From NCBI GenBank assembly GCA_002269645.1, contig NIVC01000920.1, positions 1 through 64,000 on the forward strand: a DNA stretch of 64,000 nt, in the 5' to 3' direction. Positions 1 through 64,000 of this stretch are shown piece after piece. How positions within the stretch are numbered: position 1 is the first letter of the stretch; each line of letters starts with the position of its first letter. Made by a program: the position numbers and the translations under genes. The stretch comes from Macrostomum lignano. Lineage: Eukaryota. The notes beneath the pieces are model-generated. The model made no database searches. It saw only the letters and a program-made list of their open reading frames with translations, and had not been told where the DNA came from.

Positions 1-3000
1 TTCTCGCTGCCGAACATTAAGCGATTCAACACTGTTATCGCATGTCAGCGACCTCTCTTGCGCCAAGTTTTAGGTCGCTACTTAAAAACGCCTTTGCTTC
101 TCCAACCGTTGGAAACTGCCGCCACTAGCTGCGCTCCAGTCAAAATTTTCTGGCGGTTTGGCAATTGATCTTTCTGGACAGGCCAATAGATTTCTCTCGC
201 GATGAAGTGCCCCCACTGCAACCATCCAATCTTCTTGCTCTTCGTGCTCATAAGTTGGCTGAGCAGCAGATTGCGCATTTGCGTTGTCATTTCGGAGTAG
301 CTCCGCAACTGCTTCGACTTCTTCGTCAGCTTCGTCGTTGCGCAAATCGTCCAATTATTGGGCAGCTGCAGCTCGCATCGATTCTCAGCAGGCATGGCTT
401 CGTACGCTTGCTGCCAGCTTGTGTGCAAACCTTTGGCTTCTCGCTCATTTCGCCAACAACTGTACAACAAAACCTGCTGCCGATAATAGCCTTCGCGTCT
501 TTCGTCTGATTGCTCATTCGGTCGAAAAAATGGACTGATTAGCAAAACTACTTGTTTCGGCCTTTTTGTGCACCTCCCACAGGCTGAGACAGTAGTCGGA
601 AAAAACGAAACATTGTTACATTTTCCAAATTCTTTGCACGCTTTGAATACTTGTCGCAACTATTCTGCAAACACCCTTTTCCTCCACGCGCGGTTCGCCA
701 GTCTGAACAAAAACAAATTCTCGCGAACCCTTGTACATTGACGTCTGCAATAGCAAATGCATTGCCTCTTGCGCCGAATAATCACGCGCTCCAACTTGCG
801 CCATCAAGTGTTGTTGTACAACACGCCTTGCAGTGTTGCTACGCTGAAAATTGTTATCGGCATTCTGTTCTGCATTATCTTCCAACTCCTTATGAAGACG
901 CTTTGTCAGCTCCGCCATATAATCCGACTCCTTTTCGCTTTTTGTCGCATACTTGATCAAATAGCGAATCAAATTCTTCACGGACGAAATCATTTGAACA
1001 TCGACATTGGCTCTCCACATGCACAGCAACTGCGGACTGTGAGAAATCATTCGCTCGTCGTTGCGCTGCGTCTCAACTTGCCAATTTAAACGGGATACTC
1101 GCTTTGCAACAGTCTTTTCCTGCGGCTCGCGCGATACTTGAATCGGCACTCTTGTTTGCCTTTTACTGTTCGCAAGCACTTTTTACTGCAAATAGTGTGC
1201 CTCTCTGTCAAATGCGAAATTAACTGCAAATCTTGCTTGTCATTTTCAATCTCTTCCGGTTTCAGTTGAGCTGGATGACCTTGACCTGCTAAACTGCCAT
1301 TCAAAACTTGATTTCCATAATCCGATTCGTCCATGGCCAAATTCCAACTACAGATGTACTTGTCAACAAAGCTCGTCAATTCTTCTGCATTCAATGTATT
1401 CGATGTCACATCAACACCATCTGGCATCCAAATGCAACCGTGAACGTGTGGACTTCCGCGACTCTGATATTCTATGCGAAACCAATAATCGTTTACTTTC
1501 CAGTGCTCGACCAAAAAACGTTTCAAACATGTTTCAAATCGCAACCAAAACACAGTGTCTGCCATTCCGGGATCTTTTTGCAACTTTGACAACATTTCTG
1601 CTCTTAGTTCTACATTGCTTTCATATTGCTCTGCATCGATTCCCCAGGCATGCTGCAACTCTGGCCAATGTACATCTGCTGCCGATAGTGTCACGAAAAA
1701 ATGAGGAACACCAAGCGTTCGAATCATGGCTTCCAATTGCCGTCCTTTACTCTGCCAATAAGCGCTTGTGCCTCGCAAATCTGATGCTCGAACTGACACG
1801 CTAGCCAATACTGCCGGTCATTTAGTGCTTCAATCATTTCCTTGGCACTTAATCCAGCATACTTGTTGTCGTGTACAAACACGCGACCAACTTCCAGCGC
1901 CCTCCAACGCATCACCATATTTTCAATGTAAAATTTAAACCGCAAATCGGTACGAAATCTTGGACACCGGAATTGCATCAAATGCTTTGCATAGTCGCCC
2001 AAACTTAGTCCAAAATTACGTGGCGTACTATAATCTCCTGCTCCATCCGGAAAGAGATGAGGATAAGCCAATGTAAAATATCCTTCATCCTGAAATTCGT
2101 TTACCGGCTCGTTGCTTCTTGCTGGCCATTTCAATTTTTCACTCAAAAATTTGTCTCGTACTGCCGATTCCAATCGACGCAAAGGAGTCTCCAACAGCGA
2201 ACTAATTGTTTCCTCGAGCTCGTTCGTCTCGTCCGCATTTTTTCTACTTGTTGCTGCAATCGCTCAGCTCTGGCTGAGCCGCCTTCTTGCTGTGCCGCCT
2301 CGAAATTCACTTCATTGTCAGACTGCATTTCGACAATCATACCTTCTACTTGATGAGCATAACCATCTTCAGGCAGATGTAGCAACGCATCATTATTCAT
2401 TGAAACCTGATACTGTCTAAAGTACTTGTTGTTTGCCATTAAATAGCGCATCGCATTAGTCACTTTGTCGCGTCGAACTCGCAAATTGTTCATTGTGCCG
2501 CTTTGCGCTTCTCCAGGCTGAACACGGGCTCTTTCGTCGTACATTAAAACAACTGGCAGAGATCGTCTTGGCAGCTCTCGCAAAACGTGCGACTGATCTT
2601 GAGGCAACATGATTCCGTGTCCTCTCGATTTTGTTTGCTTTTGGGAAAAATTTGTACCACAACAATAACCGACAAAACTGGCGAAATCAACATTTGCTCT
2701 GCTACACTCAAATCTTGCAAATCTTCTGGCTGCTCCAACATCGGAATCGCATTGTTTTCTTGGCTAAACGATTTCGGCTCATTGTCATCTCTGAAACAAC
2801 GATCGCACATGTCTTCAGAATCGATGCTAAAATATTTTCCAGGAAACTTTTCCCTACACACGTAGCACTGTTTCAAATGTGATACTTTTGTTATGTTTTC
2901 ATTGAAAAAGTCTTGCCTCATCTTTTTGAACTGGTCTGTGAACGGATTGCGAAGGCACTTTGGCAGATTAGGATCTCCGATTTCATCTTCAACAATTGGA

Positions 3001-4555
3001 GCATCTTGAGCGCTCTCTTCTGAAGTGCTGCTCTGCGGAACATTTTCTTTAGCTGGCTGCTGCTCCATTGTAGGCCGCTTTCTGGGTGACGAACGGATCG
3101 CTTCATCAGGCTTCTCCTGAGTAGCACGTGTCTTTCGTGGTGATGAATACGTAGAAGTAGCTGGAATATTATCAGACTGACGTTTATCTTGCTGCTCCTG
3201 CTGCAAAGGTGCCGTCTTCCTAGGCGACGATCGAACGGGTTCGCAGATATGATTTTCTGCGTTTGTCAATCTCTGTTTCCGTGGTAAAGAATTTGCATAG
3301 TTGACCACTTGCTGCTGGTTTTTCAAACGCTCGCTGCGACGAGTAGGAGCACTTGGTACAACGTCGCTCTTCTTTTCTCGACCTCTTCCTTTTTCCAAAT
3401 GGCAAGAAACGCTTGAAACCGCCGAAACTGAGTCGCCACAACCGATGCAACTGCAACATGGTGCTCTCCGAGTGCGACTGCTTCTTCTCAATAAGCTCTG
3501 ACCAGATACACTAGAGGCTGCAACAGACACAGACTCTAATGTGTTTGCTTTAGCGCTCAGTCGACTACTCCGACGCGTAGCGCAACTTGCCTTCCCAACA
3601 TCCTTTTTACGCCGACTGCGCCGCGGAACATTTGATGGCACGGACTCTGACACACGATCACTTTTAACTGACTCTGACACATGCTCAATTTCAACTGACT
3701 CTGCGCTATCCTCCGCGTCAAGATCGACATTCCAATTCCAGACAGAGTTGTTCCGATCCCGAAGCACTTCATATGAATTCGGATGCGCAAACAAACTCGT
3801 ATTATTTTCCAAGGACTTTGCTTGATTTCTACAACGTCCCTTCCAATGCCTACTTTGAACTCGGGTCCAGTCTGCAACCTTTTCAAAAGGCGTCATTGGT
3901 GGAGCTGGAGGTGGCATCATTACAACAGGATCTTCGACAACATGAACATTCTCGTTGAGAGGGGGCATTTCCACATTCTTGGCGCTCAAATCTCCTTGGC
4001 CAGTCGGCCGAACTGAGCTTGCTTCATTAACTTCCAAATCATTGACACGAACGATTTCGTAGTGTTGACTACCAGGATTAAACAACAATCGAATAGTAGC
4101 CAAACGTTCTCCAATATTCGGTCGGGAATAATGGCCAGGCCGCGCTAGATTAAGCATGTTTGACTGATAAATAAACACTTCTAGCCGCAACAGTTCACCA
4201 ATTAGTTCTGGAACTCCGCATGGCACGTACATACGGGGACGCCTTGTATCGTCGCGCACTTTTTCCCAATTCAGTCCTGTTTGCATAATTCTTTCCTGAT
4301 TATTGACATCGCGATGCACCCATTGCTCGAATTCTGCAGCAACCGCATCTCGAAAATCTTCTACGCTTAGCGATTGATAGGCGGAAAAACCTGGCAGTTC
4401 TTGTAATTGTCTCAATATGGCCGTGAAAAAACAGTTGCCGTCACCTCGTACATTCTCAACGCGACACGAAGAAAAAGGAACCCATACAGGTTGGACTTGT
4501 ACAGCAGCAGTTACATGACCTTCGGCAAAATCCATTGCAGTAGCACCTGTTTCAT
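1..4555 (-). pseudogene. RepHel main exon: OTU protease, basic low-complexity linker, CxxC..CxxC finger, DUF6570-like region, HUH Rep; broken by about 7-8 single-base frameshifts
   Basis: OTU motifs VENVRGDGNCFFTAI and SQHYE; CYVCREKF..MCDRC; LSVAEQMLISPV..RGHGIMLPQD. ORFs 2544-4571, 2143-2610, 1724-2194, 1086-1808, 616-1179, 78-659 and 82-354 are consecutive pieces of one protein, joined by 1-nt shifts mostly at homopolymers. Acceptor ttttacag|AT at 4556-4557. Confidence 0.85.
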
Positions 4556-4740
4556 CTGTAAAAGAATACAACTCTTAAACAGTGAGGTATGATAATTTTA
4601 AGGAATTGAGCATTAATTGTATTTTGCACAAGTCGTAAACACTAAAATCTAATTTTCAATATTCGCAAGCAAAGTCAGATGTAAGAAAGAAAATTAACTT
4701 GTACTATGCATAGAAATTCAATAAAAAATAAAACTCTCAC

Positions 4741-5112
4741 CAGCACTCAAGTAGCCTATAAGTTGCTCATTGTAAGCAGCACCAGAATTGGGCACTTCAG
4801 CATCACCTTCGACCACGGGGTATTCCGAAGCAGCCAGAGCGTCGGCCAGAGCAGCATCATGTTCAGCTAGCAGGGCAGCCAGACCAGCCTCGTCCAGCTT
4901 AATCACAGACTCAGTTTTAGCAGCAGCATCAGCAGAAGCACCAGCTTTAGTCCCAGCAGCGGCAATAGAAGAGGCAGCAGCAGCTTCCGGTTGTACATCT
5001 GGCTCTTGAATCTGTTCTTCGCCAGCAGTTAAATCACCGACAGCAGCAACTTTAATATTATTCTTGGAGCGGCTCCAGTTTTTCTTCTTCGGCCGTCCGC
5101 ACTTTTTCGCAC
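4741..5112 (-). CDS. RepHel upstream coding exon with AT-hook-like KCGRPKKK and Ala/Glu-rich linker
   Basis: Acceptor ttaaacag|GT at 5113-5114 and donor GCTG|gtgaga at 4740. The 372-nt exon is open, phase 1 at both ends, and joins in frame to the 4555 exon (G+AT = Asp). Confidence 0.75.
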
Positions 5113-5374
5113 CTGTTTAAAGTCACAGTAAAAAAGAAATTTATAAATCTACCTATATATATATATATATATGTCTGTCCATCTATTTCGCTCTAGAGCG
5201 TGCCATTCTTGATCAATTTTGATAGCGTTTTTTCTAAACTATTGCAGATTTTGCACTGATTATACAGTGGTCAAAATTTCTTAAATCTGCTCAAATTCTA
5301 AGGGTGTTAAACATTCGAAAATAGAGTTTCTATAATTATTTTAATGATCTGTCAAACAAGGTCAGATTCCAATT

Positions 5375-5575
5375 GAATTTATTCCCTTTGTCGAAACTAT
5401 TCAGTCGAAACTACTCAGTCGAAACTATTGAGTTCACACTATTCAGTCAAAACTACTCAGTCAAGATTATTAAGTCTAAACTATTCAGTTGTAACTATTC
5501 AGTTGAAATTATTCTGTCTGTCAAAACTATTCAGGCGAAACTATTCAATCTAAACTATTGAGTGTGAACTATTGA
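5375..5575. repeat. Degenerate 13-14 bp minisatellite (AAACTATTCAGTCG-like) in RepHel intron
   Basis: About 14 imperfect copies of aaactattcagt; the motif resumes at 5653-5690. Confidence 0.8.
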
Positions 5576-5887
5576 TTTGAGCTGCGTCAGTTAAGAGTTT
5601 GAAAAATTCACATTTTTAGACATCTGAAAAACACTTTTTTACAGAATTACCTGTGAACTATTCAGTGTGAGTTATAGTGTGAACAATTGAGATTTATTGT
5701 TTGGTAAATAAATTGTGTAGTGCAGGAACTTTTTAGTTTGTCTGTTGCCCAAATGGGCAGCCAAGAATGCTAGTAAAAGCTGGTTTCCTAAGGTGTGAAT
5801 ATTAATAATAAAGGTAGGATTGCTTTGAAACTATTCCTGAAAGTAGCACCTATCACCTGCAAGTTGCAACAAATGTACAAAACTTAC

Positions 5888-5966
5888 TATTGGCAGCAAC
5901 AGAAGAAGCACTTGTATCCTTGTTAATGCTAGTGTTGTCCTTGATGCTGTTTTTGTCGTTGCCCAT
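5888..5966 (-). CDS. Probable first coding exon of RepHel (MGNDKNSIKDNTSINKDTSASSVAAN)
   Basis: Acceptor tttagacag|GATG, donor AATA|gtaagt; 79 coding nt, phase 1, in frame with the 5112 exon. No homology support. Confidence 0.5.
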
Positions 5967-6656
5967 CCTGTCTAAATAAACATGTTAGTAAATATTTCAG
6001 AATGATAAAGAAACTAATTAGCTAAACACAGAAAACATGCTACTCTTTACCAAGTTAACTCAACTCTTTTCTGGTGGCAAATTTAGTTAAACTACGAACA
6101 CTAGCACTGCTACTGGATTGTGGATTAATATGCTGCAGCATAATATACTGGCATATAGGCGGTGTGTGCCATGTAGTTTTTGTGCTTTCAACATTTTTTC
6201 TTGGATTTAGTGCATATTTTCTAGAGTTTTTTCAGGCATATTCCATGTTTTTGTACATGCTTCTAGGAATTCTATATCAGCAAAAAAACATCCCTTGGTA
6301 AAAATTCACCATAAACTAAGTGTCTAGCACTTTCAAGCATTGCTTGATATAAGGAGCATTGGCATGTATATATTGTCTAGCAAAAATGCTAAATTTATAA
6401 TAAATTGAGCAGAATTTATAAAAAGTGTCCACAAACTTCTACCATTAAGCAGAGTACTACAGATATTTGTACTATGCTAAACATATGAAGAAATAAAAAG
6501 AATACTTACTTCAAAACTAAAGTCTTAAGTCAAAATTATGCAAACAAAAGGAAAATTCAAGTTAAATTTGACTGATAACTACAAAATAAAATGTGAAAGG
6601 ATGAGTACTTTTAAAAGATATATGTAAATATGACTATAATTTATAAAAATATGGAG

Positions 6657-9600
6657 CAAAAAGCAAAGCAGAGAAAAAAAACGTAAATATTTGGCAGAAT
6701 ACAATTAATTAGCTATAAAATAATATTAAAGTACTATACTTCAGTTATATTTCAAATAAAATTTGAAGCTTACACTTACAGTGTAAAACTGATAACAATT
6801 GAATATATTACAATTAAAACTTGTACTTGTAGAATATAATATATTGTACAATAATTATATATAATGTAGTAGGATACGAATAAATAGCGTAACAAAACCG
6901 AATATTATAGCTACAGATTGAAGCTTGAAAATATTTCAGATTTAGATAGCGTTTGCTTAGATAAGTTGCTTTGAAAATTTGGGGTCAAATTTGTCCTACA
7001 GCAATAAACTACTGTTAACATAACCGATTTAAATTTAAATTTTTGTAGAAATTATAAGGAACAGAACGACTGAAATGTACAGTTTAATTATTTCAAAATT
7101 AAATAATTTCGAATTCTATTTTACCTTATTGCTTTCTTCAATTAAATTTTGTTATACAATTTATAAAATGCCTATTTTCAAAATATACCTCAAAAAGTAA
7201 GTTCAACAGCTTTAAAAATGCGCACGTTTTTACACTTCACGGCTCCAAAAAGTCACCATAGAAGATTTTTGCAGGACGCAAGACTTTTTACGTTACAAAA
7301 TAGCACTTTTATGTGCATTTTTTATTCAGTTTCAAAAGGCTTTTTAGTTACCTATTTGGTATTTTTTGTTTTAAAGATTTTTGCGAAATCAGGTCATTTT
7401 AACTTGTTACGAAACTGTGGACCCACACTTTTACGCAACGCAATGCGCATGATGTCATCTTAAAGCACTTGCTAAATGCTATTTATTGACACTACACTGA
7501 AGGCCTGGCGTAGGATAGTTAATAAATGGCAGCGTGAAATATAGCAAAAAAACGCATAGTACCGGAACCTCGTAATTCGGTAAAATGTTAATAGCGTCAA
7601 ACTACGAATTTTCGCACACTAACGAAGATGGCAGTCATCTGTACGTGTTTACTGGGCACAATAGTGCTCTTGGAAGCTAAGAACCTCATAGCGAAAATTA
7701 ATATATTTTCCGCCCTATGTAGTGCTCAAATGGGTTGTTTTTGCACAAAATCACGTTTTTCGATTTTGAGAGTCAATTAAAAATTTTTTTTGCAACTGAC
7801 AGACGTGAATGTCACTTTTTCTGAGAGTATTCATCTAGATGTTTCTAATAAGTACTAATATGGGTCATTCTTATGCTTCACCTATCCTTAGTATAGGTAC
7901 AAAGTCATTATTTCATTTCCAGCAAGTCACGTGACCTGGCCTGAGGTGTACAACGCATCGTGCAATGCCAGCGAACATACACTCAAATTAAAGCACTTTT
8001 TAAATGCTAACTATTGACACCACACTGAAGGCCTGGCGTAGCATCGTTAATAAATGGCAGCGTGAAATATAGCAAAAAAACGCATAACACCGGAACCTCG
8101 TAATTCGGTAAATGTTATTAGCGTAAAAATACGAATTTTCGCACACTAACGAAGATAGCAGTCATCTGTACGTGTTTACTGGGCACAATAGTGCTCTTGG
8201 AAGCTAAGAACCTCATAGCGAAAATCAATAAATTTTTCACCCTATGTGTGCTCATATAGGTTGTTTTTGCACAAAATCACGTTTTTCGATTTTAAAAGTC
8301 AATTATAACAAAATTTTGCAACTGACAGACGTGAATATCATTTTTTCTGACAGTAGTCATCTAGGTGTTTCTAATAAGTACAAATTTTGGTTCATTCTTA
8401 CGCTTCACCTATCCTTAGTATAGGTACAAAGTCATTATTTCATTTCCAGCAAGTCACGTGACCTGACCTGAGGTGTACAACGCATCGTGCAATGACAGCG
8501 AACATACATTCAAATTAAAGTACATCTAAAATGTAGTTCAATGACACCAAGCGCGTCGCGCTCCGGTAATCCGCTCAAAAGTTACAGGCTAAAAAGTATG
8601 TTCGATATGCAAGCCCCCCGTACCGTCGTTAAAGTACATTTCTGTACCGGCAGCGACTTCAATAAACTAAGACGAAATTTCAAAATATACATATTGTGCG
8701 CAATTTAGTTGTGCACCTTGCCTAAAAAGTCTGATTTTCCTAGCATGTCGTCGTTTCTTATTTTTTGTACATTTGTATCATGAAAAATACATAAAAATAG
8801 CCTAAATCACGTTTATCGACTTTAGCAGTGTATGGCTCAGAGTCAGTGCAACGAAACGGCTCAAAATGTATTATAAACATGTAGATCTTACCTAAATGAC
8901 CGCATTCATGTACTTTTTAGAGTCTCGCAACAAGGTTGAATTTCCTTTATTTCGGTTCGAATACCTACCCGTCGAATATTCGAATGTAATTAACAGGTGC
9001 GAATGTACAGTTAAAGTGAGTATCTTGGTTAAAGTCGTGCGTCATGTAAGAGTCCCAGGTGCCATTGTTAGAATGACGCAGCTCAAAGCAAAAAGCAAAG
9101 CAGAGAAAAAAAACGTAAATATTTGGCAGAATACAATTAATTAGCTATAAAATAATATTAAAGTACTATACTTCAGTTATATTTCAAATAAAATTTGAAG
9201 CTTACACTTACAGTGTAAAACTGATAACAATTGAATATATTACAATTAAAACTTGTACTTGTAGAATATAATATATTGTACAATAATTATATATAATGTA
9301 GTAGGATACGAATAAATAGCGTAACAAAACCGAATATTATAGCTACAGATTGAAGCTTGAAAATATTTCAGATTTAGATAGCGTTTGCTTAGATAAGTTG
9401 CTTTGAAAATTTGGGGTCAAATTTGTCCTACAGCAATAAACTACTGTTAACATAACCGATTTAAATTTAAATTTTTGTAGAAATTATAAGGAACAGAACG
9501 ACTGAAATGTACAGTTTAATTATTTCAAAATTAAATAATTTCGAATTCTATTTTACCTTATTGCTTTCTTCAATTAAATTTTGTTATACAATTTATAAAA

Positions 9601-11519
9601 TGCCTATTTTCAAAATATACCTCAAAAAGTAAGTTCAACAGCTTTAAAAATGCGCACGTTTTTACACTTCACGGCTCCAAAAAGTCACCATAGAAGATTT
9701 TTGCAGGACGCAAGACTTTTTACGTTACAAAATAGCACTTTTATGTGCATTTTTTATTCAGTTTCAAAAGGCTTTTTAGTTACCTATTTGGTATTTTTTG
9801 TTTTAAAGATTTTTGCGAAATCAGGTCATTTTAACTTGTTACGAAACTGTGGACCCACACTTTTACGCAACGCAATGCGCATGATGTCATCTTAAAGCAC
9901 TTGCTAAATGCTATTTATTGACACTACACTGAAGGCCTGGCGTAGGATAGTTAATAAATGGCAGCGTGAAATATAGCAAAAAAACGCATAGTACCGGAAC
10001 CTCGTAATTCGGTAAAATGTTAATAGCGTCAAACTACGAATTTTCGCACACTAACGAAGATGGCAGTCATCTGTACGTGTTTACTGGGCACAATAGTGCT
10101 CTTGGAAGCTAAGAACCTCATAGCGAAAATTAATATATTTTCCGCCCTATGTAGTGCTCAAATGGGTTGTTTTTGCACAAAATCACGTTTTTCGATTTTG
10201 AGAGTCAATTAAAAATTTTTTTTGCAACTGACAGACGTGAATGTCACTTTTTCTGAGAGTATTCATCTAGATGTTTCTAATAAGTACTAATATGGGTCAT
10301 TCTTATGCTTCACCTATCCTTAGTATAGGTACAAAGTCATTATTTCATTTCCAGCAAGTCACGTGACCTGGCCTGAGGTGTACAACGCATCGTGCAATGC
10401 CAGCGAACATACACTCAAATTAAAGCACTTTTTAAATGCTAACTATTGACACCACACTGAAGGCCTGGCGTAGCATCGTTAATAAATGGCAGCGTGAAAT
10501 ATAGCAAAAAAACGCATAACACCGGAACCTCGTAATTCGGTAAATGTTATTAGCGTAAAAATACGAATTTTCGCACACTAACGAAGATAGCAGTCATCTG
10601 TACGTATTTACTGGGCACAATAGTGCTCTTGGAAGCTAAGAACCTCATAGCGAAAATCAATAAATTTTTCACCCTATGTGTGCTCATATAGGTTGTTTTT
10701 GCACAAAATCACGTTTTTCGATTTTAAAAGTCAATTATAACAAAATTTTGCAACTGACAGACGTGAATATCATTTTTTCTGACAGTAGTCATCTAGGTGT
10801 TTCTAATAAGTACAAATTTTGGTTCATTCTTACGCTTCACCTATCCTTAGTATAGGTACAAAGTCATTATTTCATTTCCAGCAAGTCACGTGACCTGACC
10901 TGAGGTGTACAACGCATCGTGCAATGACAGCGAACATACATTCAAATTAAAGTACATCTAAAATGTAGTTCAATGACACCAAGCGCGTCGCGCTCCGGTA
11001 ATCCGCTCAAAAGTTACAGGCTAAAAAGTATGTTCGATATGCAAGCCCCCGTACCGTCGTTAAAGTACATTTCTGTACCGGCAGCGACTTCAATAAACTA
11101 AGACGAAATTTCAAAATATACATATTGTGCGCAATTTAGTTGTGCACCTTGCCTAAAAAGTCTGATTTTCCTAGCATGTCGTCGTTTCTTATTTTTTGTA
11201 CATTTGTATCATGAAAAATACATAAAAATAGCCTAAATCACGTTTATCGACTTTAGCAGTGTATGGCTCAGAGTCAGTGCAACGAAACGGCTAAAAATGT
11301 ATTATAAACATGTAGATCTTACCTAAATGACCGCATTCATGTACTTTTTAGAGTCTCGCAACAAGGTTGAATTTCCTTTATTTCGGTTCGAATACCTACC
11401 CGTCGAATATTCGAATGTAATTAACAGGTGCGAATGTACAGTTAAAGTGAGTATCTTGGTTAAAGTCGTGCGTCATGTAAGAGTCCCAGGTGCCATTGTT
11501 AGAATGACGCAGCTCAAAG
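6657..11519. repeat. Near-identical 2.43-kb tandem duplication (6657-9088 / 9089-11519), each copy holding two ~528-bp diverged subrepeats
   Basis: Same text at offset 2431-2432 (identical ORFs 7218/9650 and 8896/11327). Subrepeats start taaagcact at 7461 and 7989, partial third at 8516. The junction has AG microhomology. Confidence 0.95.
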
Positions 11520-11552
11520 GTCGCGCTGACGCGCGACCTTTGAGCTGCGTCA
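11505..11552. other. Perfect 22-bp-arm hairpin; putative Helentron subTIR plus stem-loop junction
   Basis: TGACGCAGCTCAAAGGTCGCGC-TGAC-GCGCGACCTTTGAGCTGCGTCA. The outer 14-mer recurs at 5576-5589 and 9074-9087. Confidence 0.8.
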
Positions 11553-11965
11553 GTTGAAAGTTGATAAAAATGCGCATTTTTTGACACTTAAAAAACACAC
11601 TTTTACAGAATTACCTATCAAGGTAAGCATTTAGCGGAAAATAACCAATCAGTGTCTTGAAGGTCTGAAAATTCGCCAAAAGTTGGGTTCAATCAATTTT
11701 TGACTCCATATTGTGAATCCTTATTTTTTGAGATTCAAGATTTGGACGGGTCTAAAAAAAGTCACTTTTTTGTTGCCATGGCAACCAAGACGCGTTGCTA
11801 TGGAACTTTCACGTCACACATCTTGTAGCCCTAAATGTTTTACGTCCATAGAGGGGTCACACATGGTTTCATCTCAAGTGGTTTTAACTCTGCATCAATT
11901 TTATTTTCTAAAACGTTGATTTTACGTTGGGGGAGTCTCCGGGACATCTTATCTCGGTCTCGTTT

Positions 11966-12067
11966 GTCCGAAAAAATTGCCAACGAGGAGCTACGCTCGC
12001 TTCGCTCGCTTCGCTCCTCGTTGGCAATTTTTCCGGACTGCACTTCGACCTAACTAGACTAGACTAG
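11966..12067 (+). other. Long hairpin followed by CTAG repeats; candidate Helitron-type 3' terminus
   Basis: 20-bp perfect arms 11972-11991 / 12013-12032 (extendable to 11966/12038 with one mismatch), loop tacgctcgcttcgctcgcttc, then actagactagactagt. Confidence 0.5.
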
Positions 12068-12580
12068 TATTCAGACTAGGTTTACTAAAAACGCGTGATC
12101 AAATTCATCAAACAGAAGGCGTGCTAACTTCAGCTGTATGAGTAGCCAAGATAACGCAGAAACGCGCCTTATCTGCCCAGTATAAATTGTAAAGCTGAAT
12201 TTGGGGTTTAGAGGAATACTATTGTATTTAGCTACTCCTAATTCTGCACTCCTGGACATTCCAATGGGCATTCAAAGCCTAATGAATAATTAATTAGGCG
12301 CCGGTTTACAGTCTCTCTCTTTCTCTGAGCCCAGCACCCAGCTTTTAAATTGATTGAAACGGTTATGAATTTACCTGATTATAAAGGGTTGGGCTATGAG
12401 TCACTAACAATCAGCTATCCATAATTCTCATGATTGAGTATCAGTGCCTATCTGGGGGTGGAGGCTTTGCTTGAGTAGTAGTGGGAGGCATAAAGATTAG
12501 CTTATCAGACTCGTCACGTGACAGATATAAGCTGAAATGTCACTAGTTAATGTTGTTGGCGTTGTACTGTTGATAAAGTA

Positions 12581-13200
12581 GAGTCGAGTAGAGTAGAGTA
12601 GAGTAGAACGGAGTAGAGTAGACTAGATTAATTTAGAGTAGAGTGGAGTGGGTTAGAGTAGAGTAAAGAGGAGCAGAGTGGAGTAGAGTATAGTGAAGTA
12701 GAGTGGAGTAGAGTAGAGCAGAATAGATCCGTAGAGTAGAGTAGGGGGCCGCAGCCCAGCGGTCTAGCGCAGGCTCTGGTGTGCCAGCGACCCAGGCTCG
12801 ATTCCAAGTGCAGTCACATTAATTTGGGGCTGAATTGGAATCTCGGCTTGGCTCTGCTCGTGCAATTAACGGCCTTGAGAGCCAACCCCCCAAGGCGCAG
12901 GGAAGTGTACATGCCTAACGATAAAATAAAGTTAGGGCCGCTGTACACTCCTGTGTGAGTGTGTGCCTGCGTACGTATCCGCGCGCTTGTATGCCTGCTC
13001 AGGGGAGTCAGCGGAATGGGCAGTAATGCCTCTCGCCGGTTGTGTGACAATGTCGCTTAAAGTGCGCCAGGGTGCACACAACCCCCCTGCCTCTAAAAAA
13101 AGAGTAGATTTTAGTAAGGTGGAGTCGAGTAGAGAAAAGTAGAGTAGAATAGAGTAGAGTAGATTGGAGTTAAGTAAACTAGAATTGATTTGGGTAGAGT
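12581..13200. repeat. (GAGTA)n microsatellite, interrupted by a SINE
   Basis: Degenerate gagta pentamers at 12581-12743 and 13102-13200. Confidence 0.85.
12744..13101 (+). mobile_element. tRNA-derived SINE (head resembles tRNA-His), ~358 bp, A-tail
   Basis: A-box-like CAGCCCAGCGG, B-box GGCTCGATTCC, and CAGCGACCCAGGCTCGATTCCAAGT resembling the tRNA-His T-arm region. Unique body, ends in ctctaaaaaaa, flanked by gagta on both sides. Confidence 0.7.
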
Positions 13201-13292
13201 AGTGATCAGAGTGGGATTATGTCACAGCACAGTGCGAGGTAGCGTAGCGTATCGCTTAGTCCCCCCCCAAACTCACCCACCCCAAGACTCAC

Positions 13293-13782
13293 CGGTTCTG
13301 CACGGCTCGCACTCGCACCGCGGCTTCCGGTTGGCGTCCAAGCCGCAGCGCTGGCCACTTGGGCACCGGAAGTCCGCGCACGGATTGCAGCGGCCTCTGT
13401 ACATCGCCTTGACCTGGTAGACAGCGTGACAGGAGGCCCGCATCAGGTGGCACAGGCTGGGGTAGGTTCGCCCGTCGCTGCCGCACACTTCGCCGCTGTC
13501 CTCGGAGTCGCCGACGTTCCAGCAGGTGTTCGGGCAGACGCACCTGTACAGGTTGTCCACGTTGACAGCGGGTACGCAGAGGGCATTGTTAGGGCAGGTG
13601 GCGTTTTCGCACGGGTTCCGCCAGTTCCGATAGCGGAAGCAGCAGCCGCCGCCGCTGGCGAAGGGGCTGGCGCAGGCCAGGGCGGCCGCGGTGGACGCTG
13701 TCCACAGCAGAAGGCAGCGAATCAGTATGCTGCACTTCAATGAGCCGCCGCTGCTGTAACAGCCAACAGCAATGGACGGCAT
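13293..13782 (-). CDS. First coding exon of an agrin-like follistatin/Kazal-domain protein; downstream exons not found in window
   Basis: Hydrophobic N-terminus, then CENATCPNNALCV..CVCPNTC..GDSEDSGEVCGSDGRTYPSLCHLMRASC..YRGRCNPCADFRCPSGQRC..PRCEC, the layout of invertebrate agrin FS domains 1-2. Phase-1 donor ACCG|gtgagt at 13292. Confidence 0.75.
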
Positions 13783-14167
13783 CGGAATTCTTTTATAGTG
13801 CCGTCAGTGTAGTGGCTAACTAATGTTTGCTATGAGATTATTATCGACAATCTGACACTATTAAGGTGTCGCACCATTGCCAATGGGTTTAGAGAAGGGC
13901 TGAGAGGCTGAGTATATCCGCTGTTGAAATAGAGATTGATCAACTGGGGCTGATTGGATCTCTCGCTTGCTCACTCCTCCTGGCTTCCAAATATGGGAAT
14001 AAAATCGCTCCCAACTATTTATCCCCCCTTAGGATGTGGCAGAGCTGAGGAGGGCAGAGGGGGTGGGGGTTGGGGAGCAGAGCCAAGGAGACCACAAAAC
14101 CCAGAGCCTGGAGTTGCCAGCTCTTCTCCAGACCTCCTGCAGCAGAAGTTTTTTTGCGGCGCATTGA

Positions 14168-14460
14168 TGAGTTCCAGTGGGTGCCAAAATGAATGCCAGT
14201 GGGTGCCAAAATGAGTGCTAAAGGTGTTAAAATGAATGCCAGTGGGTGCCAAAATGAGTGCTAAAGGTGTTAAAATGAGTGCCAGTGGGTGCCAAAATGA
14301 GTGCTAAAGGTGTTAAAATGAGTGCCAGTGGGTGCCAAAATGAGTGCTAAAGGTGTTAAAATGAGTGCCAGTGGGTGCCAAAATGAGTGCTAAAGGTGTT
14401 AAAATGAGTGCCAGTGGGTGCCAAAATGAGTGCTAAAGGTGTTAAAATGAGTTCCAGTGT
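14168..14460. repeat. 43-bp minisatellite, ~6.5 copies
   Basis: Unit gagtgccagtgggtgccaaaatgagtgctaaaggtgttaaaat. Confidence 0.9.
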
Positions 14461-15717
14461 CTGTTAATATTTTTTTAATCTGAAGTGTCATCATTCACAA
14501 TGTAAATGCAGAACTTCGCGTTCCTCCAAGGTTCTTAGTTCCGGGTCTCCTTGTTGGCCAGAGCAGAGCCTATATTGGTCGTGGCCGCAGAGGCAGGATC
14601 CGGGTGACACCTTCAGTAGCTCGTGCAGTTAAGCTAATCCACCGAAATGTGCCATGCAATATAGATAGATCACTCAGGCCTTAACTAGTCACAGTTACGG
14701 TCTGCGAGATCCATAAACTAAGGAAGTTTGGCTAACTGGTCCCCCGTTCTACCCTGTCAGAGTTGATCCGCTCTCGCCGGCTAGCTATGCTACATTTATA
14801 ATGGCCTATAGCTGTAGCGACTCCAACACTGCATGCTGCAGTAATGATGATGCATGAGACTGTATAGGTGCACTAGTATATCTAGGCAGATGAAATTCCA
14901 GCTGCATTCCCAACCTCCATCCGGCCCGGTGCAAGCCCGGTGCTCCTAACCTGTCCCTCCGGCTCAGCAACGCTAACGCTGCAGCGGACATCTCCCCCAC
15001 CTCCCCCCCCCCACACACACACAGACCCAGAAGTCAATTTAACTAAAAGCCTATACAGACTGCGTGGAACAGTCGTTTGAGCAGAGAGCCTATTTTACAG
15101 CTATTCATATTTATTATACAACGTACATAGATACACAGTTGTTTGCCGTACTTTCAAATAAATACTTATAAATAAAGGTTTGCAGCTTCTGCAGCGGCTA
15201 TTTGTCTATGTGGCATTCTGAGCTTCTTGTGATGCTGGTGCTTGTCTATGGCTAGGACCAAAAAAATCGAGCTTCTGGCGATCCAGTTATATTATTTATT
15301 CATCCATGGGCGCTACAGATTCAAACCTTCCCTCTGCAGTCTAGCAATGTATTAGGCTAAAAGTACACATGCACAGTGGAAAAACAAAAATAAGACAATC
15401 AGTCGATGCTGCAATGGCCCAGGTGTGCAAGCTGTGTACACCTTGTACAGTGTTTGGAACTGTGGATGGCTCTCGCAATAACCCCCCCCCCTCAGGTGAG
15501 CTGGAGCTCTGTTTACAATTTTCAGGGACGTAGCCAGAATTTTTTATTGGAGGGGCCATAGTGGGTGCCAAAGTAGCTGTTCGGGGAACTGCTAAAATGG
15601 GGAACAGGGACGACAAACCAGCTGTTTAGAATCGATTTTTTGCTAATTTTTGCACTCGATACTCTTAAAGCACTACTAACACGAAAGAAGTACAGTATAT
15701 GGGAGCAGGACAACTGA

Positions 15718-15885
15718 CTGCCACAATTTGGAGTGCCACAATTAGAGTACCACAATTGGAGTGCCACAATTAGAGTACCACAATTGGAGTGCCTCAATTG
15801 GAGTGCCACAATTGGAGTGCCACAATTGGAGTGCCACAATTGGAGTGCCACAACTAGAGCGCCATAATTGGAGTGCCACAATTGA
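15718..15885. repeat. 14-bp minisatellite (CCACAATTGGAGTG)n
   Basis: About 11 copies. Confidence 0.9.
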
Positions 15886-17349
15886 CAGCCGACAAATAGA
15901 CTGCCAGCTCTCGATCTTAACCCTTTTACCTATACTAAATGTCTAATATGTACCTATCTGTTAACATGTGCAACGAAGCAATATAAAACCTGATATAAGG
16001 CAGTAGAAGTGCATGCATTGCATAACTTGTACTTTAATTATCTAATTTAGCCAAGTCTAGATCGCAGAATATGCACAGAATGGCGAATCGGCAGTCCTCT
16101 ATGAAAGCAAAAATAAATGCGCTTGCACTACTAACGTTGTGAAGCTGATAAGTAGCTGCGTTTTTTAACGCAAAGTTGAATGTAAAAGTTGAGCTCAAGA
16201 CAGCCTTTGAAAGCTTTGAGTCGTCGTTTTGACGCTGCAGATGAATGCTGCGCTATCCTTGTAATTAATTTGTTCATAACGGTGCGTGCGCAAAGTCCAG
16301 ATAGCCAATTAGATAGACGTAAATTATAGCGGTCACGTGATGTTTACGTGATTGTTGGTCAATTCCATTTGCAATATATAAGCTTCAATTAGCTATACTT
16401 TAGCCGTGTACTTGTGAACTAAAGTTTTACTGGACAACTGAGGTGTAAACATCACATAGTAATTACTTATTCACCATTAATATAGTACATTCTTTATTTC
16501 TTCGTTAAAACTACTTCAGTATGTAGAACTTTTAATTTACTTGGGTTGGGTTGCTCCTGATTCTGGGCTGATGCATTTCTAATCCATTTAATTGAACCGG
16601 TAGCAGAAACCGTGTCTGCTGGCGCCCCTGGTGCTGGCGCCCCTGGTGCTGGCGCCCCCAAAATGGAATGGCTCCCCCCCCCAGTATGGAAAATCGTGGC
16701 TGCGCCCCGTCTTGACGACGTGTCAATTTGGTATGATATAAAATTAAGGCGTTTTCCTAATAAAGCCTCGTTCACACCGCCATCAAATGTACATCACACT
16801 TGTACATCAAAATTTGATTCCATTGTACATTGGTCGTGTGATCTGGTGGCTCATTTGATGGCAGTTGTAATTTTGAATGATCCTTAAAAGTTTGCCATTT
16901 TTCCGAAAATGGGATGATATTTATGCACATAATTCTCTACAAAATGGGATACTTATTAGCTTTGAAAACTTTCAGAACTAGCGGCTGCGACAGTTTTTTT
17001 CCTGTCGACAGTTATACTAAAATGTGTTGAATCTGTCTGTTTTTTTGCTATTACGTCGCTTGTAGAAGATTGTTATTGATGTTTAATACTCCAACTGAAA
17101 GACAATTTTTGTAGAATTTATTGAGATCAATCTGAAATTCGGGCACCATTTCATTCTGAAATAATAGGAAGTTGTCTGCGCACACTACGCCACACTTGAG
17201 AGTCAGTTTGTCAATTTTGGGCCGGCTGGGCGGGGTGGCGGCGGACACAAAGATGCGGTCCAGTTTGTTGGCTCTTATTATTCAGCTCGCGCCCGCACGG
17301 GGGGCCTCTCTTATCAATTTCGCTTCCAGGCCCCCACTAAAGCTAAGAA

Positions 17350-17357
17350 TATAAAGG
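17350..17357 (+). promoter_or_regulatory. Putative TATA box of histone H1
   Basis: TATAAAGG ~75 nt upstream of the ATG; GC-box-like gggcgggg near 17227. Confidence 0.4.
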
Positions 17358-17425
17358 TTTTCATTCACGCGTCTTGCACAAATTACTCATCGTATATCTA
17401 TTATTAAGAATTTAGTGAGCCGAAA

Positions 17426-18176
17426 ATGAGCGCCACCGTAGCTAAAGCCGCCGGGCAGAAGAAGCCGTCGAAGCCCAAATCGCACCCGTCCTACACGGAC
17501 ATGATCAGCGCCGCCATTGCCGCCTTGAAAGAGCGCAAAGGATCCAGCCGGCAGGCCATCACCAAGTACCTGCTAGCCAATTACAAGTTCAACTCGGACG
17601 AGAAAATCGACTTCTACGTTAAGGCCGCTTTGAAGGCCGGCAGCAAGAGCGGCCGCTATGTGCACACCAAAGGCGTTGGCGCCACCGGGTCCTTCCAGCT
17701 GGCCAAGAAGGAGTCCGCCGCCAAGTCTAAGAAGCCGATGGCTCCCAAGTCGCCAAACAAGGCTAAATCGCCCATCGCTAGCAAGAAGCCGAAGTCGCCG
17801 GCCGCCAAGAAGGCCAAGTCACCCGCCGCCGCCAAAAAGCCGAAATCTCCGGCCGCGGCCAAGAAGCCAAAGTCGCCAGTTGCGGCCAAAAAGCCAAGTT
17901 CGCCGGTTGCCGCCAAGCGGGCCAAATCTCCAGTGGCCAAGAAGCCGAGATCTCCCAAACCTATGAAGGCCAAATCGCCGGCTGGCAAGCGGGTCGCCGC
18001 CAAGCCGAGCGAGGCTGCTGCGGCTGCTCCCGAGCCTGCCGCTGTCGCCGCCAAGACCAACAACAGCAGAGCTGGCAAAAAGGGCGCCGCCCCCCACCAC
18101 TGCCGGTGGCGCCAAGCCGAAATCGAAGACCCCGACCAAGGCCAAGAAGGCCGCGCCCGCCAAGGCTAAGAAATAA
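17426..18176 (+). CDS. H1: Linker histone H1, intronless, with KSP-repeat tail; one apparent +1 frameshift in a C6 run (18090-18095)
   Basis: Globular domain [41 protein letters not shown] and Lys/Ala/Pro tail. Removing one C gives ..[27 protein letters not shown] (stop 18174-18176) instead of the atypical HHCRWRQ end. AATAAA at 18274. Confidence 0.95.
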
Positions 18177-19424
18177 TCCATGCTAAACTGTGTGTAATTA
18201 ATAGTAGGGCCTAATAGCATCATATTTTTTGACTTGAAAGTAATTCAGCCCATCTAAAAAAGTAGCCAAGCTAAATAAAATTAATTTATCCAGTTTTGCA
18301 CATGTCTGTCTGCTGATAAGGCAAACAAAATCGGTGCAGCATTTGTTTATTCAATCATAATCGCATTTTATCTACACCTACAAATAAGCTAAATTAGCTA
18401 ATTGTTAACTTCTGCTGGTTTTTAATATCCACAAACTATTTTATTACTTATTAGGCCCAACTACTTTTTATTAACTGATTTAAGTTTGATTTTTTCCAAG
18501 TCTCCCGCATTTATGCCAAAAATAATTCTGTTTGTTGTATTGTGCAGCATTAGGCCTATTTTCATTTCTAATCCAAGCTCGAATTCTCTTTGTGCTCATT
18601 TTTCATCTGCATTAATACAACTTTCTGTATTAAATTTATTTGGATTAACGATATAAAAGTAAAACCAATAAGTTGGAGTTGCCTAATAAACAAATACACA
18701 CGCCATCGCAAAAATGATTATTAAAATCAACTTGATATATTTTCTTAATTATCCAGTCTCCAGCTCGGCTGTGTACGAGAGGTTAAACAGTTCGGCAAAA
18801 ATAATTTTATTTTAATTACTTTTTTATTTTTACGAATTAACGATTGAAAATGAATGCACTGAAATCCTACTGCAAGTAGAACAGTTGAAAAAACAAGAAA
18901 ATTTAACTAAGCCAGAGAATTATTATTTCTTTGCTTTCCGTGACGCCAGCTATGCAGTACTCCGTAAAGGAGTTGCCAGCAGAATTTATGGGATTTTGTG
19001 TTTGCAAAGCGAGCTAGAAGGGTTTAGTTCGCTACGGAGAAAGCGTACAATTCGAGTGTGTTGGGTCGGAACGGACGGAACCAGCTGTACTGTACATGTC
19101 AGCACTTTCAAGAGTAGTCAATGCAATCCATGGCCCAGCCGTTTGCTGAGAAGTTTTACGTTCTCCCCAATACTAAAGTCCCATAGCACTGTACATGAGC
19201 AGATACAGCGCACAGGGAAGAAAGGTTCAAGCTAAGGGGGGGGGGGAGAAATCAAGATTACCGGGGGGACACATTTTCCTCGTACCACATTCTTCATAAG
19301 GAAGAGTAACAAGCTTGCAATGGTCTGAAATTCACAACCTCATGCACCACAGAGCTCACGAAATAGAATTGCAAGCTTACAAATTGATCAGTCAATTGCA
19401 ACATCAACTACACAAAATCAATAA

Positions 19425-33342
<13,918 letters not shown>

Positions 33343-34524
33343 AAAGTACATTTAAAGCTCTTTAAAGTGTTTCTAACTTTGCCAACAACATGGTAATCGA
33401 CATGTTGCTAAAATTTTGAATTTTTTCCATTCTTCTACGCTTCCTACTCATAGACAACTAAAGTAGAAGGAACTGTCACTCGCAATAAAAGTTGTGAAAA
33501 AGCAGAGCGTCTACTACTTTTTTATTGGTAGTTTGTCTGCGCAGTGTCACTTAAATTTAATGTAACAGCCAAAATTTTCATTCCCTTTTCGGGGTTTGCT
33601 GCCTCAGGAGAATGAGGTTAAGAATGTACACAAGTTAACGCAAGTCAGGCAGCCAAATCTAGCTCAACCAATGAGAGAGCAGTAAGGAGAGAGGTCAAAG
33701 TCAGACGGACGAAACTCAGCCTATGGGCAGGCACAATCTGGCTCAACCAATGAGAGAGCAGTAAGGAGAGAGGTCAAAGTCAGACACAAGCGGGCAAGAG
33801 AAAAACATGTTTATCGGCAGATACCCTATATCGGCAGAAGAAAGACAGAGTCTGCTTGTGTAGCAGCATTATAACCTTTAAAATCTTATAAATTTTATAT
33901 TTTTTCACTACTAAAAAAGACTAAAGACGCAAATTCTGCTACTGATAAAAGAGTAGACGACCGCATTTTTTGCATGATTTGCGAGTTATACGCGCACCTG
34001 TACTTACAGAATGTAAGAAATGTGATTTGTGACATGTTTAAAGATTACATCAACTTTTCTTATGCATGTTTCATTCGTTTCAGAATCATTTTGTCGATCT
34101 TTTCAAATCATTATCAAGTAATGGTAATCAACATTTTAGGCAGTTTATTTTCATATTCATAATTGATTCTGGGTTGCTGATTGTCAAAAAACAGGCGCAA
34201 AAATTATTGAATTTTAATTTCAGAAAATAAAATTTTGAGAGTAAACCCCTTTGTTTTCTGTGCAGTAGATGACATTGAAATGACTTTGGCAACTTTGTGT
34301 TTCACGAAAAATTGCCAATAAGGAGCGAGAAATAGAAAGTACAGTTTAAACTTTAAGGGAAATACTTTCTGGAGAAGCAAACCATATCGGGCATTGTAAA
34401 TTAAGATTGCAATGTAAAATAATAACCCTAATTGTAGGCATTATGTTAGTAGTTATGAAAAAAATGAGCAGAGTTGACTTTGCAACCGTGTAAAGACTTC
34501 GTGGATCGTGGTTGATTAAGTCTT

Positions 34525-35140
34525 CGTGGTGGGGTACTGTTTCGTGGGGTGCTGTGGGGTGAGGGTGCTGTTTCGTGGGGGTGCTGTGGAGTCTGAGTGC
34601 TGTGGGGCCTGGGTGCTGTGGGGTGAGGGTGCTGTTTCGTGGGGGTGCTGTGGAGTCTGAGTGCTGTGGGGCCTGGGTGCTGTGGGGTGAGGGTGCTGTG
34701 GGGCCTGGGTGCTGTGGGGTGACGGTGCTGTTTCGTGGGGGTGCTATGGGGTGAGGGTGCTGTGGGGCCTGGATGCTGCTTCGTGGGGGTGCTGTGGGGC
34801 CTGGGTCCTGTGGGGCCTGGGTGCTGTGGGGCCTGGGTGCTGTGGGGCCTGGGTGCTGTGGGGTGAGGGTGCTGTGGGGCCTGGATGCTGCTTCGTGGGG
34901 GTGCTGTGCGGTGAGGGTGCTGTGGGGCCTGGGTGCTGCTTCGTGGGGGTGCTGTGCGGTGAGGGTGCTGTGGGGCCTGGGTGCTGCTTCGTGGGGGTGC
35001 TGTGGGGTGAGGGTGCTGGTTCGTGGGGGTGCTGTGGGGTGAGGGTGCTGTGGGGCCTGGATGCTGCTTTGTTGGGGTGCTGTGGGGAGGGGGTACTGTG
35101 GGGTGGTGATGCTGTGGGTTAGGATGCTGTGGGTTGTGCT
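34525..35140. repeat. G/T-rich intergenic minisatellite (GGTGCTGTGGGGCCTG-like)
   Basis: Mixed 15-17 bp units. Confidence 0.9.
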
Positions 35141-35942
35141 TTAAAAGCAATTTATTTGGTATGCTTTTTACGGTGGCTGATTAAAATTTATATGAGATGG
35201 GTGCAGTCAATCAGAATCGGTGACATTGCGGTAAGCTTCGAACAATAGGGGCTTATTGTCAGGTAAAGTTCTACCGTTCAAAACAAGGAAGATCTCCTTA
35301 AAGTCCAAACACCGGAAAGCATATCATTTGGGTTAAGAGAACTCAGGTACCTAAATATTCCACTCAATAAGACGTGCAGAATTGCGTGTATATTAATAAT
35401 TTGCGAAGCGATTTTTCTCAACACCAGGGGGATTTTTTGATTAAAAATTACGGAATATAAACAGTTTTTTGCTGAAAATAAGTTAAACAAGAAGTTTAGC
35501 AGACAAGAGGGTCGTAAGCCAACCTGTTCCTTCCGCTCCGACTCAATGACTCAAAACTGGTACTTCGGATTCATTTTACTGAAATAAGATTCGAGGGATG
35601 GCGTCATTGTGTAATGCTTCTGTAATTGGCTTGAGATCAGTGAATTAGTGTTGATTTAGTCTCTGTAATAATGCTTTCAACCAATCACAGCCTAGAGAGG
35701 TGTGAGATTGGTGTCCTAAGATTTCGAGAAAAACGAGTGCGCTGGGGTCAGAGGCGCGAGAAACTATGTACATTGGCAGTGTACGTAGAATAGTCAGTAG
35801 TTTATTAGGCAAGACTGCACAACATTTTATTGATTTAAAATAATCAGTGACTGTCAAATCTGAGTTGGCTACCAGAATCCATATTCTAATCCAAAACAAA
35901 TACATTTAAATTTACACAAAAATACATTACTATTACACTTAG

Positions 35943-36722
35943 CCACCTGTCCCATCCTAAATCCCACCTGTCCCATCCTAAATCCTCACCTGTCCCATTC
36001 TAAATCCTCAACTGTCCGATCCTAAATCCCACCTGTCCCATCCTAAATCCTCACCTGTCCCATCCTAAATCCTCACCCTGTCCCATCCTAAATCCCATGG
36101 CCACCTGTCCCATCCTAAATCCCATGGCCACCTGTCTCATTCTAAATCCCACCTGTCCCATCCTAAACCCCCACCTGTCCCATCCTAAATCCCACCTGTC
36201 CCATCCTAAATCCCACCTGTCCCATCCTAAATCCCACCTGTCCCATCCTAAATCCCACCTGTCCCATCCTAAATCCCACCTGTCCCATCCTAAATCCCAC
36301 CTGTCCCATCCTAAATCCCACCTGTCCCATCCTAAATCCCACCTGTCCCATCCTAAATCCCACCTGTCCCATCCTAAATCCCACCTGTCCCATCCTAAAT
36401 CCCATGGCCACCTGTCCCATCCTAAATCCCATGGCCACCTGTCCCATCCTAAATCCCATGGCCACCTGTCCCATCCTAAATCCCATGGCCACCTGTCCCA
36501 TCATAAATCCCATGGCCACCTGTCCCATCCTAAATCCCATGGCCACCTGTCTCATTCTAAATCCCACCTGTCCCATCCTAAATCCCATGGCCACCTGTCT
36601 CATTCTAAATCCTACCTGTCCCATCCTAAATCCCATGGCCACCTGTCCCATCCTAAATCCCATGGCCACCTGTCTCATCCTAAATCCCATGGCCACCTGT
36701 CTCATCCTAAATCCCTACCTGT
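35943..36722. repeat. 21/27-bp minisatellite (CCACCTGTCCCATCCTAAATC +/- CCATGG)
   Basis: Two unit lengths differing by a 6-bp insertion. Confidence 0.92.
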
Positions 36723-37184
36723 GCTTTACCAAGAAAGCTGTGGTTGCCACAACTTGTGTAAATAGTGAAAGTTGTGAAATATAAGCCAATTAAGTCAGTT
36801 AAAAAATATTCGAAAAAAGATTCAGCCAGTTAAAAAATATCTCAAAAGTGAAAAACATCTCTTGACTCTGATGTTAGTCATTAGTAGTGGGGTTCACTTC
36901 TCTAACTAACTAACCAATACAAGTTCACAGCATGCATTGTGAACACAGCTAGCTCAGAGCGTCAAACGATGGAAGTTGTGAGTGTATCGAATCCAGAATC
37001 GTCATTCAGTCTGCGATTGTATTGGCTCAATAGGGTTTGGATTCTGAAATGAAATGGCAATTTCTAATCGCTTTAAATTGCACACTGTCAGAGGGTATTA
37101 ATCTGGGAGAGGTGAGCTGGTTTGGGGAGTGGCTGGTGATATGGGTGGGTGCTCTGGGGAAAGGTGATCTGAAGAGGGATTGCT

Positions 37185-37770
37185 TGATCTGGGGAGGGGT
37201 GAAGGGTGAGGGGTGGGGTGGGTGATCTAGGGAGGGGTGAAGGTGAGGGGTGGGGTGGGTGATCTGGGAGGGGTGAAGGGTGAGGGGTGGGGTGGGTGAT
37301 CTAGGGAGGGGTGAAAGGTGAGGGGTGGGGTGGGTGATCTGGGGAGGGGTGAAAGATGAGGGGTGGGGTGGGTGATCTAGGGAGGGGTGAAAGGTGAGGG
37401 GTGGGGTGGGTGATCTGGGAGGGGTGAAGGGTGAGGGGTGGGGTGGGTGATCTAGAGAGGGGTGAAAGGTGAGGGGTGGGGTGGGTGATCTGGGGAGAGC
37501 CGAAGAGTGAGGGGTGGCTGGGTGATCTGGGGAGGGCTGAAAAGGAAGGAGTGGCTGGGTGATCTAGGGAGGGGTGAAAGGTGAGGGTTGGGGTGGGTGA
37601 TCTGGGGAGGGGTGAAAGGTGAGGGGTGGGGTGGGTGATCTGGGAAGGAGTGAAGGGTGAGGGGTGGGGTGAGTGATCTGGGAGCGGTGGCTGGGTGATC
37701 TGGGGAGGGCTGAAGAGTGAGGGGTGGGGTGGGTGATCTGGGAAGTGGTTGCTTGATCTGAGGGTGGGGT
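37185..37770. repeat. ~38-bp G-rich minisatellite
   Basis: gggtgatctggggaggggtgaaaggtgaggggtggggt, about 14 copies. Confidence 0.9.
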
Positions 37771-38051
37771 GGGTGGGAACTCTTGGGAATAGTATGCGAT
37801 TTTTGGAAGGGTAAGTGATCTAAGAAGAGTGTGTTTTGAAATTGAGGAGGGGTTGGGTAATCTGGAGATGAGGCAATGGTGATCTGTTAATTAACTAGAT
37901 GTCAGTTCATTTGAAGGTCATCTAATATATGATGATGAAGATAGGTTTTGAATCGATTGAACCAGCCCCGCCTCTAGTACTGTATCGAGCAATATTGGCA
38001 TGCAGAAAGCTGATTATTTAATGCTGAACAAACCGCCTTGCAGCGGGGGTT

Positions 38052-41000
38052 TCAATAATTGGCTGATGGTCGAAATCCGATAGAACTCTCGGTAAGTTGC
38101 GTTTGAATAGTCGCTGAAAGTTGTGGGTTACTTTATAAGTGCTGGATCCAGCAACCCACCCTCTATGATCCAGCAACCCACCCTCTATGATCCAGCAACC
38201 CACCCTCTATGATTCAGGAATCCACCCTCTGTGATTCAGGAACACAGCATGCATTCTAGATCTTCTAGGATCTAGGTAATACTTAGGATTCACAATGTAC
38301 ACATTGCTCTTGACACACTAAGAGCATATGCACCCGAATAGCAAGTAGCTCACTTGTCAGAGTAATCCGCCTGGTTTTTGTGGGTCTTGCGGAACAAATT
38401 TGCTAGCTTGAAGGCCAAAACCAGACAGGGCAGCATACAGATTAGGCACAGTCCCATGCCGGCCCAGAAACCGTTCAATGGCCGAAGAAGTTTCACGCAG
38501 GGTCCATCAATCAGACTCTTCAACTTCTGGTGCAGTTCAGCGCAGTTTGCCGCGGCACCGACCACCAGCTCGATTGTGTCCTGTAAAATTTGTCCATTGT
38601 CAAATGGAGTCTAATCATCTAATGGGGTGGTGGGTGCAATGGGGTGGTGGGTGCAATGGGGTGGTGGGTGCAATGGGTCGATGGGTGCAATGGGGTGGTG
38701 GGGCATTGGGTTGGTGGGTGCAATGGGGTGATGGGTGCAATGGGGTGGTGGGTGCAATGGGGTGATGGGTGCAATGGGGTGGTGGGTGCAATGGGGTGGT
38801 GGGTGCAATGGGGTGGTGGGTGCAATGGGGTGATGGGTGCAATGGGGTGGTGGGTGCAATGGGGTGGTGGGTGCAATGGGGTGGTGGGTGCAATGGGGTG
38901 ATGGGTGCAATGGGGTGGTGGGTGCAATGGGGTGATGGGTGCAATGGGGTGGTGGGTGCAATGGGGTGATGGGTGCAATGGGGTGGTGGGTGCAATGGGG
39001 TGATGGGTGCAATGGGGTGGTGGGTGCAATGGGGTGGTTGGTGCAATTGGGTTGAAGCCTTGAAGGGATGTATCCTAGGGACTTTGTTTTAACGAGATGA
39101 AATTCGGATAAAATGGCTTTTACCTGAACTTTAAACCCAAGCTGTGCAGTTAGATTAGCCATAGCCACTTTAATCGCAATCTCGATGTTGTACAAGGTGT
39201 GCACAGAGTTATGTGCATCGCGCAGTCTATTCGTGATTTCTGACACAGTTGCGTTAAGCTGACGGAGCGAGGTGCGCAGCCCGTCCAGGCTCATAAACTG
39301 CGACTGCTGCAACATCTCCGCCTGGCGCATGTTCAAGTTCAGGTAGTTGAACAGGGCCACAAATCTGGATAGAGATGAAGGGGTTGGTGGTAATTACGGA
39401 CTAATCGGCCTCACGGCCCTAGAACCCTTCATTGCCTCAGCACCCTCACTCCCCTAGCAACCTCACTCCCCCAGCACCCTTCATTGCCCCAGCACCCCTC
39501 ATTGCCCCACCATCCTCACACCGCCAGCACCCTCATTGCCCCAGTATCCCTCATTGCCCCAGCACCCTCACTCCCCCGGCACCCTTCATTGCCCCAGCAC
39601 CTCTCATTGCCCCAGCACAACTCATTGCCCCAGCACCCCTCATTGCCCCAGCACTCTCACTACCCCAGCACCCTTCATTGCCCCAGCACCCCTCATTGCC
39701 CCACCATCCTCACACCGCCAGCACCCTCATTGCCCCAGTATCCCTCATTGCCCCAGCACCCTCACTCCCCCGGCACCCTTCATTGCCCCAGCACCTCTCA
39801 TTGCCCCAGCACAACTCATTGCCCCAGCACCCCTCATTGCCCCAGCACTCTCACTACCCCAGCACCCTTCATTGCCCCAGCACCCCTCATTGCCCCAGCA
39901 CTCTCACTACCCCAGCACCCTTCATTGCCCCAGCACCCCTCATTGCCCCAGCACAACTCATTGCCCCAGCACCCCTCATTGCCCCAGCACCCCTCATTGC
40001 CCCAGCACCCCTCATTGCCCCAGCACCCCTCATTGCCCCAGCACCCCTCATTGCCCCAGTACCTCATTGCCTCAGCACCCCTCATTGCCCCAGCACCCCT
40101 CATTGCCCCAGCACCCCTCATTGCCCCAGCACCCCTCATTGCCCCAGTACCTCATTGCCTCAGCACTGCTCCAATTCCGCTTACCTGGCCTTGTCGGTGG
40201 CCTTAGAAGCCGTGATAGAGATATTTTGAATCGCAGCAAACACAGACTCGGAGCCTTCAATCAGCGGCTTGTGCAACTCGTTCAGGAAGGGTATCAGTGG
40301 CTGAGCAGCCGCAGCCGCAGACACGGATTCGGCGTGGGTGAAATTGAGATCTAAAGCCACCTTGGCAACTAGATCGGAACGCCGTTTCATCAGCAGGTCA
40401 TTGCTTTCATTAACGAAACCGTACACTCTTTGAGAAATGTGCCTTCCTTGAACCAGATTCTGAATGTTTAATGCAGCCGTGATGGACTCGTTGCCTTTGC
40501 TGCAGCCCTCAAGGAGGCCGCTGACCAGATTTAACGAATAGACGGACAGGTCAGGCGAAGAGAATCGCATAAACTGGTTGAGGTCGGAGTCCAGCTCCTT
40601 GTAGCCGCTGGCGCCCGCCCGACCAGTGAGGTAGCGACAGACCTCAGTGTCTGCGAGATGAGGGAGAGCGGAGTTTTGCCATTTACAATCCCATTCGTTA
40701 GTCCCAATTCACATTCAAGTGACTATTACGTCCACTTTCAGGCCCTGCATATTTAAATGCCTTTACAGATTCTTAAATATCCAAGATAACCACACAGATT
40801 GCCACCCAGATCCTCACCCAAATCCACACCCAGATCCCCACCCAAATCCACACCCAGATCCCCACCCAAATCCATACCCAGATCCCCACCCAGATCCCCA
40901 CCCAGATTCCCACCCAGATCCCACTCAGATCCCCACCCAGATCCCCACCCAGATTCCCATCCAGATTCCTACTCAGATCCCCACCCAGATCCCCACCCAG

Positions 41001-44000
41001 ATCCAGATCCCCACCCAGATCCCCACCCAGATCCCCACCTAGATCCCCACCGAGATCCCCACCCAGATCCCCACCCAGATCCCCACCCACATCCCCATCC
41101 ACATCCCCACTCAGATTCCAAACCCAAATCCCCACCCAGATCCACCCGAGCTGCCCAGACTCACCGCTGAGCCCCCCAGACAGGAACAGGGCCAAGGTGA
41201 CAATGAACAGCAGGGCGTAGCTGATGAAGCCGATGACGAGGCCTACAGTGAGGCAGTCGGCGCCAACTCCTTTGTTGCAGCAGCGGGCGTCCTCGTAAGG
41301 CGGCTCGCCGCACAGACCGTACATGACGCCGAAGTACCAGAGCACGATGACCACTGAGGCCAGACTGGCGATGGCTATGAATGATCCGTAGCGAATCAGG
41401 TCGAGGTGCGCGGCGGTCTCATCCAGACTGGAAGCCCTCTGGGTCACGGGGTTCACTACGGTGCTGTTCACTTTGTAGCTGTTGTTGAGTATGAATGAGT
41501 TTAAACTGCTGAACAGGTGCTCCACTGTGCCCCAGATCACCTGAAGCTCTGCACTGCTGTTCATTGACTTGACAACCGCGTTCGCATAGTCAGTTACCTG
41601 CGGGTGGAGCGGGCTTAACTCTATGCGTTGCACTCGACAACAACACAACAAAATGCACTGTCAATTAAGGTCTTAAGAAAAAAGGCTGAGCTACAAAATG
41701 ATCCTGTAGAATCCCTAGAATTTAGGCTCTTCATTTATTTTGCTGATAGTAGATTCCTCTCCAAGGTGAGTCTTTACAGTATGAGACCGTCTTTACGGCA
41801 AAATAGGTTGTAGCCCAGTGGTTAGAGCGTCGGACTCACGACTGAAAGGTCGAGGGTTCGATTCCCGACCCACTGGGAATATTTTGCATCCTTGAGCACG
41901 ACACTTAACTCTGCATTGCTTCAGCTCACCCAGCTGTAAAATGGGTGCCAGCAGGGGTTATTGTGGCGACCCCCCAGTCCTTGGACTGAACTGCCCATTG
42001 GGACAGGTGCAATCTAGATTGAATCTAGGTTAAATAAAGCGTTATGTGCAGACAAACGTTTGAATGGAATTCATTAATTGAATTCATTGAATTCCTCTCA
42101 CAATTTCGGTTCCAACTTTGCTGACATTATTCAAAGCCTCCCTGGCGCTGAGCAACTGCAGGGTCAGCTCGGTGTCGTTGACCTCTCTCATCAGCCCGTT
42201 CAGCTGGGTGACATTGAGCAGTCCGGTCTGGCTGTCATTCTGTGTCACCCGCAGTGTTGGCAGCCGGCTGCCAATCAGGTTGCAGTCGGCTTGGATGGCG
42301 TTGAACGGGCAGTCCAGCTCGATGCCGCTGAGATTCGAACGCAGCTCGCCCAGCATCAGGTTGAGATTGTTGAGATTGCCCGAGTAGTTGCTATGATGCC
42401 GCACGTAGCTCTCAGAATGCCTGTGCGCATCGCCGAGCAGCTGCATCGCTCGAAGAGCGTCAGCAAGCACCGCGTCAGCCTTACTGCTGCTGCCCAGAGT
42501 GTCCCGCAGGCTCACCATGGAGATGCCCACTGCGGGATAGATATCAGCTATAAGCGCGTTCACGGCCGAGAAGCTGTTGTTCCTGGCCCGCCTGGGCACT
42601 TCGGACAGCATGCCGGCCACGCCAGCCATGTGCAAGCTGAAGTTCGCCAGCATGGTCGGCTTCCCCCGGCTTGGGTCCATCTGCTCACGGACCAGCTCGT
42701 TCGAGATGAAGGCCAGCACCACTCCCAGCCTGCGGGACGGAGATGGTTGGCGACCGTGGTGTTTCGCTGTCTGCCCTCCGCTGTCTCCCCTCCGCTGTCT
42801 CCCCTCCGCTGTCTCCCCTCCGCTGTCTCCCCTCCACTGTCTGCCCTCCGCTGTCTCCCCTCCGCTGTCTCCCCTCCGCTGTCTCCCCTCCACTGTCTCC
42901 CCTCCGCTGTCTCCCCACCGCTGTCTCCCCTCCACTGTCTCCCCTCCGCTGTCTCCTTTCCGCTGTCTCCCCTCCGCTGTCTCCCCTCCGCTGTCTCCCC
43001 TCCGCTGTCTCCCCTCCGCTGTCTCCCCTCCGCTGTCTCCCCTCCGCTGTCTCCCCTCCACTGTCTCCCCTCCGCTGTCTCCCCTCCGCTGTCTCCCCTC
43101 CACTGTCTCCTTTCCGCTGTCTCCCCTCCGCTGTCTCCCCTCCGCTGTCTCCCCTCCACTGTCTCCCCTCCACTGTCTGCCCTCCGCTGTCTCCCCTCCG
43201 CTGTCTGCCCTCCGCTGTCTCCCCTCCGCTGTCTCCCCTCCACTGTCTCCCCTCCACTGTCTGCCCTCCACTGTCTCCCCTCCGCTGTCTCCCCTCCACT
43301 GTCTGCCCTCCGCTGTCTCCCCTCCGCTGTCTGCCCTCCGCTGTCTCCCCTCCACTGTCTGCCCTCCACTGTCTGCCCTCCACTGTCTCCCCTCCACTGT
43401 CTCCCCTCCACTGTCTGCCCTCCGCTGTCTCCCCTCCGCTGTCTCCCCTCCGCTGTCTCCCCTCCACTGTCTCCCCTCCGCTGTCTCCCCTCCACTGTCT
43501 GCCCTCCGCTGTCTCCCCTCCGCTGTCTGCCCTCCACTGTCTGCCCTCAACTGTCTGCCCTCCACTGTCTCCCCTCCGCTGTCTCCCCTCCACTGTCTGC
43601 CCTCCGCTGTCTCCCCTCCACTGTCTGCCCTCCGCTGTCTCCCCTCCGCTGTCTCCCCTCCGCTGTCTCCCCTCCGCTGTCTGCCCTCCACTGTCTGCCC
43701 TCCACTGTCTGCCCTCCGCTGTCTCCCCTCCACTGTCTGCCCTCCGCTGTCTGCCCTCCGCTGTCTCCCCTCCGCTGTCTCCCCTCCGCTGTCTGCCCTC
43801 CGCTGTCTCCCCTCCACTGTCTGCCCTCCACTGTCTCCCCTCCGCTGTCTGTCCTCCACTGTCTGCCTTCCGCTGTCTCCCCTCCGCTGTCTCCCCTCCG
43901 CTGTCTCCCCTCCGCTGTCTCCCCTCCACTGTCTGCCCTCCGCTGTCTCCCCTCCGCTGTCTCCCCTCCACTGTCTGCCCTCCGCTGTCTCCCCTCCACT

Positions 44001-47000
44001 GTCTGCCCTCCACTGTCTCCCCTCCACTGTCTGCCCTCCACTGTCTCCCCTCCACTGTCTGCCCTCCACTGTCTCCCCTCCACTGTCTGCCCTCCGCTGT
44101 CTCCCCTCCACTGTCTCCCCTCCGCTGTCTGCCCTCCGCTGTCTCCCCTCCGCTGTCTCCCCTCCACTGTCTCCCCTCCGCTGTCTGCCCTCCACTGTCT
44201 CCCCTCCGCTGTCTCCCCTCCACTGTCTCCCCTCCACTGTCTCCCCTCCGCTGTCTGCCCTCCACTGTCTCCCCTCCGCTGTCTGCCCTCAACTGTCTGC
44301 CCTCCACTGTCTGCCCTCAACTGTCTGCCCTCCACTGTCTGCCCTCCACTGTCTGCCCTAAGCTAAGAGGAATCTGGAAAATTTCCAAGCCAGTCATGCT
44401 GGACAGTTCCATAAAGTTTAATTATAACATAAAATTTATCAGAGCCACACTCTAAAGTGAAAATCGTGGTTCAGTTTAATCATATCTGATAGATCTTACA
44501 GTGTCAGTATAAACCCTTAGCCTTTTCTAGAAACGAGAGGTAGCAGTTTAGCGAACTTCATCTGCTGTTGCACCTGACAAATAAAATTTTACAACATTTT
44601 TGAATCGTCAATTTACTATGAAATTTACTTGTTAAATTGCTGCAACTTAAGTTTTCACTGCAGGTTTGTTTACTGCTTTGCTTTGCAGATTGCAGAAGAA
44701 TTTCAATACGACTTTACTCTGGCCGTAGCTATTTGGCTATTGAAACAGGCCAGTAGTATTTGCCAGAATGTTCCATATCCCAGTCTGACCCTTCCATATC
44801 CCAGTCTGACCCTTCCATATCCCAGTCTGACCCTTCCATATCCCAGTCTGACCCTTCCATATCCCAGTTTGACCCTTCCATATCCCAGTCTGACCCTTCC
44901 ATATCCCAGTCTGACCCTTCCATATCCCAGTCTGACCCTTCCATATCCCAGTCTGACCCTTCCATATCCCAGTCTGACCCTTCCATATCCCAGTTTGACC
45001 CTTCCATATCCCAGTCTGACCCTTCCATATCCCAGTCTGACCCTTCCATATCCCAGTTTGACCCTTCCATATCCCAGTCTGACCCTTCCATATCCCAGTC
45101 TGACCCTTCCATATCCCAGTCTGACCCTTCCATATCCCAGTCTGAGCCTTCCATATCCCAGTCTGACCCTTCCATATCCCAGTCTGACCCTTCCATATCC
45201 CAATTTGACCCATCCACACCACAACATGACCCGTTCTCATGCCAGCCTGAACCACTCCAGACAAAATCCCGGCACTCACACCATGGCGGTGGTGAGCACA
45301 ATGAGCAGCACACCGTAGAGCACTCTGCGCCAATCCGAGCCTCGCTTCTCCATCTGACTGCCTTTTCCGCCGCAGCTCTTGCAGCAGCAGCGGCAGCAGC
45401 ACGTGATTAGACCGGCCAGGGGAACGAAAATGATTAAGAATAGGCCGATGCAGACTAGAATGAAGTAGCCCTTCATGCTCTCCCAGTAGCGGCTGATTAT
45501 CTGCGGTGTGAGGAGCAAAAACGGGAAATTGTGCCATAGACATTGAGGGTGAGGGGACGAGATTGAGGGGCTGAGAGATGAGAGGTTAAGGGGTGAGGGG
45601 ACCGGGTTAAGGGGGGGAAGAGTGAAGGGTGAGGGGTTGAGGGGTGAGAGGTTGAGGGGTGAGAGGTTGAGGGGTGAGGGGTTAAGGGGTGAGGGAGGGG
45701 TGAGGGGTTGAGGGGTGAGAGGTTGAGGGGTGAGAGGTTGAGGGGTGAGGGGTTGAGGGGTGAGGGGTTGAGGGGTTAGGGAGAGGTGAGGGGTTGAGGG
45801 GTGAGAGGTTGAGGGGTGAGGGGTTGAGGGGTGAGGGGTTGAGGGGCGAGGAAGTACATTGAGTATCTAACATAATTAATAATAATGTCATAAATTAGTG
45901 TAGAACCCAGCCTAGATGAGAGAATAGAGAGAAAGTCCTAAGCCGGGGTTGAGGGGTGAGGGGTTGAAGGGCGAGGGGTTGAGGGGTTGGGGGGTTGAGG
46001 GGTGAGGGGTTGAGGGGTGAGGGGTTGAGGGGCGAGGGGTTGAGGGGTTGAGGGGTGAGGGGTGAGGGGTTGAGGGGTTGAGGGGTGAGGGGTTGAGGGG
46101 TGAGGGAGGGGTGAGGGGTTAAGGGTGAGAGGTTGAGGGGTGAAGGTTTGAGGGGTGGGGGTTGAGAGGTGAGAGGTTGGGGGTGAAGGGTTTAGGGTTG
46201 AGGGGTTTAGGGTTGAGGGGTTGAGGGGTGAGGGGTTGAGGGGTGAGAGGTTAAGAGGTGAGGGGTTGAGGGGTGAGAGGTTGAGAGGTGAGGGGTTGAG
46301 AGGGGAGAAGGGGTGAAGGGACGTGGTTGAGGTGCTGGGGGTGAGGAGTTGAGGGGTGAGGGGACATGGTAAAGAGTTGAATGGATTAGGTTCAGGGGGT
46401 GAGGGGACGGGGTTGAGAAGCTGAGGTTGAAACTGGACCGAAGTTCAAAGAGACGGGGCATTCCATTTGGCTGATTTGGACGCCTGCCAATATTTGGCAT
46501 GAACGCTATACTTCTGGGTATAAAAAACTCTCAGCACAAAAATCAAGGCGATTCAGCACGAAACAAAAACAAACAATTAATAGCATTTGTTCGACTTCCG
46601 GTTAGCAGGGAAATTTTTTTAATCGTTGCGGCTCAGTGAAAACGCTGGACCGCATTTCCCTTGCAGTTTCTGTTGCGCCGCTTCCTGCCAGTTCTCCAGA
46701 TCAGCATGCCCTCCCAAAAAAACCCTCAGTGCTGAGTGAACTCACCTTCTGCCAATTATAACTGGGCGGGCTGCTGCTGCTGTTGCTGCTTTTGACAGTA
46801 TCATCTGAAATGAGCAGCAGAGCGAAACACAAAAGTTGAAGCGATGAATTCGGGCTTCAGCAGGCGTTGCACTAGGAATGAAAGCCAGTTTTGTACTGAA
46901 CTTTCTGCTTTCTGCTATACAGGATAAGAATGTATAGATCGATGTGTCAGACTGGAATGTGAATGCGTCAGAATAGGAATGTATAGATGTGTCAGACTGG

Positions 47001-47849
47001 AATGTGAATGCGTCAGAATAGGAATGTATAGATCGATGTGTCAGACTGGAATGTGAATGCGTCAGAATAGGAATGTATAGATGTGTCAGACTGGAATGTG
47101 AATGCGTCAGAATAGGAATGTATAGATGTGTCAGACTGGAATGTGAATGCGTCAGAATAGGAATGTATAGATCGATGTGTCAGACTGGAATGTGAATGCG
47201 TCAGAATAGGAATGTATAGATCGATGTGTCAGACTGGAATGTGAATGCGTCAGAATAGGAATGTATAGATCGATGTGTCAGACTGGAATGTGAATGCGTC
47301 AGAATAGGAATGTATAGATGTGTCAGACTGGAATGTGAATGCGTCAGAATAGGAATGTATAGATCGATGTGTCAGACTGGAATGTGAATGCGTCAGAATA
47401 GGAATGTATAGATCGATGTGTCAGACTGGAATGTGAATGCGTCAGAATAGGAATGTATAGATGTGTCAGACTGGAATGTGAATGCGTCAGAATAGGAATG
47501 TAGATTTGTCAGACTATTTAGACAATTCAGGTTAGAATGTTGGATGTGTTAGAATGGGGTGTGGATGTGTCACCCTGGGATGTGGATGTGTCACACTGTG
47601 ATGTGGATGTGTCACACTGGGATGTGGATGTGTCACCCTGGGATGTGGATGTAACTTACTAAACAAGGCTGTGAAAATATCAGTAACTAGCGCAGACTCC
47701 TCGAATGGCTGGATGAAGTCCAAGAATTTCTCAGTGACTTCGTAGAACGGCTGCACGGAGTCTGACAGGCTGTCCGCAGACGCTGTGCCAGTCCAGGCTG
47801 CGATGCAGACAGCAGCTGCCAGCGCCAGAGTCACCGATGATGGCGCCAT
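38052..47849 (-). CDS. PROM: Prominin (CD133-family pentaspan membrane protein), complete, 9 exons, ~847 aa
   Basis: Exons: 47660-47849, 46746-46804, 45280-45500, 42102-42729, 41165-41597, 40185-40650, 39124-39364, 38354-38580, 38052-38130 (sum 2544 nt, phases consistent). Signal peptide; TM1 with CCCRCCC cytoplasmic Cys cluster; GLCG..RCCNKGVGADCL; PLNGFWAGMG..LAFKLANLFRK. Last exon is least certain. Confidence 0.88.
38622..39050. repeat. 17-bp minisatellite (GGGTGCAATGGGGTGGT)n, prominin intron 7
   Basis: About 25 copies; a separate 22-bp x4 repeat lies in intron 8 (38145-38240). Confidence 0.92.
39430..40165. repeat. 18-bp minisatellite (CCCCAGCACCCCTCATTG)n, prominin intron 6
   Basis: Tandem degenerate copies. 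Confidence 0.92.
40800..41146. repeat. 12-bp minisatellite (CCCAGATCCCCA)n, prominin intron 5
   Basis: Tandem copies ending ~18 nt from the donor. Confidence 0.9.
41767..41799 (-). ncRNA. Spliced-leader-like sequence (SL variant, pseudogene or retro-fragment)
   Basis: Minus strand GCCGTAAAGACGGTCTCATACTGTAAAGACTCA matches at 30/33 positions the Macrostomum SL as I recall it (GCCGTAAAGACGGTCTCTTACTGCGAAGACTCAATTTATTGCATG; needs database confirmation). The terminal ATG|GT donor is absent. Confidence 0.55.
41804..42095 (+). mobile_element. tRNA-derived SINE with CORE-like domain and L2-like tail, antisense in prominin intron 4
   Basis: A box TAGCCCAGTGG, B box GGTTCGATTCC; ccttgagcacgacacttaac..cagctgtaaaatggg resembles the MIR/CORE domain; aataaa then a tgaatt-type tail. 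Confidence 0.8.
42768..44358. repeat. 14-bp minisatellite (CTGTCTCCCCTCCG variants), ~113 copies, prominin intron 3
   Basis: Source of the EGRQRRGDSGGETA / LPSAVSPPLSPLRC ORFs. Confidence 0.95.
44772..45215. repeat. 21-bp minisatellite (CCATATCCCAGTCTGACCCTT)n, prominin intron 3
   Basis: About 21 copies. Confidence 0.95.
45545..46370. repeat. G-rich (GAGGGGT/GAGGGGTT)n low-complexity repeat, prominin intron 2
   Basis: Two blocks, 45545-45850 and 45945-46370. Confidence 0.9.
46935..47650. repeat. 45/49-bp minisatellite plus short 21-bp repeat, prominin intron 1
   Basis: gatgtgtcagactggaatgtgaatgcgtcagaataggaatgtata +/- gatc, about 12 copies; ggatgtggatgtgtcacactg x4 at 47570-47650. Confidence 0.9.
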
Positions 47850-49361
47850 CTCAATCCTGAACTCGGTCGGATGAGAGTGGAGACTGGATTATAAAGCTTT
47901 CTATATGCTTTTCCTATTTATATCAGCCGGAGGAGAGCGCTGTGACTCAGTAAAATAAATGCTGCAATGCTCTCTTGTATGCAATAGGGCGCGGTCAAAC
48001 TTGGCTGAAAGTTTTTAACTATACAAGCGTATAATGGCCAGTCCTGTGACTGCAGCTGCACTGTGCATCTGCACTGTGTGTGTGTATCTTTCCGGCGCTT
48101 TTTCCGGCTTGCTCAGTGTACACCCTACTTATAATACAGCGTGCTGTGTAGATGCTATGTGCAAAGAATATCTGTCTAAACAACAGATGCTAAACACACT
48201 CTGGGGGCTGAAGAGTTTGCTTCTTCTTCCACACTCGTCTTCTCTAAGCTCAGCTTTTGTCATTTCTAGCAAGCTGAAGCTGCTTTGGTCGCTTCGGCCG
48301 TACGCGTGTTTTAGTTGATAGAGAGAGAGCTGGCCTTCTAAAAATAAAAATTTCGAATTTCTATTTCTGTATGTCACACTTTTTTGTTTTCGAGAAATCC
48401 GGAATTTCTGTGTCTCGTGTTGCTACCGCAAACAATTAATTCAAGATTCCCGTTGCATGCAAAGCAAATTTTGTACAATTTGTAGTACAGAGCTCAATAT
48501 ATACATTCGATGAACGAGGATGATTTTAAATACGACAGCTACTCGTATATGATTGATTAAAATTCAGTGCGCTCGTATATACGAGTATTGAATTCACGAC
48601 ACAATCGTAACTACAAAAAAGTTAAAATTCCATAGCTAGAAATCTATAGCTAAATCAACATTTAATGAACCATAGGATCGTTCTACCTATCAATATAGTA
48701 CATTTGAAATTGCAGATGTAAATGTACAGTATACGTGTACAGGTGAAAAATACCAATTTAGAGTAAAAGTCTGAAATGCATTCTAAATGAAATACAAAAA
48801 CCAGTAACTAGCGCACTAAATAGTCCATTTTTCTAAGTTCAAAGCAAGAGTGCAAAATTAATTTAACGACAACTGATTTTTTGGCAACTTATATGTACAT
48901 TACTAACATTTTACCATTGTAATTGTATACAGCGATGTCGGAACATATTTCATAGTGGGGGGGCCATTGGTGGGAGGGCACATTGCACATGATTTTTTAA
49001 ATCTACCTAACTCCTGCTGTTAGGCCAGTTTGTGACATTAATTGTGACAACCAGGCCAATATTCAATTCTGTGTTGGAAGTGGCCAAAAGTCTGAAAAAT
49101 GTTCGAATTTTCAACTAATTCAAACATTGCGCAACTGCACTGCACTATCAATTTATTTAGTAAATATCTCAAATGAATGAAAATTCTGGATCTCTTGGCT
49201 TGCCTCCTTCAGTTCCTCTCGGCGCTGTCTCTTTATTCTTTTATCTGACGGCATTTTAATGCTTTTAGTTGCAGCGCCAGCAGCGGTTTAAGTCTTGGGC
49301 CATTGCGGCCGACTCGGAATTTCGATCAGAGACGCCAAAGTAAAAGAACTAACTACTAAAA

Positions 49362-50379
49362 CAGGGGTTGGCAATCTCAGGCCTGAGGGCCAAATGTGGC
49401 CCGCAAAGCCTCTCTATCAGGCCCTTGGGTCCTTTGAATCTTCACAATAGCGATCCGGCCCGCTCGGTGTTTGTGTCTCTTCTCAGCTCTCTTCCCTCAC
49501 CTCTCTGATCTTCTCATATTCTCCTGTCCTCTCCTCTCCTCTCCTCTCCTCTCCTCTCCTCTCCTCTCCTCTCCTCTCCTCTCTTCTCCTCTCCTCTCCT
49601 CTCCTCTCCTCTCCTCTCCTCTCCTCTCCTCTCCTCTCCTCTCCTCTCCTCTCCTCTCCTCTACTCTCCTCTCCTCTCCTCTCCTCTCCTCTCTTCTCCT
49701 CTCCTCTCCTCTCTCTCTTCTCCTCTCCTCTCCTCTCCTCTCTCTCTTCTCCTCTCCTCTCCTCTCTCTCTTCTCCTCTCCTCTCCTCTCCTCTCTCTCT
49801 TCTCCTCTCCTCTCCTCTCCTCTCTTCTCCTCTCCTCTCCTCTCCTCTCTTCTCGTCTCCTCTCCTCTCATCTCTTCTCCTCTCTTCTCCTCGCCTCTCC
49901 TCTCTTCTCCTCTCCTCTCCTCTCCTCTCCTCTCCTCTCCTCTCTTCTCCTCTCCTCTCCTATCCTCTCCTCTCCTATCCTCTCCTCACCTCTCTCCTTT
50001 CCTCTCATCTCCCCACCTCTCTCCTCTCATCTCATCTCCCGTTTCCTCTCCATTCTCTTCTCCCTTCCCTTCTCTCTCCTCTCCTTATCTCCTCTCTCTT
50101 ATATTTCGACTCTCCTCTCCTCATTCATCTCCCCTCTCCACTCTCCTCTCCTATTTTATCTCTTCTCGTCTACTCTCTTCTCCTTTATTCCTTCGCCTCT
50201 CCTTCCTCCTGCGCTCGTATTCCTCTTCTCCATTCCCTATCCTCTCTCCCTATAGCCCGCAGTCACCAGGGACTCCTGGGCGCGCGTTTCGCTTAGGGAG
50301 CCCAGCGAAGCGGACCCAGAAGGGCAGTCATGCGCTGTTCTCAATCTGGCCCTTGAGGTAAAAAGTTTGCTGACCCCTG
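49362..50379. mobile_element. hAT (Charlie/MER58-like) MITE with an internal (CTCTC)n expansion
   Basis: TIRs CAGGGGTTGGCAA / TTGCTGACCCCTG; identical 8-bp TSD TACTAAAA at 49354-49361 and 50380-50387; subterminal GGCCCG-type motifs; microsatellite at ~49510-50250. Confidence 0.9.
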
Positions 50380-50491
50380 TACTAAAAGCAGCCGGGGCTG
50401 TTGCCCCCAGGACCCCGGGTCCTGCACGCAATGGCGTGGTGAACTATCTGTGCAGTATAAGACTGGTATGGCCCTTATCCCAGCCAGCGAT

Positions 50492-50636
50492 GCTCACACC
50501 TGCCTCCCCTGGCGGGCTGATAGCTAAAGAGACTCTGTCTCCTGATTTTCACCTTGCAAGGCGCACTTCGAAGGGTACTCGTCCCGTGGGTGTTAAGGCA
50601 GGCTCTCGGGCCTTGCCGAGCTGATTCGTTGGCGCC
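50492..50636 (+). ncRNA. Candidate HDV-like self-cleaving ribozyme at the LINE 5' end
   Basis: P1 GCTCAC(50492)/GTGGGT(50586); P2 CGAA(50569)/TTCG(50625), extended by GGCGC/GCGCC; P3 GGG/CCC around L3 TACTCGT; P1.1 AC/GT; P4 50597-50617; J4/2 GAGCTGA with C50621. Confidence 0.55.
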
Positions 50637-50867
50637 GGGTCCTGGTGTGACCATATAAACGCACCCTCTAATGTCCCAGTGTAGCTCCGTGCTGATGGAC
50701 GCTTGGCCAGGGAGTAGTCTGGTCGCTAACGGTTCCCCTTGCGCTTTTGGGCCCCCCCCGCAGGGTGGTATTTTGCTTTTTGGGGGCCTGCCGCTTGGTT
50801 TGGGGTTGCGGCCTTGCGGCCCTTTGCCTGTGTTCTGCAGGAAGTCCCACCTTTTTACTTCCAGCCA

Positions 50868-52377
50868 ATGGCTTCTAACCGAAGTACCCAACCGGCTGTG
50901 GATGACACAGTGCCTCCGGCCTCGGCTGGGGCCGTGGACTCCGCGGCCATACCACCTGCTACCATCGGGGACGCCTCGTCGAGACCCGTGGAGCCAACTC
51001 TGAGCGGTGCCTCCGAGAAGACACCTGCTACTCCAGCTGCCAAGCAGCTGAGCCTCACCTCTGGAGCTGCCCGCCGTCGACTTAACAAGGCGAGGCGGGC
51101 CAAGGAGGGCGGAAGCCTAACCGGCGCCAGGGGCCAACGGCCCGCGGCAGCGAAAGCTTCCCAATCTGGGGCGGTGGCGGAAGAGGGCCTCGAGCCCACT
51201 GAAGCCCCTGTCCAGGATAGGGAGGCCGATGCAGCCGGGAGGGTGGACAGCCCACCTGAAGAATGCTCCACCGACCCCCGGGCCTCCTACGCTGATGCGG
51301 CAAAGAGGCAACCGGCGGTTGTCATTCTGGGGAAGGACGCGCGCCTGTCTCCCGATCAGCTGAAGCAGGTGAGAGGTGCCGTTGATGGCCTCCTGTGGAA
51401 GCAAACTCTGAAGGGCACGCCTCTGAACATTCATTCGAATGCGACGAGGGACTCGTGCCTTCTCATTTGGCCCAGTGATGCTGACTCGGGTCGGCGGCTC
51501 CTTGAGCTGCTGCCCGAGCAGAGCTGGGACATCAACTTAGCCTGCTGCAGAGAGGACGAGCGCCCCCGGACCAAGTGGCATCGAATCTGGGTTCCGGCCA
51601 GGAGCGTCGTTACCTCTGCTGACGAGCTCCGGAAAGGACTGCTAGCAGTCAACCGGGAGCTTTCCGCCGCGGGCCTAGTGGTGCATGACACCCTTAAGCG
51701 CACCGACGGCACTGGCTTCACAGCCATCCTGGGGCTGTCGGATGCCTGGATGAGGCGCTATCCGCACGGCAGCTTCATCAACGTCGGCCTTTGGAAGCTG
51801 CGCATCCTCTCCTACGAGGCCGACCCTCCCCGTGGCGGTGAGCAGGGCGGGCGGAATGCCGAAGCAGCCGGGGCCGTGGCGCGAGCTTCTGCTCAGGCTG
51901 CCAAAGCAAACCGCCCCGCCCGGCAGCACGGCCGCGCGGGTAAAGCCGAGCGCGCTGCTGAGGGCGGAGGAGACCGACGCCCGGCACGCAGCTCCAAGCG
52001 ACGCGGCCTGTACCAGCGCGCAGCTGAGGCAGTCCGTACCCCAGCTGAGGAGAGAGGTCGCCGGGACGCCTAGGCGCACCAGTTCGTCCAGGGAGGGTGG
52101 GGACGTCCCAGCTGGGCCCAACCCCTCGGGGCAGGGCCGACTGGAGACGGACCCGCCTGCCCAGGCGGCTGGCTGCTCCAGGGCATTGGGCCAGTCTGAA
52201 GCGGAGGACCCCATGGCTGGTGGGCGAAGGGCGGCGAACGCTGCCTATTGCCTTCCGACCAACCGGGGGCCTTTTGCTGAAGAAGAGCCCATGGACACCG
52301 GCGACCCCGACCCGAAGCTGGTGAGCGCCGAGGAGGAGGAGGAACTCCTGGCGACTGCAACACCCGATCTGCACTGA
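50868..52377 (+). CDS. LINE ORF1 (DUF4780-like); reads to TAG at 52073, probably continuing via a 1-nt shift near 51900 to TGA at 52377
   Basis: MASNRSTQ start; LSPDQLKQVRGAVDGLL..LLIWPSDADSGRRLL..RPRTKWHRIWVP resembles LOA ORF1; acidic tail EEPMDTGD..EEEEELL in the second frame. Confidence 0.7.
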
Positions 52378-55300
52378 TGCCAGCGGCTACCTGGTGTCTG
52401 CAGATCAACACCCAGCACTGCGTGGCGGCGTCAGTCAACTTGATGCGCACGACAGAGCAACAGCTTCCGGGCCTGGTCTTCGTGCAGGAGCCCTGGATGA
52501 CTAAAGGTAAGCCAAATAATGTGCCATCTGACTACCACTGTTTTTGCATGGCGGACTCTCAGCCTCGCCCAAGATCTCTGGTCTTTGCTGCAAAAGCTTT
52601 TGAAGCATGGATGAGACCTGATCTCTCGACTGGGGACATCTGTGTTGTTCAAATCAATAACCTCATTCCAAATAAACCTGCGCTGGTAGCATCTGCCTAT
52701 TTCCCAGGCGATGCCCCAGTAGTCTGCGACGCACTAGTCAACCTCATTGACTACGCCGCGTCCCGACGGTTCGAGCTGCTCATTGCAGGGGACGTGAACG
52801 CACACCACCTGCATTGGGGCAGCAAGAACACCAATAACAGAGGCGAGGAGCTGCTGGCCTACGTCAGCAGCACAAACCTCAATTTCTGTAACGTGGGCAA
52901 TGCACCAACGTTCAATAATGGGCGGTGGGCCGAAGTCATCGACACCACCATCGCCTCACCCGGACTGCTTTCCGCAGTCACGGGCTGGCGAGTGTGGGAC
53001 GAGGACTCGCTCTCGGACCACCGCTTTATCCGCTTTTGCATTGGGCCGACCAAGCAAAAGCCTAAGGTCACTTGGAGTCGGAACGTCAGGAACACCGATT
53101 GGGCCGCCTTTGGCTCGAAGCTGAGCCGCGGCCTTCGGGATCTTGACCCCCCCAGTGACCTCTCTGACTGCCAGGTGGTGGACGATCTCGCCTCCTCCCT
53201 GGGCGGGGCGATCACCACTGCCTTTGAAGCAGCCTGCCCTCTAAAGGCCTATAAAGGCAAGAAATCTGCTCCCTGGTGGAACCCAGAGCTCGGGGCCCTT
53301 CGGCGCCGAGCCAGGACCCTCCAAAGGCGAGCGCTCAAAACCAAAGACCCATCTGATATAGAGGCCTATACCCGTGCGATCCACGAGTTTAAGGGCCAAG
53401 TCAGAAGGGCCAAGACGGCCAAGTGGCGCCAATATTGCGAAGGGCTTGAGGGCTCTCGCCCCGTAGCCCGCGTGGTTAAGGCACTCACTAATGACCGTTT
53501 TTCTAAACTCTCTGTTGTGAAGAGACCTGATGGCTCGGTCACAGAGAGTTCGGAAGAGACTCTAGAGCTCATGCTCAACAGTTTTTTCCTTAAATCTCCG
53601 ACTCAGCAGGGCCCGCCCGACCACACAGTGGGAGGGCAAGGCCTAGCAAAGTCTATGATCACCAAAGACCGCATAATTAGAGCGGCAAGGTCCTTTAACC
53701 CGTTCAAGGCGCCTGGGCCCGACGGCATCTACCCAGCGTTCTTGCACGAGGCGGTAAAAAACCACCGCTTCCTGGACCTGCTCCTTCGTCTCCTTCGAGC
53801 TTGTGTGGAGCTGGGCTATGTACCAGTTGCGTGGAGAGAGGCCCAGGTGGTCTTTATCCCCAAGCCTGGAAAGAGCGACTACCAATCGGTGAAGACCTTC
53901 AGGCCTATCAGCCTCACTTCTTTCTGCCTCAAGCTCCTCGAGAGACAGGTGCTTTGGCGCCTACTTTCGGTCGAGCTGAAGCGCTTCCCACTCTCGCAGA
54001 ACCAGCACGCCTTCCGCGCAGGCAGGTCTACCGAGAGTGCCCTCCATGTCATTGTTGACTTCCTGGAGAGGGCCGTTCTTGGCAGCGGCTTTGCCCTCTC
54101 GCTTTTCCTGGACATTGAGGGGGCCTTCGACAACGTCATCTTCGAGGCCTTTTGCAGAGCCCTGGAATCCAGGGCCACGCACCCTCACCTTGTCCGGTGG
54201 ATCATGTTCATGATCTGGAACCGCACTGTTGTGGCCCACCTGAACGGCAGCTCTCTTTCGGTGCCTGTCCTGAAAGGGGGCCCCCAGGGCGGCGTTCTCA
54301 CCCCCGTTCTCTGGAACATGGTCATGGATGAGCACCTGGCGTCTTCTGGATGCTGGGGTGGCCTTCAAGAAAGTGCGGGCCTTTAAGAAGCGGTCGCTTA
54401 TCCCGCACTCTGACCTCTGCCTCAAGGCTCTCGAGGAGTGTGGCGGGCTCAATATCTTCACGGACTCGATCCCAGCCACCCTTCTCCTGAGCCAAAGATA
54501 TAAGGTCACCATTCAGCCTCGACACGAGGCGAGTGACAGCTGGAGCGATTCTGAAGTCCACTGTTACATTGACGGCTCTATGAGGCATGGTCTTTCAGGC
54601 TTCGGAGCTTGCGTCTTCTTCAAGGGAGAAGTGGTGTGGAGCTACTCCCAGCACACTGGGCTCAACTCCAATGTTTTTCAGAGCGAGGTGCTTGCCATCA
54701 GCTCCTGCGCGGCAGAGCTGCGCCGAAGGCAGCTTAGCGGCCGGAAATTTATTTTTCACTCTGACAGCCCAAGCAGCCCTTTGGGCCCTCTGCCGCAGCA
54801 CCGCCGGCTCCAGGTCCGTCCTGGACTGCAACACCCAGCTCAACGGGCTTGCGCTAGGCAACCAAGCGGAGCTCAGATGGATCCCGGGCCACGCCGGCTT
54901 CCTCGGCAACGAGCGCGCTGACCTGCTGGCCAAGGCTGGCTCCGCCGGCGCGCTGCTGGGGCCGGGCCCGGGAGCCCCCATCCCCGCGTCGGTGATCAAT
55001 TCCCGCGTTAAGCGCTGGGCTGACTCCGAGCATCTCCGCAGGTGGCACGACACCCGGAATTGTAGGCAATCCCGTGCTGCCGTCCCCTGCCCCTCTCCTC
55101 TCCTGCGTAGAGCCCTCCTCAGGCTCAACCGCAGAGACCTCAGAGCAGTTAGCATGGCCCTCTCCGGGCATGGCTGCTTCTCTCGCCACCGCTTCCTTCA
55201 GGGCCAAGTACCCGAGGAGCGGTGCCCCTTCTGCCGCTCAGGCAGTGAAAACGCCGAGCATTTTATCTGCCACTGCCCGGTTTTCACCAGGGCCAGGCTT

Positions 55301-55456
55301 ACTCACCTCGGGCCAAACCCGGTTCTTTCCAACGTTTGCAGGCCCGAGAGCATCCCGCTGCTCGCCCGGTACCTCAGGGACACCGGACGAGCTGATTTCT
55401 TCCCCACCGTCGGTGAGGAGGACCGCGCTGCAGGCGAGACCGACGGGTCCCCCTGA
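52377..55456 (+). pseudogene. LINE ORF2: AP endonuclease, RT N-half, deletion (~54332), RNase H, CCHC finger
   Basis: APE motifs QEPW, GDVNAHH, SDHRFI; RT KAPGPDGI, FRPISLTSF, QHAFRAGRSTE, FLDIEGAFDNV, PQGGVLTPVLWN, then no YADD; RNase H YIDGS, FQSEV, HSDS, WIPGH..GNERAD; CPFC..ENAEHFICHCP. Extra C at 54768-54770. Confidence 0.9.
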
Positions 55457-56259
55457 GCGACACCACTTCAACGGAAGTCGTTGGTCGCCAGGGACTAGCG
55501 GAATGGGCGGTCTCCTCCGCCTCCTCGCTGCATCCGCCGGACGCCCCCTGCAGCTAAGTCAAGTCAAGTTCATCAGTGATGTTGGCTAGATTAGCAATCC
55601 ATTCTATTCCTTCATCGGTGATGTTGGCTAGATCAGCAATCAAAGATAGAATTTTCAGCTTCCTCATATTCTAAGAGGTCATGATCGGATTAACAGAATG
55701 CATAAAACGAAGTAATTTTATCAAAATGCGTCGAAATTTCCTTACCGAGCTACTCCTCAGCTGTGTGGCAGTAGCATGCTGGGAACATCGTCAGTAATAT
55801 TCACTAATTTAGCTGAAAAGCCGCAGCATGAAAAAGGCGGGTTGCTGCACGGATGGCCAGCAGCTCTCGACCGCGCTGAGGACTAAATGGAATTTTGATG
55901 TTCAAAAGAAAATAATTTTTCCATTACTTGTTGAAGCAAGACCTGATGAAGCAGAGTTTCTGCCCGGAATCCCTGCCTAGGTGAGCTGCAGCAAATCTGA
56001 TTTCAGAATCGATCAAAACTGTTTTAAAATTCATTCTGAGTTGCTGCCTACCTTTGCAGACATCAATGTCAACTTTTGTAAATCTCGATTTAGTAGTCAT
56101 GATGGGGCTTTGAGGAAATCTTACTGCCTCCATCAGTTGTACGAGCAGTATTCATAATTCCTAAAGTATCGGTAAAAATTGGGGTCGACTTAGTTCGAAA
56201 ATCTTCTTATCTTAATTTACAGTCGGAATTTCAAGTCATATCCTGTTTGTAAACTGTGC

Positions 56260-57940
56260 TAGACTAGATTAGATTAGACTAGATTAGATTAGATTAGACT
56301 AGATTAGATTAGATTAGACTAGATTAGATTAGAATTTGACTAAACTAAACTAGTCTAGATTAGAAATAGATTAGGCTATATTAGAATTAGACTAGATTAG
56401 ATTAGAAGAAGACTAGATTAGATTAGGAAGACTTGATTAGATTAGAACTAATATAATCAAGGACAAGATATCACAGCTAGCACAGATCACAGATTTCACA
56501 GATATCACAGACATCACAAATATCACAGCTATCACAGATATCACCTATCACAGGTATCATAGGTATATCACAGATATCACAGCTATCACAGGTATCACAG
56601 CTAGCACAGATATCACAGATATCACAGGTATCACAGCTAGCACAGATATCACAGATATCACAGCTATCACAGATATCACAGATATCACAGCTATCACAGC
56701 TATCACAGATATCACAGCTATCACAGGTATCATAGGTATATCACAGATATCACAGCTATCACAGGTATCACAGATATCACAGACATCACAGCTATCACAG
56801 CTATCACAGCTATCACAGGTATCACAGCTATCACAGATATCACAGATATCACAGCTATCACAGCTATCACAGATATCACAGCTATCACAGGTATCACAGC
56901 TATCACAGATATCACAGATATCACAGGTATCACAGATATCACAGACATCACAGCTATCACAGCTATCACAGCTATTACAGATATCACAGCTATCACAGAT
57001 ATCACAGACATCACAGCTATCACAGATATCACAGCTATCACAGATATCACAGCTATCACAGCTATCACAGATATCACAGCTATCACAGGTATCACAGCTA
57101 TCACAGATATCACAGATATCACAGGTATCACAGATATCACAGACATCACAGCTATCACAGCTATCACAGCTATTACAGATATCACAGCTATCACAGATAT
57201 CACAGACATCACAGCTATCACAGATATCACAGCTATCACAGATATCACAGATATCACAGCTATCACAGCTATCACAGCTATCACAGATATCACAGCTATC
57301 GCAGGTATCATAGGTATATCACAGATATCACAGCTATCACAGCTATCACAGATATCACAGCTATCACAGCTATCACAGATATCACAGCTATCACAGGTAT
57401 CATAGCCAACACAGCTATAACAGGTATCACAGCTATCACAGATATCACAGACATCACACAGCTATCACAGATATCACAGATATCACAGATATCACAGCTA
57501 TCACAGATATCACAGCTATCACAGATATCACAGCTATCACAGCTATCACAGATATCACAGCTATCACAGCTATCACAGATATCACAGCTATCACAGATAT
57601 CACATCTATCACAGCTATCACAGATATCACAGCTATCACAGCTATCACAAGTATCACAGATATCATAGCTATCACAGGTATCATAGGTATATCACAGATA
57701 TCACCTATCACAGGTATCATAGGTATATCACAGATATCACAGCTATCACAGGTATCACAGCTAGCACAGATATCACAGATATCACAGGTATCACAGCTAT
57801 CACAGATATCACAGGTATCACAGCTATCACAGATATCACAGGTATCACAGCTATCACAGATATCACAGCTATCACAGATATCACAGATATCACAGCTATC
57901 ACAGGTATCACAGATATCACAGCTATCACAGATATCACAA
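56260..57940. repeat. (TAGAT/TAGAC)n followed by a 9-bp array (ATCACAGCT/ATCACAGAT/ATCACAGGT)n
   Basis: Pentamer at 56260-56450; 9-mer at 56468-57940 with higher-order blocks. Confidence 0.95.
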
Positions 57941-58309
57941 CAGTCGAATCCCTCTCTTGTTTTAATTGAGACTCTTCTGTCTCATACAATCTTTTCCATC
58001 TCTAACTGACTTTAACGGTAGATAAAGCCACCTGCACGAGGAGTTGGTAGGGAGCACATAACCAACGTCTTTATTCTCTCCTCAGCTCAATCGAGTGCAT
58101 ACTCAACAGGAAAAAGCTTTCTTTGCGATTGCCAACTGTCAGAGGCCGTGCAGCTGACTAAACAATTTGGTCTCGCAGCTTTACGACAAAATATTTTCAA
58201 TATTTGTTAGAGTAGTCATATAATTTATAATTTTTAGGATTTTGTGGGGAATAAAACGAATAAAATTAATGGGATTAGGGAAGAAGTTAAAAATGTTATC
58301 TATTCACAA

Positions 58310-58630
58310 CTACTCATTGTCTACTTTTCAAGATCTCACTGTCTACTTATCTAACTCTCACTGTCTACTTCTCTAGATCTCACTGCCTACTTCTCAAGAT
58401 CTCACTGTCTACTTCTCTAAATCTCACTGTTTACTTCTCTAAATCTCACTGTCTAATTCTCTAGGTCTTACTGTCTACTTCTCTAGATCTCACTGTCTAC
58501 TTTTCAAGATCTTACTGTTTACTTCTCTAGATCTCACTGCCTACTTCTCTAGATCTCACTGCCTACTTCTCTAAATCTCACTGTCTACTTCTCTAGATCT
58601 CACTGTCTACTTCTCTAGATCTCACTGTCT
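58310..58630. repeat. 22-bp minisatellite (CTCACTGTCTACTTCTCTAGAT)n
   Basis: About 14 copies downstream of the Cys-loop gene stop. Confidence 0.9.
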
Positions 58631-58744
58631 CATTTGTTCTGATCTCAGATTTATTCTCATTTCCAAAGCAACGCTGCAAGCAGATCGCGTACAGAATGAG
58701 TTTATAATTTAATCAGTTGATCAGTGCATTTGCTTTCAAGCGAG

Positions 58745-61526
58745 TCACAGAATCTTCAAATACAAAGTCCAATAGACAATGTTGAACAGGCAGAAAAGCG
58801 TGGGGAACAACACCTTGGAGACCTCGTCTATCCTGCTCACTGAGTTGATCCGCCTTGGCGATCGGGAGGCCAGCTTCATCTGCTTATAGCGGGAGCTGCC
58901 GCGCAAGCAGTTCAAGAAGGCGTAGGCGCACGAGTCGCGGAACCTGCTGCTGCACTCGCCATCGGGCTTGCCGCACTTGCTGCCGTTGCCTGCGTCTGCT
59001 GGCGCCTGCTGCTCCTGGGTGCCGCTGGAGTGCGATGTGTTGGGGCGATCATTTGGTCCTTTGGCGCAACATCGAAGACATTTTGGCACCTTATCCGATC
59101 ATTTAGCGCTTCATTCAATAAGTTGGCTCCTCATTCAATCATTTGGCGCCTCATTCAATAATTTGGCGCCTCATTCTATAATTTGGCGCTTCATTCAATA
59201 ATTTGGCTCCTCATTCAATCATTTGGCTCCTCATTCAATCATTTGGCGCCTCATTCAATCATTTGGCTCCTCATTCAATCATTTGGCGCCTCATTCTATA
59301 ATTTGGCGCTTCATTCAATCATTTGGCTCCTCATTCAATCATTTGGCGCCTCATTCAATCATTTGGCTCCTCATTCAATCATTTGGCGCCTCATTCTATA
59401 ATTTGGCTCCTCATTCAATCATTTTGCGCCTCATTCAATCATTTGGCGCCTCATTCTATAATTTGGCGCTTCATTCAATAATTTGGCTCCTCATTCAATC
59501 ATTTGGCGCCTCATTCAATAATTTGGCGCCTCATTCAATCATTTGGCGCCTCATTCTATCATTTGGCGCCTCATTCTATAATTTGGCGCTTCATTCAATA
59601 ATTTGGCTCCTCATTCAATCATTTGGCTCCTCATTCAATCATTTGGCGCCTCATTCAATCATTTGGCTCCTCATTCAATCATTTGGCGCCTCATTCAATA
59701 ATTTGGCTCCTCATTCAATCATTTGGCTCCTCATTCAATCATTTGGCTCCTCATTCAATCATTTGGCGCCTCATTCAATCATTTGGCTCCTCATTCAATC
59801 ATTTGGCGCCTTATTCTATAATTTGGCGCTTCATTCAATCATTTGGCTCCTCATTCAATCATTTGGCGCCTCATTCAATCATTTGGCTCCTCATTCAATC
59901 ATTTGGCGCCTCATTCTATAATTTGGCTCCTCATTCAATCATTTTGCGCCTCATTCAATCATTTGGCGCCTCATTCTATAATTTGGCGCTTCATTCAATA
60001 ATTTGGCTCCTCATTCAATCATTTGGCGCCTCATTCAATAATTTGGCGCCTCATTCAATCATTTGGCGCCTCATTCAATCATTTGGCGCCTCATTCAATC
60101 ATTTGGCGCCTCATTCAATCATTTGGCGCCTCATTCTATAATTTGGCGCTTCATTCAATAATTTGGCTCCTCATTCAATCATTTGGCGCCTCATTCAATA
60201 ATTTGGCGCCTCATTCAATCATTTGGCGCCTCATTCAATCATTTGGCGCCTCATTCTATAATTTGGCGCTTCATTCAATCATTGGGCTTCTCATTCAATC
60301 ATTTGGCGCCTCATTCAATCATTTGGCTCCTCATTCAATCATTTGGCGCCTCATTCTATAATTTGGCTCCTCATTCAATCATTTGGCGCCTCATCCAATC
60401 ATTTGGCGCCTCATTCTATAATTTGGCGCTTCATTCAATAATTTGGCTCCTCATTCAATCATTTGGCGCCTCATTCAATAATTTGGCGCCTCATTCAATC
60501 ATTTGGCGCCTCATTCAATCATTTGGCGCCTCATTCAATCATTTGGCGCCTCATTCTATCATTTGGGGCCTCATTCTATAATTTGGCGCTTCATTCAATA
60601 ATTTGGCTCCTCATTCAATCATTTGGCTCCTCATTCAATCATTTGGCGCCTCATTCAATCATTTGGCTCCTCATTCAATCATTTGGCGCCTCATTCAATA
60701 ATTTGGCTCCTCATTCAATCATTTGGCTCCTCATTCAATCATTTGGCTCCTCATTCAATCATTTGGCGCCTCATTCAATCATTTGGCTCCTCATTCAATC
60801 ATTTGGCGCCTCATTCTATAATTTGGCGCTTCATTCAATCATTTGGCTCCTCATTCAATCATTTGGCGCCTCATTCAATCATTTGGCTCCTCATTCAATC
60901 ATTTGGCGCCTCATTCTATAATTTGGCGCCTCATTCTATCATTTGGCGCCCCATTGAATATATTTTAGTACCTCATCCAATCATTTGGCACCTCATCCAA
61001 TCATTTGGCACCTCATCCGATCATCATGGCTTCTCATCCGATCACTGTGGCGCCTCACTGGGTCCAGCCCACCAAACACAGCGACCCACCGTGGTGACTG
61101 CGGCTGCCTGCGGCTGCTGGCCGGCCTCGCCTGTCCGTACCGAAACCGGCCACCACCACCGCCGCCGTCGGCCCTCGCCGTCGCCGTCGGCGTCGCCTCT
61201 CCGTCGTCGTCGCCGCTGTCGTCGCCGCCACGGCCGGTGATCTCAACCAGAGTCAGATGGCACTCGCCGCTGCTCACCTTGGTGAAGTAGTGCACCGACG
61301 CGAACTCGATGATGGTGGCGAGGATCAGGGCGAAGCACATGCCGACGTACCAGTCCAGGGCGGTGCCGTAGTTCACCCTGGGCAGGTCCTGCCGGTTGTC
61401 CATGCCCAGGAAGGTCATGGTGAGCACCGTGGTTGTGCTCAGCTCGATCCGATCTGACGTGGCCTCCCGGTTGATCCAGAAGCCAACCCAGCTCAGCACC
61501 ACCAGCAGGCTGCAGGGAAAGTACAG
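58745..61526 (-). CDS. Cys-loop ligand-gated ion channel subunit (GABA-A/GRD-like), 3' part only: M1-M3 exon 61059-61526, M4 exon 58745-59089
   Basis: LYFPCSLLVVLSWVGFWINREATSDRIELSTTTVLTMTFLGMDNRQDLPRVNYGTALDWY..ATIIEFASVHYFTK; INSVSRIDEVSKVLFPTLFCLFNIVYWTLYL*. Acceptor ttccag| at 61527-61528; donor CCA|gtgagg at 61058. The last-exon acceptor is uncertain; extracellular-domain exons are not in the window. Confidence 0.9.
59095..61020. repeat. 20-bp minisatellite (ATTTGGCGCCTCATTCAATC)n, ~95 copies, filling the M3-M4 intron
   Basis: Variant units arranged in repeated higher-order blocks. Confidence 0.95.
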
Positions 61527-61589
61527 CTGGAAAGGTGGGGTGACACACTCAGCTTATTGGATCTCCATCTCTGCTTCTCCCTATATCCC

Positions 61590-61995
61590 TCTGCCTCTGC
61601 TTCTCCCTCTCGCCCTCTCCCTCTCGCCCTCTCCCTCCCGCTCTCTCCCTCTTTCCTAACTCTTGAAGTCTCTCCCTTTTTCTCTCGCCCTCTCCCTCTC
61701 GCCCTCTCCCTCTCGCCCTCTCCCTCTCGCCCTCTCACTCTCGCCCTCTCCCTCTCGCCCTCTCCCTCTCCCTCCCGCTCTCTCCCTATCACCCTCTTCC
61801 TCTCGCCCTCTCACTCTCACTCTCGCCCTCTCACTCTCGGCCTCTCACTCTCGCCCTCTCACTCTCGCCATCTCCCCCTCTCCTTCTCGCCCTCTCACTC
61901 TTTCCTACCTCTTGAAGTCTCTCCCTTTTTCTCTCGCCCGCTCCCTCTCGCCTGTCTCCCTCTCTTTTCCATTTCGCCCTCTACCCTCTCTCCCC
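61590..61995. repeat. Pyrimidine-rich (CTCTCGCCCTCTCC)n repeat
   Basis: 14-bp-type units beside the M1 exon acceptor. Confidence 0.88.
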
Positions 61996-62544
61996 CTTGC
62001 CCTCGAAACGGTGAGCAGAAATGCCTGATTCCGTCAAAACAACCCAAGTTTCATCCTCCTTCCCTCAAATAATTTTTCCAACTTCGCAATTCCGCAGGCC
62101 ACTGAGCCTGCAAACCCAGCAATCATTTCGGCAGCTAAAAATCTAAAAAAGAAACCAGACAGATGGCTTATCACCACCGGCTGTCTGCAGTGTTTGGGAA
62201 TTCCGGCCGGTCTATAAACAATGCCATCGCGGGAGCTGATGCGCCGTACAATTTTATGATTAGGATTAAAACGACAGGGGCGAGATGTTGGGGCAGTTTC
62301 AATTGATTCTATCTAGACTTGAGGGAGCCTTTTTAAGGCTGCATGGCTTTTAGATTAGCAAAATGGCAAATTCATGGCGGCTATAATTGCCAATTAATTA
62401 TCATTCTGCCGGGGGGGGGGGGGGTCGCCAGCCCTCATGCGTTGGACTTCCCCAATAGACTAATCAGCACTACTGCTCCTGATATTGGCCCTGTCTTGGA
62501 TGCATTAAGAAATGTGCCGCTTATTTCACTCTACCTCTACAGTT

Positions 62545-63370
62545 CTCTGAATCTGCTTCAACAGTTCTTCAAATCTGCTTCAACAGTTCTTGGAATCTGC
62601 TTATACAGTTCTTGGAATCTGCTTCAACAGTTCTTGGAATCTGCTTCAACAGTTCTTGGAATCTGCTTCAACAGTTCTTGGAATCTGCCTCTGAAGTTCT
62701 TGGAATCTGCCTCTGAAGTTCTTGGAATCTGCCGCTACAGTTCTTGGAATCTGCCGCTACAGTTCTTGGAATCTGCCGCTACAGTTCTTGGAATCTGCCT
62801 CTGAAGTTCTTGGAATCTGCCGCTACAGTTCTCTGAATCTGCTACAGTTCTTGGAATCTGCCTCTGAAGTTCTTGGAATCTGCCTCTGAAGTTCTTGGAA
62901 TCTGCCTCTGAAGTTTTTGGAATCTGTCTCTGAAGTTCTTGGAATCTGCCTCTGAAGTTCTTGGAATCTGTCTCTGAAGTTCTTGGAATCTGCCTCTGAA
63001 GTTCTTGGAATCTGCCTCTGAAGTTCTTGGAATCTGCCGCTACAGTTCTTGGAATCTGCCTCTGAAGTTCTTGGAATCTGCCGCTACAGTTCTTGGAATC
63101 TGCCTCTGAAGTTCTTGGAATCTGCCTCTGAAGTTCTTGGAATCTGCCGCTACAGTTCTTGGAATCTGCCTCTGAAGTTCTTGGAATCTGCCGCTACAGT
63201 TCTTGGAATCTGCCGCTACAGTTCTTGGAATCTGCCGCTACAGTTCTCTGAATCTGCTTCAACAGTTCTTGGAATCTGCCTCTGCAGTTCTCTGAACCTG
63301 CCTCTCCAGTTCTCTGAACCTGCCTCTTCAGTTCTCTGAATTTGCCTCTTCAGTTCTCTGAACCTGCCTC
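62545..63370. repeat. 22-bp minisatellite (GTTCTTGGAATCTGCCTCTGAA / ..CCGCTACA)n
   Basis: About 37 copies, two variants. Confidence 0.93.
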
Positions 63371-64000
63371 TCCAATGATTACATTCAATTTACTTACCCC
63401 AGACTCTCAGAGCCGTCCCCAATTCCTCATCTGCCCCAACCCTTTACTCAAAACTTTGAGCACAACAACACAAAACTCATTTTAAGCTAAGCAGTGAAGC
63501 GAATCCCCAGGCCAAGTTTTGGCAGTTCTGTTTCCCCTTTTTAGCCAATTCTGAAAATCAATTTCTGTCAACGCTGGCGTCTGTCAGAAGAAAACAAAAA
63601 ACTGGCTGAGAAGTGAGTTTCGCCTACTGAGGAGAAATCTCCCTAAACAGGGGGCAGCAGCTGCTTGAAGACTCGGACAGGATTTCCCACCCCTCTTTCC
63701 CCCAGCAACAGATGTTCCCTGAGCGGCTACTCAACAGCCAAAAGGGACATCTCTAGATGGGAGTTCTTCCGCGCGATAAAATATGGGACATTGGGATAAT
63801 TCTCCCGTAGAAGAGGCGGCTCACGCCTCGGTGCAGACAGGCAATTGGATCGCTAATTGATTGGAAGCTTGGAAGACGAAATCAAATTGAAGGGAGAGAA
63901 TTTCTCTGGTGGGAAGATTTGCCTCACAGACTGGCCGCAGAGGAAGACAGAAGTCAAATCCCCAAATCCCACGGGTTCGGGGAAGGTCGGGTCTCTGGAC

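What the first reader, a model, noticed from the sequence alone, without database searches (positions are those of the whole stretch)
41678..41810. Spliced-leader-like sequence lacking its donor, joined head-to-head with a SINE inside a prominin intron
Seen: 33 nt on the gene's sense strand with a 5' hairpin (CCGT-AAAG-ACGG) starting 4-6 nt from the 5' end of an oppositely oriented SINE. Downstream are small stems (CCTA/TAGG, CTACA/TGTAG), an Sm-site-like ATTTTG (41694-41699) and a T6 run (41678-41683), giving a possible ~120-nt RNA. From memory it matches the Macrostomum SL at 30/33 nt but diverges before the terminal ATG and GT donor. Inference, three options: (a) an undescribed SL-related snRNA without a donor, analogous to nematode SmY-type helpers; (b) a second SL class or its pseudogene; (c) two RNAs retro-inserted from opposite sides of one break. 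Each would be notable.
Basis: partly seen in the sequence, partly recalled or inferred. Interest (0 to 1): 0.8.

Follow-up and report, generated by a model that had tools for sequence, protein, structure and literature searches.

The report
Inverted spliced-leader fragment on a SINE insertion
A 33-base copy of the flatworm spliced leader sits back to back with a SINE inside one pair of target-site duplications, so it is most likely a by-product of that SINE's insertion into a prominin intron and not a new spliced-leader-type RNA gene.

Summary
Window 41799→41767 (minus strand) matches positions 1-33 of the published 45-nt Macrostomum spliced leader at 30/33. Identity then drops to 3/12, so the terminal ATG and the donor are missing. 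The window is M. lignano, inside a 504-nt prominin intron.

The proposed ~120-nt RNA does not hold up. Two canonical macrostomid SL RNA genes recovered from public contigs gave a profile that matches only model positions 1-37. The downstream 90 nt, with the "Sm site" and T6 run, gets no hit, does not fold better than shuffles, and has no gene-type upstream flank.

A 12/13 direct repeat, ATTCCTCTC(A)CAA, occurs nowhere else in the window. It brackets exactly [inverted SL 1-33] + AAAA + [tRNA-headed CORE-type SINE with an (ATTGAATTC)n tail]. The right copy contains the host intron's GTGAGA donor. So the downstream 90 nt is older intron sequence.

Best reading is one retroposition event. The SINE was copied from one nick, and an SL RNA (or SL-capped mRNA) was primed internally from the other nick and copied to its 5' end. 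This is twin priming, as described for inverted, 3'-truncated U1/U2/U5/U6 chimeras with L1 in mammals. Options (a) and (b) are not supported.

The parts
41767..41799 (-). Copy of spliced-leader positions 1-33 (30/33; T18A, C24T, G25A). The 5' end is complete and the 3' end is truncated before ATTTATTGCATG and the GTAAG donor.
   Evidence: nhmmer E = 1.9e-6.
41765..41766 (.). A 2-nt junction (CC on the minus strand) between the SL copy and the left duplication copy. If SL homology is read through position 37, two mismatches are followed by a TT microhomology with the duplication.
   Evidence: Read from the sequence.
41753..41764 (+). Left copy of the target-site duplication, ATTCCTCTC-CAA. On the gene strand it reads TTG-GAGAGGAAT, a duplicated host donor that has lost the T of its GT.
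   Evidence: (D9).
42091..42103 (+). Right copy of the target-site duplication, ATTCCTCTCACAA. On the gene strand it reads TT|GTGAGAGGAAT, the last 2 exon bases plus the working 5' splice site. It overlaps the SINE tail by 4 nt (ATTC).
41800..41803 (+). AAAA between the two 5' ends. It could be non-templated addition, the SINE RNA leader, or SL gene upstream TTT. This is unresolved.
41804..41873 (+). tRNA-like head of the SINE, with box A TAGCCCAGTGG at 41811-41821 and box B GGTTCGATTCC at 41855-41865.
   Evidence: Rfam tRNA 17.6 bits, below the gathering score of 29. ARAGORN calls no tRNA.
41874..42060 (+). SINE body with a CORE-type (MIR-like) central domain at about 41892-41946.
   Evidence: A 33/40 match to a SINE fragment lies in L001:153-191.
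42061..42094 (+). SINE 3' tail of short tandem units: ATGGAATTC, ATTGAATTC, ATTGAATTC.
   Evidence: (D1, D3).
41598..41752 (-). Older intron sequence, not part of the insert. It holds the 'Sm-like' ATTTTG, the small stems and the T6 run. With GTGAGAGGAAT it reconstructs a 166-nt pre-insertion intron.
   Evidence: Position outside the duplication. No SL RNA profile or CM match. Fold z = +0.72.
41598..42101 (-). Host prominin intron (504 nt, phase 0), with donor GTGAGA at 42101-42096 and acceptor AG at 41599-41598. The UniRef model uses an alternative acceptor 57 nt further on.

Best explanation
This is one retroposition event, not a gene.

A tRNA-headed CORE-type SINE inserted 11 nt into a 166-nt prominin intron of Macrostomum lignano by target-primed reverse transcription. 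The minus-strand nick primed on the SINE RNA's (ATTGAATTC)n tail, with a 4-nt ATTC microhomology, and the copy ran to the SINE RNA's 5' end.

The staggered nick on the other strand gave a second 3'-OH. It primed inside the leader of an abundant SL-bearing RNA, around position 34-37, and the copy ran off at that RNA's 5' end. The template was either the SL RNA itself or any trans-spliced mRNA; the two cannot be told apart.

The two cDNAs were joined 5' end to 5' end, with AAAA between them. Gap repair duplicated 13 nt of target, which included the host 5' splice site.

What is shown:
- SL homology is limited to positions 1-33.
- The SL copy is in inverse orientation to the SINE, with the two 5' ends abutting.
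- A 12/13 duplication brackets the composite.
- No SL RNA features lie downstream.

What is inferred:
- The mechanism (twin priming).
- The RNA nature of the SL template.
- That the three substitutions and the lost T in the downstream donor copy arose after insertion.
For: 1. SL match is 30/33 for positions 1-33, then 3/12. The profile hit covers model positions 1-37 only, E = 1.9e-6. This break is abrupt, not a gradual decay.
2. ATTCCTCTC occurs only twice in 128 kb of both strands. The 13-mer with up to 1 edit also occurs only at 41753-41764 and 42091-42103, on the same strand.
3. A match that good between the SINE's 3' flank and the 204 nt left of the SINE occurs in 138 of 20,000 shuffles. 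It ends 2 nt from the SL homology boundary and begins in the last tail unit. That brings the joint chance to roughly 2e-4 (my estimate).
4. The SL copy reaches the published 5' end (G1) and faces the SINE's tRNA-like 5' end across 4 nt.
5. The downstream 41678-41765 is not SL RNA-like:
   - nhmmer finds nothing there, even at E ≤ 100.
   - The covariance model gives only 9.9 bits (E 0.73) for 41780-41799.
   - The fold has z = +0.72, against z = -3.3 for the canonical gene.
6. There is precedent. 3'-truncated U1, U2, U5 and U6 copies in inverse orientation to L1, flanked by TSDs and primed internally, were attributed to twin priming (PMC4476161). Antisense tRNA and 5S chimeras were attributed the same way (PMC13174262).
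Against: - No empty site or second copy could be examined. No M. lignano genome sequence other than this window could be reached with these tools.
- The duplication has one indel.
- The junction shows no clean microhomology: CAA|GG|TGAGTC is observed, where CAA|AT|TGAGTC is expected if AA paired with U36-U37.
- The three bases just upstream of the SL copy on its own strand (TTT) match the TTT that precedes +1 in both canonical SL RNA genes. That would also fit a DNA-derived copy.
- One scoring scheme gives a weak colinear similarity of the downstream stretch to the SL RNA 3' half (p≈0.005). It fades to 0.07-0.13 with other schemes.
- Twin priming has been documented for mammalian L1, not for the unknown LINE partner of this SINE.
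Confidence: 0.6

Rival explanations
1. 5' transduction or a composite SINE subfamily. The inverted SL piece was already joined to the 5' end of the source SINE copy and was carried along in one RNA that started about 40 nt upstream. The chimera would then have formed at another locus.
For: It explains the same duplication-bounded insert and the abutting 5' ends. AAAA could be flank sequence.
Against: Pol III SINE transcripts normally start at the tRNA-like head. It only moves the origin of the SL/SINE junction to another locus. No other SINE copy is in the window to compare.
Confidence: 0.12
2. Two independent events. An old SL RNA retropseudogene or gene fragment of about 110-120 nt sat in the intron, and a SINE later landed by chance at its 5' edge. 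The 12/13 repeat would be coincidence.
For: There is a weak colinear similarity of 41690-41720 to the hairpin 2, Sm and hairpin 3 region of a canonical SL RNA (score 24, p≈0.005, top of the window scan by 1 point). A T-rich 7/8 repeat, CCTATTTT/CCTTTTTT, flanks 41687-41799 (read).
Against: - The similarity is not robust (p 0.015-0.13 with other scoring).
- It disappears with a two-species profile and with the CM.
- The canonical 3' half is highly conserved between two macrostomids (109-column alignment, 93% mean column identity). A pseudogene that is 91% identical in its first 33 nt should therefore still be recognisable downstream.
- Positions 34-56 are simply absent.
- The SINE would have no duplication of its own.
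- Landing within 4 nt of the SL 5' end has a chance of about 1%.
Confidence: 0.1
3. DNA-level filler. A fragment of an SL RNA gene (DNA), not an RNA copy, was captured during end-joining at the 5' junction of the SINE insertion.
For: TTT directly upstream of G1 is shared with both canonical genes. The 2-nt junction lacks clear microhomology.
Against: The match ends within 3-4 nt of the RNA's 5' end, which is what run-off reverse transcription predicts. TTT alone has a chance of about 2% in T-rich DNA, and A-tailing by reverse transcriptases is common (general knowledge). No further upstream gene flank is present.
Confidence: 0.08
4. A functional donor-less SL-related snRNA (SmY-like helper) or a second SL class, transcribed from 41799 to the T6 run.
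For: The 5' 33 nt are well kept. An AUUUUG and a T run lie downstream.
Against: - No Rfam hit.
- Fold z = +0.72.
- No match to the conserved SL RNA 3' half.
- No upstream promoter homology. The upstream space is a SINE and then, 11 nt on, a coding exon.
- Single copy in the window.
- The predicted CUACA/UGUAG stem would bury the 'Sm site'.
Confidence: 0.03

Closest known systems
Inverted, 3'-truncated snRNA/L1 chimeras attributed to twin priming (U1, U2, U5, U6; Doucet et al. 2015, PMC4476161, 'Group IV' pseudogenes); antisense tRNA/LINE-1 and 5S/LINE-1 chimeras (PMC13174262); twin priming itself (Ostertag & Kazazian 2001, cited there)
   Same: A small nuclear RNA copy with an intact 5' end and a truncated 3' end. 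It lies in inverse orientation to a retroposon, with the two 5' ends meeting in the middle. One target-site duplication flanks the composite, and priming was internal on the snRNA.
   Different: The second template here is a spliced-leader sequence, which mammals lack. The partner is a CORE-type SINE rather than L1. The host is a free-living flatworm and the LINE that supplied the enzyme is unknown. Microhomology at the junction is at best 2 nt.
Canonical Macrostomum SL RNA gene (109 nt; Ustyantsev & Berezikov 2021, PMC8629364; examples recovered here at L001:615-723 and L005:1589-1695)
   Same: The first 33 nt match (30/33), including the published 5' end.
   Different: It lacks SL positions 34-45 with the ATG, the GTAAG donor, hairpins 2 and 3, the Sm-type site and the gene flank.
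Partial-leader loci associated with LTR and LINE elements in parasitic flatworms (Calvelo et al. 2025, PMC12582326), and relict leaders in retrocopies of trans-spliced mRNAs
   Same: A leader fragment sits next to a mobile element with no other SL RNA feature.
   Different: Those loci are explained as retro-integration of trans-spliced transcripts. That predicts the leader's 3' end joined in sense to the element body. Here the leader's 3' end is missing and the orientation is inverse.
Nematode SmY RNAs
   Same: None beyond a U-rich motif.
   Different: No Rfam SmY hit, no two-hairpin fold around the motif, and no evidence of a gene.

Membership tests
Macrostomum SL RNA gene | Complete 45-nt leader ending in ATG | tested here: not met
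   30/33 for positions 1-33, then 3/12 for positions 34-45.
Macrostomum SL RNA gene | 5' splice donor (GTAAG) directly after the leader | tested here: not met
   No GT follows the match. The only downstream GT is inside TTTTGTAG. The canonical genes have GTAAG.
Macrostomum SL RNA gene | Conserved 3' half: hairpin 2, Sm-type site, hairpin 3 | tested here: not met
   The CM built from two canonical genes gives 9.9 bits, E 0.73, for 41780-41799 only. nhmmer finds nothing downstream at E ≤ 100. Fold z = +0.72 against -3.3 for the canonical gene.
Macrostomum SL RNA gene | Gene-type upstream flank or promoter | tested here: not met
   Only TTT is shared with L001 and L005. The upstream sequence is the SINE, then the exon.
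Macrostomum SL RNA gene | Use as a leader on mRNAs, or expression | not testable with these tools
   No RNA-seq access.
SmY-type or other Sm-class helper snRNA | Stem-loops flanking an Sm site, with a family match | tested here: not met
   No Rfam match at the gathering score, or at E ≤ 10, in 41560-42140. The MFE fold puts AUUUUG inside a hairpin and is no better than shuffles.
Twin-priming snRNA/retroposon chimera | snRNA copy 5'-complete and 3'-truncated | tested here: met
   It starts at published G1 and stops at position 33-37.
Twin-priming snRNA/retroposon chimera | Inverse orientation, with the 5' ends of both copies meeting internally | tested here: met
   The SL copy is on the minus strand, ending at 41799. 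The SINE head is on the plus strand, from 41804.
Twin-priming snRNA/retroposon chimera | One target-site duplication flanking the whole composite, next to the retroposon's 3' tail | tested here: met
   ATTCCTCTC-CAA at 41753-41764 and ATTCCTCTCACAA at 42091-42103. This is the only such pair in 128 kb. Shuffle p = 0.007 before the positional coincidence is counted.
Twin-priming snRNA/retroposon chimera | Complementarity between target end and the snRNA at the internal priming point | tested here: inconclusive
   At most 2 nt (AA:UU at U36-U37), followed by two mismatches.
Twin-priming snRNA/retroposon chimera | Empty site in a related genome or homeolog | not testable with these tools
   Only one UniRef protein of M. 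lignano was found, and no genomic contig.
CORE-SINE superfamily | tRNA-derived head with A and B boxes | tested here: met
   Rfam tRNA alignment over 1-71/71, 17.6 bits, below the gathering score. Boxes were read from the sequence. It is not a tRNA gene.
CORE-SINE superfamily | Conserved ~45-65-nt CORE domain | tested here: inconclusive
The core is also shared with L001:153-191 at 33/40. No curated repeat library was available.
Retrocopy of a trans-spliced transcript | Leader's 3' end joined in sense to an acceptor exon or element body | tested here: not met
   The leader lacks its last 12 nt. It is followed by 2 nt and then the duplication copy.

The most novel reading that the evidence does not exclude
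The three substitutions (A18, T24, A25) may not be decay. They could mark an unannotated variant SL RNA, or the inverted SL piece may be the fixed 5' extension of a SINE subfamily. In that case M. lignano would have either a second leader class or a composite SINE that carries antisense leader sequence into many introns.
Probability: 0.08. Interest if true: 0.55.

Novelty: new member of a known kind. Interest (0 to 1): 0.3.

Why it matters
The locus should not be annotated as an SL RNA gene, a variant leader or a helper snRNA. Partial-leader hits of this kind can mislead SL RNA surveys. Large numbers of such loci had to be discarded in parasitic flatworms (PMC12582326).

If the reading is confirmed, it would be a spliced-leader example of the inverted snRNA/retroposon chimeras so far described in mammals. 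It would also indicate that second-strand priming on bystander RNAs occurs with the LINE machinery that moves CORE-type SINEs in a flatworm.

The insertion duplicated a working 5' splice site. The downstream copy has lost its GT.

Tried and rejected
- **Rfam.** The whole window at gathering scores, and 41560-42140 at E ≤ 10, gave nothing for the SL-like part.
- **Other copies in the window.** None of the 33-mer, the 16-mer or the SINE.
- **Genomic relatives through the prominin protein.** Only one UniRef entry came back and no contig. No homeolog, empty site or other M. lignano DNA was available.
- **Literature search for the 109-nt M. lignano SL RNA sequence or the variant bases.** No text hit. 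The sequence exists only as a figure in PMC8629364.
- **Collection scans with the leader pattern.**
  - Viral contigs gave none.
  - Metagenome contigs gave L001.
  - Prokaryote genome contigs gave L005.
  - The SINE pattern in viral contigs gave none.
- **Downstream 90 nt as a diverged SL RNA 3' half.**
  - By eye and with one scoring scheme it looked promising.
  - I rejected it after testing other scoring schemes, a two-gene profile and a covariance model.
- **Transposon with terminal inverted repeats.** Only an 8-nt AT-rich inverted pair was found (I13).
- **Alternative duplications around the SINE alone or the SL-like stretch alone.**
  - Around the SINE alone: CAAAATA/CACAATT, 5/7.
  - Around the SL-like stretch alone: CCTATTTT/CCTTTTTT, 7/8.
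  - Both are T-rich and not significant.
- **Shared promoter motif upstream of L001 and L005.** The apparent TAGTAGG match lies at different distances from +1, so it was not used.
Full report
**What is in the sequence**

On the minus strand, 41799→41767 reads GCCGTAAAGACGGTCTCATACTGTAAAGACTCA.
- The published Macrostomum spliced leader is GCCGTAAAGACGGTCTCTTACTGCGAAGACTCAATTTATTGCATG (M. cliftonense; M. hystrix is the same minus 2 nt; PMC10468722 suppl. Table S3).
- The M. lignano 35-mer is the same sequence from CGGTCTC onward (PMC8629364).
- The window matches positions 1-33 at 30/33 (T18A, C24T, G25A).
- It matches positions 34-45 at only 3/12, so the ATG and the donor are absent.
- The 33-mer is unique in the window and never appears in shuffles.

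**Organism and gene**

The flanking exons translate to a prominin. The only database relative is UniRef 'Prominin-1, Macrostomum lignano' (A0A1I8JQ53). It is identical over long stretches and differs only in exon-boundary choices.
- The gene is on the minus strand.
- The intron runs 42101→41598 (504 nt, phase 0). The donor is ATT|GTGAGA and the acceptor is CCCGCAG|GTAACT.
- The UniRef model uses an acceptor 57 nt further on.

**Canonical genes for comparison**

No M. lignano genome sequence other than this window could be reached. Scanning public collections with the leader pattern recovered two canonical SL RNA genes from macrostomid DNA:
- L001:615-723, in a JGI metagenome contig.
- L005:1589-1695, in a contig binned into a Flavobacteriaceae MAG.

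Both have the identical 45-nt leader, a GTAAG donor, a GATCCA/TGGATC hairpin, UAUUUUUAG and an AGCCC/GGGCU hairpin. The 109-column alignment has 93% mean column identity. This agrees with the description of the 109-nt M. lignano gene (PMC8629364). The L001 RNA folds well (z = -3.3).

**Is there a ~120-nt SL-like RNA?**

The evidence says no.
- The 122-nt candidate folds no better than shuffles (z = +0.72, 149 of 200 shuffles as good).
- A pairwise local alignment of the downstream stretch to the L001 3' half gave a colinear score of 24. That was p≈0.005 and the top of a whole-window scan, but only by one point.
- The same comparison gave p = 0.015, 0.07 and 0.13 under other scoring schemes.
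- The nhmmer profile of both canonical genes hits 41799-41763 (model 1-37, E = 1.9e-6). It reports nothing for 41678-41760 even at E ≤ 100, while unrelated minisatellite DNA scores better for the 3' half.
- The covariance model gives the locus 9.9 bits, E 0.73, for 20 nt only.
- Upstream, the window shares only TTT with the canonical genes.
- Rfam finds nothing.

**The direct repeat**

The repeat search shows ATTCCTCTC at 41753-41761 and at 42091-42099 (D9). It extends to ATTCCTCTC-CAA and ATTCCTCTCACAA.
- Neither the 9-mer nor the 13-mer (up to 1 edit) occurs anywhere else on either strand of the window.
- A match this good between the 25 nt at the SINE's 3' end and the 204 nt left of the SINE occurs in 138 of 20,000 shuffles. 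Apart from windows that overlap the two repeat copies, it occurs in roughly 4 of 1,252 real windows (my estimate).
- The left copy ends 2 nt from the point where SL homology stops. The right copy starts in the last unit of the SINE's (ATTGAATTC)n tail.
- Counting these positional coincidences, I estimate the joint chance at about 2e-4.

**What lies between the two copies**

On the plus strand the order is:
- GG
- the reverse complement of SL 33→1
- AAAA
- a SINE

The SINE has a tRNA-like head (Rfam tRNA alignment over 1-71, 17.6 bits; A and B boxes). It ends in a short-repeat tail.

On the gene strand the right repeat copy is TT|GTGAGAGGAAT, the end of the exon plus the working donor. The left copy is TTG-GAGAGGAAT, the same sequence with the T of GT missing.

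Removing the insert gives a 166-nt intron: GTGAGAGGAAT followed by CTACTATCAGC...CAG. The 'Sm site', the small stems and the T6 run all belong to that older intron.

**Mechanism**

An insert bounded by one target-site duplication has the retroposon's tail at one end. At the other end is an inverted, 5'-complete and 3'-truncated copy of a small nuclear RNA. This is the structure explained by twin priming.
- The first nick primes on the retroposon RNA.
- The 3'-OH of the second nick primes internally on another RNA and runs to that RNA's 5' end.
- The two cDNAs are then joined.

[quoted passage not shown] A 2026 survey drew the same conclusion for antisense tRNA and 5S chimeras (PMC13174262).

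Simple template switching is excluded here, because it would put the SL in the same orientation as the SINE. The template could be the SL RNA or the 5' end of any trans-spliced mRNA. Priming lies inside the leader, so the two cannot be distinguished.

**Weak points**

- I have no empty site.
- The junction lacks clean microhomology.
- The AAAA spacer could be non-templated addition, the SINE leader, or the TTT that precedes +1 in SL RNA genes. The last would fit a DNA origin.
- The weak downstream similarity cannot be called zero.

The rivals are weighted accordingly: transduction or a composite SINE 0.12, independent pseudogene plus SINE 0.10, DNA filler 0.08, functional SL-like RNA 0.03.

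**Comparison with known systems and verdict**

As an SL RNA gene the locus fails four defining features that I tested: complete leader, donor, 3' half and upstream flank. As an SmY-like RNA it has no support. As a retrocopy of a trans-spliced transcript it fails, because the leader's 3' end is missing and the orientation is inverse. This differs from the partial-leader/retroelement loci noted in parasitic flatworms (PMC12582326). It meets the three structural criteria of a twin-priming snRNA chimera that could be tested.

It is a new member of a known kind and is of modest interest.

Noticed in passing
L001:615-723 (JGI metagenome contig Ga0302322_100095745): A complete canonical Macrostomum-type SL RNA gene: a 45-nt leader identical to the published one, a GTAAG donor, two further hairpins and UAUUUUUAG. 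It lies about 1 kb upstream of a Na/K-ATPase beta-subunit gene. A partial duplicate, GCCGTAAA, sits 11 nt upstream of +1. So a macrostomid flatworm genome is present in that metagenome.
   Followed up: partly
L005:1589-1695 (JAGQZA010000190.1, 'MAG: Flavobacteriaceae bacterium HKST-UBA79'): A second canonical macrostomid SL RNA gene lies in a contig binned as a bacterial MAG. The contig's only ORF of 90 aa or more is a 110-aa low-complexity one, so it looks like flatworm DNA contaminating the bin.
   Followed up: partly
L001:153-191: A fragment of the same SINE central domain (33/40 to window 41913-41952) lies next to a (CAGG)n array. This shows the CORE-type domain is shared between macrostomid species.
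   Followed up: no
window 36000-36722, 37185-37689, 38621-39052, 39416-40166, 40790-41143, 42765-44359, 44771-45216, 45623-46363: The neighbouring introns of the prominin gene are filled with long minisatellite arrays (periods 8-38 nt, up to 114 copies). They generate long spurious ORFs on both strands.
   Followed up: no
window 41541-41597: The UniRef gene model (A0A1I8JQ53) splices to an acceptor 57 nt downstream of the CCCGCAG|GT acceptor. This drops 19 in-frame codons (VTDYANAVVKSMNSSAELQ). It is either alternative splicing or a mis-predicted boundary.
   Followed up: no
window 41753-41764: The downstream copy of the duplicated 5' splice site reads G-GAGAGG instead of GTGAGAGG. The single missing base removes a competing donor that would have pulled SINE sequence into the mRNA.
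   Followed up: no
L001:615-670 and L005:1589-1644: In the consensus fold of canonical SL RNAs, leader positions 11-29 pair with 36-56, across the donor site.
   Followed up: partly
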